Assembly: GCA_902463315.1 (NCBI GenBank)
Contig: CABQFB010000001.1
Location: forward strand, 28,130 to 92,129
Direction of reading: 5' to 3'
DNA from: an uncultured Methanobrevibacter sp.
Lineage (GTDB): Archaea; Methanobacteriota; Methanobacteria; Methanobacteriales; Methanobacteriaceae
Length of the DNA stretch: 64,000 nt
Part shown: positions 1-64,000 of the stretch, piece by piece
Position numbering within the stretch: the stretch's first letter is position 1
How the letters are laid out: every line of letters begins with the position of its first letter
Notes under the pieces: generated by a model
Told to the model about the DNA's origin: nothing
Databases searched by the model: none
What the model saw: only the letters and a program-made list of their open reading frames with translations
Translations under genes and position numbers: made by a program

Positions 1-417
1 ATATTAGATAGAGTTTTGTATTCTCCTGTTTTTTATCCAACAGATTATGGTTTTATTCCCAAGTCTTTGTATTATGATGGTGATCCAATGGATGTTTTAG
101 TTTTAGTAGAACATCCTACATTTTCTGGTTGTCTTGTTGATGTAAGGCCTATTGGTGTTTTAGGAATGATAGATAATGGCGATAAGGATTATAAAATATT
201 AGCAGTACCAGTTGACGACCCCCATTATAATGAGGTTTATGACATTAATGATGTTTCAAAGCATCTTTTAAAAGAAATTGAACATTTTTTTAGCATGTAT
301 AAACACCTTGAAGAAAAAGAAGTTGAGACATTAGGTTGGAAAGGTGCAGATATTGCTAAAAAAGAAATTATTGAATCTTTAGATTTATTTAATAAAAAAT
401 ATGAATATGAGGGATAA
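1..417 (+). CDS. ppa: Inorganic pyrophosphatase, family I (5' end outside window)
   Basis: ORF 16..417 reads through the window start. Motifs YPxxYGFIP, DGDPxDVLVL and IGVLxMID are typical of soluble PPase. Confidence 0.85.
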
Positions 418-419
418 TC

Positions 420-986
420 TTGTATCACATGACAAAAATTGAGGACACTGTAAGAATTCCACCTAACAAATTTGATGAGCCTCTTGAAGAAGTAGCTCTC
501 CAAACTTTAAATGACACTTATGATAGTCATTTAGATAAAGATTTGGGTTTACTTATTTGTGTTAATGAAATTGAAGAAATTGGTGAAGGTAAACTTATTA
601 TGGGTGATGGAGCTTCATACCATAACGTTGTGTTTAATGCAGTTTTCTTCAAACCTGAACAACATGAAGTAATTGATGGTGAAGTTAATGATATAACCGG
701 TTTCGGTGCTTTTATAAGAATTGGCCCTATGGAAGCTTTAGTTCATGTTTCTCAAGTTACTGACGATTACATTAACTATGATTCTAAAGGTGAGACTCTT
801 ATCGCAAGCGAATCTAATAAAACTCTTTCTAAAGGAGACATGGTTAGATCAAGAATTGTAGCAATTAGTCTTAAAGATAAATCTACTAAAAATACTAAAA
901 TTGGTCTTACTATGAGACAAAATGGTTTAGGTAGGTTTGAATGGATTGAACAGGCTAAGAATAAAAGCAAGAAGGGTAAAAAATGA
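420..986 (+). CDS. rpoE: DNA-directed RNA polymerase subunit E' (Rpo7) with S1 domain
   Basis: 188 aa. The N-terminus resembles Rpo7, there is an S1-like fold (GxV.G...V.GF.VF) and a K-rich tail. It lies in the conserved archaeal rpoE-spt4 neighbourhood. Confidence 0.8.
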
Positions 987-1159
987 ATGCTTGTACTCAT
1001 TGTAAAAGATTAACAACAAAAGATGTTTGTGACGTTTGTAATAATCCTACTTCTGATAATTGGAGTGGTCTTTTAATCATAACTGATCCAGAAGAATCAG
1101 AATTAGCTAAAGAATTAAATATTGAACTTCCTGGTGAATATTGTTTAATTGTAAGATAG
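983..1159 (+). CDS. spt4: Transcription elongation factor Spt4 (RpoE'')
   Basis: 58-aa ORF absent from the ORF track because it is under 60 aa. Sequence is [20 protein letters not shown]...[32 protein letters not shown]. It has a C4 zinc ribbon, a PGxY motif, and overlaps the rpoE stop in an ATGA arrangement. Confidence 0.75.
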
Positions 1160-1169
1160 AGGTTTTATT

Positions 1170-1679
1170 TTGTATAGTTTAGATCCAGAATTAAATAAAG
1201 ATATAATAGCAGAACTTAAGATTCCTTTAGGAACTTTATATCCTGAATTTAGGGATGCTTTAGATGAAATTACAGCTGCTAAATTTTTAATTTCTGCTGG
1301 TGATGAAACTTTTAAGAATCTTATTAATAATGATATAATACCTGATGTAGGAATTATTGATAATTTAATTCAAAGAAAAAATCATAATTATAATTTATTA
1401 GCAATAGAAAACATTGTTAAAGCTATAAATCCTCCAGGAACTATTACTCAGAATCTATGGGAAACCATAGAAAAATCTATAGAATTAGCTGAAAATGGCG
1501 ATAATCAGCTAATTATTGTAGATGGGGAAGAAGATCTTGCTGTTCTTCCTTGCATTATACTAGCTCCTGATGATACTATTGTATTATATGGACAACCTAA
1601 TGAGGGGTTGGTAGTTTTGAATGTTTCTGACCTAAGAATAAAAGCTCAAGAGCTTTTAGACGGTTTTATAAAAGAATAG
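1170..1679 (+). CDS. DUF359 protein, archaeal GTP-dependent dephospho-CoA kinase
   Basis: 169 aa, sitting directly after spt4 as in the conserved archaeal arrangement. Family assignment rests on position plus general DUF359 similarity. Confidence 0.6.
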   Translation: MYSLDPELNKDIIAELKIPLGTLYPEFRDALDEITAAKFLISAGDETFKNLINNDIIPDVGIIDNLIQRKNHNYNLLAIENIVKAINPPGTITQNLWETIEKSIELAENGDNQLIIVDGEEDLAVLPCIILAPDDTIVLYGQPNEGLVVLNVSDLRIKAQELLDGFIKE

Positions 1680-1689
1680 AGGTTAAAGT

Positions 1690-2016
1690 ATGGAAATTAC
1701 TATTATTGAAGAAAAGGATAATAAAATCTTCAAAAGAAATGAAGTAAAGTTTTTTGTAGAATATGAAGGGGAAGCAACTCCTAAAATTTTAGATATTAAA
1801 GCAAAACTAGTAGCTTTATTAAATACTAAAAAAGATTTAATTGTAGTTGACAATGTTCAACCTCAATATGGTGAACCTAAAGCACATGGTTATGCAAAAA
1901 TCTATGAAACTCCTGCAGATTTAAAATACATTGAAACTGAATCTGTCATATCTAAAAATACTGAAGCTGAAGAACCTGTTGAAGAACCTGCTGAGGAAGA
2001 AGAAGCTGAAGAATAG
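1690..2016 (+). CDS. rps24e: 30S ribosomal protein S24e
   Basis: 108 aa. N-terminal pattern I.I...K.N.L..R.E..F...YEG.TP is typical of S24e, followed by an acidic C-tail. Confidence 0.85.
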
Positions 2017-2030
2017 ATGGAGGTTATTAT

Positions 2031-2183
2031 ATGAAAGTATCTAGTCTTTATAAAGTAGATGGCGACAAAGTAGAAAGAAAAAATAAATTCTGTCCACGTT
2101 GCGGTGATGGCGTATTTATGGCTGATCATGGTGATAGATATGCTTGTGGTAAATGTGGATTTACTGAAATGAAAAAAGATTAA
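2031..2183 (+). CDS. rps27ae: 30S ribosomal protein S27ae
   Basis: 50-aa [53 protein letters not shown] with a C4 zinc ribbon, 14 bp after rps24e. Confidence 0.8.
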
Positions 2184-2236
2184 TTATCTAATCTTTTTTT
2201 CATTATTCTTTTTTTTTAAAAAAAAAGGTGATTATT

Positions 2237-3655
2237 GTGGCTATTAGAGACGGAAGACTTAAAACTGAAATGACTGATGAAGCTGCAGATTATAATTCAT
2301 CTTTAGAATTTGATAAAATTATTTTTGAAGCCGATATTAAAACTAATTTTGCCCACACTTCAATGCTTAAAAATGAAAATATTATTGATAGTGAAACTGC
2401 CGATAAAATATTAGAAGCTTTAGATAAACTTAAAGAAGAAGGTATTGATGCACTTGTGTTAGATAATTCAGTTGAAGATGTGCATATGGCTATTGAAAAA
2501 TATGTTATTGATATTGTAGGTCCTGAGGCAGGCTTTATGCATACTGCAAAATCAAGAAATGATCAGGTAGCCACTGACCTCAGACTTGTTTTACGTGAAA
2601 GAATTAGAAATATCCAAATCGGTATTTTAAATTTCATTGAAGGTATTGTTGAATTTGCTAAAGACCATTTAGAAACTGTTTTCATTGGTTATACTCACCT
2701 TCAACATGCGCAACCTATTACGGTTGCTCATCATTTAATGGCTCATGTTCAAAGTCTAAAAAGAGATTATGAACGTTTAGATGATACTTATAAACGCGTA
2801 AACTTAAATCCTTTAGGTTCTGCAGCTATGACTACTACTAGCTTTCCGATTAATAGAGAATTAACTACTAAATTACTTGGTTTTGACGGATATCTTGAAA
2901 ATTCTATGGATGGTGTTTCTGCAAGAGATTTTATTGCTGAAACCGTTTTTGATTTATCTTGTTTATGTACTACTTTATCTAAGATTTGTGAAGAGCTTAT
3001 TTTATGGAGCACTTATGAGTTTGGTATTGTTGAGATTTCAGATGAATATTCATCAACTTCTTCCATCATGCCTCAAAAGAAAAATCCAGATATAGCTGAA
3101 CTTGCACGTGGTAAATCTGCTACTGTTACTGGTGAGTTAATTACTATTTTAACTATTTTAAAAGCTATTCCATACACTTATAACAAGGATTTGCAGGAGA
3201 TTACTCCTCATTTATGGAATGCATGTGATGTAGCTGAATCTACTCTCAGTATTGTAACCAAAATGTTATTGTCTGTCGAGTTTAATGAAGATAGATGTTT
3301 GGAATTAGCTGGTAAGAATTTTGCAACCGCTACTGATTTAGCTGATATCATGGTTCGCGAAAAGGGTATTCCTTTTAGAACAGCTCATCAGATTGTTGGT
3401 AGAATTGTTAATGAAGCTAGTGAACAGGATTTAAGTGAAGAAGATATCACTTCTTCCTATATTGATAATATAGCTATGGATTTAGGTTTTGATAAACTTG
3501 AACTTGATGACGAATTAGTTAAAAAAGCTCTTAATCCTTTAGAAAATGTTAAAATGAGAAAAATTCCAGGAGGCCCTTCTCCAGAAATGGTTAAGCTGGC
3601 AATGGATAACATTGGTATTTTTTTAGATGAAGAGTATGAAAAAAGAGGGATTTAA
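2237..3655 (+). CDS. argH: Argininosuccinate lyase
   Basis: Fumarate lyase signature region ([11 protein letters not shown]) and full-length lyase. The GTG start at 2237 is preferred over the upstream ATG because the GGTGA Shine-Dalgarno is correctly spaced. Confidence 0.9.
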
Positions 3656-3846
3656 TTCTCTTTTTTATCTTTTTCTTTTTCAAGCTCTTTTATATAATTT
3701 TCTTGAATTTCTTCAGCCATTTCTTTATTGCCTTCTATTATGGGGCCTATATATCCGCATGTGTAACATCGCCACATTGACCAATTTTGTGGTATTATCC
3801 ATTTTACATTTGTAGATCCGCATCTTGGACAGATTTTTCTCATCAT
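3652..3846 (-). CDS. Small zinc-ribbon protein (CPRCG...CYTCGY), hypothetical
   Basis: 64 aa with two CxxC pairs, 4 bp downstream of the PP-loop ATPase gene on the same strand. Confidence 0.5.
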
Positions 3847-3850
3847 TTTA

Positions 3851-4870
3851 TCACCTTGTTTTATAGAAACTCCATATTAAATCTAGCGCTTCTCCAGGTT
3901 CTAGTGCTGAAGAACGTGTTTCTCTCAATATTCTCTGTATGGAGTATTTTTTAAAATGAGGATGTTTTTTATGTGTTTCATAAAGTAGTGGACATCCAAA
4001 TCCATCAAATTCTTTTACATCATATTTTCTAGTTATACTTTTTATTTCTTGTTTTCCTATTGCTAGACTAGCTGGCAGATTTAATCTTACTGTTTCTCCT
4101 TTTTGTTTTGTTAGGCATTGTGTTCCTGTTGAAAGCATATCGCCATAGATTACTAAGGGAATATTTTGCTTTTTTCCATATTTAAGTACTGTTTCTTCTA
4201 TGTTTTTTGAGCATCTGCCACATGGATGTATCTTCCCGTCTAATGATTCTCGTATTAGCTTAGAAGAATCGGTTTTTATATAATGGTGTTCTACATCCAG
4301 CTTTTTTACTAGAGCATCTATGTTTTTTTTAAATTGATTTGGAAGTATTATGGTTCCAGGATCAACGGTGACAGCTATTGGATTGAAGCCTAATTTTTTT
4401 GCAATGATTAATGAAAAACTACTATCTACTCCACCGGAAAATGCAACTATTGCATCCTGTGTATCACTTTCTTTATTTTCATACATAGACAGGTATCTAC
4501 TTAGGTAAAATTGATAGAGTTTTTCAAGTTTTTCATTAATTAATGCCCGAAGTCGTTGTATTCCAAGAGTATTATTTTCAAAATTATCCATTGTTTTTTT
4601 AGATAATTCTAATTTATATTTCTTTAATAGAAAATCGTCATAGCTTTCAACATGAATTTTATTTATTCCTATTTTTTCTCTAAGCTTTCCAACAACCCAA
4701 CCGCCTTTCCCTATTATTGAGGATTTATCTGGCCGGTCTTCTGTTATTATCCATAGCTCGTTCATATTTTCATCAAAGTAAATGTCCTTAATGTGTATGT
4801 CGTTTGGTTCGTGACCTATTTCTAATCTAATCAGGTTAATCTCATCTAATAGAGTTTCTTTGGAATACAC
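3851..4870 (-). CDS. N-terminal KH domain fused to a PP-loop ATP pyrophosphatase, uncharacterised
   Basis: SGGVDSS PP-loop motif. The KH-like GKGGWVVGKLREKIG motif (GxxG) lies near the N-terminus. A C-terminal HPCGRCSK cysteine pair is present. Start is GTG. Confidence 0.6.
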   Translation of the reverse strand: MYSKETLLDEINLIRLEIGHEPNDIHIKDIYFDENMNELWIITEDRPDKSSIIGKGGWVVGKLREKIGINKIHVESYDDFLLKKYKLELSKKTMDNFENNTLGIQRLRALINEKLEKLYQFYLSRYLSMYENKESDTQDAIVAFSGGVDSSFSLIIAKKLGFNPIAVTVDPGTIILPNQFKKNIDALVKKLDVEHHYIKTDSSKLIRESLDGKIHPCGRCSKNIEETVLKYGKKQNIPLVIYGDMLSTGTQCLTKQKGETVRLNLPASLAIGKQEIKSITRKYDVKEFDGFGCPLLYETHKKHPHFKKYSIQRILRETRSSALEPGEALDLIWSFYKTR

Positions 4871-4954
4871 TTTTTTTCACCTACTTATCAACAAATAGTA
4901 AAATATATAGTTAATTAATATTATATTCAATATTATAATAATTATGGTTGTGTT

Positions 4955-5575
4955 TTGATGGTTAAATTTTTAGGTCAAATTGGTAGTTCAGATGATGTAA
5001 GAAATTATCATATGCCTCGTTTTCCTTCTTCTGAAAACATTAAATTTGGAGTGAATTATAAAGAAGGCTCTAAACCACCTATAATTGGAAATAATTATAC
5101 TATTCGTTCTAATTCCATCATTTATAATGATGTTGTTATTGGTAATAATTTTAAAACAGGCCATAATGTTGTTATTAGAGAAAACACCAATATTGGAAAT
5201 GATGTGTTAATTGGAACTAATACTGTAATTGAAGGAGATGTGACAATTGGGGATAATGTAAGTATTCAATCTAATGTTTACATTCCTACAAATTCTATTA
5301 TTGAGGATAATGTTTTTATTGGTCCATGTGCTTGTTTTACTAATGATAAATACCCAGTTCGTGTAAACTATAAACTTCAAGGACCAAGAATAAGAAGAGG
5401 AGCTTCTATTGGAGGAAATACTACATTTTTATCAGATGTTGAAGTTTGCGAAGGTGCAATTGTAGCTGCTGGTGCTATTGTTATTCATAGTGTTCCACCT
5501 TTTTATCTAGCTATTGGAACCCCAGCTAAAATTAAACCATTACCTGACCATCTAAAAGTACCAAACATGATCTAA
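4955..5575 (+). CDS. Hexapeptide-repeat (left-handed beta-helix) acyl/acetyltransferase
   Basis: Many tandem [LIV]-G-x-x-x-x-I hexapeptides, for example [29 protein letters not shown]. Confidence 0.6.
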
Positions 5576-5643
5576 TTCATGTTTGTTTCAAAAGAAATAA
5601 TGAAATAAATGTTATTTTAATAATTTTGATTAATTTTACCTTA

Positions 5644-5656
5644 AAGTTTATATAGT
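5644..5656 (+). promoter_or_regulatory. Archaeal BRE/TATA-like box (AAAGTTTATATAG) upstream of the rubredoxin cluster
   Basis: Matches the archaeal TATA consensus TTTATATA preceded by a purine-rich BRE, about 50 nt upstream of the first rubredoxin ATG. Confidence 0.4.
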
Positions 5657-5702
5657 AAGAAATATTATTACTATAATATTAACCTAGTAGGAGAAATTTA
5701 TT

Positions 5703-5864
5703 ATGAGTAAATGGAAATGTAAACTCTGTGGATATGTATATGATGAAGAAGTAGGCGAACCTGATAGACAAATCGATGCAGGTACAAGTTTTGAAAGTCT
5801 TCCAGATTCATATAAATGTCCAATTTGTGGTGCAGCAAAAAGTATGTTTGCTAAATTAGAATAA
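5703..5864 (+). CDS. rub: Rubredoxin (copy 1)
   Basis: 53 aa: MSKWKCKLCGYVYDEE...PDSYKCPICGAAK. It carries the CxxCG...CPxCG rubredoxin motifs and a GGAG-type Shine-Dalgarno. Confidence 0.85.
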   Translation: MSKWKCKLCGYVYDEEVGEPDRQIDAGTSFESLPDSYKCPICGAAKSMFAKLE

Positions 5865-5882
5865 AATTAGAGGTGATTTAAT

Positions 5883-6053
5883 ATGGTAGATATGGTATGT
5901 TATGTTTGTAAAGTATGTGGATATGTATATGACCCACAAAAAGGCGATGACGCAGCAGGTATTGCACCAGGAACTTCTTTCCAAGATTTACCTGATGATT
6001 GGGTTTGCCCACTTTGTGGTGTAGGTAAAGATCAATTCGAACAACAAGATTAG
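5883..6053 (+). CDS. rub: Rubredoxin (copy 2)
   Basis: Contains [10 protein letters not shown]...[12 protein letters not shown]. Alternative in-frame ATGs exist at 5892 and 5898. Confidence 0.8.
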
Positions 6054-6096
6054 TTTTTTAAATAAAAAACTAATTTACTATTTTTTGGTGCTTTTT

Positions 6097-6255
6097 ATGG
6101 AAAAATGGAAATGTAGAAAATGTGGTTATGTTTATGACCCTGAAAAAGGAGCTCCAGGTTATAAAGCAGGATTAGAATTTGAAGAATTAAAAGAATCTTT
6201 TAAATGTCCAACCTGTAAGGCTTCAAAATCAATGTTTAGGAAGATGAGAAGTTAA
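6097..6255 (+). CDS. rub: Rubredoxin (copy 3)
   Basis: MEKWKCRKCGYVYDPEKG...FKCPTCKASK. Confidence 0.85.
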   Translation: MEKWKCRKCGYVYDPEKGAPGYKAGLEFEELKESFKCPTCKASKSMFRKMRS

Positions 6256-6857
6256 TTCTCAATTTTCTTTAATGCTTTTCTATTTTTGTATTTAGCACTA
6301 ACTTTTGATGTAAATTTTTTAAAAAGATTTGCAACATCAATATTATTAGCACTTATTACTTCATAGTTAATATTTTCACTAAAATCTTTATTAATGACAG
6401 TCAGTTTGTTGTCTCTTATTTCCTTTTCAACAATTTTCATGTCAACATATTCAAATTTTATTGTGTAAACGTCATAAAATTCAATTTCAATAATTTTACT
6501 GTTGTTAATAGCTTCAAGTACAGATTTGCTATAGGCTCTTACAAGTCCTCCAGCACCTAGTTTTATTCCACCGAAATAGCGGGTAACAATAGCGGTTATA
6601 TTCTGAAGTTCATTTTTTTTAAGGGCATTTATCATTGGTTTTCCAGCAGTCCCACTAGGTTCACCATTATCGTCATAGCCTTCCCCATCTTCGGTTATGT
6701 ACGCTGTACAGTTATGTGTAGCGTCGTGATATTCCTCAGATATTTTTTGAATTATTTGTTTACTTTCTGCTTTTGTTGTTGTTGGAAATAATCTACATAT
6801 AAATTGGGATTTTTTAATTTTAATTTCGCTTTGACTGTTTTCTGCTATTGTTTTCAT
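6252..6857 (-). CDS. IMPACT/YigZ family protein (UPF0029)
   Basis: Contains ...KKSQFICRLFP...HNCTAYI...GEPSGTAGKPM..., typical of the YigZ N-terminal domain. The start was chosen at the internal M (MKTIAEN) to avoid overlapping the divergent neighbour. Confidence 0.65.
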   Translation of the reverse strand: MKTIAENSQSEIKIKKSQFICRLFPTTTKAESKQIIQKISEEYHDATHNCTAYITEDGEGYDDNGEPSGTAGKPMINALKKNELQNITAIVTRYFGGIKLGAGGLVRAYSKSVLEAINNSKIIEIEFYDVYTIKFEYVDMKIVEKEIRDNKLTVINKDFSENINYEVISANNIDVANLFKKFTSKVSAKYKNRKALKKIEN

Positions 6858-6919
6858 GATATTGCCTATTTTTATAATAATATTTAAATAAAGTTTATAC
6901 CAATAGTTATATTTAATTA

Positions 6920-7294
6920 ATGATGAAGGTGATAAAATTGTCAAAAAAATCAGCTGCAGTACTTGTTGTTTTTGTAGTGGCCATTATTGCTTTTTGTTTA
7001 GCTAATGTATTTGCAGGAATGGTTGGTACTTATTCCTTAAATCTCTTTAATGATGACAATGCAACCGAATTAAATACTACTAATAATAGTTCAACAAATA
7101 TTGAGGTAAATACTCATTCTAGTGTTTCTTCTAGTGATTCTCCTTCTGAGGATGTTTATGTATCAAACCAGGATAATCATCAACAAGATACTGATAATAA
7201 TAAACCATCTAATCCGCCTAGTGAGGAGGATTCTACTGGTGATGGAGATCATTCAGACAGTAATCATTTAACTTCTAGTTCCCATAACAATTAA
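6920..7294 (+). CDS. Membrane-anchored, S/T/N/D-rich low-complexity protein, hypothetical
   Basis: N-terminal hydrophobic anchor (AAVLVVFVVAIIAFCLA) followed by a compositionally biased tail. An alternative TTG start at 6938 sits behind GGTGA. Confidence 0.4.
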   Translation: MMKVIKLSKKSAAVLVVFVVAIIAFCLANVFAGMVGTYSLNLFNDDNATELNTTNNSSTNIEVNTHSSVSSSDSPSEDVYVSNQDNHQQDTDNNKPSNPPSEEDSTGDGDHSDSNHLTSSSHNN

Positions 7295-7316
7295 ATCATT
7301 ACTCTTTCTTTTTTTT

Positions 7317-8015
7317 TTAAAAATCTAATAGCTTTTCAGTATCAAATATTACGGAGTTAATAGATAAATCAAAGAGTTGTTTTCCATATATTTCGTCCAC
7401 ATAAACTCCATTTTCTTTGACATCAATTGCACCTGCTTCGATGTTTGGGTCATTTTTACGAGCTTTATTGAATCCATATAGACCAACTTCTTCATATTTC
7501 TCTAGGTTGGTTTGGTTTTCAATTTCCTCCTCATTAATTATCCCTAAAACTCGACCCATAGATAATTCCCCACTACCTCCATGAGGTCCTTCTGACTCAA
7601 TCATTTTATTATTTAAAATTACAATTAAATCAGTTGCATCTTCAATATTAGCTAATTCAGTAGCTATCGGAATATTTCCACCATGAGCATTTACAATAAT
7701 TACTTTTTCAATACCTAGATAATGTTTAGCACTATTTAATGTATTGATGATATTATCTCTTAATTCTTCCAGAGGCACATGTTTTCCATGATTAATTTCG
7801 TCTAATTCATGTGCAGGATAGATTATTCCTAGAAATTTAGCTCCACATTTAAGGGATGCTTCAAGAGCAATATATGCAGCTATTTTCGCATCTGTATCAA
7901 TTGGAAGTGCAGGACCATGATTTTCCAAATGTGATCCAAGAGCAATTATTCCAATTTTATGAATATTTGGGTTATGTACATTTCCTGCTGATAATCTTAA
8001 TTCAACCATTTTCAA
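7317..8015 (-). CDS. Creatininase-family amidohydrolase (possibly the ArfB formamide hydrolase of methanogen riboflavin/F420 biosynthesis)
   Basis: GIIALGSHLENHGPALP...VNAHGGN motifs fit the creatininase fold. The ArfB assignment is by analogy to the MJ0116 family. Confidence 0.6.
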   Translation of the reverse strand: MKMVELRLSAGNVHNPNIHKIGIIALGSHLENHGPALPIDTDAKIAAYIALEASLKCGAKFLGIIYPAHELDEINHGKHVPLEELRDNIINTLNSAKHYLGIEKVIIVNAHGGNIPIATELANIEDATDLIVILNNKMIESEGPHGGSGELSMGRVLGIINEEEIENQTNLEKYEEVGLYGFNKARKNDPNIEAGAIDVKENGVYVDEIYGKQLFDLSINSVIFDTEKLLDF

Positions 8016-8018
8016 TCC

Positions 8019-8504
8019 TCACATTTCAAAGTTCCAGATATTGTCTCCTACATAATGTTTTGTTTCAATTGCTTTTCCTGAATCATTTTCAACCATTTCT
8101 GGACCAGTTATAAGACTAACACCAATAGCTAATGGTTTTTTATGAGTTTCATCAACGATTAAAACAATATCTCCTTTTTTAATATTGTCATCAGCAGCTA
8201 CAATTCCAGGGCTCATTACATCAGCACCGTTAGTTAGAAATCTTATAGCTCCTTTATCTACTTCTACAGTTTTTGCTTCAAATTCATTAGCTAGTGCTGC
8301 TTTAAGTGTTGGAAAGTATTCTCCATCTATTTTTATTAAGTTTGGTTCATTATCAACTAATATGAATGAATAAGGTTCAGCTTCTAAAATTTCAATATTC
8401 TTCTTATTTTCAAGTATTGTTTGATATTCACCAAGTTCTTTTTTTATCTCTTTTATTTTCTTTTTTTTTAAAAAATTTCTTTTTTTCACTTTCATTTTCT
8501 TCAT
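8019..8504 (-). CDS. PUA-domain RNA-binding protein with a Lys-rich N-terminus
   Basis: C-terminal PUA-like block GADVMSPGIV...KGDIVLIVDE...PLAIGVS. Confidence 0.55.
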   Translation of the reverse strand: MKKMKVKKRNFLKKKKIKEIKKELGEYQTILENKKNIEILEAEPYSFILVDNEPNLIKIDGEYFPTLKAALANEFEAKTVEVDKGAIRFLTNGADVMSPGIVAADDNIKKGDIVLIVDETHKKPLAIGVSLITGPEMVENDSGKAIETKHYVGDNIWNFEM

Positions 8505-8740
8505 CTCTCTTTAGTTGCTATAATATTATTTATAGGTAAACTATATAATAATTTATATAGCTTATTTTTTTTATCAGAATCATGGATTTCAATTACATTT
8601 ATATATTAGTTTAGTCATATAATTTATTATTAGTTTTAATTAGGTCTATTTCTAGTCTAATTAGATTACTTGGCTATGAAAAATCTGGTTATTTTTTATA
8701 GTTTGCATTTTGAATTTTAAATTAAATAGTAATAATATAG

Positions 8741-8980
<240 letters not shown>

Positions 8981-9055
8981 TACTATTATGCTGTTGTATA
9001 TGTTTTAATTTCTAAAACATATTTTATTTATTATTTAGTTAAAGGAGGTGTATCG

Positions 9056-9244
9056 ATGTCAAAGGGAACTCCATCAATGGGTAAAAAGAATAAAAAGACC
9101 CATATTAGATGTAGAAGATGCGGTAGAAACACTTACCACATACGTAAAAAAGTTTGTGCTTCTTGTGGTTTTGGCAAATCCAAAAAACTCAGAAGATACA
9201 GCTGGCAAAACAAAAAACCAACTACTAGACAAAGATTAGTATAA
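9056..9244 (+). CDS. rpl37e: 50S ribosomal protein L37e
   Basis: [40 protein letters not shown], the classic L37e zinc ribbon. Confidence 0.9.
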
Positions 9245-9260
9245 TTTATCTTTGTTTAGA

Positions 9261-9300
9261 GAGATTACTATTTAATTGTAATCTCAAAAAACTTATTTTT
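9261..9300 (+). terminator. Hairpin (GAGATTAC...GTAATCTC) plus T-tract downstream of rpl37e
   Basis: 8-bp perfect inverted repeat with a 9-nt loop, followed by AAAAAACTTATTTTTATTTT. It sits between convergent genes. Confidence 0.4.
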
Positions 9301-9372
9301 ATTTTAAATTATAGTATGATGAATATTTTATTGTTTTAAAAAGAGTTCATGCTTCACCATACTTACTTAATG

Positions 9373-9708
9373 TTATAATTCGTCTTCCACAGCATCCCAA
9401 AGATCTGTTGCCCAATTTTGCTTTCCATTAATTACCATATCTAGTAATCTTATTTTTCCTTCTTTAAACCGAAATAGTCTGTAATCGGTTGTTTTTTTAT
9501 CTTCTTTATTACAATCAAGGTATAATCCATCACTATATTCCTCTTCAAAATCTCCTGCTTTAACAAAATCTCCTACTAATGAGTATCCATTTTTAACACT
9601 CTTATCTAGTTCGGTTATTGTTTTCAACCATCCTCCGTCAGCTCTAAACTTCATATCTGGATCAATTTTTTCTATTTCTTCTTTCCAATTGCACATCATA
9701 TTTATCAC
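9373..9708 (-). CDS. Hypothetical protein, 111 aa
   Basis: Intact ORF with no recognisable motif. Confidence 0.35.
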   Translation of the reverse strand: MINMMCNWKEEIEKIDPDMKFRADGGWLKTITELDKSVKNGYSLVGDFVKAGDFEEEYSDGLYLDCNKEDKKTTDYRLFRFKEGKIRLLDMVINGKQNWATDLWDAVEDEL

Positions 9709-9840
9709 GTATTTTATAATTTGGTTTATGAAGTATTATTAAATAAATCTGAGAGCATTTGATTTCTAATATGGAACAATAAAAAATATTTATATATGGG
9801 ATTGTTCTATTATTACCATAATCAATTAGGAGATGATTAA

Positions 9841-10101
9841 ATGATTATGAGTGACATTTTAGATGTTTTAAAAGAAAATTTTGATTGTGATGAAAGCGGT
9901 TTAGATTGGCAAGAACACAAATACAATTTTGTAAATGATACTGGCAACATATATGACATGAATGTAAATGGTATCACTATTCATGATGTAATGACATGCT
10001 TTTTAACTGATGAAGAACTTATCATTACTGGAAAACATAATCTTGTTCTTGCATCACTTCCAACTGAAACTATCGAATCCATTATAGTAGTTAAAAAATA
10101 A
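9841..10101 (+). CDS. Small hypothetical protein, paralog A (86 aa)
   Basis: GGAG Shine-Dalgarno 8 nt upstream. It shares the LKENFDCDESGLDWQEHKY core with the next gene. Confidence 0.5.
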   Translation: MIMSDILDVLKENFDCDESGLDWQEHKYNFVNDTGNIYDMNVNGITIHDVMTCFLTDEELIITGKHNLVLASLPTETIESIIVVKK

Positions 10102-10233
10102 TTACTATACTCTTTTTTTATTTTTTGATTCTAATTATTCTGCATGATTTACTATTGTTTTGTAGAGTATAATTAGATAATTTAATATATGTTATTTTTC
10201 TAATAGTAGCTAAATCCATAGGAGATGATTTAT

Positions 10234-10494
10234 ATGCAAATTGAAAATATTATAGAAATTCTAAAAGAAAATTTTGATTGTGATGAAAGCGGTTTAGATT
10301 GGCAAGAACACAAATATATTTTTGAAAACAATACAAACAATATTTATGACATTGAAGTAAACGGCATTACTGTTCCTTTTGTATCTTCCTTTTTCTTAAA
10401 TGATGAAGAACTGATTATTTCCGGACAACACAACCTTCTTCTTGCTATTATTCCTCGTGAAACTATTGATACTTTTGAAGTAATTAAAAAATAA
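10234..10494 (+). CDS. Small hypothetical protein, paralog B (86-89 aa)
   Basis: Same architecture as 9841..10101. A 55-nt segment is identical in both (9869..9923 and 10262..10316). Confidence 0.5.
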   Translation: MQIENIIEILKENFDCDESGLDWQEHKYIFENNTNNIYDIEVNGITVPFVSSFFLNDEELIISGQHNLLLAIIPRETIDTFEVIKK

Positions 10495-10577
10495 TTACTC
10501 TTATCTTTTCTTTTTTTTGATTAACTTTAAATAAAAATATCCATAAATATTTATTATAATATATTGGTGGTTATATT

Positions 10578-11246
10578 ATGAATTTATTTGAAAAGTTTAA
10601 TATAATCCCAAATAATCCTGATCTTTATGAGATTGCTTTTACCCATGGTTCATATGAACTCAAACATAATATTGGTTATTCTTATGAGAGATTAGAATTT
10701 CTAGGGGATTCTGTTTTAAGTCTTATAGTTTCAGAATATTTATTTAAAAAATTTCCTGAATATGATGAAGGGCGTTTATCTAAATTACGCGCTAACTATG
10801 TTTGTCAAACAGCATTAATTTATTATTCTCATGAATTGGGTTTAGATAAATACTTGAAGATCTGTACAGAAGATGAACCTATCCCTCATAATGAGATACT
10901 ATCTATAACTGCAGATATTTTTGAATCATTTTTAGGAGCAATATTTTTAGATCAGGGAATAAATTTTGCTAAAGATTATATTTCCAAAATTATCTTTAAA
11001 TATATTGATGAGGGTAGAATCTTTTTCTTTGATTATAAATCTACTATTAAAGAATATGGAGATGCTGAAGAAGTATCAGTAGAATATGAAATAGTTGGGG
11101 AATATGGTGTTCCTCATGATAAAACCTTCATTGTTCGTATTTTAATCGATGGAAAAAAACTTGGAATTGGAAAAGGTAAAAGTAAAAAAGAGGCAGAACA
11201 ACTAGCTGCTAAAAAAGCTATTGAACAATTAAACATTAGATTATAA
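10578..11246 (+). CDS. rnc: Ribonuclease III (bacterial type, with dsRBD)
   Basis: RNase III signature ERLEFLGDSVLSLIVSEYLF and catalytic E in FESFLGAIFLD. The C-terminal dsRBD reads GKGKSKKEAEQLAAKKAIEQL. Confidence 0.85.
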   Translation: MNLFEKFNIIPNNPDLYEIAFTHGSYELKHNIGYSYERLEFLGDSVLSLIVSEYLFKKFPEYDEGRLSKLRANYVCQTALIYYSHELGLDKYLKICTEDEPIPHNEILSITADIFESFLGAIFLDQGINFAKDYISKIIFKYIDEGRIFFFDYKSTIKEYGDAEEVSVEYEIVGEYGVPHDKTFIVRILIDGKKLGIGKGKSKKEAEQLAAKKAIEQLNIRL

Positions 11247-11258
11247 AAGGGGAAAAAT

Positions 11259-12734
11259 ATGAATAAGGAGTCTGTTGGTGTTGTTGAGACTAAATATTAT
11301 AATATTGATGAAACAATCCATCTTGAAAGTGGAGCTAGTCTTGATAACGTTGTTGTAGCTTATGAAACTTATGGCGAATTAAATAAAGAGAAAAATAATG
11401 TAATTCATGTTTGTCATGCATTAACAGGAGATGCTCATGCTGCAGGTTGGCATAAAGGAGACAAAAAACCTGGTTGGTGGGAAATAATAATTGGTCCTGG
11501 AAAAGCATTAGATACTAACAAGTACTTTATAATATGTTCAAATGTTTTAGGAGGATGTAAAGGAACCACTGGCCCAAGTTCAATAAATCCTAAAACAGGA
11601 AAAGAATATGGACTCGATTTTCCGGTTATAACAATTAAAGACATGGTTAATGTTCAAAAGAAACTAATAGAATCTTTTGGAATTAAAGAACTAATAGCTG
11701 TTATTGGTGGATCTATGGGTGGAATGCAGGTTCTTCAATGGATGGTTTCTTATCCAGATATGGTTAAAAAAGCTATTCCAATAGCTACTACAGCTCGTTC
11801 ATCACCTCAGCAAATTGCATTTAATGAAGTTGGTCGCCAATCTATCTTTTCAGATCCTAATTGGAATCATGGAAATTATTATGAAACTGGTAAAATTCCT
11901 AAAAACGGTCTTGCTGTAGCTCGTATGGTAGCTCATATTACTTATTTGAGTGAAGAGTCAATGTACCTTAAATTTGGACGTGATTTACAGGATAAAGATG
12001 AGGTTACATACGATTTAGCAATGGATTTCCAAGTTGAAAGCTATCTTCATCATCAAGGAGAAAGTTTTGTTAAACGCTTTGATGCTAATAGCTATTTGTA
12101 TATTACAAAAGCAGTTGATTTATTTGATTTGGCCAGCAATAATTCTTTAATTGAAGGTTTTAGCAAAGTTAAATCTAAAGTTGAAGTCGTTTCTGTTAAT
12201 TCAGATTGGTTATATCCTATTGAACAGGGGATGGATGTAGTATCTGCCTTAAATGCTAATGATGTTGAAGTATCTTTTGCTGAATTAAAATCTAGTTATG
12301 GTCATGACGCATTTCTTTTAGAAAAAGCGCAGCTTAATTATATTATTTCAGGATTCCTATCTGATAATGTAGTGGCTGATTTAATGACAACTGATGTTCC
12401 AACTATTAAACACACAGCAGACATTAAAGAAGCAGCTAAATTAATGTTAGATAATCAGGTAACTCATCTTGCTGTTCTTTCTGATGATTCTAAGCTAATT
12501 GGTATAGTTACTAGTTGGGATTTATCTAAAGCTATTGCAACTAGCACTTATTCTTTAAAAGCGATTATGACAACAGCTGTTGAGTATTGTCATAAGGAAG
12601 ATTCAATTGATGATATTATTTATAGAATGAGAAAAGATGATATCTCATGTTTCCCTGTTGTTACTGATGATCTTGAGCTTGAAGGTGTAATAACCATTGA
12701 CCAAATTAGTAGTTTCGTTTCAAACTGCGGTTAA
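11259..12734 (+). CDS. metX: Homoserine O-acetyltransferase fused to a C-terminal CBS pair
   Basis: Alpha/beta hydrolase GGSMGG nucleophile elbow and the typical MetX N-terminus. The last ~130 aa look like tandem CBS domains. Confidence 0.8.
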
Positions 12735-12736
12735 TT

Positions 12737-12770
12737 AAAAAAAATAATGACTCATAGTTATGAGTCTTTA
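12737..12770. terminator. Bidirectional hairpin (GACTCATA-GT-TATGAGTC) between convergent metX and metY
   Basis: Perfect 8-bp stem flanked by an A-run on the left and a T-rich stretch on the right. It overlaps the metY stop codon. Confidence 0.45.
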
Positions 12771-14050
12771 ATAGCTTTATTTAATGCCTGATCCATATCC
12801 TCTATAATGTCTTCAGCATTTTCAATACCTACAGATAGTCTTATGAAATCAGGTGTGATCCCGCTTTCTATTTGCTCTTCATAAGTCATGTTTGAGTGTG
12901 TTGTGCTTGCTGGATGTATTATGAGGGTTTTTGCATCTGCTATATTAGCTACATGGGAAAGTAGTTCAACACTTTCAATGAATTTTTTACCTTCTTCAAG
13001 ACCTCCTTTTATTCCAAATCCAACTATACATCCGTATTTTCCATTTAAGTATTTTTCAGCCATTTCATGGTTTTCATTATCTTCAAGGCCAGGATAGTTT
13101 ACCCATTCCACTGCAGGATGGTTTTTTAAGAATTTAGCCACTTCAAGAGCATTTTCACAATGCTGATTTACTCGAAGTGACAATGATTCTGTACTTTGCA
13201 AAATCATAAATGCATTTATCGGGCTTAACACAGTTCCTAAATCCTTCATCAGGTGGGCTCTTGCTTTCATGATAAATGCTTTTTCCCCAAATGCTTCACT
13301 GTAGATTAAACCGTGATAAGATTCATCTGGTTCTGTAAATTGTGGGAATTTTCCATTTGCCCAATTGAAGTTCCCTCCATCAACTATTATTCCTCCCATT
13401 GTTGTTCCGGTTCCTGAAAGGAATTTTGTTGCTGAGTGAACTACAATATCTGCTCCATGGTCTATTGGCTTTACCATGGTTATTGCACAGGTATTGTCCA
13501 CTATTAATGGAATATTGTGGTTATGTGCAATTTCAGCTAATTTTTCAAAATCAGGAATGTCTAATTGAGGATTTCCTATTGATTCTGTGTATATTGCTTT
13601 GGTGTTTTCATTTATAGCTCTTTCATAACCCTCTAAGTCATGTGTATCTACAAAGTTTACTTTTATTCCCCAGTTTGGCATTGTGTTTTTAAATAAGGTA
13701 TATGTTCCACCATATAGGTTATTTGATGATACTATTTCATCTCCGTTTCCAGCTATATTTAAAATAGCTAGTAGAATTGCAGACATTCCAGTAGACTGCG
13801 CAAGTGCTCCCACTCCATTTTCAATAGCTGCCACTCTTTTTTCAAGCACTTCTGTTGTTGGATTGGAAATACGTGTGTACAAATGACCTTCCTTTTCAAG
13901 GGCATATAACTGTTGAGCTGTTTCTGTATCCTCAAATGAGTATGAGCTTGTTAGATATATTGGAGTTGCTCTTGCGCCAGTTGTAGGATCTCCACTTCCT
14001 TCTCCAGCATGTACTTCTATTGTTCTTTCACCATATTTTTTCTTTGACAT
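12758..14050 (-). CDS. metY: O-acetylhomoserine aminocarboxypropyltransferase (sulfhydrylase), PLP-dependent
   Basis: Cys/Met metabolism PLP-enzyme family. The N-terminus and the PLP-lysine region ([10 protein letters not shown]) match. Confidence 0.85.
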
Positions 14051-14073
14051 AATCTATATTTTTCTATTTGTTT

Positions 14074-15522
14074 TTATAAAAATTTTTCAATGTCAATTTC
14101 TTTTAGAACTTTTTTTCTAAGAATTTTGTCTATGCCAGTTCCATATTGGGCTGCTTTTTTAGGGCGGTATGCAAATTCTTTTGAAAGTCCTAACTGATTT
14201 CCAAGATCTCTTAATACATTTTTCCTGATTTTATCTTTATCATTAGCTATCTTTTCCTCTACAGGTATGTTCAGTGCGAATTCTATTAGATCTTTGTCTA
14301 AAAATGGCAGTCTCAATTCCACAGAATTTCCCATAGAAACCGCATCGTCCCGTTCAAGATTTACATGATACATGTTTTCGATATCATGCCTTAACTCCTC
14401 ATCTAATTTTCCGGATTTGTAGGAGTTTAGGTATCTGTTATATCCTCCAAAGAGTTCATCTGCTCCCTGACCTGAAATAGCTACTCTTCCGCCATCTTCA
14501 TGAATCATTTTACATGCAAGGTATATTGTCATTCCAACGCCGATTTTCATAAGGTTGTTTTCCCCTATTAGTTTTACAACGTCCTCCAGATTTTCTTCCA
14601 CGATTTCTTTAGTAACAGTTTGGATTTTAAGTGGCAGGTTCAGCTCTTCAGCTATTTTTTTGCTGGCTATAATATCCTTTGAGTTTTCACTGCCTACAGC
14701 ATAAAGCTTTATTTTTAGTTTTCTCTTTTCGCTTATCTTTTTTAGTAGCATTGTTAGTATTGTGCTGTCAACACCACCAGAAAAGATCACTGAGATTTCA
14801 TCAAGGTACTGAACTCTTTTTTGAACTGCTTTTTTCAGCTTGTCTTCTAGTTGCTGTTTTATATCCCCATCTATTTTAAAGTGCTTTTCAGCTATTTTTG
14901 TCTTCGGTGATATAGGTGTCCAGTTGTATAATATTTCTCCAGGTTTCAGTGTTTCAACATTTTTAACGTTCAGCTGTTTTAATGAATATTTTGTACTTGA
15001 AAATGCATTTCCTTGAGAAAGCTTTCCATAAAATAATGGCTTAACTCCAATTGGATCACGAGTAATAGCCAGGTTTTCATGATCGTATACTGCAAAGCTA
15101 TAATCACCATCAAGAAGAGGTATTGTTTTTTCCACAGCTTTCAGAAGGTCTTTTTCTTCATTGTAGAAACGTTCAAGGATTTTAAAAAGTAGTTGGCTGT
15201 CGCTTTCAGCTTCTTCTTTGAAATCATCTTTAAGTGTTTTGAAATTGTATATTTCACCATTATAAACCAAAACCAAAGATTCAGAGGTTAATGGTTGGTC
15301 AGTTTCATCTTTTTCATCTAAATCAAAAGCGCTTAGAAGGTTATGACCTAAACCGATATGGTGCTCTTTATTATGACTAAATTCATTTAAATCAATGTCT
15401 AAAAATAGTTCATTATCTAGGAATACGCCAGTAGAATCAGGCCCTCTATTTTTAGTTGCTTTAAGTAATGTTATAATATCATTTTCAAGGAATTTTCCTT
15501 GAATTCCTACAATCGAACACAT
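14074..15522 (-). CDS. asnB: Asparagine synthetase (glutamine-hydrolysing)
   Basis: N-terminal MCSI Ntn-glutaminase Cys and the SGGVDS PP-loop. Confidence 0.85.
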   Translation of the reverse strand: MCSIVGIQGKFLENDIITLLKATKNRGPDSTGVFLDNELFLDIDLNEFSHNKEHHIGLGHNLLSAFDLDEKDETDQPLTSESLVLVYNGEIYNFKTLKDDFKEEAESDSQLLFKILERFYNEEKDLLKAVEKTIPLLDGDYSFAVYDHENLAITRDPIGVKPLFYGKLSQGNAFSSTKYSLKQLNVKNVETLKPGEILYNWTPISPKTKIAEKHFKIDGDIKQQLEDKLKKAVQKRVQYLDEISVIFSGGVDSTILTMLLKKISEKRKLKIKLYAVGSENSKDIIASKKIAEELNLPLKIQTVTKEIVEENLEDVVKLIGENNLMKIGVGMTIYLACKMIHEDGGRVAISGQGADELFGGYNRYLNSYKSGKLDEELRHDIENMYHVNLERDDAVSMGNSVELRLPFLDKDLIEFALNIPVEEKIANDKDKIRKNVLRDLGNQLGLSKEFAYRPKKAAQYGTGIDKILRKKVLKEIDIEKFL

Positions 15523-15599
15523 ATATCTTAATCTTATATTAAGGGTTTAAAGTATTTATTATACTTTTTATATACATTGTAGTAATAATGGTGATTTTT

Positions 15600-17468
15600 A
15601 TGATGGAAAAGATGGGAATCTATCAAAGATATAATTTAGGTCTTCAGCATTACCACAGTTTCATCGAATTTGATTTTGAAAATAAAAAAGTGCAAATCAT
15701 ATCTCAGGATATTACAGAAGATTTCAGGAAAGATAGTGCTTTAATTGTTAAGGATAAGGTTAATTTGAAAATAGCTGATTCTTTATTAATTCCTAACAAG
15801 ACATTTGATTTAAGTGAAAAAGATTGTAATAGTCTTCGTTTTGAATTTAATAAAGTTCGGTATGAAGTTGATGAAGAAATATCTGGTATTTGGCCATTGA
15901 ATGATATTATTTTCAATGAAAAGGGTATTCATGAAGAAGATGGAAAGGAATATAATAACAGTTTTCATTATATAAATAGGTATCCTAAAAATTGGATTTA
16001 TTTGGGAGAATTAATAATAGATATTTTAGGATTGGATTTATTAAATATCAATTTAAAGAAGCTTATCACCCCATTATATTATAATATAACTCCTGCTGGT
16101 GTTTATAATAAAAAGGATAATAATAAATTGAAACTAAAAAAATTAAATTTTAATATTGCTTCTTTTGAAGAGCCATTTAATTCTTTTAATTTTTCAATTT
16201 ATTCAAACAATAATGGTTTTAATCAAGTTGCTAAATTATTGGAAGATCATGGTGTTTATAAATGGTATGATGAAGAGTATACTGAAAATATAATTGAAAG
16301 TGATGATTTCAACGATTTTAAAGGTAATTCATGGTTCATAGAATTAATATTTGAAAATAACAAAGTTTTAAATTTAAGAGGGGATAATGCTTTTCCAGAT
16401 ACTTATGTCCATTTAGGAAATGAGATTAAGAAGTTTAAAGAGGATTTATTAAAAATTAATGAGATTGATAATGAACAGCAGGAGATTATTAAGTCATTTG
16501 GTGAAAATAAACTAGGTAATAAAATTAAAAAAATTGAAGTATCTCAATCAATTTTATTAGATAACCCATTCCCATATTCATTTGATTTCACATTAGACTG
16601 TAGAAATGGAGTCATAACTCCTGGAAAATGTATTCATGAACCCATTGAACAAACATTTATTGATTTACTTGACCCTAATTATTATATTTATACTCTTTTC
16701 TTTGAAAATATTGTAAAAGATGAAATTAAATTAGATAAACAGAAAGTAAATAATTTTTTAGAAAAATTTAATAAATTATTACCTGTAGATGATGAATTTG
16801 ATAAAGGCATCCATGAAAAAATGTATTATAACTGTGAGATTACTATTCATACACCTAAAGGTAAAAAATATCATAATTTAACTCATGAATATGATGTTTG
16901 GAAAAAGATAGGTGATTTATTTAAGGAATTAATAGGTTTTGATGTATTTAATATTGAAAATTTTAAAAAAATCATTACTCCTGCTAATTATGATATTCGC
17001 AGAGATGGTGTTTATGATAAGGAAACAGGTCAAAAATTATCTTTAGAATCAATTGAATATAATCACGTTCCTGTTGAATGCTATGGTGATTTTTATTATT
17101 TTTATTTAGATATTTTGAATAGAACATCATCAGATCCAATTGAAAAAGATAATCTAAATAATGATGATATTGAAAATATTTTAAATCTTCTTGAAAAAAA
17201 TCATGTCTATGAATGGATTTTCGATGAGTTTTGGAATAAGGTCAAATATGATTATTTATATGTTTTTGATGGCTGTGAATGGTATTTACGTATGGTTTTT
17301 GAGGGAAACAGAGTTTTAAATATTGGTTGTACAAATAATTATCCTGATACATTTGTTAACCTAGCTGAAGAGATTATAGAGCTTACAAATGAAGATGTAC
17401 TTAAATTAGATACGATTTCTGATGATAGAGTATATGAAAAATATGCTAAAAAACATTTTAGAGAGTAA
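15600..17468 (+). CDS. Large hypothetical protein with an internal two-fold duplication
   Basis: Start set at the ATG 5 nt after GGTGA; the ORF track begins it at 15588. Two ~250-aa halves align, for example LKKLITPLYYNITPAGVYNKKD...NKVLNLRGDNAFPDTYVHLGNEI with FKKIITPANYDIRRDGVYDKET...NRVLNIGCTNNYPDTFVNLAEEI. Confidence 0.5.
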   Translation: MMEKMGIYQRYNLGLQHYHSFIEFDFENKKVQIISQDITEDFRKDSALIVKDKVNLKIADSLLIPNKTFDLSEKDCNSLRFEFNKVRYEVDEEISGIWPLNDIIFNEKGIHEEDGKEYNNSFHYINRYPKNWIYLGELIIDILGLDLLNINLKKLITPLYYNITPAGVYNKKDNNKLKLKKLNFNIASFEEPFNSFNFSIYSNNNGFNQVAKLLEDHGVYKWYDEEYTENIIESDDFNDFKGNSWFIELIFENNKVLNLRGDNAFPDTYVHLGNEIKKFKEDLLKINEIDNEQQEIIKSFGENKLGNKIKKIEVSQSILLDNPFPYSFDFTLDCRNGVITPGKCIHEPIEQTFIDLLDPNYYIYTLFFENIVKDEIKLDKQKVNNFLEKFNKLLPVDDEFDKGIHEKMYYNCEITIHTPKGKKYHNLTHEYDVWKKIGDLFKELIGFDVFNIENFKKIITPANYDIRRDGVYDKETGQKLSLESIEYNHVPVECYGDFYYFYLDILNRTSSDPIEKDNLNNDDIENILNLLEKNHVYEWIFDEFWNKVKYDYLYVFDGCEWYLRMVFEGNRVLNIGCTNNYPDTFVNLAEEIIELTNEDVLKLDTISDDRVYEKYAKKHFRE

Positions 17469-17528
17469 GTAATTTAGAAAATGTATGAAATAATGTAATG
17501 TTATAATTTTAACAAGATTTATTATAAT

Positions 17529-17646
17529 TATTCAGATTATTGCCCATATTGCGATATAAAAAGAGGAATTTAATATTTGCCATGTATGTGGAGAAAATCT
17601 TACAAATGATATTTTTTATTTGTTCAGAGTGTGCTAGAAAATTAGT
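17529..17646 (+). pseudogene. Possible decayed small zinc-ribbon gene (CPYC...CHVCG...CSEC spread over three frames)
   Basis: Three CxxC-containing peptide segments lie in different frames within ~120 nt, with no intact ORF. Confidence 0.25.
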
Positions 17647-18054
17647 TAAGGAAATAGATGAATAGGCACACATTTAAATTTGCTATTTTAATGAAGAAGG
17701 TTCAATAAATATAATATTGACTTTAATCAACAAATCAGAAGAACTTTATAGAACATCACATAAGACTATACGTGTGGTGCTGCTTTAAAATTAATGATGA
17801 TATTCCAAAATTAGTATTAGCTAAAGTTAAGTTCTTAAACGAGAAAATCTGGAAAGATAATGAAAAATTTATCTTAAACACTCATTATATTCTAAAGTTA
17901 AAAAGACCATAATTAAAAAAATCAGAATTAAATAAATTAAAGTAAATTCTTTATTAAACAATCTTCATGAAATATCAGTTAAAATACCATAATCTTTTAT
18001 TAATATAAAAAAATATATTTATTAATATTATAGTTAAGATAAGGAGATTTATTC

Positions 18055-18267
18055 ATGGAAATTAAAGAAGATGCAGAAAAAATCGTAAAAGAATTTTCAG
18101 AGAAATTAGAAGATATTCCAGATTTAGAAGAAACCTGGTATATTACAGATAATTTAAATCTCACTCGTACGGATGCAGCTCATAAGAAAAATCCAGAAAA
18201 AATATTAAGAAATGCACGTATAGATAAAGATGGAAATTTAATTGTTAAAAAAGCAGATTGGATTTAA
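18055..18267 (+). CDS. Small protein, possibly GatC (Asp/Glu-tRNA amidotransferase subunit C)
   Basis: 70 aa. The pattern resembles short archaeal GatC (N-terminal helix, NLxRxDxA..., a C-terminal KDG..IVKK block). This is a weak call made by eye. Confidence 0.35.
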   Translation: MEIKEDAEKIVKEFSEKLEDIPDLEETWYITDNLNLTRTDAAHKKNPEKILRNARIDKDGNLIVKKADWI

Positions 18268-18282
18268 ATAGGGGATTATATT

Positions 18283-18768
18283 ATGAGAATTGATCTAGTT
18301 CTAGCTGTTCTTGATGTTCCGGGACAATTAGTTAGAGTTCTTGAACCAATTAGTGGATTAGGAGCAAATCTTGTTACTGTAATTCATAAAAGGGATATTA
18401 AAGATGATAAAGGTAAAATTCCTGTTCAATTAACTTTAGAAGGAGAAAGAGATAGTCTTAATAGGGTTATTGATAAGTTCAATGAACTTGAAATTACTAT
18501 TCTTGAAATTGACGGAATTGTAAGAAAAATTAAAGTAAGCACTATTTTAATTGGACACATTGTGGACAGTGACATTAGAGACACCATGGATAAAATCAAT
18601 GAGATTGACGGTGTTTATGTAGTTGGATTCGATATTCAACTTAACGGTGAAAATAAATCCTCTGCTCTGCTTAATATTGAAGCTGATGTTGATAAAAAGC
18701 AACTAGCTTTTGACAGAGTAGAACAAATAGCTAATGAAAAACAATTATTGATGATTAATGAAGTTTAG
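18283..18768 (+). CDS. ACT-domain regulatory protein (two ACT-like halves)
   Basis: [18 protein letters not shown] and a second ACT-like half. It sits directly upstream of hom, as in other methanogens. Confidence 0.65.
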
Positions 18769-18775
18769 TGGTATT

Positions 18776-19795
18776 ATGAAAGATTGTAGAGTCATAATTA
18801 TGGGATTTGGTGCAGTAGGTCAGGGCGTGGCTGAAGCTATTTCCCTTAAAAAAGAAATGATAAAAGAAGAATATGGTGTAGAGCTGAAAATAGTGGCTGC
18901 TGCAGATTCTTCAACTTCTGCAATATCTCAGGATGGTTTAGATGAAGAACTTCTTTTAAAAACCAAAAAGGAAACTGGTAAATTAAAGGACTATCCTGAA
19001 TATGGAGGAGAGAAATCAAATATTGATGTTTTAGAAAGTGTAGATTACGATTGTTTGTTTGAAGCAACTCCAACTAACATTAAAGACGGAGAGCCAGGTT
19101 TAAGCTTAACCTTAAAAGCATTTAGTGAAGGCAAAGATGTTGTAACATCAAATAAGGGATATTTGGCTTTGAACTTTGAGGAAGTAATAAAAGCCGCTAA
19201 GGAAAACAACGTCCAGTTCAGATATGAGGCTACTGTAGGTGGAGCAATGCCTATTATAAACCTTGTAAAGGATACTCTTTCAAGCTGTAAAGTCTCATCA
19301 ATTGTTGGAATCTTAAACGGAACTACCAATTATATTCTTTCAAGAATGACCAGCGAAGGATCATCATATAAGGACATTCTTCGTGAGTCACAGGAATTGG
19401 GAATTGCAGAAACCAACCCAGAACAGGATGTTGAGGGTATTGATGCTGCATGTAAAACTGTTATTTTAGCCAATTCCCTTTTAGGAATTCCAGCAACCTA
19501 TAATGACGTAAGTGTTGAAGGTATCTCAAACATCACCTCAGAAGCTATTGATTTAGCAAAAAGGGACGGTTATTTAATAAAGCTTATTGCTGAAATATCT
19601 CCAGATAAATTAAAAGTATCTCCTCGTCTTGTAAAAGAAGGTAGTCAATATGATGTCAATGGAACTTTAAACATGGCTACTGTTAAAACAGATTTAGCAG
19701 GAGATGTTTCTGTAATAGGTCTAGGTGCAGGCTCTCTTGAAACAGCATCTGCAATGTTAACTGACTTAATTAGTATTTTAAAATTTAAAAACTAA
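18776..19795 (+). CDS. hom: Homoserine dehydrogenase
   Basis: Rossmann motif [11 protein letters not shown] and the homoserine dehydrogenase catalytic region. The ORF track start at 18758 overlaps the ACT gene. Confidence 0.85.
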
Positions 19796-19820
19796 TTCTA
19801 TTTTTTTCTTTTTTGATAAT

Positions 19821-21050
19821 ATGAAGTATGTAATTTTTATTCCAGACGGTTCTAGTGATTACCCTATTGATGAACTTGGAGGCAGAACTCCTTTAGAAGC
19901 GGCTAACACTCCAAATATTGATAAATTAGCAGAGCGAGGTATTGGTGGATTTACAAATAATGTTCCTCCTCAGTTTACTCCAGGTTCTGACGTGGCTAAT
20001 ATGAGTATTTTCGGATATAATCCTGTAGGGTCATATACTGGCAGGGGGCCTCTTGAAGCAGGAAGCATGGGTATTGAAACCTCTCCAAATGATGTGATTT
20101 TCAGATGCAATACAATAACAGAAAAAGATGGTAAAATCGATGACTTCAATGCAGGCCACATTACCTCTGAAGAAGCAGAGAGTTTAATTAAATCATTAAA
20201 TGAATATTTCAACGAAAAATACGATGACTTCAAAGGAAAGTTTTATCCTGGTATAAGCTACAGGCACTTATTCGTATACTCATGTGGTGACGATAAAGAC
20301 ACAGCTATTTTGGACAATCTCCAAACAATGCCTCCACATGACATTGTAGGTGAGAGTATTGAAGAAAACACTAATTGGAATGATGAAATAACTATTAAAA
20401 TAAAGGAAATCATGAAAGAATCACAGGAAGTCCTTGAAAATCATGAAATAAACAAAAAAAGAATTAAGGAAGGTAAAAAACCAGCTAATATGGTATGGCT
20501 ATGGGGACAGGGAACAACTCCTGAACTGCCTGACTTTAAGGAAACATATGGTCTTGAAGGAGCAGTGATAACTGGTGTAGATCTTCTTAAAGGAATAGGG
20601 ATTTTTGCAGGTCTTGATGTAATTGAGGTTCCAGGAGCAACAGGATTCTTTGATACTGATTACAAGGCTAAAGGGGAATATGCAATTAAAGCATTAGAAG
20701 ATCATGACTTGGTTTTCATACATGTGGAAGCACCAGACGAGGCAGGTCATGCCCAGGATATAGAAGAGAAAATAAAAGCTATCGAAAGAATTGATGAACT
20801 AATTGTAGGACCAGTTATAGACAGCTTGGAAGGACAAGATTATAAGGTAGCTATTCTGCCAGATCATCCAACTCCAGTTTCAGTGGGAACACATACACGA
20901 GATGATGTTCCAATTGTGGTTTACTCAACAACTTCTAATCTTAAAGATGATGTTGGAAGATTTACGGAAAAAGATGTTATTAATGGAGCAATAGCTAAAA
21001 AAGAAGGATTTAATCTTATTAATAGACTGATTAATGACGATTTTGATTAA
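19821..21050 (+). CDS. apgM: 2,3-bisphosphoglycerate-independent phosphoglycerate mutase, archaeal type
   Basis: MKYVIFIPDGSSDYP...HVEAPDEAGH... is the ApgM metalloenzyme signature. Confidence 0.9.
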   Translation: MKYVIFIPDGSSDYPIDELGGRTPLEAANTPNIDKLAERGIGGFTNNVPPQFTPGSDVANMSIFGYNPVGSYTGRGPLEAGSMGIETSPNDVIFRCNTITEKDGKIDDFNAGHITSEEAESLIKSLNEYFNEKYDDFKGKFYPGISYRHLFVYSCGDDKDTAILDNLQTMPPHDIVGESIEENTNWNDEITIKIKEIMKESQEVLENHEINKKRIKEGKKPANMVWLWGQGTTPELPDFKETYGLEGAVITGVDLLKGIGIFAGLDVIEVPGATGFFDTDYKAKGEYAIKALEDHDLVFIHVEAPDEAGHAQDIEEKIKAIERIDELIVGPVIDSLEGQDYKVAILPDHPTPVSVGTHTRDDVPIVVYSTTSNLKDDVGRFTEKDVINGAIAKKEGFNLINRLINDDFD

Positions 21051-22436
21051 ATGATAAATATGAGTTTTGCAACAGTAAGAGATTTGTTTAGAAGTAAGGA
21101 AGGTTATTTATTTTCAAATAAGGCATTATTATTTCTTTTTCTACCGTTGATAGGTGAAAAACTTTTGGAAATGCTTGTAGGATTTGCCGACTCTGTTATG
21201 GTTGCTTCACTAGGAGAAGTAGCTATTTCAGGAGTTTCATTAGTAGATTTTTTAATGCAGCTACTTATCTTTAGTTTTGCAGCTTTAGCATCAGGTGGTG
21301 CTGTAATAGCTGGACAGTATATTGGAGATAAAAAGATAAACAAAGCATGTGAATCTGTAGATCAGCTCTTATGGTTCAATGCTATTTTCTCAGTAATTCT
21401 AATGTTATTTGTATTAATATTTAGAGAAGCTATTATCGGTTTGTTGTTTGGAAGCGTTGAACCTGCTGTATGGAGAAATGCAGACACTTATTTGATTATA
21501 GCTACTTTTTCAATTCCATTTATGGCTATTTTTAATGTAGGTGGAGCAATTTTTCGAACAACTGGGAATTCTTACTTGCCAATGAAAGTCCTTCTTGTTT
21601 GTGATGTCTTAAATATTATTGGAAATGCATTCTGTATTTATTATCTTGGAATGGATGTTAGTGGTGTAGCTATTCCAACAGTTATTGCAAGATTTCTTTC
21701 AGCAGTTATTATTATTTATTTAGCCTGTAAGCCTAAATATGAACTTCATTTGTCAAGAACATTAAAATTTAAGTTTAATTGGAAAATGCTTAAGAACATT
21801 TTGAATGTAGGAATTCCTTATGGTGTTGAAAACGGTTTGTTCCAGCTTGGAAGAATCCTTGTTTTAAGTCTCGTTACCACTTTTGGAACTATGGCAATAG
21901 CTGCAAATTCTGTTGGATACTCTTTAACGGTTTTTCAGGTACTTCCAGGTTTTGCGATTAATTTAGGTTTAACTGTAGTTATTTCACAATGTGTTGGTGC
22001 AAATGATTTTAAACAGGCAAAATATTATAATAAAAAGATTCTTTTAATAATTTTTGCATCAATTGCTGTAACTACACTTCTTATATGGGTTCTTTTACAA
22101 TTTTTGTTAAGTTTGTATAACTTAGCACCAGAAACTGCAGCACTGACTACTGAAATGCTTTTATGGCATAGTGTCTTCAGCATAATTATATGGCCAATTG
22201 CATTTTCACTTCCATCAACATTTAGAGGTGCAGGAGATGCAAAATTCCCAATGTATGTTGGAATTATCGTAATGTTTATATGCAGAATTGGATTATCATA
22301 TGTGTTGTCTTTAAACTTTGGAATGGGAGTTCTTGGAACATGGTTTGCAATGTTTATTGACTGGTTTGTAAGAGGGGGAATCTATGTTTATAGATACTTC
22401 TCAGGTAAATGGATGGATTATAGAGCAATTAGTTAA
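21051..22436 (+). CDS. MATE-family efflux transporter
   Basis: 12-TM profile and N-terminal LLFLFLPLIGEKLLEMLVGFADSVMVASLG typical of the NorM/MATE family. Confidence 0.8.
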   Translation: MINMSFATVRDLFRSKEGYLFSNKALLFLFLPLIGEKLLEMLVGFADSVMVASLGEVAISGVSLVDFLMQLLIFSFAALASGGAVIAGQYIGDKKINKACESVDQLLWFNAIFSVILMLFVLIFREAIIGLLFGSVEPAVWRNADTYLIIATFSIPFMAIFNVGGAIFRTTGNSYLPMKVLLVCDVLNIIGNAFCIYYLGMDVSGVAIPTVIARFLSAVIIIYLACKPKYELHLSRTLKFKFNWKMLKNILNVGIPYGVENGLFQLGRILVLSLVTTFGTMAIAANSVGYSLTVFQVLPGFAINLGLTVVISQCVGANDFKQAKYYNKKILLIIFASIAVTTLLIWVLLQFLLSLYNLAPETAALTTEMLLWHSVFSIIIWPIAFSLPSTFRGAGDAKFPMYVGIIVMFICRIGLSYVLSLNFGMGVLGTWFAMFIDWFVRGGIYVYRYFSGKWMDYRAIS

Positions 22437-22448
22437 TGAGGTGAAAAA

Positions 22449-23237
22449 ATGGCTTTATTTATAGGAGATTTCAAATCTAAACAATTAAGTAAAAGAACAC
22501 CAATCAGTGTAATTTTACCTGCAGATAATATCAATTTTTTAGAGGATAAAGATACAACTGTTAAACCGCCTTATAAAACATTATACCTGCTTCATGGGAT
22601 GTTTGGAAACAATGAAACATTTTTATATAATACTCAAATAAGGGCATATGCTGAGCAGAATAACTTGGCTGTGGTATTGCCAAGTTGCGGTAATTCATTT
22701 TACATAAATAAACCTAAGGCTTTTGAATATTTCTCTAATTATGTTGGTGAAGAGCTTGTAGATTTTACAAGAAAACTATTCCCGTTATCTACTAAAAAAG
22801 AAGACACATATATTGCAGGGTTTTCAATGGGTGGATATGGAGCTATAAGAACAGGATTACTTTACAATGATACTTTTGGAGCTATTGGCGGAATATCTTC
22901 AGGACTAATAACTCACAGACTTAATGAAGCTATTGATGATTATAAGCATATTATTGACTCAAGAGAGTTTGCCGAATCCTGCTTTGGCGATTTGGATAAG
23001 GTTGTCGGTAGTGATATGGATCCTATGCACATTGTAGACGAATTAATAGCAAATAAAAAAGAAATACCATGGTTATTCATGACTGTTGGTAAAGAAGATT
23101 TTCTTAGAAGAGAAAATGAAACTTTTCATGATTATTTAGTGAAAAACAATGTTCCTGTTTCTTTTAAGGAATATGAAGGAAGTCACACATGGGATTTCTG
23201 CAATACTCATATTAAAGAATTCATAGAATGGTTGTAG
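22449..23237 (+). CDS. Putative esterase (alpha/beta hydrolase, esterase D-like)
   Basis: GFSMGGYGA nucleophile elbow, and LYLLHG...GN..F in the N-terminal half. Confidence 0.7.
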   Translation: MALFIGDFKSKQLSKRTPISVILPADNINFLEDKDTTVKPPYKTLYLLHGMFGNNETFLYNTQIRAYAEQNNLAVVLPSCGNSFYINKPKAFEYFSNYVGEELVDFTRKLFPLSTKKEDTYIAGFSMGGYGAIRTGLLYNDTFGAIGGISSGLITHRLNEAIDDYKHIIDSREFAESCFGDLDKVVGSDMDPMHIVDELIANKKEIPWLFMTVGKEDFLRRENETFHDYLVKNNVPVSFKEYEGSHTWDFCNTHIKEFIEWL

Positions 23238-23248
23238 AGGTGACTATT

Positions 23249-24352
23249 ATGAAAAAGCTAAGTTTTGGTTTTATGAGATTACCTTTAGAAAATGATGAAA
23301 TAGATTACGATAAAGTATGCGAAATGGTTGATTATGGAATGGAGAGAGGATTTAACTTTTTTGATTCTGGTTATGAATACTGTGAAGGAAAAAGTGATAT
23401 AGCTATCAGAAAATGTGTAGTGGACAGATATCCTCGTGAAGATATTGTCATTTCAAATAAACTTCCAATTTACAGTTTTGATGAAAACACCAACATGGAA
23501 GATGTTTTCAATGAACAGCTAGAGAACTGTGGTGTTGAATACTTTGATTACTATATGCTTCACTGTCTTACAGACAAGATCTATGAAGGAGTTACAAAAG
23601 AATTGGATGGATTCGGTTTTGTTAAAAATCTTAAAGAAAAAGGTTTGATTAAAAAGTTAGGTATTTCCTTACATGATAATGCTGATGTTTTAGAAAGGAT
23701 CCTTAACCAACACCCTGAAATTGAATTTGTAATGCTTCAACTTAATTACCTTGACTGGATCAATGCCAGTATTCAATCAAGCAGATGTTATAAAGTAGCT
23801 AAAAAATATGGAAAAGAAATTCTGGTAATGGAACCATTAAAAGGAGGAACATTAGTAAATATTCCTGAAGATGCAGAAAAGATGTTTAAAAATCACCATC
23901 CTGATTTGTCAATAGCTTCATGGGGAATACGTTTTGCAGCTAGTTTAGATAATGTTTCAACTGTATTTTCTGGAATGAGCAATCTAGAGCAAATGAAAGA
24001 TAATATCAGCTATATGGAAGAGTTTAAGCCATTAGATCGGCAAGAACAAAAAACTATAAGAAAAGCAAGGAAAATAATTGCAGAATCAATTCCAATAGCC
24101 TGTACTTATTGCGATTATTGCATTCCAGTTTGTCCAGAGAATATTCTTATTCCTAAGTTTTTTGCAATCTATAATGATGCCAAAAATTCATTAGAGGCAC
24201 AGGAATTGCACAACATTTATTTTGAAAATTATGAAAGGGAAAATTCTCCTATTTCAGCATGTACTGAGTGCGGTGAATGTGAAGCTATTTGTACACAGCA
24301 CTTAAAGATAATTGATGATCTTAAGGAAGTTGAGAAATTCTTTAAAAAATAA
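23249..24352 (+). CDS. Aldo/keto reductase with a C-terminal 4Fe-4S cluster-binding domain
   Basis: AKR N-terminus (FGFMRLP) plus C-terminal CTYCDYCIPVCP and CTECGECEAICTQ. Start chosen at MKKLS behind the GGTGA Shine-Dalgarno. Confidence 0.75.
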   Translation: MKKLSFGFMRLPLENDEIDYDKVCEMVDYGMERGFNFFDSGYEYCEGKSDIAIRKCVVDRYPREDIVISNKLPIYSFDENTNMEDVFNEQLENCGVEYFDYYMLHCLTDKIYEGVTKELDGFGFVKNLKEKGLIKKLGISLHDNADVLERILNQHPEIEFVMLQLNYLDWINASIQSSRCYKVAKKYGKEILVMEPLKGGTLVNIPEDAEKMFKNHHPDLSIASWGIRFAASLDNVSTVFSGMSNLEQMKDNISYMEEFKPLDRQEQKTIRKARKIIAESIPIACTYCDYCIPVCPENILIPKFFAIYNDAKNSLEAQELHNIYFENYERENSPISACTECGECEAICTQHLKIIDDLKEVEKFFKK

Positions 24353-24427
24353 TTTATAAATATTAAAAATTTCAAATATAAAACATAATTGTATAGTATT
24401 AAAAATATTAACATGGAGAGGATTTAG

Positions 24428-26029
24428 CTGACAAAATTTATTATAATAACTGGAGGAGTAGTAAGTTCTATTGGTAAGGGCATCACCTCTGCTTCTATTG
24501 GTCGTATTTTACGTTCTTATGGCTTGAATGTTGCAGCAATCAAGATAGACCCTTATTTAAACTGGGATTCAGGCACATTAAATCCCTATCAGCACGGGGA
24601 AGTCTTTGTAACTTATGATGGTATGGAAACTGATCTTGATTTAGGTCATTATGAAAGGTATTTAGATGTTGAACTGCCAGGAATATCAAATATCACAACA
24701 GGTAAAGTCTATCAATCAGTAATCTCTAAAGAAAGAGCTGGAGAATATCTTGGAGATTGTGTACAGGTTATTCCACACATCACTGATGAGATTAAAGAGA
24801 TGATTATAAAGACTGCAGATATTGATGATTATGATGTTATTTTAATAGAATTAGGCGGAACCGTCGGAGATATTGAAAGTCAGCCATTTTTAGAAGCCTT
24901 AAGACAATTAAGAAATGATGTTGGATCTAAAAATGCAATGTTTGTCCATGTTACTTTTATACCCTACTTAAACGCTGCTGGTGAATTTAAAACCAAACCA
25001 ACTCAACATTCAACAAAAGAATTAAGAAGCGTTGGTATAAATCCAGATATAATAGTATGTAGGTCTCAAGAACCTATTGATGATGATTTAAAACGCAAAA
25101 TTGCTCATTTCTGTGATGTAGATAAAGAAGCTGTTGTAAACACTCCAGATGCAGGAACTATCTATGAGGTACCATTGGTTCTTGAAGAAAATAATATCGG
25201 TCAAATTATTGTAGACAGAATTGGTCTTAATGTTAAACCAGACTCCTCAAGTTTAGATTCCTGGAGAAGTGTTGTAGAATCTCTTAAAATTAAAGATCCT
25301 GTTGTAAGAATAGGTATTGTTGGTAAATATGTTGAATTAGAAGACGCTTATATAAGTATTCGTGAATCCTTGCTTCATGCAGCTGCCTCAATTGGTGTAA
25401 AAGCAGATATTGTCTATATAAATTCTGATGTTGACAAGCTAGATTCCGATGTTATGGATTCTCTAAACGGTATTTTAATACCTGGAGGATTTGGTGAACG
25501 TGGTGTTGAAGGTAAACTCCTAGCTATTGATTATGCTATTGAAAACAACATACCATTATTTGGAATTTGTTTGGGAATGCAGTCTATGGTAATTCAGTTT
25601 GCAAGACGAAACGGCTATCCTAATGCTAATAGTGCTGAATTTGATTTGGGAAACGAACATCCTGTCATTGATATGATGGAAGAACAGAAAAAAATCAAAA
25701 ACATGGGAGGAACTATGCGTTTAGGTTCATATGACTGTAAAGTTATTGAAGGAACCAAAACATTTGATGCATATCAGGAAACTGATATTGAAGAACGTCA
25801 CAGACACAGATTTGAATTCAACAACGATTATAGGAAAGATTTACAGGATAAAGGAATTATTATCTCTGGAACAAGTCCTGATGATTTTCTTGTAGAAATT
25901 GTAGAACTTCCTAACCATCCATGGGCTGTTGGTTGTCAATTCCATCCAGAATTTAAATCAAGACCAACCAGACCACATCCATTATTTAAAGCATTTTTAG
26001 AAGCTTCTTATGAAAATTCTAAAAATTAA
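24428..26029 (+). CDS. pyrG: CTP synthase (no canonical start codon at the conserved N-terminus)
   Basis: Conserved N-terminal TKFIIITGGVVSSIGKG and the C-terminal glutamine amidotransferase domain. The reading frame opens at CTG after an in-frame TAG; see findings. Confidence 0.8.
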   Translation: MTKFIIITGGVVSSIGKGITSASIGRILRSYGLNVAAIKIDPYLNWDSGTLNPYQHGEVFVTYDGMETDLDLGHYERYLDVELPGISNITTGKVYQSVISKERAGEYLGDCVQVIPHITDEIKEMIIKTADIDDYDVILIELGGTVGDIESQPFLEALRQLRNDVGSKNAMFVHVTFIPYLNAAGEFKTKPTQHSTKELRSVGINPDIIVCRSQEPIDDDLKRKIAHFCDVDKEAVVNTPDAGTIYEVPLVLEENNIGQIIVDRIGLNVKPDSSSLDSWRSVVESLKIKDPVVRIGIVGKYVELEDAYISIRESLLHAAASIGVKADIVYINSDVDKLDSDVMDSLNGILIPGGFGERGVEGKLLAIDYAIENNIPLFGICLGMQSMVIQFARRNGYPNANSAEFDLGNEHPVIDMMEEQKKIKNMGGTMRLGSYDCKVIEGTKTFDAYQETDIEERHRHRFEFNNDYRKDLQDKGIIISGTSPDDFLVEIVELPNHPWAVGCQFHPEFKSRPTRPHPLFKAFLEASYENSKN

Positions 26030-26150
26030 CTTTTTTCTTATTTTTAATAATTTCTAGTTTTTCTTTTTGATAAAATTCTATAAAAATCATTATTTTAATC
26101 TATATTTTAAAAATTAGCTTTTAATCAAATTTTAACTTCAAATCTGTTCA

Positions 26151-26233
26151 TTCAAATATTTGAACAAGTTTTTATAAAATATTATTCATTTTCATTGAAC
26201 AATTCTTTATAAATGATTATTCAAATATTTGAA
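26151..26233. repeat. Two copies of the perfect 14-bp palindrome TTCAAATATTTGAA, 69 bp apart
   Basis: Copies at 26151..26164 and 26220..26233, directly upstream of the truncated ATPase ORF. Confidence 0.6.
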
Positions 26234-26249
26234 TATATATATATAAGAG

Positions 26250-26603
26250 TTGATTGCAATGATTGAAAAGGAAGAGCTGATTGGAAATTTTATCAAAAAC
26301 GAGTTAATTGATGTCCCCAATATTTTAAATAAGGAATTATCTAAAAATAATAAAAAATTCAATTCCAGAGATGAATTGGATGAAATAAAAAGCTATTTGG
26401 ATACTTTTTTAAATGAAGATACTTCAAATAAAATCATGGTTTTACCAAGTCTTCGAGGTATTGGTAAAACAACATTAATTTTACAGGCGTATGAATATCT
26501 ATTAAAAGAAAAGAATATTCTTCCAAATAATATTTTATACATTTCATTTGATGATTTAAAACATTTTCATTTTTATAATCTGAACATTTGGGTTATATTT
26601 TAA
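26250..26603 (+). pseudogene. N-terminal fragment of an AAA+/DUF4143-type ATPase (truncated)
   Basis: Walker A-like LRGIGKTTL. The ORF ends after 117 aa, whereas this family usually runs ~400 aa. Confidence 0.4.
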
Positions 26604-26628
26604 TATTATATTCTATTAATATTGAATT

Positions 26629-27846
26629 ATGGAGAAAATAGCTGAAATCAAAGATTTTATGGACGATAATGAAAACCGCATGATTGAATTACAGGAGCTG
26701 TTAACATCAATTCCAGCAATGGCGCCTGAAAACAATGGTGATGGGGAACTTGAGAAGGCCAATGCACTTAAAAATTGGCTTATAGCTAATGGTTTTAATG
26801 ATATTGATGTTTATAATGCTCCCGATAAAAGAGTAACGTCAGGAGTTCGTCCAAGCATTGTTGTAACTGTTCCAGGTTTAGATGAACAGGTTATCTGGAT
26901 TATGGCGCATCTTGATGTGGTACCACCAGGAGATCTTTCAGCTTGGGATACTGATCCATGGAAATGCGTTAAAAATGACGGAAAGCTTTTTGGAAGAGGG
27001 TGTGAAGACAATCAGCAGGGTCTTGTTTCAGCAATTTTTGCAGCACTTTATTTTGTAGAGAACAATATAACTCCAAAATATACAATTAAACTTCTTTTTG
27101 TAGCTGATGAAGAAAATGGAAGTACGTATGGTGCAAACTGGTTAATCAAAAACACTAATCTCTTTAATAAGGATGATTTTGTAATTATTCCTGATGGCGG
27201 TGACAGAAAGGGTGTTGACATTGAAATAGCTGAGAAGAACATTTTATGGCTTTGTTTTCATGTTTTAGGTAAGCAAGCTCACGGATCAAGACCAGACACT
27301 GGAAACAATACATATCTAGCTAGCTGTGATCTGGCATTAAGAATCAATGATTTTGAAAACAAGTTTGACAAAACTGACTCATTGTTCTCTCCAATTTACT
27401 CAACATTCCAACCAACTAAACATGAAAGCAATGTTGAAAGTGTTAATATAATTCCTGGTGAAGACATTTTCTATGTAGACTGTAGAATAATTCCGACTTA
27501 CACAATAGCTGATATATGTGGAGAAGTAGATAAGCAGTGCAAAATAGTAGAGGACAAATATGGTGTCAAAATAGAATATACAACACTTCAGAATTCTGAA
27601 AGTCCTCAAACATCAGAAAACTCTCCGATAGTGAAAATATTGTCATCAGCTATTAAAAATGCACATAATCAAGAGACTCGTTGTATTGGTATTGGTGGTG
27701 GAACTGTAGCTGGTGATTTAAGAAGAATGGGAATTGACTGTGCTGTATGGAGCACTTTAGACAATATGGCTCACCAGCCTAATGAATATTGTTCTATAGA
27801 TAACATGGTTAAGGATGCAGTCACATTAGCTGTTATTTTTATTTAA
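26629..27846 (+). CDS. M20-family metallopeptidase (ArgE/DapE-like)
   Basis: Metal-binding motifs HLDVVPPG and ADEENG, which typify M20 peptidases. Confidence 0.75.
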   Translation: MEKIAEIKDFMDDNENRMIELQELLTSIPAMAPENNGDGELEKANALKNWLIANGFNDIDVYNAPDKRVTSGVRPSIVVTVPGLDEQVIWIMAHLDVVPPGDLSAWDTDPWKCVKNDGKLFGRGCEDNQQGLVSAIFAALYFVENNITPKYTIKLLFVADEENGSTYGANWLIKNTNLFNKDDFVIIPDGGDRKGVDIEIAEKNILWLCFHVLGKQAHGSRPDTGNNTYLASCDLALRINDFENKFDKTDSLFSPIYSTFQPTKHESNVESVNIIPGEDIFYVDCRIIPTYTIADICGEVDKQCKIVEDKYGVKIEYTTLQNSESPQTSENSPIVKILSSAIKNAHNQETRCIGIGGGTVAGDLRRMGIDCAVWSTLDNMAHQPNEYCSIDNMVKDAVTLAVIFI

Positions 27847-27933
27847 TTTGTTAATAATATTTTGATTAGAATTAAAGTAAATTTAATTAGTAATCGATAA
27901 CTAATAGTATAACATTAGTTCTAGGTGTTTTTT

Positions 27934-29325
27934 ATGCAGGATTTTAAAGATAAGTCATTAATTATTTCAGTTATAATCGTAACATCCATTGCAACATTCT
28001 TTGTTGCGTATATTTCGTCAGCTATTTCAATAGTTCTTCCAACTCTTGCAAAATATTTCTCTATTAATGATATTTTGGAAAACTGGATTTCTTTAATTTA
28101 TCTTCTCATAATAGCTATTTTCGCACTTCCTTGCGGAGCATTGTCTAAAAAATACGGTCTTGTAAAGACATTTCTAACAGGACTTTTTATTTTTCTAGTA
28201 GGTTCTATTTTGGCTGGTTTTTCCACAACAGCTTATTTCATTCTATTTTCAAGAGCTGTTGAAGCATTAGGAGCTTCTTTTTTATATGTTGCTGGTACTG
28301 CAATGATTGTAAAAGCAACTTCCAAAAAACTTAGAGGAACAGCTTTAGGAATAAATTTAGCTTCATTTTATTTAGGTCTCACTCTTGCTCCTTTTTTAGG
28401 AGGTTTTCTTGCAACTAACTATAACTGGCATTCTATCTTTTTTATTCAAGTACCATTCCTTGTTATAGCTATTTTACTTGTTACATTTAAAATTAAGAAA
28501 AATTGGGTTTTAGATAAAGAATTTGTCATTAACAAAAAGGACCTGTTTTTAAATAGTGCTGCAATACTTCTCTTAATGTTAGGTTTTCTAAATGTTACTG
28601 CTTATTGGGGTATTATTTTAATTGTTGTTGGTGCGATTCTTGGGGTTTTATATATCAAGTCTTCAGCTAATGAAAAGAACCCTTTATTTAAATTGGAAGC
28701 ATATAAAAACATCAATTTTTTAACTTCTAATGTTGCATCTCTTACAAGCTATGTTGGAATATATGTGTTGACTTATATTCTCAATTACCATTTCCAGTAT
28801 GTTAATGGGTTTTCTCCAGAAAAGTCAGGCCTTTATTTAGTCATCGCTCCTTTGGTCATGACAATTACAGCTGTTATTTCAGGTAGAATATCTGATAAGA
28901 AGAACCCTCAATTGATTACGGTTATTGGAATGGTCTTTGTTACTTTGTCAATTTTTATGATGGCATTAATCAACAGATCAACAACCTTGGAATTTATAAT
29001 ATTGGCTATGATTGTTTATGGTGTTGGCTACGGCTTATTTGCATCTCCAAATACGAAAGTAATAATGAGTTCTCTTCCAATCGAGTATAATGACTTCTCA
29101 TCAACAGCGGTTGCAAGTACAAAGTACATTGGTAAAACAGTTAGTCTGGCTATTTTGACATTGATTTTTGCAATATTCATGGGAACTGCAAGTATCAATC
29201 CATCTGATTATTCTAAACTAATCATAAGCTCTCAAATAACCTGTTATTTAGGCGTTATATTTGCAATAATTGCTCTTGCAGCAACAATTATAGGATATAA
29301 ATCAAATACTCCCCTTAATGATTAA
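27934..29325 (+). CDS. MFS transporter
   Basis: ~14 predicted TM helices. The ATG at 27934 lies 6 nt after AGGTG. Confidence 0.75.
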   Translation: MQDFKDKSLIISVIIVTSIATFFVAYISSAISIVLPTLAKYFSINDILENWISLIYLLIIAIFALPCGALSKKYGLVKTFLTGLFIFLVGSILAGFSTTAYFILFSRAVEALGASFLYVAGTAMIVKATSKKLRGTALGINLASFYLGLTLAPFLGGFLATNYNWHSIFFIQVPFLVIAILLVTFKIKKNWVLDKEFVINKKDLFLNSAAILLLMLGFLNVTAYWGIILIVVGAILGVLYIKSSANEKNPLFKLEAYKNINFLTSNVASLTSYVGIYVLTYILNYHFQYVNGFSPEKSGLYLVIAPLVMTITAVISGRISDKKNPQLITVIGMVFVTLSIFMMALINRSTTLEFIILAMIVYGVGYGLFASPNTKVIMSSLPIEYNDFSSTAVASTKYIGKTVSLAILTLIFAIFMGTASINPSDYSKLIISSQITCYLGVIFAIIALAATIIGYKSNTPLND

Positions 29326-29880
29326 TCCAAAATTTTTCTTTTTTTTAAACTAATTCGCTATTGCAATTCTATTGATTCGATTTAATTGAAATAAAATTCA
29401 ATTTTATTCGATAATTAATGCCTTATCTTTTTTTTAATTATTCCGTGAAAAAATATGTCAATTTAGTATATTATAGTTATTAGTTAGATTATTATATAAA
29501 AAAAGAAAATTTAATTGGTATAATACTTTGAAATACTTATATGATGTTTTATTTATATAATGAAAGATATGAACTTTGAAACATTTGACTGAAAAAATAC
29601 TGGAAATAATCAATTTATAGCTAGTTTTTAATTTCGATGTGAAAATACTTATATGTCTGTTATAATAAAAATATCCATAACCAATGAGAATCCTTAATTT
29701 TAAATTAGGAAAACATATTGTCCATTTGGTTTGATATGTAAAATAGGAATAATTCAGCAATAAATTTAAATCATAAATATTAAATTTAAAGTTATATGAT
29801 TTTATTCCAATTATTTTCCTGTTAAACCAATTGAGAATTATTTGTTTGATTTGGTTAGTATATATTTTGGTGTGTTAAAT

Positions 29881-30678
29881 ATGAAGACTACAAATAAAAT
29901 AATTATTGCAGTTGTTGTAATTATAGCAATTATTGCAGTAGGTTTGTATGCTACCGGTACTTTTGGTAGCTCTGACAATACTTCAGGTGAAGTAAATTTA
30001 GCTGCTGCTGCTAGTTTAAAAAACGTTTATGACGACAAATTAATTCCTATGTTTGAAGAAAAGTATCCTGGAATAAAAGTTACTCCTACATATGCTTCTA
30101 GCGGAGATTTAGTAAAACAGATTGAAAACGGATTAGATGCGGACGTGTTTATGTCTGCTGGTAATAAACAGATGAACACATTAATTAATGAAAGTTTAGT
30201 GGATAATAGTTCCAACATTAAGTTTTTAGAAAATAAACTTGTTTTAATAGTGCCTGCTGACTCAAAAACTAATGTTACTTCATTTGAAGATTTAAAAAAT
30301 GTAAATGGTACTATTGCTATTGGTAATCCTGATTCAGTACCTGCTGGACAATATGCTAATGAATCATTACATAATCTCGGTATTTGGAATGATGTTGAAT
30401 CCAGATTATCTTTAGCTACAGATGTAACAGCTGTATTGAATCAAGTGGCTGATGGATCTGCTGAGTATGGTCTTGTATATGCTACTGATGCTAAATCAAA
30501 TGATAAAGTTAAAGTAGTTTGTGAAGCTCCTGAAGATTCTTTAAAAACTATTGTTTATCCAGTAGCTCCACTTAAAGACGCTCAAAATGATACTGCTACA
30601 ATAAAATTCTTAGAATTCTTACAAAGTCAAGAAGCTAAAGATGTATTTGTTGAATATGGATTTACTATCCATAATTAA
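29881..30678 (+). CDS. modA: Molybdate ABC transporter substrate-binding protein
   Basis: Signal anchor followed by ...LAAAASL...YASSG...AIGNPDSVPAG..., the ModA family pattern. Confidence 0.8.
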   Translation: MKTTNKIIIAVVVIIAIIAVGLYATGTFGSSDNTSGEVNLAAAASLKNVYDDKLIPMFEEKYPGIKVTPTYASSGDLVKQIENGLDADVFMSAGNKQMNTLINESLVDNSSNIKFLENKLVLIVPADSKTNVTSFEDLKNVNGTIAIGNPDSVPAGQYANESLHNLGIWNDVESRLSLATDVTAVLNQVADGSAEYGLVYATDAKSNDKVKVVCEAPEDSLKTIVYPVAPLKDAQNDTATIKFLEFLQSQEAKDVFVEYGFTIHN

Positions 30679-30733
30679 TATTTTCATTTTTTAAAAGAAA
30701 TATGAACTAACTGATATATTTTAAGTGAGATAC

Positions 30734-31408
30734 ATGATGGATTGGACACCAATTTTTATTTCAATGAAAACTGCAAGTTTGTCAATTTTCATAACCTTTT
30801 TCATAGGTTTAATTGTAGCTTGGGTTATTGTTAAAATTAAAAATGATGCAATAAAGATAGTCCTTGACGGTATTTTCACACTGCCTCTTGTATTGCCACC
30901 TACTGTTGTAGGATTCTTCTTACTATACATTTTTGGAGTAAGAGGGCCTATAGGTAGCTTTTTCATAGATTTTTTCAGTGTTAAAATAGCGTTTTCATGG
31001 TATGCAACTGTTATTGCTGCTGTGGTCATGTCTCTCCCTTTAATGTATCGTTCTGCTAGAGGAGCGTTTGAACAGGTGGACTCTAACCTAATAGATGCAG
31101 GTCGTACATTAGGTATGTCTGAATGGAAGATTTTTTGGAAAGTCTTGTTTTCAAATGCGCTACCTGGAATTATCAGTGGTGGAATTCTTGCATTTGCACG
31201 TGGTTTAGGCGAATTTGGAGCTACAGCTATGATTGCAGGTAATATTGCAGGACAAACTAGAACTCTCCCTATGGCAGTATACAGTGATGTAGCTGCAGGT
31301 AATATGGGGAGTGCTTTTAATTATGTAATATTCATTGTTATAATTGCATTTATTGTTATTTCCCTAATGGATTATGTTACAATACGCAAAGAGAAACAAT
31401 GGAAATAA
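30734..31408 (+). CDS. modB: Molybdate ABC transporter permease
   Basis: ABC permease EAA-like region ...AGRTLGMSEWKIFWKV... Confidence 0.8.
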   Translation: MMDWTPIFISMKTASLSIFITFFIGLIVAWVIVKIKNDAIKIVLDGIFTLPLVLPPTVVGFFLLYIFGVRGPIGSFFIDFFSVKIAFSWYATVIAAVVMSLPLMYRSARGAFEQVDSNLIDAGRTLGMSEWKIFWKVLFSNALPGIISGGILAFARGLGEFGATAMIAGNIAGQTRTLPMAVYSDVAAGNMGSAFNYVIFIVIIAFIVISLMDYVTIRKEKQWK

Positions 31409-31430
31409 GTTTTCTAGTGAGGATTGAATC

Positions 31431-32471
31431 ATGAGCAATAAAACCTTGAAAGTGAATGTCCAAAAGAAACTTAAGGAATTTGATTTAGAAGTGGATTTTA
31501 AATTAAAGAAAGGTTGTTTGGGGATTCTTGGACCTTCTGGTTGCGGTAAAAGTATGACTTTAAAGTCTATTGCAGGCATTGTAAATCCCGATGAAGGCAT
31601 TGTAAGTTTAACTACTCCTTACGAAGAAACTGTTTATTATGATTCCAGTAAAAAAATCAATATGAAACCTCAAAAAAGAAACGTAGGTTATTTATTTCAG
31701 AACTATGCTTTATTTCCTAACATGACTGTTGAAGAAAATGTAGCTGCTGGTTTATCTGAGGACGATGACGAAAAAATCGTATCTGAAATGATTAAGCGTT
31801 TTCATTTGGAAGGTTTGGAAAAAAGATACCCAAGACAATTGTCTGGAGGTCAGCAGCAGAGAGTTGCTTTAGCTCGTATTTTGGCTTATGGTCCAGATGT
31901 CATATTGTTAGATGAGCCTTTCAGTGCTATGGATACAGTATTAAAAGAAAAGCTACGCATAGAACTTGTTAATATGCTAAATAATTTTGACGGTTTATCT
32001 ATTTTAGTTACTCATGACCGTGATGAGGTATTCCAGTTCTGTGATGAACTTTTAATAATGGAAGAGGGTAAAATTATTGCAAAAGGTTTTACTCGTGAGA
32101 TATTTGAGGATCCGAAAAAAGTTCAAGTAGCTAAACTTACAGGTTGTAAAAACATTTCTAAAATTGAAAGGCTTGATGATTACCATCTTAAAGCGTTAGA
32201 TTGGAATATTGTATTGGAAGTATCTGAAAAGATTTCTGATAATATTTCTTATATTGGAATAAGAGCACATGATTTTTATTCTTCTAAAAAAGAGGGTAAT
32301 AATGTAATTGAGGTTAATAATGCAACTATTTTAGAAAAACCTTTTGAATGGGAAATAACTTTAGGAAATGGTCTGTGGTGGAAAGTTGATAAAAATATCC
32401 ATGAACATGAATTTGAGATTCCTAAGTATTTAAAAGTAGATTCTAAAAATATTATTCTATTGGAAGAATAA
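31431..32471 (+). CDS. modC: Molybdate ABC transporter ATP-binding protein with a C-terminal TOBE/Mop domain
   Basis: Walker A GPSGCGKS, ABC signature LSGGQQQRV, Walker B ILLDEP, and a ~120-aa C-terminal extension. Confidence 0.85.
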   Translation: MSNKTLKVNVQKKLKEFDLEVDFKLKKGCLGILGPSGCGKSMTLKSIAGIVNPDEGIVSLTTPYEETVYYDSSKKINMKPQKRNVGYLFQNYALFPNMTVEENVAAGLSEDDDEKIVSEMIKRFHLEGLEKRYPRQLSGGQQQRVALARILAYGPDVILLDEPFSAMDTVLKEKLRIELVNMLNNFDGLSILVTHDRDEVFQFCDELLIMEEGKIIAKGFTREIFEDPKKVQVAKLTGCKNISKIERLDDYHLKALDWNIVLEVSEKISDNISYIGIRAHDFYSSKKEGNNVIEVNNATILEKPFEWEITLGNGLWWKVDKNIHEHEFEIPKYLKVDSKNIILLEE

Positions 32472-32642
32472 TTACTATTTCTTATTTTACAATTTTAAAA
32501 AGACTTTTAATTTAATAATTAAGTATTAAATATAATATCGATTTTTTTTTAATTTATTTCATCTTAATCTTATATTTTTAAGGCAATTTTACAGCTTAAT
32601 TTTCTATTTAATTAATATATAGATTATATTTTAACTATAATC

Positions 32643-33512
32643 ATGTTATATGAATATATTTTAATTATACAGGTTATTATAACAATAATTTTTTGTTTAA
32701 TGGCTTCATTTTACGATATTAAAAAAGGCATTATTCATGATAAAATTTCATTATTTTTAATCATTTTTGGATTGTCTTCAAACTTTATATTATCATTGGT
32801 AACAAATAATTTTAAACATATTTTAGCTTCGGTTATCTCTTTATACTTGACATATATTGTTTGTTACCTTTTATGGAAACTGAAAATTTGGGGTGGTGGC
32901 GATGTTAAACTAATTTCAGGAATTGCTTCAATTATGCCCTTTTTTACAGGAATTCCTAATTTAAATATTTTTCCCGAAATGTCTGTTTATCCATTTTCAT
33001 TCTCTGTAATTGTAAATGCTATTTTAACATGTTTTCCATTTTTAGTTGCAATGATTTTTTATTTAAACATTAAGAATACAGTTTTTGATAAAAATGGTGA
33101 TTTATTTTTAAATTTGCTTAATTATAAGAATTTTTTATTCTTCATTAAGACAAATTTTAATAAATTTATCGAAATAAAGGATTTAAAAGAAGGCATGATT
33201 GTAAATGAATATTATTTCAATGACGAAAAGATTATTGATCTAATTGCTGACGTTGATGGAAATTTAAAGGTTTATAAGATTAAAGATGATAAAACCTACT
33301 CTTATTATTTTAAATCAGTAAGTGCAGGAGGTCTCACAGAAAAAGATGCAGTTCTTTTAAAGGTTATGAATTCTCAAGACATTATCTCCAACTATATTTC
33401 TGTTAAATTAGGTTTTCCCTTTGCTCCATTCATTACCTTAGGTTTGATTATAGCTATTTTCTTTGGCGATATTGTAATGATTATATCTAAACACATGTTT
33501 ATGGTGGTGTAA
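32643..33512 (+). CDS. Archaeal prepilin/preflagellin peptidase (A24 family)
   Basis: Polytopic membrane protein carrying the two catalytic Asp motifs: ASFYDIKKGIIHD and WGGGDVKL. Confidence 0.7.
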   Translation: MLYEYILIIQVIITIIFCLMASFYDIKKGIIHDKISLFLIIFGLSSNFILSLVTNNFKHILASVISLYLTYIVCYLLWKLKIWGGGDVKLISGIASIMPFFTGIPNLNIFPEMSVYPFSFSVIVNAILTCFPFLVAMIFYLNIKNTVFDKNGDLFLNLLNYKNFLFFIKTNFNKFIEIKDLKEGMIVNEYYFNDEKIIDLIADVDGNLKVYKIKDDKTYSYYFKSVSAGGLTEKDAVLLKVMNSQDIISNYISVKLGFPFAPFITLGLIIAIFFGDIVMIISKHMFMVV

Positions 33513-33515
33513 TAA

Positions 33516-33938
33516 GTGGATAATAAAGGGCAGTTGTCTGTGGAAGTTTTATTTCTTTTTGCAATTTCCATTGTTGTTTTGATTGTTTTTACAATACCTC
33601 TTGGTCATTTAGCTATTTCAGGCACTCTGGATATTGTCAATGTGTTAAATGCCGAAGCTGAGATTAATCAATTAGCTAATGGGGTTGATATGGTTTACTG
33701 TCAAGGGGCAGGTGCTAAAAGAGTTGAAACGATTGAATTAAATAAAGATTTAACTGTATTTGTTAAACCTAAATATTTATCTGGAGATATTGTTTTTGGT
33801 GATGGTAATATTAAGAGGATATCTGAAAACCATAAAGCTACTAATGTTTTTTCTAATTTATACCTTAGTAAAGGGATAAATAATGTTTTAATTAGTTGGG
33901 AAGAGGATTCCTCCAATATTGTCCTGAAAAAAATTTGA
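33516..33938 (+). CDS. Archaeal type IV pilin-like protein with a class III signal peptide (DUF361-like)
   Basis: N-terminus MDNKGQLSVEVLFLFAISIVVLIV: a KGQ/LS cleavage motif with a conserved E, followed by a hydrophobic helix. Confidence 0.6.
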   Translation: MDNKGQLSVEVLFLFAISIVVLIVFTIPLGHLAISGTLDIVNVLNAEAEINQLANGVDMVYCQGAGAKRVETIELNKDLTVFVKPKYLSGDIVFGDGNIKRISENHKATNVFSNLYLSKGINNVLISWEEDSSNIVLKKI

Positions 33939-34055
33939 TTTTTATTCTTATTTGTTAATAGTATTTATATATTTTAAACACAATATAATAATATAAGAGT
34001 TAATCTTATTTCATTTTATGAAAAACAATTAAAGTTTCTAATATTGGAGGGTATT

Positions 34056-34598
34056 ATGGCTGAAAATAAAGATATTAAAAACGATATTAAGAATTTAGAA
34101 GATTTTAAAATCGATATTAGAGAAACAATAAAAAATACAGTATTAAGTGGATATTTAGATGAGTGTTATTATGTTTCTCCTTTAAATAACAATGAAGCAC
34201 AGACCACAATTGTTGAGTTATTGGGCTTGTCATTTGATGATATTATACATTTAGATCAAAAATTTTTTGATAAAGTATTTGAATGCTTAAATAATGATGG
34301 AATTTATATAACTCTGGCATTTGTTGAGAGAAAAACAAAAAATGAATTTTTAATAAAATCTGGAGATAAAGAAAAGAGAATTTTCATTGATTCACATCGT
34401 GATGATGTATTGGAACAGGAATTTGGAACTATTGACTTTGAGCATGTTGATTTTGGAATGAAAATTACCAAATATGAAATTAGCTATGGCATACGCCATC
34501 CTGGTGATTCGATGCCATCATCTCCACCATATTTTGAAAAATACGATTTAAATAAAGAGATGATGAATTTAATTAAGGACACAATTGTTTTTAAATAA
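34056..34598 (+). CDS. Hypothetical protein
   Basis: Intact ORF. The ATG at 34056 lies 5 nt after GGAGG. Confidence 0.4.
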   Translation: MAENKDIKNDIKNLEDFKIDIRETIKNTVLSGYLDECYYVSPLNNNEAQTTIVELLGLSFDDIIHLDQKFFDKVFECLNNDGIYITLAFVERKTKNEFLIKSGDKEKRIFIDSHRDDVLEQEFGTIDFEHVDFGMKITKYEISYGIRHPGDSMPSSPPYFEKYDLNKEMMNLIKDTIVFK

Positions 34599-34825
34599 AA
34601 TTTCAAATTCAGTCATGCAAACAATAGAATAATAATAGTTTATATTTTAATATTATTGTTTATTTTTGGATTTATTTCATTTTTAAATTACTTTTTTTAT
34701 TATTTGCCTTAAATTACATTTTTTTAGCAATTTTTTCTATTTTCTCATTATTTTATTCAAAACTTTTATTTATTAATTAATAATAAAAGTAATTATAAGA
34801 ATAATTTTAATGGCGAGTGAATTAT

Positions 34826-35623
34826 ATGGATATTTTAACAGCGGCTATTTATATAGTCTTATTTATTATAATGATGATTTTTATTTTTTCAATTGGAATG
34901 TTAAAGCCATTCATGCCTAAAAAGGAAGTAGCACTTGTTTTAGTATGTGCTTTTGTTATTGGCTGTATAGGGGGTGTTTTCTTTTTATCACCACTTTATG
35001 ATGAAGTTCCAGAGGTTGTCAGTACCTTTGAGAAAGTTGTACCAACTAATAATGAAACAATGTTTTTGGATCTTTCATCTGCTTCAGATATTGATGGTTT
35101 AAAAGAGAATTTAACAAAAATGGATGGTGTTTATTCTTTTGAAGAAACGGGAATAACGTTTTATATGTGGCATTTCACGGATAAAGAAATGGATTGGATG
35201 AATAGTGTTCTACAGAATCTAGATAGTAATTATAAGAATTTTACAATTAATGAAAGTGGTAGAATCGATATTGACTTAAAGCCTGGTTACGATGCTATGG
35301 ATGGTCTGAAGTCTTTCTCTGGATGGTATACTGAAGTGTATGAAGGCACTATATCCTATGCTCAGGTTCATGTTAAGGTTGTTTTATCTTCCTCAGCTTT
35401 TGATTCTGTAAGTGATTATTTGCTCCAAAGAGGTATTGTTCCTTCTAAAGTCGAAGGACCTATTCAAGATAGTATTAATCAAACTAACACTACTATGTTA
35501 AACTATGGTGAATTTGTACTTCTTTCTGGAGGTATTGGAGTTATTGTAGCATTAATGGGTATTTACTTCGATAATGTTGTTGTTCTATTTAGAAAACTCA
35601 AAATAGGAAAGCGTAAAAAATGA
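34826..35623 (+). CDS. Membrane protein with an extracytoplasmic domain, hypothetical
   Basis: Two N-terminal TM helices and one C-terminal. The stop overlaps the next gene's start (ATGA). Confidence 0.4.
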   Translation: MDILTAAIYIVLFIIMMIFIFSIGMLKPFMPKKEVALVLVCAFVIGCIGGVFFLSPLYDEVPEVVSTFEKVVPTNNETMFLDLSSASDIDGLKENLTKMDGVYSFEETGITFYMWHFTDKEMDWMNSVLQNLDSNYKNFTINESGRIDIDLKPGYDAMDGLKSFSGWYTEVYEGTISYAQVHVKVVLSSSAFDSVSDYLLQRGIVPSKVEGPIQDSINQTNTTMLNYGEFVLLSGGIGVIVALMGIYFDNVVVLFRKLKIGKRKK

Positions 35624-36303
35624 AAGTAGCTGTTTTATTTTCTGGTGGAAAAGATAGTACAATGGCATTATATAATGCCTTGGAAAATGGTGATGATGTT
35701 GAATACCTCCTTTCAATGGAGTCAATTAATGATGAATCATATATGTTCCACGTACCTAACATCCACCTTACTAATTTACTTGCTGAAGCGATTGAAATTC
35801 CTATTATCATAGCTAATACTAGTGGAATTAAAGAAGCCGAACTTGAAGATTTAAAAAGGGAGTTTCAAAAGCTTAAAAATTTGGGCATTGAAGGTATATA
35901 TACTGGGGCATTATATTCAGAGTATCAAAAATCTAGAATTGAAAAATTGGGTTTGGAAGTTGGTCTTGAAATCATATCGCCATACTGGCATGTAAATGAA
36001 CTGGAATATATGAAAGAAATAGTTTCATTAGGTTTTAAAGTTATAATTAGCGGAGTATTTGCGGATGGTCTTGATGAATCATGGTTAGGTCGTGAAATAG
36101 ATGACACTGCTATTGAAGAAATAGTTGAATTAAATAAAAAATATTATGTTGATATTGCTTTTGAAGGTGGAGAAGCAGAAACCCTTGTTATTGACGGACC
36201 TATTTTCAAAAAATCAATTGAAATTTTAGATGCAGAAAGAAAATGGAATTATGATAATGGTGTTTATATAATAAATAATGCTAGTCTTGTTAACAAACAC
36301 TAA
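35620..36303 (+). CDS. MJ0570-family ATP-binding protein (Dph6-like diphthine-ammonia ligase N-domain)
   Basis: MKVAVLFSGGKDST PP-loop and the overall alpha_ANH-like profile. Confidence 0.65.
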   Translation: MKVAVLFSGGKDSTMALYNALENGDDVEYLLSMESINDESYMFHVPNIHLTNLLAEAIEIPIIIANTSGIKEAELEDLKREFQKLKNLGIEGIYTGALYSEYQKSRIEKLGLEVGLEIISPYWHVNELEYMKEIVSLGFKVIISGVFADGLDESWLGREIDDTAIEEIVELNKKYYVDIAFEGGEAETLVIDGPIFKKSIEILDAERKWNYDNGVYIINNASLVNKH

Positions 36304-36842
36304 GGTTTTATTATTACATTTAAATAATCATTAATTTTTTTAACATAGCTTTCTAAATCAGTTTCATTGATAATGATTTTATCTGATAATGCTATAACTG
36401 ATCCAATTCCAAAATTAAGTTCCATCTGATCTCTTTTTACAAATTCATCATAATTTTTAGAGTCATCGGTTCTTTTTCTTTGTTTCAGTCTTTCAAATCT
36501 TAATGTTGGATTTGCAAATATCGAAAGGACTTTAAAGTCATTAAAATTATTTTTAAAAAGATTAATTTCAAAAGGGCTACGAATGCCTTCAATAATTATT
36601 AAACTGCTTTTATTTTCTTCAATAAGGATTTTAACTTTTGTAATTGTAAGTTCTGCAACTATATTAGGACCATATTCTTCTCTTAATTTTTTAGCAGTTG
36701 TTTTTGTATCTTCATTTCTTTTTTTAGCTTCCTCACGGATAATATCTCCCATACTAACTATTTCTCCACCTTTCTCAATAGCTATTTCAGAAACTAAACT
36801 TTTTCCAGATCCAGGCATTCCAGATATTCCCATAACTTGCAT
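36300..36842 (-). CDS. UPF0200-family P-loop nucleotide kinase (dephospho-CoA-kinase-like)
   Basis: GISGMPGSGKS Walker A, 180 aa. It is the last gene of a 5-gene minus-strand operon. Confidence 0.6.
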   Translation of the reverse strand: MQVMGISGMPGSGKSLVSEIAIEKGGEIVSMGDIIREEAKKRNEDTKTTAKKLREEYGPNIVAELTITKVKILIEENKSSLIIIEGIRSPFEINLFKNNFNDFKVLSIFANPTLRFERLKQRKRTDDSKNYDEFVKRDQMELNFGIGSVIALSDKIIINETDLESYVKKINDYLNVIIKP

Positions 36843-36851
36843 TATTTTTCA

Positions 36852-37598
36852 CTACTCTTCTTCTTTTATTTTAAATTCTTCTAATGAATCTTTAAGGTTT
36901 TCTTTATTATTGAAATTTTCTATTAAATCTCTTAAAAGAACATTGTCCTGTTCTTTAAGATCTTCGGCTATCTGTATCATCATTGGTACTGCACGAATTA
37001 TATTATCTACAATGGAAACATTTGATTTAATTGAAGTTCTAGATAATGGGTTTAAGTCTATTGTAATTATACTTTTACCAGTTTTAGCAAGTATTTCAGC
37101 TCTATCTCCATCTTCTAATGGCACAAGTATGGCATCTGCATCATATATTCCATCTTTACTTGCTGTTGCTCTTGGATTCTCAATACCCTTTAGGTTTTTA
37201 AGGGTATCTTCATCGGTTCCAAGTATATTTTCATATCCAAGTTTTTTATAAACTTCAGCAATCTTTTCTACACGTTCTGGTGTTCTGTAGAATAAATTGA
37301 TTTCTATTTTAGCATCAAGTACTTTGGCTAGTTTAATAATATCATTTGCTACTAAAGCTGTTGTATTTCCATTCACAGAAATAACAGGGTCCTTTGCAAG
37401 TAACATAGTGGCAATTGCAACATACATGGCTCTTTTAGCCGGGAGTGTAGTTTTTTCACCAAGCAAATAGTCAAACGCTTCCCCTCTTCCATGAGCAATT
37501 AGTGCTGATGGCGCTAGAATTCCATCTTCGTTTGCCTTTACCATTTTATCTCTAATTAATAAAGATTCATATCTTGGATGATTTTTTGGTACTGTCAT
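36852..37598 (-). CDS. 4-phosphopantoate--beta-alanine ligase (archaeal phosphopantothenate synthetase, COG1701-like)
   Basis: Contains ...APSALIAHGRGEAFDYLLGE... with ~248 aa overall, as in archaeal phosphopantothenate synthetase. The call is family-level, made by eye. Confidence 0.6.
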   Translation of the reverse strand: MTVPKNHPRYESLLIRDKMVKANEDGILAPSALIAHGRGEAFDYLLGEKTTLPAKRAMYVAIATMLLAKDPVISVNGNTTALVANDIIKLAKVLDAKIEINLFYRTPERVEKIAEVYKKLGYENILGTDEDTLKNLKGIENPRATASKDGIYDADAILVPLEDGDRAEILAKTGKSIITIDLNPLSRTSIKSNVSIVDNIIRAVPMMIQIAEDLKEQDNVLLRDLIENFNNKENLKDSLEEFKIKEEE

Positions 37599-37604
37599 AA
37601 TAAT

Positions 37605-37988
37605 TCACCTTAGTTCAATTTCCATTTGTGCTAAATATCCAATAAATGTTGTTATTAGTGGAATCATAATTAACATTGATATTATGTGTATTGGATAGTT
37701 CTCAATAATTGGGTTATGATTATTTATCAATTCTAAAAATAAAGCATCACATATTAAATCGATTATAAATAATATTATACCTAGCTTCAATCCTTCAATT
37801 ACTTCATTTGAGTCAAAATTTCTAATGTAGAGTACTGTTAAAATAGTTGTCACAATAATAATTGATAATGGAATAGTTATATCAATATAGGGTAAATCAT
37901 CAGTAATAAAATGATTTAATATAACTGTAATTAAATATATTAAACCCCATTCCAGTATTCCATAAGTTAGAGCTAGTTTAAGTTTCAT
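37605..37988 (-). CDS. Small polytopic membrane protein, hypothetical
   Basis: Four hydrophobic segments, 127 aa. Confidence 0.4.
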   Translation of the reverse strand: MKLKLALTYGILEWGLIYLITVILNHFITDDLPYIDITIPLSIIIVTTILTVLYIRNFDSNEVIEGLKLGIILFIIDLICDALFLELINNHNPIIENYPIHIISMLIMIPLITTFIGYLAQMEIELR

Positions 37989-38000
37989 TTCTCCAATCCT

Positions 38001-39374
38001 TTATGCATGTTTTATTTGAGTATAATTTGAGATTTCACTGTTAAATGTTGCAAGATCTTTAATATCCATTTCATGAATATCGTCATGACCAGTGATTCTT
38101 GCAAAAGTTTTTAAATCTTCAGTTGAAGACTTTAAGAAGTTATATAATCTTGCTGATCCATGATCTATTTTCAATCTTTCACGTAATTGTTTATTTTGTG
38201 TTGCAACTCCAACAGGACATTCTCCAGTATCGCATATACGGTATTGTTGACATGCAGTGGCAATAAGTGCTGCACTTCCAATAGCTATTCCATCAGCCCC
38301 CATAGCTAGTGCTTTTGCAAAATCGGAGGAAACTCTTAAACCACCAGTAATTATTAGTGAAACATCAGATGCATGTTCATCAAGGTATTTGCGAGCTCTG
38401 CTTAGGGCATATATTGTAGGGATAGATGTTGAATCTCTTACTAGCTTTGGGCTTGCTCCAGTTGCTCCTCCACGGCCATCAAAAGTAATAAAATCAGGGT
38501 CACTGTAAAGTGCAAATTCTAGATCATCTTCTATTCTCCCTGCAGCTATTTTTAAACCAATCGGACGACCATTTGATCTGTTTCTAAGTTCACTTACAAG
38601 CTCTTTTAAATCATCTTTTGTTTCAACTCCAGGAATATTAGCTGGTGAATGAATATCTTCTCCTATAGGTTTTCCACGAACGTCAGCTATTTCCTTTGTA
38701 ACTTTAGATCCTTGTAATTGTCCACCAAGTCCTGGTTTAGTACCTTGTCCTATTTTTATTTCAATAGCGCTTGACTTTTGAAGATTTTCATCAGTTACAC
38801 TATACTGGTTTGGAACATATTCGAAAATATATTTGTAGGAATTATTCAATTCTTCAGGTAGAATACCTCCTTCTCCACTGCACACTGCTGTTTTTGCCAT
38901 AGCTGTTCCTTTAGCTAATGCGATTTTAGTTTCTTTAGATAATGCACCATATGACATATGGGTTACATATATTGGTGTTTCAAGAACCATTGGTTTTTCA
39001 GCATTTTTCCCAATAACTGTTTGCGTATTAACCGGAACATCATTTTCTAATGGATGGGGATTTAATTGACAACCGAGAATAAGAATGTCATCCCAAGTAG
39101 GCATTTCCATCAATGTACACATAGAAGCAATTGGACTTTCACCTGTAACAGCTATCTCATGAATTGTGTTCATGTAACGTATATTGGAGTCTTTTCTTAG
39201 ATGGTCATAAGCTAAATCAGTAGAATTTTCTACAATTTCTTCTTCATCACTTTCTACTGGAACGAACTCTTCTACTGACTGTTTACATGTTGGGCAATGT
39301 TTTAAAGAATTAAGGGCAATACCCATTTCTTCTTCATCAATAATTCTTCCACATATCTTACATTTGTATTTCAT
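38001..39374 (-). CDS. Glutamate synthase large-subunit domain-2-like FMN protein with an N-terminal zinc ribbon
   Basis: CKICG...CPTC N-terminus. The central region matches the GltB FMN/Fe-S domain (GEGG...; ...GGTGA... the amino-acid motif in DGRGGATGAS; C-terminal cysteines). Confidence 0.75.
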   Translation of the reverse strand: MKYKCKICGRIIDEEEMGIALNSLKHCPTCKQSVEEFVPVESDEEEIVENSTDLAYDHLRKDSNIRYMNTIHEIAVTGESPIASMCTLMEMPTWDDILILGCQLNPHPLENDVPVNTQTVIGKNAEKPMVLETPIYVTHMSYGALSKETKIALAKGTAMAKTAVCSGEGGILPEELNNSYKYIFEYVPNQYSVTDENLQKSSAIEIKIGQGTKPGLGGQLQGSKVTKEIADVRGKPIGEDIHSPANIPGVETKDDLKELVSELRNRSNGRPIGLKIAAGRIEDDLEFALYSDPDFITFDGRGGATGASPKLVRDSTSIPTIYALSRARKYLDEHASDVSLIITGGLRVSSDFAKALAMGADGIAIGSAALIATACQQYRICDTGECPVGVATQNKQLRERLKIDHGSARLYNFLKSSTEDLKTFARITGHDDIHEMDIKDLATFNSEISNYTQIKHA

Positions 39375-39378
39375 ATTT

Positions 39379-39909
39379 TTAATCTCCCACTATTTTACCG
39401 TTTATTATTTTATTTCCTTCATGTTCAAGTAGAATTCTTTTATAATAATTTCTCGCATCACCCGCAAAACCTCCAATTTCATTATTTCCTTTAATAGTTC
39501 TGTGGCAAGGAATAATAATTGGAAAAGGATTGTTTCTAAGGGCATTTCCAACAGCACGTGATGCTTGAGGATTATTAATAGCTATCGCTAAATCTTTATA
39601 ATAATTTGTTCTGCCGAAGGGTGTTTTAAGTTGCTCCAATAAAACTTCTCTTTGGAAATCTTTACATTTATCTAAGTTAAGATTATGCAAATCAAATTTA
39701 TAGTCTTTAGCTTTAAAGTAGCTGTGTAAAAACTTTTCCACTTCATTTACTATATCAGCTTTTTCTAATTCGAGAGGACCATATTTTTTGTAAGCTAAAC
39801 TTACAGAATCTTCATCAGGATTGGTTAGAATCAATTCTTCAATTTTTTCATTGAATATAACTGAAACAGGTCCAATTAAATCAGTTTTAATATTCCATTG
39901 TCTATACAT
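39379..39909 (-). CDS. ogt: Methylated-DNA--protein-cysteine methyltransferase
   Basis: Active-site IPCHRTI (PCHR) motif and a C-terminal HTH. Confidence 0.8.
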   Translation of the reverse strand: MYRQWNIKTDLIGPVSVIFNEKIEELILTNPDEDSVSLAYKKYGPLELEKADIVNEVEKFLHSYFKAKDYKFDLHNLNLDKCKDFQREVLLEQLKTPFGRTNYYKDLAIAINNPQASRAVGNALRNNPFPIIIPCHRTIKGNNEIGGFAGDARNYYKRILLEHEGNKIINGKIVGD

Positions 39910-40099
39910 TGCTTAATTATATATTATAGAAAATTATTTTTATAAATTTATCTAAAGTTAAGTGTTAATAAATAGTTATAAAAATAAATATAAATGTAAG
40001 GTTACCTTCAACACATAAGTAAAAAGGAATTAGATTAATTTCATTAATTTTATAGTAAAGTATTTTTAAAATATTTATCTAAAGTTAATTGTGAGAAGT

Positions 40100-41140
40100 A
40101 TGTCAAGACAATTTCATGAAGATTATCTATTTAAATCCATTATTGAGGATAATATCTCTAAAGAAAAGTTATTTAATATAGATATTGATAATGAGTTTCT
40201 CCAGTTTTATAATTATAAGAATGCATTGTTAAATAAATATGAAAATTTTACTTTTGAGGATTTTAAAGGAAGTAAAGTAATTAATAATGATTATGGGGAA
40301 GTTTTACAGATTACTACTGAAGAGCCTATTAATTTTAATTTAAAGGATAATGATTATAGAAATAATCTTAAATCCAATCTTAAGCTAGTGCCGGGAATTG
40401 GTGTTAAAAAGGAGATTAGTCTTAAAAGTAATGGTTATAATTCTTTGGAAGATTTGTCTAATCATGATAGGTATTGTGATAAGGCTTCTGCGGTTCTTGA
40501 CAATATTGACAATTTAACTTCTCCAAACTTAATTGATTTTATTAAAAGTAATAGATATGGCAAGGATTGTAATTTGAATCTTTTAAAGTCTGCTAGTTTA
40601 TTTGATAAGGGTGATTTTAAATTTATGGACATTGAGACTTTAGGTCTTTCTAACGTTCCCATTATATTGATTGGTGTAGCTGAAATAGTAAATAATAAAA
40701 TTAGATCTACACAATATTTAGTTAGGGATGTTGTTGAGGAAGCAGCTGCATTAAATTGTTTTATTTCACATTTAGATGAAGATTCTGCACATGTTACTTT
40801 TAATGGTAAGTTTTTTGATATTCCTTATATTCGAAATCGTTTAAGAAATTTTAGAATATCTGATTTTAAGTTAGATATTCCTCATTTTGATTTATTATAT
40901 TATGCTAGATACTTATGGGGTGACAAGCTTTTAAATTGCCAATTGCAAACAATCGAAAAAGATATTTTTGGTATTGAGAGATGTGGGGATGTTCCAGGTC
41001 AATATATTCCAGGTTATTACGATACATATTTAAAAGAGGGAAATCTTGGACCTTTAATTCCTATTGTAGATCATAACAGGCAGGATATTGTTTCACTAGC
41101 TAGTTTTTTAATGAAAATGTATGGGGAAGTAAATGGGTGA
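40100..41140 (+). CDS. HhH-motif plus DnaQ/RNase H-like 3'-5' exonuclease fold protein (YprB/COG3359-like)
   Basis: LKLVPGIGVKKEISL helix-hairpin-helix, and an Exo I-like FMDIETLGL motif (DxE) with a downstream acidic H..D region. Confidence 0.55.
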   Translation: MSRQFHEDYLFKSIIEDNISKEKLFNIDIDNEFLQFYNYKNALLNKYENFTFEDFKGSKVINNDYGEVLQITTEEPINFNLKDNDYRNNLKSNLKLVPGIGVKKEISLKSNGYNSLEDLSNHDRYCDKASAVLDNIDNLTSPNLIDFIKSNRYGKDCNLNLLKSASLFDKGDFKFMDIETLGLSNVPIILIGVAEIVNNKIRSTQYLVRDVVEEAAALNCFISHLDEDSAHVTFNGKFFDIPYIRNRLRNFRISDFKLDIPHFDLLYYARYLWGDKLLNCQLQTIEKDIFGIERCGDVPGQYIPGYYDTYLKEGNLGPLIPIVDHNRQDIVSLASFLMKMYGEVNG

Positions 41141-42651
41141 GTTCTATGGGCTTTTTTGATAGATTTAAGAAGAAAAAAGATGTTAAGTCAACTAAAAAGG
41201 ATTTGGAAAATATTGACCATGAGGTTAGTCATTACGATTTAACTCTAAAAGAGATAGCTATGGCGGGTAAAGACCGTCATGCTAGAGCTAAAGCTACTAA
41301 TGATATTAAAGATCAATTTGTTTTACTCGATATTGCTAAAACTGTTAAGGATAGGGCAATTCGTCTACTTGCTATTAGTCGAATTGATGATTTTGTTCTT
41401 CTACGTGATGCAGCTGAAAATGCTGAGTTCTATGATGTTAGAAGCTTTGCTTACGAAAGATTAGGGGAAAATAACAAGTCCATTTCTCAAATTGTTATTA
41501 ATCAGAAGAAATCTGATGGGGTTGATGAAATCTTCAATAAGATTCATGACAATGAAACATTAGCTGAAATTGCTATTGAAGCTATTGATAAAAGATATCG
41601 TGGTGCTGCTTTAGATAGAATTGAAGATGATGTTGTTTTAGATGATCTTATTTTAAATGCTAAAGACCATAAAATCCGAGCGTCAGCACTTAAGAAAATA
41701 TCCAAGGTTGATATTGACGTTCTTAAAGAGCTTATGTTTGAGGAAAAAGATGAAGAAGTTAAGAGCATAGCAATTGAAAGAATAGATGATGAGAATGTTC
41801 TTGCAGATATTGTTAAAGATGAACAGAATGCAAAATTAAGAAATAAGATTTTTGAAAAGATTAAAAATAAGAAATTACTTGAAAATATTGCGCTTAAAGC
41901 TTCTAAAGCTGATGTTCGTTTAGATCTAGTTAAAAGACTCCATGATGAAGAACTTCTTGAAAAAATAGCTACTAATGACAAGGATAAAATTGTTCGTGTA
42001 GAAGCTGTTAAGAAGATTTCTAGTCAAAAGATTCTTGCTTGCGTTGCTAAAAACGATCCTGACCGTTTTGTTCGTCAAAATGCAGTTAATTTTATCAATA
42101 ATAAATCTATTCTTTTTGATATTATTTTACATGACGATGATTCTTTTGTAAGAAGAAACGCTCTTTCAAATTCTAATCTTGATAATGAAGAGCTATTTGC
42201 TGAAATATCAATCAGAAGTAAAGATCCATCAATTGCTGAAGAGGCTTTAAAACACGTGAAATCTGAAAGTCTTTTTATTGACATATTAAGTAATGCATCA
42301 ATAAAAGATATTAGAAAAGAAGCTCTTAATCATGTTAACGATATAGGTATTTTAATCAATGTTATTCGCCATCCTGATGATTTAGATTTCTCACTTAAAG
42401 CATTAAATAAGATTGATGATGAAGAGATATTATATAAAATTTATAAGTTGAATATTGCTGAAGATATTTCAGTAAGAGCTATTTCTAAAATTAAGAATCA
42501 GAAAATTCTTATTGAAATAGCTGAAAATGATAAATCATGGAGAGTGCGTGAAGCAGCTACTAAAAAAATATCAAATAAAAAAGTCCTAAAAGAAATAGCC
42601 AGCAATGATGAAGTTGAATACGTGAGAAATGTAGCTAAAAATAGATTATAA
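41137..42651 (+). CDS. HEAT-repeat protein (PBS-lyase-type repeats, ~15 units)
   Basis: Recurrent ~31-aa units of the form D..VR..A...I.D...L..IA.ND.D..VR. The GTG start overlaps the upstream stop (GTGA). Confidence 0.6.
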   Translation: MSSMGFFDRFKKKKDVKSTKKDLENIDHEVSHYDLTLKEIAMAGKDRHARAKATNDIKDQFVLLDIAKTVKDRAIRLLAISRIDDFVLLRDAAENAEFYDVRSFAYERLGENNKSISQIVINQKKSDGVDEIFNKIHDNETLAEIAIEAIDKRYRGAALDRIEDDVVLDDLILNAKDHKIRASALKKISKVDIDVLKELMFEEKDEEVKSIAIERIDDENVLADIVKDEQNAKLRNKIFEKIKNKKLLENIALKASKADVRLDLVKRLHDEELLEKIATNDKDKIVRVEAVKKISSQKILACVAKNDPDRFVRQNAVNFINNKSILFDIILHDDDSFVRRNALSNSNLDNEELFAEISIRSKDPSIAEEALKHVKSESLFIDILSNASIKDIRKEALNHVNDIGILINVIRHPDDLDFSLKALNKIDDEEILYKIYKLNIAEDISVRAISKIKNQKILIEIAENDKSWRVREAATKKISNKKVLKEIASNDEVEYVRNVAKNRL

Positions 42652-42810
42652 AATCTCTTAGTTAAAATTTTATCCATAGATGTTAATTTATCTTTAATTT
42701 AAATATTTGACTTTCATTAAAGAAGATAAGATTAAAATAAGTTTGAAATTAAAACCCCATAAATTTATTGGGTTTGTACATTAATAGTCATAAAAAGAAA
42801 AAAGGGAATT

Positions 42811-43578
42811 TTAGAAGAAAAATTCTGGTTCTTTTCTTTTTGAGAATTTTTCTGCAAATGCAGTAGCTACTTGATCAAAGTCTTCATTAACAAAGGATCT
42901 AGCATCTTCTGGACAGATATAAATACATGCAGAACATCCATCACATTTATCAACATCAGTTACAACAGGGTCATCTTCTGGTATAGCATCATTTGGGCAT
43001 GCGCTGACACAGTCATAACAGAATGTACAAAGGGTTTCATCACAACCAGCTTTATAAGGAACAATCTTATATTCCTTATATGGTTTATTACCAGGAACAG
43101 GTATATCTCCTTTAAAGTCAATTCTTTCACTACATTTATCTGCAAATTCCTTGATTTTTTCTAAATCTTTTTCGTCAGGTCTACCTTTTGCAACATTTGT
43201 AAATATTGAGTGTTGACTTACAAATATTGCAGCACCAATAACATTGAATCCGTTTTCTTTAAGTATGTCTGTTAGTTCAAGTAGTGCATCACCTACGTCA
43301 GCATTTCCTATGTTTACAAATGCAATGGCGGGAGTACCATCAGAATGGAATTTTTCTAATTTTTCTCTAGCTACTTTAGGGATTCTTCCGGCAAATACTG
43401 GCATACCAACTACAGCAAGCTCATCGCTACCGAATTCTCTTGGAATTCTGTCTTTTTCATAGTTTAGTAAATCATATATTTCATAAGTTCCCTCAAAATT
43501 TTTTGCTATTTTGTTTGTTATTTCTTTTGTGGTATTAGATGGACTAAAATACACTTCTGAGATTTTTTCGAATAACAT
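42811..43578 (-). CDS. Flavodoxin-like domain fused to a 2x[4Fe-4S] ferredoxin
   Basis: N-terminal flavodoxin-like fold, and a C-terminus with CTFCYDCVSACP and CDGCSACIYICP. Confidence 0.7.
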   Translation of the reverse strand: MLFEKISEVYFSPSNTTKEITNKIAKNFEGTYEIYDLLNYEKDRIPREFGSDELAVVGMPVFAGRIPKVAREKLEKFHSDGTPAIAFVNIGNADVGDALLELTDILKENGFNVIGAAIFVSQHSIFTNVAKGRPDEKDLEKIKEFADKCSERIDFKGDIPVPGNKPYKEYKIVPYKAGCDETLCTFCYDCVSACPNDAIPEDDPVVTDVDKCDGCSACIYICPEDARSFVNEDFDQVATAFAEKFSKRKEPEFFF

Positions 43579-43684
43579 ATATAATACACCATTTAATAAA
43601 TTTATTTAATAATATTTAAGTGTTTTGATTAAAAAGACCAGTTATTAGATAATTATTTCTAATTTAACTTAAAAATTATTAGCT

Positions 43685-44512
43685 ATGAAAGTATTTGTTC
43701 TAGTTGAAAATAATGCAAATGATATATTTAAAGGAGAACATGGTTTAAGCTTTTTTATTGAATATAACGGAAAAACTTACATAATTGACAGCGGAAAAAC
43801 TGGAATCTTTTTAGAAAATGCCCTTAAATTAGGTGTTGATTTATCCAATGTGGATGCTGCTTTTTTATCTCATGGCCATTATGATCATTCAGATGGTTTT
43901 GAAGAGCTATTTAAAATAAATAAGGATATTAATGTTTATCTTCAGGAAAATTCCGAAGGAAAAGAATATTATTCTTCAAAAAAGTATATCGGTATTTCTA
44001 AAAGCCTTTTAAGAGATTATTGTAATAGATTTATTTATGTTGATGGGTTTAAAGAAGTTGATTCTGGTGTTTATATCTGTCCACATACGACTGATGGTTT
44101 AAGTAAAAGAGGAGACCATGCTCAACTTTATTTCCTTTGCAATGGTGAAAAAGTTCCAGATGACTTTTCTCATGAACAGACAATAGTCTTTGAGGAGGGC
44201 AACAATTTGTTTTTATTCAATAGCTGTTCACATGGTGGTGTTGAAAATATTATAAATGAAATTAAAGAGATGTTTCCAGGAAAGGAGATTAAAGCATTTT
44301 TTGGAGGATTTCATTTAATGGGGAATGAGGGTGTTAATAGTTGCGGATTTTCACATTTGGAAGTTGAAAAATTAGGCAATTTTCTTTTAAAAAATACTGA
44401 TGCAAACTTTTATACAGGGCATTGCACAGGTAAAATTGCAGGGAAATGGTTAAAAAATATTTTAAAAGAAAGATTTGTTGAACTGCATTCTGGAATGGTT
44501 ATTGATTTATAG
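43685..44512 (+). CDS. Metallo-beta-lactamase fold hydrolase
   Basis: SHGHYDHSDG (the HxHxDH motif). Confidence 0.7.
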   Translation: MKVFVLVENNANDIFKGEHGLSFFIEYNGKTYIIDSGKTGIFLENALKLGVDLSNVDAAFLSHGHYDHSDGFEELFKINKDINVYLQENSEGKEYYSSKKYIGISKSLLRDYCNRFIYVDGFKEVDSGVYICPHTTDGLSKRGDHAQLYFLCNGEKVPDDFSHEQTIVFEEGNNLFLFNSCSHGGVENIINEIKEMFPGKEIKAFFGGFHLMGNEGVNSCGFSHLEVEKLGNFLLKNTDANFYTGHCTGKIAGKWLKNILKERFVELHSGMVIDL

Positions 44513-44731
44513 ATAAGATATATCTTTTTAGATAAACAATTTTATAATTAAAACGGCAATAGGTTGCCAACTTATTATTCTATTTTTAAAATTTTTGCAT
44601 AATATTTAATAAAATAGCTATTTTTCTATTATTTTTTAAACATTTAAAGAGTTTTGTTTAATAATTTAACATCATGTTTAGAAAACTTTAAATTAAATGG
44701 AAACTAAAAATACTTATAATAAGGTGAAAAT

Positions 44732-45820
44732 ATGAGTAGTAATAAAATAGCATTAGTCGGTACGCCTTGCCAGATATTAGCTGCAACCAAAATAAACAAA
44801 TATGAAGATTATACTGGTGGATCTGACATTGATTTTAAATTAGGATTATTCTGTATGGAAAATTTCTCATACTCTTATCTTGAAAAATTCTTAGAAGAAA
44901 AGGGAATTAAGCTATTTGAGGTTAAGGAATTTAGAATAGATAAGGGATACTTTATAGCTTACTTAATGGATGGTTCTACTTTTAAAATTCCAATAGCTGA
45001 AACAGAACTATTCACACGTAAAAACTGTCATATCTGCACTGATTTCACATCAGATGCGTCAGATGTTTCAGTAGGTTCAGTGGGAACACCTGAAGACCAT
45101 TCTACAGTTATTGTTAGAACACCAAAAGGGAAGCAGATTGTAGATGAAGCAATTAAAAATGGCTACATTAAAGCAGAGAAACTCGATGAGAAAGGAGAAA
45201 AAATTCTTAGAAATGTAGCAAATAAGAAAATAGCTAACAACACACAGACCATTAAAAAAAGAGAGGCAGTTGCAAGACCTGTTCTCTCAAAAAGACACAT
45301 GACTGATGAAGAAGTTAAACAAGAAGCACTTATTTGTCAATTTAAAAATCTTGAAAGTGATGTTATTAGTGTAGGGGCATGTGTACTTTGTGGTGCATGT
45401 GAATATGTCTGTCCAATTGAAGGAATTCAGATAAACCACAGAAAACCAGTTTTAACTAAAGAATGTGAAGAAGGCTGCCATGCATGTTACTTTGCATGTC
45501 CAAGAACATTTGTAAGTGAAGAGATATTTGACAAGGATATAGATAAAAAACCACTTGGAGATTATATTGAATTATTATCTGTTAAAGCGGAGTCAATTAT
45601 AGGTCAAGATGGTGGTGTAGTATCAGCTATTTTGATATATTTACTTGAACATGGTATTGTTGATGAAGTGTCAATTGTACGTGAAGACCAGGACGCTCCA
45701 TGGAGACCACAATCATTTTTAACATCAAGAGTACAGGATGTAGTATCAGCAGCTGGAACTAAATATAGTACAGTTCCCATAGGATTCAAATCATTATCAG
45801 ATAAAAATCATGCCAATTAA
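44732..45820 (+). CDS. Coenzyme F420 hydrogenase/dehydrogenase beta-subunit (FrhB/FdhB/FpoF) family protein with permuted domain order
   Basis: FrhB C-domain motifs come first (VGTPCQ, FCMENFSY, SDVSVGSVGTPEDHSTVIVRT). Two CxxCxxCxxxCP ferredoxin motifs follow. The FrhB N-domain motifs come last (GQDGGVVSAIL...AAGTKYS). Confidence 0.65.
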   Translation: MSSNKIALVGTPCQILAATKINKYEDYTGGSDIDFKLGLFCMENFSYSYLEKFLEEKGIKLFEVKEFRIDKGYFIAYLMDGSTFKIPIAETELFTRKNCHICTDFTSDASDVSVGSVGTPEDHSTVIVRTPKGKQIVDEAIKNGYIKAEKLDEKGEKILRNVANKKIANNTQTIKKREAVARPVLSKRHMTDEEVKQEALICQFKNLESDVISVGACVLCGACEYVCPIEGIQINHRKPVLTKECEEGCHACYFACPRTFVSEEIFDKDIDKKPLGDYIELLSVKAESIIGQDGGVVSAILIYLLEHGIVDEVSIVREDQDAPWRPQSFLTSRVQDVVSAAGTKYSTVPIGFKSLSDKNHAN

Positions 45821-46307
45821 GATAAAACAAGTGGAAAAGACTGAGGACTTAGAAGAAGTAGCTAATTTGGCTTATGAAATCTGGAACGAATCTTTTAAAG
45901 AGATAATATCCAAGAACCAAATTGACTATATGGTTGATAATTTTCAATCCTTAAAAGCTATGACAGAACAAGTAGAAAATGAAAACTACACTTACTTCAA
46001 GGTTTACTTCAAGAACAATTTATGCGGTTATATTGGTGTTAAAGATGAAAAAACCAAGTTATTTTTAAGTAAACTATATCTTAAAAAAGAATATAGGGGA
46101 AAAGGAATAGCTTCTGTAATGCTTGAAAAAGTATTTGAAGTGGCAAAAAAATTATCTAAAAAATCAGTATATTTAACTGTTAATAAGCATAATACTAATG
46201 CTATTAATGTTTACAAGGCCAAAGGTTTTGAAAAAATAGACAGTGTAGTTACGGATATTGGGGAAGGTTATGTTATGGATGATTACATTTTCCAATATTG
46301 TTTATAA
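45810..46307 (+). CDS. GNAT-family N-acetyltransferase
   Basis: Acetyl-CoA binding motif [11 protein letters not shown] and ...[11 protein letters not shown]. Confidence 0.75.
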
Positions 46308-46341
46308 AAGTTTAAACAAAAATTATATGAAGGTGATAAGT

Positions 46342-47370
46342 ATGGATTTAATGAAAGAACTTTCTCTAACACCAGGAATATCTGGTTTTGAGGAAAAAAT
46401 TGCAGATATTATTGAAAGAGAACTAAAAGACTCTGTTGACTCAATTGAAAAAGACAATATGGGAAATATAATAGCAACCAAAAAAGGTGAAAACAAAAAA
46501 GCACCTACAATAATGCTTGCTTCACACATGGACGAAATAGGTTTGATGGTAAGATACATTGATGATAAAGGATATATTAAATTTTCAAAAATTGGCGGTA
46601 TAAATGACCAAATGCTAATGAACCAAACTGTAGTAATCCATGCTGAAAATGGGGATCATGTTGGAGTAATAGGCTCAAAACCACCACATGTAACTAAACC
46701 AGCAGAGAGAAATAAGGTTGTACCATCTGAAGAAATGTTTATCGATATCGGTGCAAAAGATAAGGAAGATGCAGAATCAATGGTTCGTGTAGGAGATCCA
46801 ATAACCTTTAAATCATGGTATGAAGAGTTTCCTAATGACCTTATTATGGGAAAAGCATTAGATAACCGTGTAGGATGTTATGTAATGATGGAAGTTTTAA
46901 AAAGAGTAAATACAAGAGCTACTGTATACGGTGTAGGTACTGTTCAAGAAGAAGTAGGTCTTAAAGGAGCTAAAACATCATCTTACAGGTTAAACCCGGA
47001 TATGGCTATTGCATTAGATGTCACTTTATCAGGAGATCATCCTGGAATCAAACCAGATGAAGCACCTGCAGTAATTGGTGAAGGACCAGCTATTATCTTA
47101 ATTGATGCAAGCGGACGTGGAATAATCACTCAAAAATCAATTAAAGATATGTTAATTAAAGCGGGAGATGAAAAAGAAATCAAATACCAATTAGAGGTTA
47201 GTGATGGCGGAACAACTGACGGAACAGCTATTCACTTAACTCGTGAAGGAATTCCAACAGGTGTTCTTTCAGTTCCAACAAGATATATCCACACTACAGT
47301 AAGTGTCTGCAGTAAAAAAGATATTGAATCAACAATTGATTTAATTGTAGAGGCGATTAATAATTTATAA
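46342..47370 (+). CDS. M42-family aminopeptidase (TET/FrvX-like)
   Basis: HMDEIG..., GKALDNRVG and the overall length. The ATG at 46342 lies 5 nt after GGTGA. Confidence 0.75.
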
Positions 47371-47407
47371 TGTGTAAATCCTACACATTATTTTTTAAGA
47401 GGGTATT

Positions 47408-47803
47408 ATGTTTAAAATTAATGTTACACCTAGATTTGGGGATATTGATGGTTTAAGACATGTAAACAACAATGTACTTGGTGTTTGGTTCGAAACTGGA
47501 AGAAATGACATATTCCGATTCTTTACACCAGACTTATGTTTAAACTATGAAAAATGGAAATTGATTCTTGTTCGTACGGAATATGACTATTTAGGTCAAA
47601 TTTACTATGATGGTGAAGTAGAAATAAGAACTTTCATTACAAAAATAGGGAACAGTTCATTTACCATAGGTCATGAGGCCTGGCAAAACGATGAACTTAA
47701 AGCAAAGGGCAAAGCGGTCCTTGTAAACTTTAATTTCATAGAACAAGAATCAGTACCAATCCCAGAGGATATTCGTAAAAAACTAGAAGAACATTTAGTT
47801 TAA
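47408..47803 (+). CDS. Hotdog-fold acyl-CoA thioesterase (4HBT/YbgC-like)
   Basis: PRFGDIDGLRHVNNNV near the N-terminus, 131 aa. Confidence 0.65.
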   Translation: MFKINVTPRFGDIDGLRHVNNNVLGVWFETGRNDIFRFFTPDLCLNYEKWKLILVRTEYDYLGQIYYDGEVEIRTFITKIGNSSFTIGHEAWQNDELKAKGKAVLVNFNFIEQESVPIPEDIRKKLEEHLV

Positions 47804-47823
47804 AACATTTAACTAGATGATAG

Positions 47824-48312
47824 CTATTTAAATCTATCATCTGATTTTGTGGTTTTAGCATTTTGATGCTTTTTCTCAAACCACCCTATTTTTAAATCTT
47901 TAACTGTATCTTCATATAGATGAGGAACATGGGGCTTAATATCAAGTAAAGGAGTACCATTTAAAACATCAACATTACTGATATGAATAACATTTCCATC
48001 AACTTTGTCTAATTCTACAATGGAAGATCCGATACGGTTAGGTCTTTTAGGTGATCTTGTTGCAAAAACACCATGAGTGTCATTGTCAAGAAATGGCTTA
48101 ACTTCCAGATTATATCCATCAACCTCATGTAATAAATAGATTATATTCAGATGGGAGAACCCATCGAGGTCTTTAAGACCTTTAACAAATTTTTCATTAA
48201 GTATAATTTCACCTTTAACACCTACTGCTCCTGTTGGTTGAATAGGCATGCCTTCAATTTCATTAAAAGGAGTTTTAATAATTCCAAGCTGTTCCATTTC
48301 GATTTTAGTCAT
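47824..48312 (-). CDS. TsaA/TrmO-like tRNA methyltransferase (YaeB/VirR family)
   Basis: RPNRIG motif and ...LLDIKP... near the C-terminus. Confidence 0.7.
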   Translation of the reverse strand: MTKIEMEQLGIIKTPFNEIEGMPIQPTGAVGVKGEIILNEKFVKGLKDLDGFSHLNIIYLLHEVDGYNLEVKPFLDNDTHGVFATRSPKRPNRIGSSIVELDKVDGNVIHISNVDVLNGTPLLDIKPHVPHLYEDTVKDLKIGWFEKKHQNAKTTKSDDRFK

Positions 48313-48464
48313 AATTGAATATTTTATTTTTACAATTAATAATAATTCCGATATGAAATTGATTTATTTTTATCTTGTATAATATTATTATCGTATAAAT
48401 TCAATAAATATTTATATAACTATATTCATATCGATTAATTACAAAATTATAGGAGATATAAATT

Positions 48465-48671
48465 ATGGAATTAAGTGCAAGAAACCAATTAAAAGGTACA
48501 GTAAAAGAAGTAAATCTTGGAATGATAACAGCAAGTATTAAAATTGAAGTTGATGATCCAAATACCATAACTGCTGTAATTACAAAAGAATCAGCTGAAA
48601 AATTAGGTCTCAAAGAAGGAGACGATGTGCAAGCTATTATTAAATCAACTGAAATTATAGTAGGAAAATAG
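48465..48671 (+). CDS. Molybdopterin-binding (Mop/TOBE) single-domain protein
   Basis: SARNQLKGTV...V.L.....I.A.IT.ES...L.L..G..V.A.IK, the TOBE fold signature. Confidence 0.75.
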   Translation: MELSARNQLKGTVKEVNLGMITASIKIEVDDPNTITAVITKESAEKLGLKEGDDVQAIIKSTEIIVGK

Positions 48672-48694
48672 GATGAATTTCATCCTATTTTTTA
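48671..48694 (+). terminator. Hairpin GGATGAA-T-TTCATCC followed by a T-tract
   Basis: Perfect 7-bp stem immediately after the Mop stop codon, then TATTTTTT. Confidence 0.5.
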
Positions 48695-48883
48695 AATTTT
48701 ATTGAGATAGATAATTTCTAGCTATTTCAACGAAACTTATATCAAAATAACTTTGTATCATTAAAAACAGAAAGATTAGGACTAGTATAATTAAGATTAT
48801 TTTCAAATGTTTTATTATGGAGTAAACAATTCCAAATAATATTATTATTTTTAAAAAAAATAAGGGAGTTGAAGGATCCATTA

Positions 48884-49859
<976 letters not shown>

Positions 49860-50552
49860 CTAAACCCTCTCTAGATTGTCAATTGCATAGATTAGTTTTC
49901 TTGCCTGTTCCTTTTTCTGTTCCATTTTGTAGGTAATGGAAACTTCAAATAGTATGGTGTTAAGACCTTGATTTGCAATAGGTTTTGTAACAAGTTCTGG
50001 ACTTGTCCCTTCCTTAAAGTCAAAGTTTCTAATTCCGATGTCCTTTGATATGTTCTTTATGTAATTTTGTGTCACTGTGTTGTTTGATATCGCTTCTATG
50101 AAGTTCGGATATTCATAATATCTGTCTATTTCATGAACATCAGTTACCAAAAATGGTGTTTCATTTTTAATGTCAGGGACGATGAACTGATTGGCTAACT
50201 GTTCGCCTGCAGCTCTTGTTTCATTTCTTGAGGTGATGTTATCGTTTACCACAATGTAATATATTATAAATCTTTTAGTTAAATTGTTGTCAGTACTTGT
50301 TATGTTTTTCATTGTTGCGTTTAATGCCTCATGGACTTCATGTTCCCTTGGATGAACGCCGAGAATTATAACTGCAGTATCTTCTGATCCAAGGTTTCCT
50401 GTAGTTATTTTCTGAACACTGCCGTTGACGTTTTCTCCGATAGTGGTCACTTCACTTTTTTGGTTATCGTTTGAAAATATAAATACAGACGTCACTATTA
50501 AAATCAGTATCAATGCTAAAAGTAATATTTTGTATATAGGTCGTTTTTTCAT
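49860..50552 (-). CDS. Membrane-anchored extracellular protein with an M14-like HxxE motif, hypothetical
   Basis: N-terminal TM anchor and many N-x-S/T sequons. GVHPREHEV resembles the M14 zinc-binding motif GxHAREW. Confidence 0.35.
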   Translation of the reverse strand: MKKRPIYKILLLALILILIVTSVFIFSNDNQKSEVTTIGENVNGSVQKITTGNLGSEDTAVIILGVHPREHEVHEALNATMKNITSTDNNLTKRFIIYYIVVNDNITSRNETRAAGEQLANQFIVPDIKNETPFLVTDVHEIDRYYEYPNFIEAISNNTVTQNYIKNISKDIGIRNFDFKEGTSPELVTKPIANQGLNTILFEVSITYKMEQKKEQARKLIYAIDNLERV

Positions 50553-50708
50553 AAATATAACCTTTTACTTTGTCATTAACTCTCTTTTTTGTAGTTATTT
50601 ATTAAAATAATTTACTTATTAAAAATGGTTTTTATAACAATTTATTTAATATAGTTTCAATAAATAGTTAGTAATAATCAATAATTAATGAAATAGGAGA
50701 ATTAATCA

Positions 50709-51362
50709 ATGAATAAAAATATTATAATTGTTTTAGTTGTTGCAGTTGTTGCGATAGCTATTGTTTGTGGTGTTTATGTTTCTGGTTTTATTACTTCTGA
50801 AGAGACAGGAACTCCTTTTAATAATAATATAATGTCCGGTAAGTTTGTTGGCAACGTTTCCAACGTGAAAAATCCAGATAATTGGAGTGCATCTTATTTT
50901 GACAAAGTAAATAATATTGAATATAACATGTCTAGTGTTAAAAATGCTTCATTTTTAGTTGAGTTTTATTCTCTTCAAGGTTGGGTAGGTCCAGAACATA
51001 GAACATATAACGATCAGGACTGGGATATCTATTCAACTACTGGTAAGGAGACCAACAATACTAATGCTTCAATACAGCTTTACATGTGTGTAGCTAATAA
51101 GGAAAATCAGAGTTATATCATTTATGTGATTTTCCACAATCCGACTGAGGTAAGCGCTACCAATGATGTATTCTGTGATGCTTTTGAAGGATATGTAGCA
51201 CCGTTACTCTCTTCACTTACTTTAAAACATAACAGCACAGTACCTGCTTTAAATGAAATCTTTGGTGTTGACCAGGCGGTTTTAGATAACAGTGCTAATC
51301 TAGTTAAGGAAGCTAAGAAAGGAAATTATACTGCATATCAGCAATTAGTTGGAACAGCTTAA
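50709..51362 (+). CDS. Secreted or membrane-anchored hypothetical protein
   Basis: N-terminal TM/signal anchor, rich in N-x-S/T sequons. Confidence 0.4.
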   Translation: MNKNIIIVLVVAVVAIAIVCGVYVSGFITSEETGTPFNNNIMSGKFVGNVSNVKNPDNWSASYFDKVNNIEYNMSSVKNASFLVEFYSLQGWVGPEHRTYNDQDWDIYSTTGKETNNTNASIQLYMCVANKENQSYIIYVIFHNPTEVSATNDVFCDAFEGYVAPLLSSLTLKHNSTVPALNEIFGVDQAVLDNSANLVKEAKKGNYTAYQQLVGTA

Positions 51363-51374
51363 TTGGATGATTAG

Positions 51375-51890
51375 ATGAATGTTACGGTTTTTCATGCAGA
51401 TGAGTGTGACAGAAAAAAGTGCACTACCATTAAGATGGAAAAGATGGGGAAATGCAGGATTGTTTATAATCTAAACCGCATTCCTTCAGGCGCCATTGTT
51501 CTAAACCCATTTGCTGAAAAAGCTGTTTCATATGAGGATTATCGTTTTGTAGCTCACAGGGGAATTGTAGGTCTTGATTGTTCTTGGAATGAGGTTTCAA
51601 AATCCAAAAAGTTTTTTTCCCTTTCCAAGTACCACAGATCTCTTCCTTTTTTAATAGCTACTAATCCTGTAAATTTCGGAAAACCCTGTATTCTATCAAC
51701 TGTTGAAGCTATTGCAGCTACTCTTTATATTACCCGATTTAAGGAAGAGGCGGAAGAAATGCTTCAGGGGTTTAAGTGGGGTCATACTTTTTTAGAGTTG
51801 AATCATGAACTTTTAGAGGCTTACAGTGAAGCCAATACAAGTAGCGAAGTTGTAGAAATTCAAAATGATTTCCTAGAATCCCGAAATTAA
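51375..51890 (+). CDS. tsr3: Tsr3 (DUF367) 16S rRNA aminocarboxypropyltransferase
   Basis: N-terminus FHADECDRKKCTTIKM and ...LDCSW..., typical of the Tsr3 family. Confidence 0.7.
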   Translation: MNVTVFHADECDRKKCTTIKMEKMGKCRIVYNLNRIPSGAIVLNPFAEKAVSYEDYRFVAHRGIVGLDCSWNEVSKSKKFFSLSKYHRSLPFLIATNPVNFGKPCILSTVEAIAATLYITRFKEEAEEMLQGFKWGHTFLELNHELLEAYSEANTSSEVVEIQNDFLESRN

Positions 51891-51904
51891 GGAAGATTTT
51901 CTAA

Positions 51905-51917
51905 AACTTTATATAGT
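51905..51917 (+). promoter_or_regulatory. BRE/TATA-like box (AAACTTTATATAG) upstream of rpl40e
   Basis: Nearly identical to the rubredoxin promoter box, ~80 nt upstream of the ATG. Confidence 0.35.
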
Positions 51918-51997
51918 ATTATCATAAAAAATTATAGTAATAGTTATAACTAACGATTATTTGTTTTTTAATATTATTATTAAGGAGGAGTTTACCT

Positions 51998-52144
51998 ATG
52001 GCAAGATTTGAAGAAGCTGAAAACAGAATGTTTAATGTTAAAATTTGCTTAAAATGTAATGCTCGTAACCCTGCTAGTGCAACTACTTGCAGAAAATGTG
52101 GTTACAAAGGTTTAAGATACAAAGCAAAAGAACCAAGAGGATAA
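51998..52144 (+). CDS. rpl40e: 50S ribosomal protein L40e
   Basis: 48 aa: [48 protein letters not shown], behind an AAGGAGG Shine-Dalgarno. Confidence 0.8.
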
Positions 52145-52207
52145 TTTATTCCTCTTTAAATACACTTTTTTTCTTTTTTTAAAAATTTACACTTAGTTGA
52201 TGATAAT

Positions 52208-52957
52208 ATGCAAAATGTTGAAAAACATATAAAAGATATATTAAAAACTAGAAAAATTCATTTTACACTTATTGATCCTGATGAGCAAAGCCCAGAAAAA
52301 GCTTTAGAAATTGCACAATTAGCTATTGAAGCTGGAACTGATGGCATCATGATTGGAGGATCAACCGTTGATAACGAAGATGTAAACTCTACATGTAAAA
52401 TATTATCTGAAAATATTGAAGTTCCAATAATAATATTTCCAGGAAACACAAGTAGTGTAAGTAAATATGCTGATGCAATATTCTTCATGACTTATCTAAA
52501 CTCTAACAATCCTTATTGGCTTATTGGAGCACAAGCATTAGGGTCTATAGGAGTTAAAAAATCAGGAATTGAAGTCCTTCCAATGGGTTATATGGTTGCA
52601 GAGCCAGGTGGAACAGTTGGTTGGGTTGGAGATGCTAAACTTGTACCTAGAAATAAACCAAAAATACCAGCTGCATATGCGATGGCTTCAGAATTTTTAG
52701 GGCAAAGATTCTTTTATATTGAAGCAGGGTCAGGAGCAGATAAACCAATTCCTCCAGAAATGGTAGCATATATTAAAAAAGCAACTGAAGACATGGTTGT
52801 TATAGTTGGTGGAGGAATAAGGGATGGTGAGGCGGCTTATGCTGCTGCAAAAGCTGGTGGAGATATTATTGTTACAGGTACAATAGTGGAAGAAACTGCT
52901 GATGTTAAATCCAAAATATCTGAATTAACATCAGCTATTAAAAAAGCTTCAGAGTGA
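52208..52957 (+). CDS. Geranylgeranylglyceryl phosphate synthase (PcrB/GGGPS family)
   Basis: TIM-barrel motifs ...DGIMIGGS..., ...FYIEAGSGA... and ...VGGGIRDGE... Confidence 0.85.
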   Translation: MQNVEKHIKDILKTRKIHFTLIDPDEQSPEKALEIAQLAIEAGTDGIMIGGSTVDNEDVNSTCKILSENIEVPIIIFPGNTSSVSKYADAIFFMTYLNSNNPYWLIGAQALGSIGVKKSGIEVLPMGYMVAEPGGTVGWVGDAKLVPRNKPKIPAAYAMASEFLGQRFFYIEAGSGADKPIPPEMVAYIKKATEDMVVIVGGGIRDGEAAYAAAKAGGDIIVTGTIVEETADVKSKISELTSAIKKASE

Positions 52958-53027
52958 TTTGTTTTCAATCGCTCTTACTCTTATTTTATTAATATTATTA
53001 ACATAATAATATAATACAGGTTTTATT

Positions 53028-54080
53028 ATGTTAAACTCATTATATTTAGAAGCAGCCAAAAAAAGGAATTCTCTTAAAGAAATTTTGCCTGAAATCAAAG
53101 ACGAAAATACTATCTCTGAGAAATGGGATGAAATCAAATTTGACGCTGATTTAGAAGATTTCTCAATAGCTGCAGGTGATGGAAGCTTCAACAAGAGAAA
53201 ATTTTTAGCGTTTACATTTTATGCAGTATGCGCTGAATCTGTTATTTTTGATGGTGAATTCAAAACCCTAGATGACTCAATTATAAATACCATAGAGCAT
53301 GACAGCTTTATTGACGATTTGCTGAGATTATATATGAGTGTTTTAGAAACTAAAAGTGCTCTTAAAACACTGGAATACATGGAAGTGGATTACTATTTAC
53401 TTGACGGATCATTATTTGGAGATTTAATAAGACCATTTCCATTAGGAATCAATATAAAAAATGAGAAACGTGAAGAATTGCTGTCAAAAAGTCTTGATAA
53501 ACTTGAAGAAAGTACAAAATTATTTAACACAAAACTTGAAGCACCAAAAATCATTGACGAATTCTGCAAAGAAGACAATAAAATCGACTATAAGATGTTT
53601 TTAACTTCAATAGAACAATTGCTACTTTTAAAAGAACTGTTGCAATATAATAGAAAAATCATTGCAATATCAAAGACTTCTACAAATAGAGATCTATTTA
53701 ACAGTAATATTCCAGACATTTCAATATTTGACAAATATACAAGAAAATCAGGAATGTCTAAAATAATCTATAAAAAGGTATCAGATGAGGTTCCATTTAA
53801 TTTTCTTGTTGAAAATGAGTTTTTTAAAAATCAGGTTTTTACAATATTTTATTTAAGATTAGAAGATTATAAAAATGTAATAAAAGTAGAACTGCCATAT
53901 AAGGCTTCAAAAAAAGAAGTTTTAACAATTATATCTAAAATTAAGAAGTATTCAAGTGAAGGATATCCATATTTGCTTAAAAAAGCACATAATGATGTTT
54001 TAATTTCATATAAGGACATGGATACATTAACTTCAATAGTTAACATAAGAGAAAAAATAGGAAGGGAAATGTTAAAATGA
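53028..54080 (+). CDS. nurA: NurA 5'-3' nuclease
   Basis: IAAGDGSF motif I, 350 aa, directly upstream of herA with an overlapping stop. Confidence 0.7.
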   Translation: MLNSLYLEAAKKRNSLKEILPEIKDENTISEKWDEIKFDADLEDFSIAAGDGSFNKRKFLAFTFYAVCAESVIFDGEFKTLDDSIINTIEHDSFIDDLLRLYMSVLETKSALKTLEYMEVDYYLLDGSLFGDLIRPFPLGINIKNEKREELLSKSLDKLEESTKLFNTKLEAPKIIDEFCKEDNKIDYKMFLTSIEQLLLLKELLQYNRKIIAISKTSTNRDLFNSNIPDISIFDKYTRKSGMSKIIYKKVSDEVPFNFLVENEFFKNQVFTIFYLRLEDYKNVIKVELPYKASKKEVLTIISKIKKYSSEGYPYLLKKAHNDVLISYKDMDTLTSIVNIREKIGREMLK

Positions 54081-55588
54081 TAATCGGAAGATGTATTGGA
54101 GAGACAACACCTACTGAAGTAAGCTTTATATCAAAAGAAATGCCACAAGTTGGAGAATATGTTTGTCTTAAATATGATGGAAAACAGGTACTGGGCATGA
54201 TTGAAGCTATGATACGTGGAAATGTTTCATTAACAGATGATATCTATAGCTTTGATACAGTAGAAATGATAGCGCAAATAGAAGGAAACGAATCATATAT
54301 TAAAGGAAAAATAAAGATTCTGGGAGATATTAAAGACAACTTAAAACTTCCAAGAACACCAGCACCACCAGGAACACCAGTAGAAATTGCTGATAAAAAA
54401 ATTCTAAAAGATGTATTTAAAGTAAAAAATCCATTGAAATTAGGATCACTTATAAATCAAAAGGATGTTGAAGTTGGAGTAAATGCAAATTCAATATTAA
54501 CAAGACATTTGGCAATTTTAGCAATGACTGGGGCTGGAAAATCAAATACAGTTTCCGTATTGATAGATGGAATGCTGGATTATAGCATACCTGTTTTTAT
54601 CTTTGATATGCATGGCGAGTATAAAGATGCTGAATTTAAAAACGGTGAAGTAAACATAATAAAACCTTCCATAAATCCACATTACATGTCCTTTAATGAA
54701 ATAAAAAAATTAGCTAATATTCCAAACAATGCATTTAAACAAGAATCACAATTTAGAAAAGCTTTTAAAAAAGCTAATAAGAAAGTAGAAAATGGAGAGG
54801 CAACAACAAATAACTTTCTGCAAATAATTAAGGATGTTTTAACAGTAGAATATAATGATGAAGAAAAAAGTTCTGGTGAAAAAGGAGATATTCAGGCGGT
54901 TTTAAACAAAATTGAAGATTTAATGGAGAAATACTCTAATTTATTCGATACAAACCGTGGAAATATTATATCCAGTATTGAAATAGGAAAAGCTAATGTA
55001 CTTGATTTAAGCCAAACTGATGAATATGCTGCAGAAGTACTTGTAAGCCATATTCTAAGAAACTCCCTCCAACGTCGTAAGAATTTCTTTAATAAAAGTT
55101 CAAATAAGGTTCTTGAGTTTCCAGTATTCTTTATTCTTGAAGAAGCCCATATTTTAGCTCCAAAAAGAAGGGATTCTGATTCTAAATTTTGGATTCAAAG
55201 AGTTGCTCGTGAAGGGAGAAAATTTGGTCTTGGTTTATGTTTAGTAAGTCAGTCTCCAAAAACTGTTGATCAGGATGCATTATCCCAAATGAATAATATG
55301 ATTATTTTAAGATTGGTGGAACCAGATGATCAAAGGCATGTTCAATCAGCAAGTGAGAGTCTATCTGAAGATCTTGTAAAGCAATTACCCTCATTAAATG
55401 TTGGAGAAGCAGTAGTATTAGGGTTAATGACAAAAGTACCAACATTAGTTAAGATTGATGAATTTAAAGGAAGAAGATATGGTGGAGATATTGATGTTAT
55501 TTCTGAAATAGCTAAATATAAAGGAGAAATTGATGAAGAAGTAAAAAAACAAGAAGATGAATTAATGAATTTAGGTTATGATTATTGA
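54077..55588 (+). CDS. herA: HerA DNA double-strand-break repair helicase
   Basis: Walker A AMTGAGKSNT, Walker B FILEEAH, 503 aa. Confidence 0.85.
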   Translation: MIIGRCIGETTPTEVSFISKEMPQVGEYVCLKYDGKQVLGMIEAMIRGNVSLTDDIYSFDTVEMIAQIEGNESYIKGKIKILGDIKDNLKLPRTPAPPGTPVEIADKKILKDVFKVKNPLKLGSLINQKDVEVGVNANSILTRHLAILAMTGAGKSNTVSVLIDGMLDYSIPVFIFDMHGEYKDAEFKNGEVNIIKPSINPHYMSFNEIKKLANIPNNAFKQESQFRKAFKKANKKVENGEATTNNFLQIIKDVLTVEYNDEEKSSGEKGDIQAVLNKIEDLMEKYSNLFDTNRGNIISSIEIGKANVLDLSQTDEYAAEVLVSHILRNSLQRRKNFFNKSSNKVLEFPVFFILEEAHILAPKRRDSDSKFWIQRVAREGRKFGLGLCLVSQSPKTVDQDALSQMNNMIILRLVEPDDQRHVQSASESLSEDLVKQLPSLNVGEAVVLGLMTKVPTLVKIDEFKGRRYGGDIDVISEIAKYKGEIDEEVKKQEDELMNLGYDY

Positions 55589-55672
55589 TTTAAAAAATAT
55601 TAAATAAGTCTCATAACAAATATTTAAATAATTTGATAAGTGTTTATTGATTAAAATTAATAGGTAATTATA

Positions 55673-56893
55673 ATGAAATTTGCACATTTAGCGGATTCTC
55701 ATTTAGGTTTTAGACAGTACGGACTTCAAGAACGTGAAAAAGACCTATATGAAGTATTCGATAGGATTATAGATAGAATAATACAAGAAAAAGTCGATTT
55801 TGTAATACATTCTGGTGATTTGTTTGAATCTGCAAAACCATCACCAAATGCACTTTTAGTTTTTCAGAAAGCAGTGTTAAGATTAAAAGGTGCAGGAATT
55901 CCGATGTATGCAATTGTAGGAAACCATGATTCTCTTTTAAGTAAACATGCAATTCCACCACAGGTATTATTTAAAAAACTTGGAATTAAATTAATAAGTG
56001 GAATTAACACTAATTATGTTTATGATGATGTATTTATCGCAGGATTTCCTTATGTTCCAAATTCACAAAGTAATGTATTAAAAAAGAAACTTGCAGAATT
56101 ATCTTCAAAAGCAGCACAATATGATAAGTCTATTTTAACTCTTCACCAAGGAATAGATAAATATTTAAATGTTAATTATGAATTGGAAATTGGTGACATA
56201 CCAGATAACTTTGATTATTATGCTTTTGGTCATCTTCATAATTATATTGAAGATGATTTTGGAAAAGGAAAACTTGTGTATCCAGGATCTATTGATATTT
56301 TAAGAAGTAATGAATATAACGATTATCTTAAAAATGGTAGGGGATTTGTTATTGTTGATTTAGACGATGATAAACCAAAAGTAAAAAGAATAACTGTTCC
56401 AATTTCTAGAAAATTCATAAACATAACTATTGATTTTAAAAACCTTGAAAATGATTTAGAACGTCTAAAAGTGGATATTGAAAAACTTGATAAAAAACCA
56501 ATTGTGAACTTAACAATACTTAATGTAGATAGAAATGTTGATGATGTTCATGATTTAATAAATTCTGAGCTCTCAGAGTCAACATTAATGATAAGACCAA
56601 TTTTTAAATTTGATGATGAAGAAGAACTTGAAATCATTTCTTCAAACAAATTAGGGCCAAAAGAACTTTTAGCTAAAAAATTAGGGGAATTTGGAAATGA
56701 CAGTATTGTTAAATTAGGTGTCGATTTATACGAAGCATTATACAGGAATTCAGAAAAAGAAGCATATAACATTACTGAAAATTATTTTGAAAACAATTTT
56801 GACTCAATAGTTGTTGACAATAACAAACCAACTAAAACCGAAAAGACTGAAGAAGAAAAAAAGACAATTGTATTTAAAGAGGCAGCACAATGA
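55673..56893 (+). CDS. mre11: Mre11 nuclease
   Basis: Calcineurin-like phosphoesterase motifs HLADSHLG, GDLFE and GNHD. Confidence 0.85.
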   Translation: MKFAHLADSHLGFRQYGLQEREKDLYEVFDRIIDRIIQEKVDFVIHSGDLFESAKPSPNALLVFQKAVLRLKGAGIPMYAIVGNHDSLLSKHAIPPQVLFKKLGIKLISGINTNYVYDDVFIAGFPYVPNSQSNVLKKKLAELSSKAAQYDKSILTLHQGIDKYLNVNYELEIGDIPDNFDYYAFGHLHNYIEDDFGKGKLVYPGSIDILRSNEYNDYLKNGRGFVIVDLDDDKPKVKRITVPISRKFINITIDFKNLENDLERLKVDIEKLDKKPIVNLTILNVDRNVDDVHDLINSELSESTLMIRPIFKFDDEEELEIISSNKLGPKELLAKKLGEFGNDSIVKLGVDLYEALYRNSEKEAYNITENYFENNFDSIVVDNNKPTKTEKTEEEKKTIVFKEAAQ

Positions 56894-59649
56894 TTTTTAA
56901 AAAGCTATTTCTAAAAAATTTCAAGTCTTATCAAAATGCTGAAATCACATTTAACAAAGGAATTACTATTATAGTTGGTGAAAATGGAGCAGGAAAATCA
57001 ACAATCTTAGAAGGAATCAGTTTTGCTTTATTTAAACAACATGGAGCAAAAAAGATTGGTGAACTTGTAAGAAATAATAGTAGTGAACCAATGGTTGTTG
57101 AATTAGAATTTAATGTTAATGGTAAAGACTATAAAATTGTTCGTGAAAGATCCGGAGAAAAATTAGTTTCTAAATTATTTAAAAAATCAATCGATATTGG
57201 CGAATTTATGCCTTTAGCTGTAGGAGATAAAGAGGTATCATCACAACTATCTAAGATACTTGCTATCGACTCAGATTTATTTTTAAATGCAATATATGTA
57301 AGGCAAGGAGAAATTGCAGAGCTTGTAAATAAATCTCCTGCTGAAAAAAAATTATTAATAGGGAAATTATTAGGTTTAGATTCTCTTGAAAATGCATGGA
57401 AAAACATTCAGCCTATCATATCACATTATGAAAACAAGAAAGCAGAGCTTAAAGGAAAACTTTCCATGTCCGGTAACTTGGAAGAGGAACATAATAAGAA
57501 AGTAGCCGAACTTAAAAATTTAAAGGATCAAGGCCATGGATTAGAAGAAAAACTAAAAGGTATTCGAAAAATTCAAGAGGAGAATCACACTGCAAAACTG
57601 AACATAGAACGTGAAAAAGAAATATATGAAAAGTTCGTAAGTAATCTAAATGCAGAAGAAAATGCTCTTAAAATACTTCTAAATGATAAAAATCAAATTC
57701 AAGAAAGCTTATCCAAGATTGATGAAGCTGGAGAAAAATTAACAATACTTCAGAATCAAATTAAAAAACTTCCTTTATATCTTGAATTTGAAAATGCGGT
57801 AAAAAATATTGAACAATTGAGAGATAAAGAAGAAGAGCTAGAAAGCAAAATTGATTCCATTAATACTCAGGAAGAAATTTTAAAAAATTCAGAAAAAGGA
57901 AAAAACAAATATAATGAAGCTGAAGAAGATATCAAAAACTTAAATGAAAAGAAAAACGGTATTGAAAAAGAATTAATAGGGCTTGGCAATTTAGAAGAAG
58001 ATAAATCAAATTTAATTGAAGAAAGTGAAAAAATCAGTAATGAACTTAAGGAATTTATTAATAATTCTAAAAAGCAACTAACAGAATTTGGTTTAGAAAA
58101 AGATAAAATTAATGAAATTGATACAGACTTGTCTAAATTAGATGAGGTTGTTGATGAATTTCTAGAAAATATCGAAGCTGAATTAAAAAAGATTAATGAA
58201 GAAATTATTGATAAAAATGAAAGATTAGCTAAACTTGATGAATCGATAAATACTTGTGAAAGACCATTAACTGAATTAAATGAAGTAGAAGGTATTTGTC
58301 CAGTATGTCAATCAAGAATCACAGACATTCAAAAAGAAAGCCTTATTGTTCGATATCAAAGTCAAATTGAAGAAAATAAGAAGCTCATTGAAGAAAATAA
58401 AAAAGATATTAAATATTTGAATATGGGCAAAAAAAATCTTGAGAATAAAGAAAAAGAGGCAGAAAAATTATCTAAAGATATTATTGAATATAATTATAAA
58501 TATTCTGATTTAGAGAAGAATATGAAGGAAATTCAAGAAATAGATAATAGTATTGAATCTAAAACTCTTATTAATAATAAATTATCTAAAATTATTAATA
58601 AAATAACTGAAGCCGAACAAGAATCTAAAGAATATAAGCAACATTATGAAGATTATATTAAAGCACAAGGTATTCTTGATGTTTTAGGTGATGTTGATGA
58701 AATTAAAGAAGAGTTAAATATCTTAATTAATGAATTGGATGAAAATATTCAAAGGATTAAAGAAATTACAGAACAAGATTCTAATATCACTACAAAAATT
58801 ACAACTGAGGAACTTTCAAAACAGATTAATGATTTAAAAGAAAAAGATGCAGAATATAATCAATTAAAAGGATTCATTCAAACTAAAGAGTCTTTAGAAG
58901 CTCAATTAGATGCTAAACAAAAAGACATTGTATGGAAACAGGATTCAATTACAACTATTAGGGAGAATATTGAAAATTCTGATTATGATAAGGTCCAATA
59001 TGAGAAGCTCCTTTCAGAATATGAAATATATGATAATAAAGAAAAAGAGTATAATGAAGATTTGATACGTATCAAAACTACATCTAAAGCGCTTATTTCC
59101 GAGGTTCAAAATTTAAAAGATAAAATACTTCTTAATAATGCAGTCGAAAAAAAATATCACAGTACTGATGAGTATTTAACTATTTTAAATAAAATTAGAG
59201 ATCTTTACAGTAAGAATGGTATTCAAAAAGAATTAAGAAGCTATTCAAGACCATTAATTCAAAAATATACGAAAGAATTCTTTAATAAATTTAATTTTGA
59301 TTACTCTGATTTAATCTTAGATGATGAGTACAATGTTACTGTTTATGGTCCTGAAGGAGAATCATCTTTAAATATGGTTAGTGGTGGAGAAAAGATTGCA
59401 ATAGCTCTCGCTTTAAGACTTGGTATTACTCAATCTTTATCTGAAGGTAATCTAGAAACTATCCTTTTAGATGAACCTACTGTACATTTAGATAGTTCTA
59501 GAAGACAGGATTTAATTAATCTTTTAAAAGAAATTAACCTTCTTCCTCAAATGATTATTGTAACTCATGAGGATTATCTTAAAAATGCAGCAGACAATTT
59601 AATTAATGTTGAGAAGAGAAATGGACTTTCTAATGTTCAAATCCAATAA
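56890..59649 (+). CDS. rad50: Rad50 ATPase
   Basis: Walker A GENGAGKST, a long coiled coil, the CPVCQS zinc hook, the signature SGGEK, and a D-loop DEPT. Confidence 0.9.
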   Translation: MIFKKLFLKNFKSYQNAEITFNKGITIIVGENGAGKSTILEGISFALFKQHGAKKIGELVRNNSSEPMVVELEFNVNGKDYKIVRERSGEKLVSKLFKKSIDIGEFMPLAVGDKEVSSQLSKILAIDSDLFLNAIYVRQGEIAELVNKSPAEKKLLIGKLLGLDSLENAWKNIQPIISHYENKKAELKGKLSMSGNLEEEHNKKVAELKNLKDQGHGLEEKLKGIRKIQEENHTAKLNIEREKEIYEKFVSNLNAEENALKILLNDKNQIQESLSKIDEAGEKLTILQNQIKKLPLYLEFENAVKNIEQLRDKEEELESKIDSINTQEEILKNSEKGKNKYNEAEEDIKNLNEKKNGIEKELIGLGNLEEDKSNLIEESEKISNELKEFINNSKKQLTEFGLEKDKINEIDTDLSKLDEVVDEFLENIEAELKKINEEIIDKNERLAKLDESINTCERPLTELNEVEGICPVCQSRITDIQKESLIVRYQSQIEENKKLIEENKKDIKYLNMGKKNLENKEKEAEKLSKDIIEYNYKYSDLEKNMKEIQEIDNSIESKTLINNKLSKIINKITEAEQESKEYKQHYEDYIKAQGILDVLGDVDEIKEELNILINELDENIQRIKEITEQDSNITTKITTEELSKQINDLKEKDAEYNQLKGFIQTKESLEAQLDAKQKDIVWKQDSITTIRENIENSDYDKVQYEKLLSEYEIYDNKEKEYNEDLIRIKTTSKALISEVQNLKDKILLNNAVEKKYHSTDEYLTILNKIRDLYSKNGIQKELRSYSRPLIQKYTKEFFNKFNFDYSDLILDDEYNVTVYGPEGESSLNMVSGGEKIAIALALRLGITQSLSEGNLETILLDEPTVHLDSSRRQDLINLLKEINLLPQMIIVTHEDYLKNAADNLINVEKRNGLSNVQIQ

Positions 59650-59664
59650 TATCTCTTCATTTTT

Positions 59665-60081
59665 TTATTCTATTTCACAATTGTTGTCATCAAGGTTAAT
59701 TGCATTTTTTATCGCATCAATTATGCAGTTTGCATTCCACCCAACAATTGTTTTTGCTTTTTCTTCTAGCTTTTCTGGAACTTCTTCTGCTCCATATGGT
59801 CTTACAAGAACTATTGGGATGTTGTAAATCTCACTAGCTTCCAATAATTCATCAAAAGTATCTTTATTGTCTTTGTATAGTCCTGCAAGAAGGATTATTG
59901 CATCTACTTTATTGTAAAATTCAGGACTAGCTGTTGAATAGGATCCTGAAATTGATTCTTTCCATAAAAACTCAGGTTTTGAATATATTTTTTCTATGAA
60001 TTGTCTGTATTCATTTTCTCTATCAAAACCATTACTTATTATTAAATTGTAAATTTTATCATCTTTATCTTCTTCGAACAT
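59665..60081 (-). CDS. Hypothetical protein, possibly a flavodoxin-like/nucleoside 2-deoxyribosyltransferase-like fold
   Basis: 138 aa. VDAIILLAG...TFDELLEASEIYNIPIVLV resembles the NDT-like acidic-residue/Rossmann pattern. The call is weak. Confidence 0.3.
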   Translation of the reverse strand: MFEEDKDDKIYNLIISNGFDRENEYRQFIEKIYSKPEFLWKESISGSYSTASPEFYNKVDAIILLAGLYKDNKDTFDELLEASEIYNIPIVLVRPYGAEEVPEKLEEKAKTIVGWNANCIIDAIKNAINLDDNNCEIE

Positions 60082-60160
60082 ATTTTTACCTCTAATTTTG
60101 ATTATGGTTTGTTGTATTTATAAATATTTATTTAACATTTAAATATACATATATAATTAT

Positions 60161-61435
60161 ATGAAAGTAGCAATTATTGGTTTAGGTGTCGAAGGTAAGA
60201 AAGCTACTAATTCCTTTTTAAAACATGGTTGGGAAGTTTATGCTTCTGATTTAAACGAAAATGTTAATTTAGAGGGTTTAGAGATTCCTTTTTTAGATAT
60301 TGATTTTGGTGAATCTATGACAATCATTGCTGATAATACTCAGATTGATTTAGGTTATACAAATGATAAACTCATAGAATCTGCTGATGCAGTAGCTTTT
60401 AGTCCTAGTATGTGGAATAGTGATCTCGCTAAACGTGTTGTTGATAGTGGAAAGTTTATTAGTGATGTCTTAACTAAACATAAGGATATTTTCACTATTG
60501 GTATTACGGGGACTAATGGCAAAACTACTACTGTTCACATGATTAAGGAGATACTTGAAAATGCAGGATTAGATGTTTTAGTTGGTGGAAATGCTGGCGG
60601 TGGCTTTAATGGTTATTTTGACTTAATATTGGAAGCTGAAAATTCCAATCCTGATGTTTTATTAGTTGAAATATGTGATATGACTCTCGATTTTTGTAGT
60701 TATTGCTTTGATTTTGATTTAATTGGCCTTACTAATATTGGTAAGGATCACATGGATGTTCATGGAACTGTAGCCAATTATAAAAATTCTCTTTCTAGAT
60801 TTTTCAATAATAAAAATGTTATTATAAATCATAATCAGGATTTTAAAAGCAATTTTAAAGAATCTGCTGACAATTTATATTATTATTTCGAATCTCAAGA
60901 TATTTTGCAGGTTTTTGGTAAATTTAACAGGTTTAATGCAGGGCTTGCAACAGCTATTGCAACTGAACTTAAAATTCCTCGTGAAACAATTGAAAGGAGT
61001 TTAGCTGATTTTAAAGCTGTTGAAGGACGTTTAGATGTTTATAAAATTAACGATTCTAAAATCTACATTGGAAAAACAGACAATGTTGATGCATTAAAAT
61101 CTGTTTTAAATGAAGACGATTTTTATGCAGTATTTATGGGAACACCAAGATCAAATGAGCTTGATAGATTAGACATGTTTGATGAGGTTGTCAAATATGA
61201 TCCTGAAGTTATAGTTGTATTTCCTGGTCTTGAAGATACTGTTGATAGGGCTATTTTGAAGTTAAATTCATTGGGTTATAATGGAAGAACTGAGGTTGTA
61301 AATAGCTTGGATGAAATTATAGCATTAGTTGCTGAGTTTTCCCATGAAAACGCTATGTTAATTGGTGGAAATGGTCAAAAAGCAATAATTGAAATTCAAG
61401 AGAGAATTCAGCTTTTGTCGAATAATTGTAATTAA
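60161..61435 (+). CDS. Mur-ligase-family protein (MurD-like; candidate pseudomurein peptide ligase or F430 synthetase CfbE-like)
   Basis: N-terminal Rossmann VAIIGLGVEG and the Mur ligase P-loop GITGTNGKTTT. Confidence 0.65.
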   Translation: MKVAIIGLGVEGKKATNSFLKHGWEVYASDLNENVNLEGLEIPFLDIDFGESMTIIADNTQIDLGYTNDKLIESADAVAFSPSMWNSDLAKRVVDSGKFISDVLTKHKDIFTIGITGTNGKTTTVHMIKEILENAGLDVLVGGNAGGGFNGYFDLILEAENSNPDVLLVEICDMTLDFCSYCFDFDLIGLTNIGKDHMDVHGTVANYKNSLSRFFNNKNVIINHNQDFKSNFKESADNLYYYFESQDILQVFGKFNRFNAGLATAIATELKIPRETIERSLADFKAVEGRLDVYKINDSKIYIGKTDNVDALKSVLNEDDFYAVFMGTPRSNELDRLDMFDEVVKYDPEVIVVFPGLEDTVDRAILKLNSLGYNGRTEVVNSLDEIIALVAEFSHENAMLIGGNGQKAIIEIQERIQLLSNNCN

Positions 61436-61511
61436 TTAATAATGTATATATATAATTGCTAATAGATAATTAAATTATTAAGACAATATATGTTTAGTTA
61501 GAGGTTTAGAT

Positions 61512-62699
61512 ATGAGTGGCTGGAGAGATATTTCTGTAAAAATTATACTTTTGCTTTTTGCTGTTTCTATTTTACTTTTCGCGTCTTCTTTTGTATTAAA
61601 TCCACATTATACAGGAAAAGATTTAGCTGAAACCTATAATTTCCCTATTGGCCAATCAGTTTATGAAGGAGATTCTATTCTTGGCGTTGGTGGGGAAGTT
61701 ATAAAAGTGCCATTATTAGGCAATATCAACTTCATGGTTCATCAAATTATTAGTTTAGATATTTCAGGCATGTTGCTTTCATTATCTACAGGTACTGTTC
61801 CATTTGATTTGACTTCAGTGTCTAAAGAACATATTGATATATATGGGATAGCTACTGGTTTTGAAGGACCTGGTTTTTTAACTCTTGATGGTGATAAATT
61901 GACTGTTAAAGCTCCAGATAATTATATTTGGGGTTATAATGTACCTTCTAAATGGTTGAAAAAAACAGGTGATGGTGTAGATTTAATTAGCAATAATACA
62001 GTTGTTGAACATGTAGCTGCTGAAAATATTAAAAATCAGAATTGGGGTAATGACTTCTTTAATATAACCACTATTCAAGGATGGTATAATAGTGATGCAG
62101 ATGAAGGGGATATTTTTGTTCTTGAAAAAGGTATTTCTAATTTCTCTGACGGAAGAAGCGATGTATTAGCTAATGAAGTTGAGGAAATATTTGGTAAAAA
62201 TGTTTCAGATTATGTAGCAGCATATCCTGTTGGAACACCTATTGTATTGTATATGGGTAATGTTACAGAAGAATCTGGAGAAGTGCATAGTACAACATTA
62301 GGATCACATCCAGAATATGGTAACGCTGTTAGAGAATATAATGCTCGCCAGTTTGTTGAAGCATGGAATAACACTATCATTCCACCACATTCATATGGAA
62401 ATGGAAAAGCATATATTGATTTTGGAAGTGCAGCAGATTCTAATGCTCCTGGAGGAAGTGCATCACATGGAGTATGTCCTCCGGCTAGAGTATTGAGAGA
62501 TGTAGCTTTTGATGAAGGATTTAGTTTGCCTATTGGTATGGTAACTGGTGAAAATGCAGTATTATTTGGTTACAATCCTTCAGAGGATATTAAAGTGGCA
62601 AATAATCTCGACGTGCCCGTTAAAATTGTTATGTGGACTGAAGGTGAAGGTACTGGAATGGCTATATGTGGAAAAATAGTTAAGTTAAACCCAGCTTAA
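61512..62699 (+). CDS. Secreted/membrane-anchored hypothetical protein
   Basis: N-terminal signal anchor, 395 aa, N-x-S/T sequons. Confidence 0.4.
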   Translation: MSGWRDISVKIILLLFAVSILLFASSFVLNPHYTGKDLAETYNFPIGQSVYEGDSILGVGGEVIKVPLLGNINFMVHQIISLDISGMLLSLSTGTVPFDLTSVSKEHIDIYGIATGFEGPGFLTLDGDKLTVKAPDNYIWGYNVPSKWLKKTGDGVDLISNNTVVEHVAAENIKNQNWGNDFFNITTIQGWYNSDADEGDIFVLEKGISNFSDGRSDVLANEVEEIFGKNVSDYVAAYPVGTPIVLYMGNVTEESGEVHSTTLGSHPEYGNAVREYNARQFVEAWNNTIIPPHSYGNGKAYIDFGSAADSNAPGGSASHGVCPPARVLRDVAFDEGFSLPIGMVTGENAVLFGYNPSEDIKVANNLDVPVKIVMWTEGEGTGMAICGKIVKLNPA

Positions 62700-62726
62700 C
62701 CCTTCTTTTTTTTTGGAATTGTAATT

Positions 62727-63386
62727 ATGTCAATTTCAGCTATTATTACAGCTGCTGGGAAAAATTCCCGTATGCAGAAAGATCAAATGGAAAATAATTT
62801 AGAAATTAAGAACAAACTTGTTCTTCCGTTAAATAATTCTACTGTACTTGAGAATACAATTGATAATGTATTATCCTTAAATATAGATGAATGTATTATT
62901 GTACTTGGCCATTATAAAGATGAAATAATAAAAGCTATATCTAAAAATTATCATGATAAAGTAAAGTTTGTAGAAAATAATCCTGTTGATGTAGGTTTAT
63001 CAGTATCACTTTTAAATGGTCTTCAAAATACAACTTCAAAATATGCGCTTTGTGTAACTGGAGATCAACCAACAGTATCAACAGAAACATTAGGCAAAAT
63101 TATACAAAAATTAATAAATGCAGATAAACCAGATAATACAGTTTCAGTCTTGAGAAGAAGAAAAACTGGTTTGTTGGATACGGCCGAAGGGCTTGGAATG
63201 CCATTTGCAGCTAATAGAGAAGACCTTATAAAATATGTAAAAAATGAAAGTGGCAATTTAAACCCAATACTTAGAAAAATGTTTAAAGAGGGATACGAAT
63301 TTTGGGCAGTAAAAGAAAAAAATGAATTAGAATTATTAAATATAAATCATTATAAAGATTATGAATATCTATTAAATGTTCATTAA
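62727..63386 (+). CDS. MobA-like nucleotidyltransferase (NTP_transf_3 family)
   Basis: AIITAAGKNSRM, the G-x-G-x-R motif of GlmU/MobA-type NTP transferases. Confidence 0.6.
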   Translation: MSISAIITAAGKNSRMQKDQMENNLEIKNKLVLPLNNSTVLENTIDNVLSLNIDECIIVLGHYKDEIIKAISKNYHDKVKFVENNPVDVGLSVSLLNGLQNTTSKYALCVTGDQPTVSTETLGKIIQKLINADKPDNTVSVLRRRKTGLLDTAEGLGMPFAANREDLIKYVKNESGNLNPILRKMFKEGYEFWAVKEKNELELLNINHYKDYEYLLNVH

Positions 63387-64000
63387 ACTTTCAACAACTT
63401 GACTTATTTTATCTTTATAAATTCCAAGAGATAATTCAGTTTCAGGAAGTTTAGCTGATTTTCTAGAACCATCACAACCAAGAGAGAAGTTAACATCTTT
63501 ATTTATAATAGGATTAGCTACTAAATCACCACATAATGACTGAATACCAGCAAAACTAGGTCTGATTTTATCACCGTCATTATAAACTAATGCTTGAGCA
63601 ATTTTCATAGCTGAAACAGGTTCTAAAATAATTAAAACAACATCAGGTTCAAAGTCTGCATCATCAAGAGGAGCATATATAATTCCCTCATGTCTTTCAG
63701 GAACTATTGATAACTTATCAACAGTCTTTTGTGCTGTTTCAAGGCTGTCAAATCTTCCAAGTTTATAGTACATTTCTCCACTAGCTACTTTAGGAGGCAT
63801 ATCTCTAAGTCCAAGAGCTCCAGCTCCTCCTTGACATTGTTGCTGTTCAAGGGTGCTGTAGAATTTTTCTCCAAGAGAAGCTTTTCTAACCATTTCACAA
63901 TGTCTAACTTTTTCTCCAATTAAACCAATACCTTCAGGGATTTCATCTTCACTATCGAAGAATTTAATAGCTACTGGTTTTGAATTTAATTTAATTTGTT
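63372..64000 (-). CDS. DUF169-like protein (N-terminus outside the window)
   Basis: The ORF stays open on the minus strand to the window edge (...KPVAIKFFDSEDEIPEG...). The ORF track reports only the portion from the internal Met. Confidence 0.5.
   Translation of the reverse strand, partial: QIKLNSKPVAIKFFDSEDEIPEGIGLIGEKVRHCEMVRKASLGEKFYSTLEQQQCQGGAGALGLRDMPPKVASGEMYYKLGRFDSLETAQKTVDKLSIVPERHEGIIYAPLDDADFEPDVVLIILEPVSAMKIAQALVYNDGDKIRPSFAGIQSLCGDLVANPIINKDVNFSLGCDGSRKSAKLPETELSLGIYKDKISQVVESLMNI

Follow-up and report, generated by a model that had tools for sequence, protein, structure and literature searches.

Where translation of the pyrG gene begins is not obvious from the stretch of Methanobrevibacter DNA analysed here (64,000 nucleotides, hereafter the window). 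Direct reading of the codons at 24413–24430 gives ATG GAG AGG ATT TAG CTG, and from the CTG at 24428 onward the frame continues with ACA AAA TTT ATT ATA ATA ACT GGA GGA GTA GTA AGT TCT ATT GGT AAG GGC. Translated from 24413, the frame reads MERI*LTKFIIITGGVVSSIGKG..., and the conserved PyrG N-terminus LTKFIIITGGVVSSIGKG begins at the CTG. This confirms the initial sequence-only reading, which had placed the conserved N-terminus at the CTG and had the ATG at 24413 cut off by the TAG at 24425. As discussed below, Shine-Dalgarno-directed initiation at this CUG, ancestral to most of Methanobrevibacter, is the best explanation of the comparative data and in our judgement quite a likely one.

The coding sequence, which encodes a glutamine-hydrolysing CTP synthase, extends from 24428 to 26029 on the forward strand, the strand of all features described here, and consists of 533 codons followed by TAA (26027–26029). 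Its assignment is based on profile matches and on dN/dS. The product scores 792 bits against TIGR00337 (cut-off 462.75), residues 2–526 matching profile positions 3–526, and 795.9 bits against NF003792 (cut-off 308). The CTG at 24428 directly precedes the conserved TKF/Y-IIITGG and aligns with positions 1–2 of the PyrG profiles and of the solved CTP synthases. Residues 9–18 (24452–24481) form the nucleotide-binding loop GGVVSSIGKG of the synthetase domain, which is read directly in the window and aligns with GGV.SS.GKG of the 3nva, 1s1m, 1vcm and human CTPS structures. The C-terminal part of the translation contains the class-I glutamine amidotransferase motifs GICLGMQ and CQFHPEF, and Pfam PF00117 and PF07722 are reported for all close homologues.

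Between the TAG at 24425–24427 and codon 33 there is no in-frame ATG, GTG or TTG in the window. The first canonical in-frame start is the TTG of codon 33 (24524–24526; Leu of YGLNV), which opens an ORF from 24524 to 26029, while the first in-frame ATG is located at 24623 (codon 66). The codon at 24524 had earlier been taken for an ATG, which is not the case, but the accompanying point holds: initiation at the first canonical start would cost the protein 32 residues, among them the GGVVSSIGKG loop. Gene callers limited to ATG, GTG and TTG begin pyrG at 24524 and thus report a truncated product of 501 amino acids; the same call is found in P0001/P0213 and on about 100 contigs. A true start downstream of the TAG, either at this TTG (501 amino acids without the nucleotide-binding loop) or at one of the ATT or ATA codons at 24440–24448, which translation table 11 permits as rare starts, would agree with the choice of such callers. 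However, codons 2–33 show a dN of 0 and a pS of 0.58 between the window and L084, a lineage described below, and encode the GGVVSSIGKG loop, which precedes the first canonical start codon and keeps its amino acids across relatives while synonymous positions vary freely. N-terminal amino acids are likewise kept with synonymous variation across 51 sequences. This strict purifying selection, together with the conserved loop, requires that codons 2–33 are translated. Moreover, the TTG at 24524 is without a Shine-Dalgarno sequence (−1.5 kcal/mol), that of the ATT at 24440 is poor (−3.1 kcal/mol) and too distant, and most relatives have TTA as codon 33, which therefore cannot be a conserved start. 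On the selection at codons 2–33 and the lack of a Shine-Dalgarno sequence we rejected these downstream starts, which appear very improbable.

A single base change (TTT, TAT, GAG or CAT to TAG) is enough to turn the corresponding codon of relatives into the stop, and we therefore considered whether the TAG-CTG arrangement stems from a mistake in sequencing or assembly, or from a mutation that recently inactivated pyrG and left a pseudogene; a point error or mutation had also been offered initially as the alternative to CUG initiation. The sequence ATGGAGAGGATTTAG CTG is present in three Logan assemblies (L081–L083), in one ENA human-gut contig (L106) and in a separate NCBI MAG (L084; GCA_030539665.1) at 91% protein identity. 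Four of these contigs, read directly, represent strains of the same species, and the identical TAG-CTG is shared by at least five independent assemblies, with strains differing by 1–1.4% in nucleotide sequence. Close relatives with ATG at 24428, or without TAG at 24425, had been named as the observation that would point to an assembly error; the close relatives carry the identical TAG-CTG instead. The dS between the window and L084 is 0.83 with a dN/dS of 0.06, and comparison with pyrG of more distant species gives dN/dS of 0.07–0.10. The same bases in independent assemblies and in a lineage at this dS, the recurrence of the truncated call on about 100 contigs and the overall dN/dS range of 0.02–0.10, as expected of a maintained gene, refute error or pseudogene formation, to which we attach a negligible probability; the CUG part of the initial pair of readings is supported by the comparison.

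We further compared the codon at the start position in 53 distinct Methanobrevibacter-type pyrG 5′ ends. The comparative set was obtained by a pattern scan of metagenomes, from which about 40 of 120 matches (other taxa or chance) were dropped by requiring GGVVSS[IV]GKGI; a scan of genome contigs gave at least four Methanobacteriales pyrG loci, the other matches listed being mostly bacterial pyrG. The start position is occupied by CTG in 45 sequences, TTG in seven and ATG in one (L192), and never by TTA or CTT. Three conserved Leu codons of the same 53 sequences (codons 28, 33 and 44), used as a control, are dominated by TTA, with CTG at 2 of 159 positions; since the compared sequences are phylogenetically related, Fisher p-values for this codon restriction overstate the independence of the data. 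CTG makes up 3.3% of the Leu codons in the ORFs of the window, and finding it at the start of 45 of the 53 distinct sequences is far from what chance would give. Distant relatives that are without a TAG at the equivalent of 24425 keep the CTG at the equivalent of 24428 and do not have ATG there, L192 being the single exception. In 30 of the 45 distinct CTG lineages there is no in-frame ATG, GTG or TTG before the nearest upstream stop. The remaining 15, including M. smithii, do have an in-frame upstream canonical start, ATG in most cases, which could give rise to a minor or alternative product. Three error-prone assemblies (L123, L161 and L163) contain frameshifted pyrG and distorted the pyrG tree, in which they are to be disregarded. 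A CUG start is most likely the rule for the genus Methanobrevibacter and not a peculiarity of this genome.

The region in front of the CTG has the appearance of a ribosome-binding site. The purine run GGAGAGGA at 24415–24422, which ends 5 nt before the CTG, had been proposed as a Shine-Dalgarno sequence serving this codon, and pairing energy, spacing and frame-independent conservation all support the proposal. Predicted pairing and conservation place the Shine-Dalgarno-type site GGAGAGGATTT, or GGAGAGGAUUU in the mRNA, at 24415–24425, with GGAG located 9 nt from the CTG. The predicted anti-Shine-Dalgarno duplex for the CTG has an energy of −10.3 kcal/mol, computed with an assumed 16S 3′ tail (GAUCACCUCCU) in place of one read from this genome. 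Compared with 38 ORFs of the window that start with ATG (median −3.8 kcal/mol), this value ranks second best, and only 0.5% of random positions reach it. GGAG and GGATT are invariant, would-be third codon positions included, in the 37 distinct CTG lineages of the same spacing. Between lineages, spacing changes of one nucleotide are seen, and a change of reading frame leaves the distance between GGAG.GGATT and the start codon unaltered. The predicted mRNA fold leaves the site unpaired. The upstream 15 nt evolve as a binding site and not as codons.

The in-frame ATG at 24413–24415 overlaps this ribosome-binding site and is probably a non-functional start. It has no Shine-Dalgarno sequence upstream (predicted pairing +0.6 kcal/mol) and is closed by the TAG four codons later. 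Its first two bases vary in relatives (ATG, AAG, ACG, TAG, TTG; L002 naturally has AAG) whereas the adjoining GGAG is invariant. The TAG at 24425–24427, read directly and identical in L081–L083, L106 and L084, stands immediately before the CTG, in what would be untranslated leader. A stop at position −1 occurs in three separate clades, as TAG, TGA (L145) and TAA (L200), and other lineages have TAG at −5, that is, in place of the ATG itself.

One could imagine that the AUG at 24413 is nevertheless used and that the UAG at 24425 is read through or recoded by a suppressor tRNA or a pyrrolysine-like system, yielding a 538-residue protein of the kind annotated in relatives. The five-residue extension annotated in those relatives, with its variable fifth codon (F, Y, H, E, N), suggests that an inserted residue might be tolerated. 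On the other hand, TAG is an ordinary terminator here, ending 8 of the 54 ORFs of the window, and the ATG lacks a Shine-Dalgarno sequence. No single recoding system could account both for the lineages that have TGA or TAA at this site and for those in which TAG replaces the ATG. The 64-kb window contains no tRNA genes, which is uninformative for the rest of the genome. Methanobacteriales are not known to have the pyrrolysine system. Recoding was rejected on the normal use of TAG in the window and on the TGA and TAA at the same site elsewhere, and we give it hardly any credence.

Coupled re-initiation is a further possibility, in which ribosomes would initiate at the 24413 AUG, translate a four-codon mini-ORF (M-E-R-I), terminate at the UAG at 24425 and immediately restart on the abutting CUG. 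The CUG would still be the start of pyrG, but ribosomes would reach it through termination and not directly by way of the Shine-Dalgarno sequence. The end of the mini-ORF does meet the CUG exactly in the clade of the window, and the M. arboriphilus/termite clade has another, out-of-frame mini-ORF (ATG TTC TGA), in which the stop codon overlaps the CTG. No mini-ORF is universal, however: leaders of the M. olleyae type (TAGGAGTGGATTTGT CTG) have none, nor do the AAG and ACG variants. That the 24413 ATG has no Shine-Dalgarno sequence of its own also speaks against its use, and the conserved element is the Shine-Dalgarno sequence and not the ATG. We therefore regard re-initiation as unlikely, and direct initiation at the CUG as the preferred reading.

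The gene upstream of pyrG ends at 24352, and the AT-rich intergenic region at 24353–24412 is tentatively assigned as leader and promoter, with TATA-like sequences TTTATAAATATT at 24354–24365 and AAATATAAAA at 24375–24384. A conserved AAATTTTTATATAT block lies about 55–60 nt upstream of the start codon in rumen relatives, from which a leadered mRNA is tentatively implied. The predicted leader fold has a minimum free energy of −8.6 kcal/mol (z = +1.03 against shuffles), and an Rfam search of 24100–24800 at E values up to 1 gave no match. A riboswitch or attenuator in the pyrG leader was rejected on the lack of both an Rfam match and a stable fold. The pyrG leader of Bacillus subtilis confers CTP-sensitive control by reiterative transcription and attenuation. 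The two cases share the gene and the concentration of unusual features in the 5′ leader. They differ in that the Methanobrevibacter leader, predicted to be unstructured, has neither a terminator/antiterminator structure nor an Rfam match, and nothing ties the CUG to CTP sensing.

In the arrangement that we propose, the pyrG mRNA would carry a short AT-rich leader, the position of its 5′ end being deduced from the features above. The small ribosomal subunit would bind the strong Shine-Dalgarno sequence in this leader so that the P site is set 9 nt after GGAG. Initiator Met-tRNA would then pair with the CUG (24428–24430) through a first-position mismatch, and the codon, whose role as a start is deduced from comparative evidence, would be read as Met. 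The product would be a 533-residue enzyme beginning with Met-Thr-Lys-Phe, with the N-terminal peptide (M)TKYIIITGGVVSSIGK. The 24413 ATG and the 24425 TAG would both belong to the untranslated leader, in or beside the ribosome-binding site, and a stop codon would be tolerated at 24425 because this position is not translated. The ancestral arrangement across the genus would be an NUG start, usually CUG, located 11–13 nt after GGAG.

A CUG start would explain the conflicting starts of PyrG in public databases, where at least three forms can be found: 538 amino acids beginning with MERIF (for example M. smithii A5UJH4), 533 or 534 amino acids beginning with MTK, and truncations of 501–510 amino acids. 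The MTK form reflects NCBI annotation, which independently sets the start at the CTG, as for the same species (WP_303247271.1, 533 aa, MTKF...) and for the groups of M. olleyae and M. arboriphilus. The truncations, which are without the nucleotide-binding loop, come from Prodigal-type callers. Annotations of M. smithii, M. woesei, M. gottschalkii, M. millerae and others carry the five-residue MERIF extension, which is most likely an artefact of gene callers that bar CTG starts. An in-frame ATG inside a ribosome-binding site can thus mislead start prediction systematically, and metabolic reconstructions of gut and rumen methanogens would take the truncated forms for defective enzymes.

Conserved CTG starts are known in bacteria. 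The rpsL gene (ribosomal protein S12) of Deinococcus-Thermus has a conserved CTG start and the plasmid RepA of E. coli also starts with CTG (PMC2830850). As in pyrG, a conserved N-terminus without ATG, GTG or TTG in front of it belongs to an essential or housekeeping gene, the CTG is kept across related genomes and preceded by a ribosome-binding site, and the start is mis-annotated by standard callers. These examples are bacterial, and the rpsL start was confirmed by mass spectrometry, whereas the host of pyrG is an archaeon with a eukaryote-like set of initiation factors, and the evidence for pyrG is comparative. Ordinary archaeal GUG and UUG starts with Shine-Dalgarno leaders share the mechanism proposed for pyrG, the Shine-Dalgarno sequence being likewise located 7–9 nt upstream and the initiator anticodon likewise meeting a first-position mismatch. 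Some pyrG relatives indeed have TTG, and one ATG, at the same site. The difference lies in the first base, which is C in pyrG; such a codon is rejected by gene finders such as Prodigal and very rarely annotated. In another archaeal methanogen, Methanosarcina mazei, CTG was proposed from Ribo-seq as the initiation codon in 5% of 314 unannotated sORFs (PMC11456600). Those ORFs are short, mostly unconserved and software-assigned, while pyrG encodes an essential, conserved enzyme and its CTG is supported by comparison across the genus.

According to the literature searched, CUG initiates poorly in the bacteria tested. The same search found neither a description of a CUG start in Methanobrevibacter or in pyrG nor an experimental demonstration of one in any archaeon, in line with the initial remark that no established archaeal precedent was known. 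pyrG is a well-supported candidate for genus-wide CUG initiation in Archaea, with M. smithii, M. olleyae and M. arboriphilus as culturable hosts.

A more speculative suggestion is that the CUG is actively kept, and not merely tolerated, as the start of pyrG, which would make pyrG the first essential archaeal gene with a conserved CUG start under selection; we put this forward tentatively, as the less probable view. The genome has 30% G+C, and a C-to-T change at the start would yield the canonical UUG. TTG is found in none of the 37 distinct lineages of the common spacing, and only occurs with a spacer one nucleotide shorter. If the CUG is actively kept, it is possible that CTP synthase is translated at a deliberately low or factor-sensitive rate, as is infC with AUU, or that the archaeal initiation machinery, like that of eukaryotes, favours CUG over other near-cognate codons. 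In bacterial infC (IF3), too, a non-canonical start is kept by selection in one gene across many species. There the AUU is known to act as sensor in an autoregulatory loop based on discrimination by IF3 against this codon, whereas pyrG is not known to have such a loop. The retention of CTG where C-to-T gives a canonical TTG is the sole hint of active maintenance in pyrG.

The window was also scanned for CTG, ATT, ATA or ATC codons with a strong Shine-Dalgarno sequence upstream of the first canonical start. Other matches were discarded as lying one or two codons from a canonical start, or as internal GGAGGAG coding for Gly-Gly, and pyrG is the sole real candidate in the window.

The 5' end of pyrG, on the + strand of the window, reads directly as ATG GAG AGG ATT TAG CTG (24413-24430). 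From the CTG at 24428 a frame of 533 codons remains open as far as the TAA at 26027-26029, and profile searches identify its translation product as a CTP synthase (TIGR00337, 792 bits; NF003792, 796 bits), residues 2-526 matching profile positions 3-526. Lys3 of the product is aligned to residue 2 of human CTPS1/2 and to residue 4 of the Sulfolobus protein 3nva, and therefore the CTG occupies the site of the initiator Met of the homologues. The nearest relatives of the protein are all from Methanobrevibacter. The sequence-only reading, in which the conserved N-terminus begins at this CTG behind an ATG (24413) and a TAG (24425-24427), was exact in this layout and erred in taking 24524 for an ATG; the codon is TTG (Leu33), and a start there would cost 32 residues, the GGVVSSIGKG loop among them. 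The first in-frame ATG after the CTG is at 24623 (Met66). Within the coding sequence, the Gly-Gly codons GGAGGAG in the segment 24449-24472 resemble a strong Shine-Dalgarno sequence (-9.3 kcal/mol) and have an in-frame ATT behind them at 24470; the resemblance is probably a mere by-product of the coding sequence. Upstream of pyrG lies an ORF with aldo/keto-reductase and ferredoxin domains (23228-24352), which is 7 codons shorter in the calls of some assemblies (367 vs 374 aa); its start is overlapped by 10 nt (23228-23237) by an esterase-like ORF (22449-23237, TAG stop).

A point error or mutation at the start codon, the alternative that had been raised to CUG initiation, is ruled out. Three Logan assemblies (L081-L083) and an ENA contig from the human gut (L106), whose pyrG sequences diverge by 1-1.4% from that of the window, carry the exact ...aacATGGAGAGGATTTAG CTGACAAAATTT... 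as well, so that both the C at 24428 and the TAG recur in relatives. A more distant locus, L084 of the NCBI MAG GCA_030539665.1, encodes a protein only 91% identical and has a different intergenic region, yet ATGGAGAGGATTTAG CTG is present. Since these relatives carry the identical TAG-CTG, the TAG predates the split of the window and L084 lineages. Between the two, dS is 0.83 and dN/dS is 0.06. Over codons 2-33, the stretch before the first canonical start, 58% of the synonymous sites differ but dN is 0; thus gene function has been maintained since the split and the 32 N-terminal codons are translated. Identical bases in independent assemblies and in L084, together with dN/dS, exclude a sequencing error or a pseudogene, and selection on codons 2-33 excludes a start downstream of the CTG. 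The pyrG reading frames of three other loci (L123, L161 and L163), some of them in very long assemblies (VOFD01...), are frameshifted, probably by assembly errors rather than biology; they were included in a quick tree of the loci, which is distorted by them.

For a wider comparison, metagenome contigs were scanned with a degenerate pattern covering codons 2-10 only, leaving the start codon and the upstream sequence free, and matches with the Methanobrevibacter-type motif were retained; together with loci from other searches they gave 53 distinct 5' regions. The codon at the position of the window's CTG is CTG in 45, TTG in 7 and ATG in 1, and TTA, CTT, CTA or CTC occurs in none of the 53. The conserved Leu28, Leu33 and Leu44 of the same sequences are dominated by TTA, with CTG at 2 of 159 positions, and CTG makes up 3.3% of Leu codons in the window ORFs. 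The 16 sequences with an in-frame canonical codon upstream keep CTG (15) or TTG (1), and so the constraint is not confined to lineages that lost the ATG. No in-frame ATG, GTG or TTG precedes the CTG before the nearest upstream stop in 30 of the 45 CTG lineages. The leader of the M. olleyae group is TAG GAG TGG ATT TGT CTG, the ATG position is AAG or ACG in several rumen lineages, and the M. arboriphilus/termite group uses another register, GGAGAGGATGTT CTG. On these sequences the putative CUG-start arrangement extends to most of the genus. Of 51 distinct sequences, 47 have ACA as the second codon (24431-24433), although the pattern left its third base free and Thr is encoded by a mixture of codons in the rest of the gene, suggesting a sequence-context constraint directly after the start codon.

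The 15 nt upstream of the CTG behave as a ribosome-binding site would, not as codons. GGAG (-13 to -10) and GGATT (-8 to -4) are invariant, even at the would-be third codon positions, across the 37 distinct CTG sequences that share the common spacing, while the first two bases of the supposed ATG vary among them (A22/T15 and T16/A18/C3); the mean major-allele frequency at true third positions of the following codons is 0.67. The distance from motif to start (11-13 nt) is held when single-base indels shift the frame. With a 16S 3' tail that we take to be the usual anti-Shine-Dalgarno sequence, GAUCACCUCCU, rather than one read from the host genome, the sequence before the CTG has a predicted pairing energy of -10.3 kcal/mol, second best against 38 ATG-started window ORFs (median -3.8); just 0.5% of random positions in the window reach this value. 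No Rfam family matches the leader, which also has no significant predicted fold (z = +1.03), so the predicted site should be accessible. A AAATTTTTATATAT block common to rumen relatives, about 55-60 nt upstream of the start, looks like an archaeal TATA element, which would imply a leadered mRNA. In rumen-type relatives AAATTTTTATATAT(C/T)A, with ACTAAAATTATAA about 10 nt further on, is conserved at about -65 to -30 (L001, L002, L088-L090, L102, L110, L116, L121, L139, L148, L160, L177, L178, L188, L189, L203 and L204) and is probably the pyrG promoter (BRE/TATA) with the start-site region; it is not clearly visible in the window's own intergenic region.

The small subunit would thus be set by this site such that initiator Met-tRNA reads the CUG at 24428, giving a CTP synthase beginning Met-Thr-Lys-Phe, with ATG 24413 and TAG 24425 as untranslated leader. 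In three separate clades a stop abuts the CTG (the window clade has TAG, L145 TGA and L200 TAA); such stops would pile up because the region is untranslated. Read-through of UAG 24425 is unlikely, since TAG terminates 8 of 54 window ORFs and TGA or TAA stands at the same site in other clades. Ribosomes of the window clade may re-initiate after the four-codon mini-ORF, with CUG still the start, but no mini-ORF is universal across lineages and ATG 24413 lacks a Shine-Dalgarno sequence (+0.6 kcal/mol with the same assumed tail). In the M. arboriphilus/termite-gut leader (L105, L109, L133, L144, L147 and L176), GGAGAGGATGTT CTGA holds an out-of-frame two-codon mini-ORF, ATG TTC TGA, the stop of which overlaps the CTG; this may be translational coupling or coincidence. 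Initiation at CUG 24428 is well supported by the comparative evidence of start-codon restriction, invariant GGAG/GGATT and selection on codons 2-33; the observation is real and we consider this reading likely to be correct.

All TTG variants (L003, L093, L101, L146, L149, L168 and L204) have a spacer one base shorter, with GGAG at -12 and in none at -13, the position in most CTG variants. TTG appears to have arisen by loss of C (TTTAT-CTG to TTTA-TTG) and not through a C-to-T transition, of which there is none at the common spacing among the compared sequences. The window has a G+C content of about 30%, and CTG persists though a C-to-T change would yield canonical TTG in such an AT-rich genome, which may be a sign of selection for CUG, or for the combination of codon and spacing, beyond mere tolerance.

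As a near-cognate start codon, CUG belongs to an already known class and involves no new mechanism. The nearest precedents come from bacteria: in Deinococcus-Thermus rpsL has a conserved CTG start, which mass spectrometry has demonstrated, and RepA of E. coli also starts at CTG (PMC2830850). In Methanosarcina mazei, CTG starts were assigned to 5% of the unannotated small ORFs predicted from Ribo-seq (PMC11456600). Our full-text literature search turned up no publication on CUG initiation in Methanobrevibacter or at pyrG, nor one that demonstrated it experimentally in an archaeon. The pyrG gene is a candidate on which archaeal CUG initiation could be tested cleanly.

The finding is also of practical value for annotation. 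The annotated N-termini 'MERIF' in M. smithii (A5UJH4, 538 aa), M. woesei, M. gottschalkii and M. millerae, 'MERIN' in M. thaueri and 'MERII' in M. boviskoreani are probably artefacts of an ATG falling within the binding site, and the 'MDV' of M. arboriphilus, beginning at a GTG within the Shine-Dalgarno sequence, is probably another. NCBI automated annotation has partly anticipated the CTG start, though inconsistently, in records from the window's species (WP_303247271.1), from the MAG carrying L084 (P0002), from M. olleyae (MBE6513204.1) and M. arboriphilus (WP_081720201.1), and in MBQ6511604.1 and WP_405288852.1. About 100 contigs (NCBI, ENA and Logan) have a recorded PyrG of only 501 aa, the shortened product that gene callers restricted to ATG, GTG and TTG derive from the TAG-CTG arrangement. 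In many Methanobrevibacter PyrG entries the N-terminus is cut short (490-523 aa), as the gene caller was unable to start at CTG; P0001, P0004, P0005, P0010, P0083, P0122, P0129-P0132, P0139, P0140 and P0146 are among them. Inside single 90%-identity clusters, one gene is entered as 501/509/510, 533/534, 537, 538 and 541-546 aa.

Follow-up and report, generated by a model that had tools for sequence, protein, structure and literature searches.

A gene in the 64,000-nucleotide stretch of Methanobrevibacter DNA analysed here (hereafter, the window) encodes a protein that our sequence comparisons identify as a genuine, ancient circular permutant of an FrhB-type F420/FAD/iron-sulfur protein. In this protein the C-domain comes first, a ferredoxin module second and the N-domain last (C-Fd-N). 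We consider it probable that this permuted module is the electron-input subunit (FGltS(II)-alpha, or subunit 4) of an archaeal glutamate synthase, and we found that its gene has left the glutamate synthase operon in gut and rumen Methanobrevibacter. Through this protein, F420H2 electrons are presumed to enter ammonium assimilation in the Methanobacteriales, which include the dominant methanogens of the human gut and the rumen. To our knowledge, nobody has yet purified or solved the F420-dependent glutamate synthase, so a clear account of the permuted subunit at its input should help those who attempt either. The permuted domain order also explains why automatic annotation gives the protein no fuller name than 'beta subunit C-terminal domain' protein.

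The C-Fd-N order is ordinary for this lineage and already known. Since the permuted family was named in 2011-2012 and its swapped order was noted in 2013, the finding is correct but not new, and it does not overturn current understanding. The sequence-only reading of this DNA was made unaware of the published family and its swapped order.

Domain order and cofactor motifs

The gene is an intact ORF that opens with ATG, and its product is 100% identical to cluster P0001. Its parts are as follows.

44732..45820, + strand: complete permuted FrhB-family gene, 362 aa plus stop (ORF list)
44741..45271, + strand: FrhB C-domain (aa 4-180), with predicted [4Fe-4S] ligands C13/C41/C99/C102, the F420-pocket loop SVGSVG and a long terminal helix
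45272..45340, + strand: connector from C-domain to ferredoxin (aa 181-203), created by the permutation (doubled-query alignments)
45341..45517, + strand: 2x[4Fe-4S] ferredoxin module (aa 204-262), with C217/220/223/227-P and C245/249/252/256-P (Fer4-family matches)
45545..45787, + strand: FrhB N-domain (aa 272-352), with FAD motifs GQDGG (291-295) and GTKY (342-345), at the C-terminal end

A Pfam scan placed FrhB_FdhB_C (PF04432) at aa 4-153 (E 7.5e-47; model positions 2-149 of 150) and FrhB_FdhB_N (PF04422) at aa 291-350 (E 2.9e-19; model positions 15-73 of 78), with Fer4-type matches at aa 211-259 between them; the family HMM gives the N-domain a wider extent, aa 272-352. Each of the two domains exceeds its Pfam gathering threshold (159.4 bits against 23.3 for the C-domain, 69.4 against 22 for the N-domain), which assigns the protein to the FrhB/FdhB superfamily. 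The sequence-only reading had described the reversed order (C-domain, 2x[4Fe-4S], N-domain) in one intact 362-aa ORF and had suggested a domain scan to confirm it; the scan indeed recovers C, then Fer4, then N, and the N-domain model does not lie at the N-terminus. The FrhB-family motifs quoted there are likewise all present, with VGTPCQ at position 9, FCMENF at 40, SVGSVG at 113, GQDGG at 291 and AAGTKY at 340. Two details needed correction. Both iron-sulfur clusters had been written as CxxCxxCxxxCP, which holds for the first (C217/220/223/227-P), but the second (C245/249/252/256-P) is CxxxCxxCxxxCP. The ORF does not end right after AAGTKYS; it runs on for 16 residues and stops about 12 residues beyond the end of the N-domain model.

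C13, C41, C99 and C102 are spaced 28/58/3, compared with 30/58/3 for Cys104/134/192/195 of FrhB, and Lys75-Tyr76 of the FrhB FAD loop correspond to K344-Y345. We take the roles of the FAD-site motifs and of the F420-pocket loop (SVGS; here S113-G118) from Mills et al. 2013. Across 45 sequences at 48-89% identity, the 12 cluster cysteines, GQDGG and GTKY are invariant, and the loop S113-G118 is present together with the FAD motifs in invariant or nearly invariant form. This pattern points to purifying selection on the cofactor motifs. The permutant is predicted to keep the fold and the cofactor set of the family: a single FAD sandwiched between N-domain and C-domain, a [4Fe-4S] cluster in the C-domain and two further ones in the ferredoxin module.

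Evidence for circular permutation

When the protein was aligned to unpermuted Fd-N-C relatives, a single copy of the query gave two alignments in swapped order, whereas the query joined to itself gave one co-linear alignment of 316-350 columns with each of seven relatives (P0125, P0128, P0132, P0136, P0143, P0144 and P0147). These alignments run from position 204 of the doubled query to 515-538, at 187-205 bits and E 1e-58 to 1e-64. One co-linear alignment on the doubled query, in place of two swapped ones on the single query, is what a formal circular permutation yields. The cut lies in the short linker that joins the N-domain to the C-domain. Both halves also match the same solved chains, 8riu_B and 8rja_E, in swapped order and with independent E-values of 3e-18 and 2e-26, which rules out chance.

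The connector at aa 181-203 is missing from the unpermuted relatives, whose alignments to the doubled query begin at aa 203-204. It is modelled by AlphaFold at pLDDT 90-95, and an alignment of connectors showed a similar length and a weak common G-x-x-V motif in all permuted groups. The model as a whole is one compact, confident body (pLDDT 87.5, pTM 0.88), in which aa 153-179 form the long terminal helix of the C-domain. Its top Foldseek matches are FrhB, 8riu_B and 8rja_E; because Foldseek is a sequential aligner, only the C-domain half was aligned. For that half, the comparison with FrhB chains gave a close fit, with ~180 columns superposed at an rmsd of 1.5-2.1 A.

The architecture is not peculiar to the window. 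The conservation check that had been proposed from the sequence found it full-length in all of the best 120 clusters (120/120), and it occurs as a single intact ORF in 87/87 related loci scanned, from many genera. Among the 150 best 50%-identity representatives, 15 have the C-Fd-N order, which persists down to 27-38% identity, the lowest being 27%. The earlier suggestion of a functional circular permutant is thus supported by the doubled query, the conserved architecture, the invariant motifs and the compact AlphaFold model.

Comparison with solved and named relatives

The best solved relatives are chain B of 8RIU and chain E of 8RJA (E 6e-47 and 2e-46), from CODH/ACDS and Fwd complexes of Ca. 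Ethanoperedens. Like the window protein, they consist of three modules and carry FAD and three [4Fe-4S] clusters, two of them in the ferredoxin and the third in the FrhB part, and the ferredoxin and N-domain of the window protein align continuously to residues 11-162 of 8riu_B, which comprise its N-terminal ferredoxin plus N-domain. These chains are Fd-N-C, however, and their N-terminal ferredoxin anchors the subunit to its partner, whereas that of the window protein lies inside the chain and is tethered on either side. The two chains work with CODH and Fwd, not with glutamate synthase.

FrhB (PDB 4OMF/4CI0, 6QGR, 9R51) shares with the window protein the core fold, the [4Fe-4S] cysteines, the FAD loop and the F420 loop, with a C-domain rmsd of ~2 A, but it is N-C and lacks the ferredoxin module, one being provided by FrhG. 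The window protein scores 181.5 bits against the FrhB equivalog model TIGR03289, below its cut-off of 331.5, and no hydrogenase genes were found in the flanking 8 kb or among the annotated neighbours at 35.6-50.5 kb. FpoF/FqoF and Fsr-N are F420H2 dehydrogenase input units that likewise combine a ferredoxin with an FrhB module; they differ in being Fd-N-C and in having a membrane complex or a fused sulfite reductase as partner. Against the FpoF models the window protein reaches 134-140 bits, where the cut-offs are 444-475 (NCBIfam FpoF, 140 against 475).

A probable subunit of F420-dependent glutamate synthase

The window protein is 49% identical to MTBMA_c06440 (ADL58239) of M. marburgensis over 347 co-linear aa (E 3e-123, 3 gaps), and the two have the same Pfam order. 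The published name of MTH193/MTBMA_c06440 is FGltS(II)-alpha, 'subunit 4 of F420-dependent glutamate synthase'; the legend to Fig. 9 of Mills et al. (2013, eLife) states the swapped alignment of the M. marburgensis subunit 4 to FrhB. A literature search for papers that name circular permutation together with FrhB found none, and those that mention permutation in any form do not concern protein topology. FGltS(II)-alpha resembles the window protein in its C-Fd-N order, its length class and all of its cofactor motifs. The two differ in genomic setting: the FGltS(II)-alpha gene lies inside a GATase-GXGXG-x-Glu_synthase operon, whereas the window gene and its counterparts at ~30 gut and rumen Methanobrevibacter loci adjoin an M42 peptidase gene.

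If the window protein works as its motifs suggest, F420H2, for which it is predicted to be specific, would pass a hydride to FAD, and electrons would leave singly through the three clusters to the partner enzyme. Judging from the orthologs, that partner would be a multi-subunit archaeal glutamate synthase with GATase, GXGXG and ferredoxin+FMN Glu_synthase subunits, and the putative reaction would be glutamine + 2-oxoglutarate + F420H2 -> 2 glutamate + F420. An F420-dependent glutamate synthase 'remains to be proven' according to Kaster et al., and it is still called 'putative' in a paper of July 2026.

Relocation of the gene in gut and rumen Methanobrevibacter

In Methanobacterium, Methanothermobacter and a probable Methanosphaera, the gene lies within a GATase-GXGXG-FrhB-like-Fd/FMN operon, which in M. 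marburgensis reads SNO-GATase-GXGXG-x-Fd/FMN. We found this context at 29 of the 80 GTDB loci and at the metagenome loci L001-L007, and likewise at L089-L091 and L096; at L089-L091, glnA is directly upstream. The window gene does not occupy this position between the GXGXG and Fd+FMN Glu_synthase genes. Around it lie MBL-fold, GNAT and M42 genes, and the 64-kb window has neither a GATase nor a GXGXG gene. In gut and rumen Methanobrevibacter, the window included, the gene sits between an EFR1-type ferredoxin gene and the M42 peptidase gene. Methanobrevibacter sp. DSM 116169 shows both ends of the move: its GATase-GXGXG-GluSyn cluster has a 14-nt spacer where other genomes hold the gene, and its permuted gene adjoins M42 ~275 kb away. 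Contig L092, which has been widely sampled, carries the same gapped cluster. The gene has moved out of the glutamate synthase operon in gut and rumen Methanobrevibacter, and in DSM 116169 and on contig L092 the operon persists without it.

One Glu_synthase-domain gene does lie in the window, at 38001-39374 on the - strand, 5.4 kb from the permuted gene. Its product is 36-40% identical to every operon partner and has a rubredoxin-like N-terminus instead of the ferredoxin domain; in other Methanobrevibacter loci the gene is distant from the permuted one. By these comparisons it is a paralog and not the cognate partner.

In a neighbor-joining (NJ) tree, the Methanobrevibacter-type copies of the permuted protein form a clade apart from the operon copies, and one MAG holds a member of each clade (L045 and L078). 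Because of this co-occurrence of separate clades, the two types may be paralogs.

Signals upstream of the window gene

The following elements precede the start codon.

44686-44693, + strand: archaeal TATA-like box CTTTAAAT, aligned to the CTTTAAATA/CTTTATATA element of related Methanobrevibacter loci
44699-44702, + strand: lone GGAA half-site 3' of the TATA-like box (box and half-site together, 44686..44702)
44722..44727, + strand: Shine-Dalgarno-like AGGTGA, 4 nt 5' of the ATG, read directly from the sequence

Most related loci have a GAGGTG element ahead of the start codon, as the window does, and CTTTAAAT is a putative promoter element. In related Methanobrevibacter loci the CTTTAAATA/CTTTATATA element is followed by a complete NrpR-type operator, GGAA-N6-TTCC, of which the window keeps one half; the complete operator is absent from the window, and by this operator search the window gene falls outside the NrpR (nitrogen) regulon. 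About 15 rumen Methanobrevibacter loci carry a perfect GGAA-N6-TTCC 35-39 nt upstream of the relocated gene, with invariant half-sites and variable spacers. The same operator occurs in relatives upstream of glutamate synthase operons and of glnA.

Other possible electron acceptors

The permuted module is not specific to glutamate synthase, given the varied redox neighbours of its distant relatives, which adjoin Nap-like, NosL and DHO_dh/Fer4 genes. It is conceivable, though we regard it as doubtful, that the C-Fd-N permutant arose once and is a portable F420-linked electron cassette, which archaea have joined to four or more kinds of acceptor. These would be glutamate synthase; a NapA/NapGH/NapD-type molybdoenzyme cluster with a multihaem cytochrome; a NapH-like/NosL cluster; and a DHO_dh+Fer4 flavoenzyme. 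Were this true, release from the operon in gut Methanobrevibacter would free a single copy to serve two or more acceptors.

Also unlikely, in our view, is that the relocated protein of gut and rumen Methanobrevibacter is no longer dedicated to glutamate synthase and has become a free-standing F420H2:ferredoxin (or flavodoxin) oxidoreductase with one or several other acceptors. The divergently encoded EFR1-type flavodoxin-like ferredoxin would be one candidate; an EFR1-family gene is the divergent upstream neighbour at 21 loci. The window gene also stands alone, preceded by a TATA-like box and a ribosome-binding site of its own, and lacks the nitrogen operator, and three other types of redox enzyme are found paired with distant permuted relatives. 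However, EFR1 adjacency is absent from deeper Methanobrevibacter branches that retain M42 adjacency, and so may be mere synteny. Methanobrevibacter also retains the cognate cluster for glutamate synthase, in which an exact gap marks the place of the gene in sister genera, and the DSM 116169 genome has no further copy of the permuted gene among the 80 best loci. Finally, the rumen relatives keep the NrpR-type operator ahead of the relocated gene. We therefore favor a glutamate synthase subunit encoded away from its operon.

Origin of the permuted order

The ancestor is best described as an FpoF-like Fd-N-C protein rather than as FrhB with an inserted ferredoxin, a point that the sequence-only reading had missed. 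The Fd-N-C order of FpoF, Fsr-N and the F420-reductase subunits of 8RIU/8RJA has been rotated to C-Fd-N, with a new connector of ~23 residues between what were the C-terminal helix and the N-terminal ferredoxin.

FdhB, of the F420-dependent formate dehydrogenase, belongs to the FrhB family, has two extra clusters like the window protein and is N-C-Fd. The superfamily thereby offers a clean natural example of a three-module ring in all three rotations (Fd-N-C, N-C-Fd and C-Fd-N). Since these are rotations of one ring, C-Fd-N could formally also have come from an FdhB-like N-C-Fd ancestor whose N-domain shifted to the C-terminus. Susanti & Mukhopadhyay (2012) termed FGltS(II)-alpha 'an FdhB homolog', ~300 columns of FdhB chains are co-linear with the window model in Foldseek, and the C-to-Fd junction is present in a relative, P0167. 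We nevertheless judge this ancestry improbable. FdhB chains match the window protein weakly and in the C-domain only (E 2e-14 to 6e-6), and the ~300-column superpositions, poor beyond that domain, have an rmsd of ~10 A; Fd-N-C chains reach E 6e-47, with the Fd-to-N junction inside one continuous aligned segment. Moreover, Fd-N-C accounts for 117 of the best 150 representatives, with identities of 32-42%, and N-C-Fd for none of them.

A recent local rearrangement, by which a tandem pair or gene fragments were fused into a non-functional product or an assembly artefact, has the unusual order itself as its sole support and is scarcely credible, being already refuted by the comparative data: the 120 best clusters and 87 loci of many genera share the architecture, each locus with a single unbroken ORF, no cofactor ligand varies, nothing of an N-domain is left in the 220-nt intergenic region upstream, the ORF opens at C-domain model position 2, and no ortholog has the two genes that the tandem-pair fusion proposed from the sequence would imply.

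For rotation from an Fd-N-C ancestor, duplication and truncation is a plausible ancient route. An Fd-N-C-Fd-N duplication intermediate was sought among the multi-stretch matches, and none was found: P0167 is Fd-N-C-polyferredoxin without a second N-domain, and P0157, P0179, P0248 and P0262 prove to have the usual Fd(n)-N-C order or to be an Fsr-type fusion. To count origins, the modules were aligned singly, concatenated in a common order and used to build an NJ tree with 200 bootstraps. The permuted proteins formed one bipartition in 0 of 200 replicates. Deep in the tree the branching is star-like, and the N-C proteins, too, are scattered, so this result is no evidence for multiple origins. 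The shared cut point, the similar connector length and the G-x-x-V motif lend weak support to a single origin of the permuted proteins.

Domain order and circular permutation of the window protein

The permuted gene begins with an ATG, preceded at 4 nt by an AGGTGA ribosome-binding site. A Pfam scan of its product bears out the order proposed in the sequence-only reading, in which the C-domain is followed by a ferredoxin module (Fd) and then the N-domain (C-Fd-N) within one 362-aa ORF:

44732-45820, + strand: permuted FrhB-family gene, intact ORF
Residues 4-153: FrhB_FdhB_C (E 7.5e-47)
Residues 211-259: Fer4-type matches, between the C- and N-domains
Residues 291-350: FrhB_FdhB_N (E 2.9e-19)

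Every motif cited in that reading was found in the protein, and the first of its two CxxCxxCxxxCP clusters is as described, but the second reads CxxxCxxCxxxCP, and the ORF runs for 16 further residues past AAGTKYS rather than ending there. The C-domain cysteines are spaced 28/58/3, as compared to 30/58/3 in FrhB (Cys104/134/192/195), and K344-Y345 is the counterpart of Lys75-Tyr76 in the FrhB FAD loop. NCBIfam models for FrhB, FpoF, and related proteins matched the window protein in two pieces, all far under cut-offs.

The solved structures most similar to the window protein are 8riu_B and 8rja_E, which come from the CODH/ACDS and Fwd complexes of Ca. Ethanoperedens and are their F420-reductase subunits (PMC11493965). 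Both carry the same three modules, but in Fd-N-C order: residues 206-349 of the window protein match 8riu_B 11-162, and residues 3-175 match 8riu_B 175-347. As a formal permutation test, we took seven unpermuted relatives found in the representative search and compared them with the window protein, both single and self-concatenated. Against the single protein, each relative gave two swapped HSPs. Against the self-concatenated protein, each of the seven alignments was a single co-linear HSP (316-350 columns, 187-205 bits, E 1e-58 to 1e-64), which starts at residue 203-204, crosses the C-terminus, and continues over residues 1 to about 150-176. The natural termini are located in the N-to-C interdomain linker, and the sole new connector is residues 181-203. 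An AlphaFold2 model based on a 45-sequence alignment is a single compact body (pLDDT 87.5, pTM 0.88), with the connector at pLDDT 90-95. The top Foldseek matches of this model were FrhB chains, 8riu_B, and 8rja_E, with superpositions of only about 180 columns (rmsd 1.5-2.1 Å, TMq about 0.45), as expected of a sequential aligner given a permutant. The window protein is almost certainly a true circular permutant. The doubled-query alignment, the model, and the conservation described below also support the suggestion that it is a functional one, with predicted cofactor binding.

Conservation and origin of the permuted order

The architecture is conserved in related genomes, being encoded by a single intact ORF in 87 of 87 loci scanned (L001-L087), nearly all of 339-396 aa. 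The best 120 clusters each covered 75-100% of the query (most 96-100%) at 48-100% identity, and the four C-domain cysteines, eight ferredoxin cysteines, GQDGG, and GTKY were invariant in 45 sequences. In an exhaustive search, 1.84 billion representatives yielded 2878 relatives. Among the best 150 of these, 117 were Fd-N-C, 15 C-Fd-N, and 9 N-C, with identities of C-Fd-N members as low as 27%; one distant permuted cluster was assigned to Ca. Methanofastidiosum. The intact ORFs, invariant cofactor motifs, and distant C-Fd-N members rule out a local accident at the window locus, and the C-Fd-N order is ancient and under selection.

The three orders Fd-N-C (FpoF type), N-C-Fd (FdhB type), and C-Fd-N are related by rotation around a single ring. 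We favor an Fd-N-C ancestor, which would have been cut in the N-C linker, because the sequence alignment is unbroken over the Fd-to-N junction and similarity to Fd-N-C proteins is much stronger. The permuted order may have a single origin or several: all permuted groups have the cut point, connector length, and a weak motif in common, and a joint tree of permuted and unpermuted members was star-like. No duplication intermediate was found among the relatives checked. One candidate, the 593-aa P0167, was rejected because it is Fd-N-C-polyFd, with ferredoxin modules flanking an FrhB core; its layout shows that a C-to-Fd junction also occurs outside the permuted family.

Probable relationship to F420-dependent glutamate synthase

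The permuted gene of Methanobacterium, Methanothermobacter, and related genomes lies inside a tight operon:

Optional first gene: SNO
Gene 1: GATase, 305 aa
Gene 2: GXGXG protein, 225-231 aa
Gene 3: permuted FrhB-like protein
Gene 4: ferredoxin+FMN Glu_synthase, about 500 aa

Of the 80 best GTDB loci, 29 have this operon, as do metagenome loci L001-L007 and M. marburgensis (CP001710.1). The permuted protein of M. marburgensis shares 49% identity with the window protein across 347 co-linear residues. Three loci (L089-L091; GC 30-31%), probably from Methanosphaera, have glnA immediately 5' of the operon. A SNO/PdxT-like glutaminase gene heads the glutamate synthase cluster in L088 (3807-7485), L092 (3802-7497), and L096 (751-5500). 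In Methanobrevibacter and Methanothermobacter it shares 13 nt with the GATase gene, and its co-transcription with the cluster is possible.

The family is already known. The M. marburgensis protein is the one (MTH193, MTBMA_c06440) that Kaster et al. (2011) named "subunit 4 of F420-dependent glutamate synthase", adding that this "remains to be proven", and Susanti and Mukhopadhyay (2012) named it FGltS(II)-alpha, an FdhB homolog whose primary sequence "departs significantly". In 2013, Mills et al. aligned FGltS(II)-alpha/subunit 4 to FrhB and noted the swapped order, so the permutation is already in print; in our literature search we found no paper using the term circular permutation for an FrhB-type protein. 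A July 2026 paper still calls F420-dependent glutamate synthase "putative". What is new here is modest: in Methanobrevibacter the gene has been relocated, in rumen species an operator precedes it, and the permuted form has a broader set of candidate partners.

On balance, we consider the window protein a likely glutamate synthase subunit. In the mechanism we propose, F420H2, the predicted donor, would pass a hydride to FAD bound between the N- and C-domains. Electrons would then move to the C-domain cluster, the two ferredoxin clusters, the ferredoxin domain of the Glu_synthase subunit (the putative partner in the window organism), and finally FMN, where 2-iminoglutarate made from glutaminase-derived ammonia would be reduced.

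Relocation in Methanobrevibacter

The gene lies outside the operon in about 30 Methanobrevibacter loci from gut and rumen, where an M42 peptidase gene is next 3', and in 21 loci a divergent EFR1-family ferredoxin gene lies 5' of it. Methanobrevibacter sp. DSM 116169, whose genome is complete, has an intact GATase-GXGXG-Glu_synthase cluster with a 14-nt spacer at the position of the FrhB-like gene in other genera; its permuted gene lies about 275 kb from the cluster, beside the M42 gene. The same cluster lacking the FrhB-like gene is found in a second, very widely sampled contig, and a termite Methanobrevibacter (L069) has the order GATase-GXGXG-Glu_synthase-FrhB-like. Together, the intact cluster and its spacer, the permuted gene elsewhere, and the L069 order show that the gene was relocated, not lost.

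In a rough NJ tree, Methanobrevibacter-type copies form a clade apart from the operon copies. Since both types are found in one MAG (FCS_M_Methanobacteriota_01), an old duplication of the permuted gene is possible. One copy (L078) is in a canonical operon, and the other (L045) is in a divergent GXGXG-like/FrhB-like/Glu_synthase-like cluster whose partners are only 36% and 58% identical, which suggests a paralogous second system. A locus filed under "Bacteroidaceae bacterium" (L024) has the typical Methanobrevibacter EFR1/FrhB-like/M42 layout and an FrhB-like protein 70% identical to that of the window; it is probably a binning contaminant.

The window itself encodes the following neighbors:

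37605-37988: hydrophobic ORF, 127 aa, following the Glu_synthase-domain gene
38001-39374, - strand: Glu_synthase (FMN) domain protein, 457 aa
42811-43578, - strand: EFR1-family protein, flavodoxin-like N-terminal part plus 2x[4Fe-4S]
43685-44512: MBL-fold gene
45810-46307, + strand: GNAT acetyltransferase gene, overlapping the FrhB-like gene 3' end by 11 nt
46258-47370, + strand: M42 peptidase ORF, TTG start at 46258, 370 aa as listed

The MBL-fold gene separates the EFR1 and FrhB-like genes in the window and L009, and a GNAT gene at the 3' end of the FrhB-like gene is limited to the window and to L008 and L009, its two closest relatives. The M42 ORF start is probably over-extended, given orthologs of about 341 aa and a Pfam domain that begins at residue 69. 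In the Glu_synthase-domain protein, an N-terminal rubredoxin-like CxxC...CxxC replaces the ferredoxin domain, and its 36-40% identity to every operon-type glutamate synthase subunit indicates a separate paralog.

NrpR-type operators

The NrpR operator sequence is GGAA-N6-TTCC (PMC4335013). About 15 loci of rumen Methanobrevibacter (L014:3775-3788, L019:9964-9977, and about 13 others) have a perfect copy 35-39 nt 5' of the relocated gene. It sits just 3' of a CTTTAAATA box, and between loci the spacers differ but the half-sites do not. The sequence also occurs about 650-720 nt 5' of the GATase gene, i.e. 5' of the leading SNO gene, in at least 20 operon loci, and twice 5' of glnA in L089-L091. 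The window keeps a TATA-like box (44686-44693) and a single GGAA half-site (within 44686-44702), and the complete operator is absent from the whole 64 kb. These predicted sites support a nitrogen-assimilation role of the relocated gene in close relatives, and not directly in the window.

Distant permuted members with other neighbors

Three distant C-Fd-N members, 33-34% identical to the window protein, have no adjacent glutamate synthase genes:

L093, 5001-6074: beside a NapH-like protein and three NosL genes
L094, 5001-6032: DHO_dh+Fer4 flavoenzyme 4 nt 3'; Ca. Methanofastidiosum-type genome
L095, 5001-6101: within a NapA-like molybdoenzyme/NapG-NapH-like/NapD cluster with a multihaem cytochrome

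On the evidence of these three neighborhoods, the permuted module may be a general electron cassette; we came across no published description of one. P-II and Amt genes are located near the L094 permuted gene.
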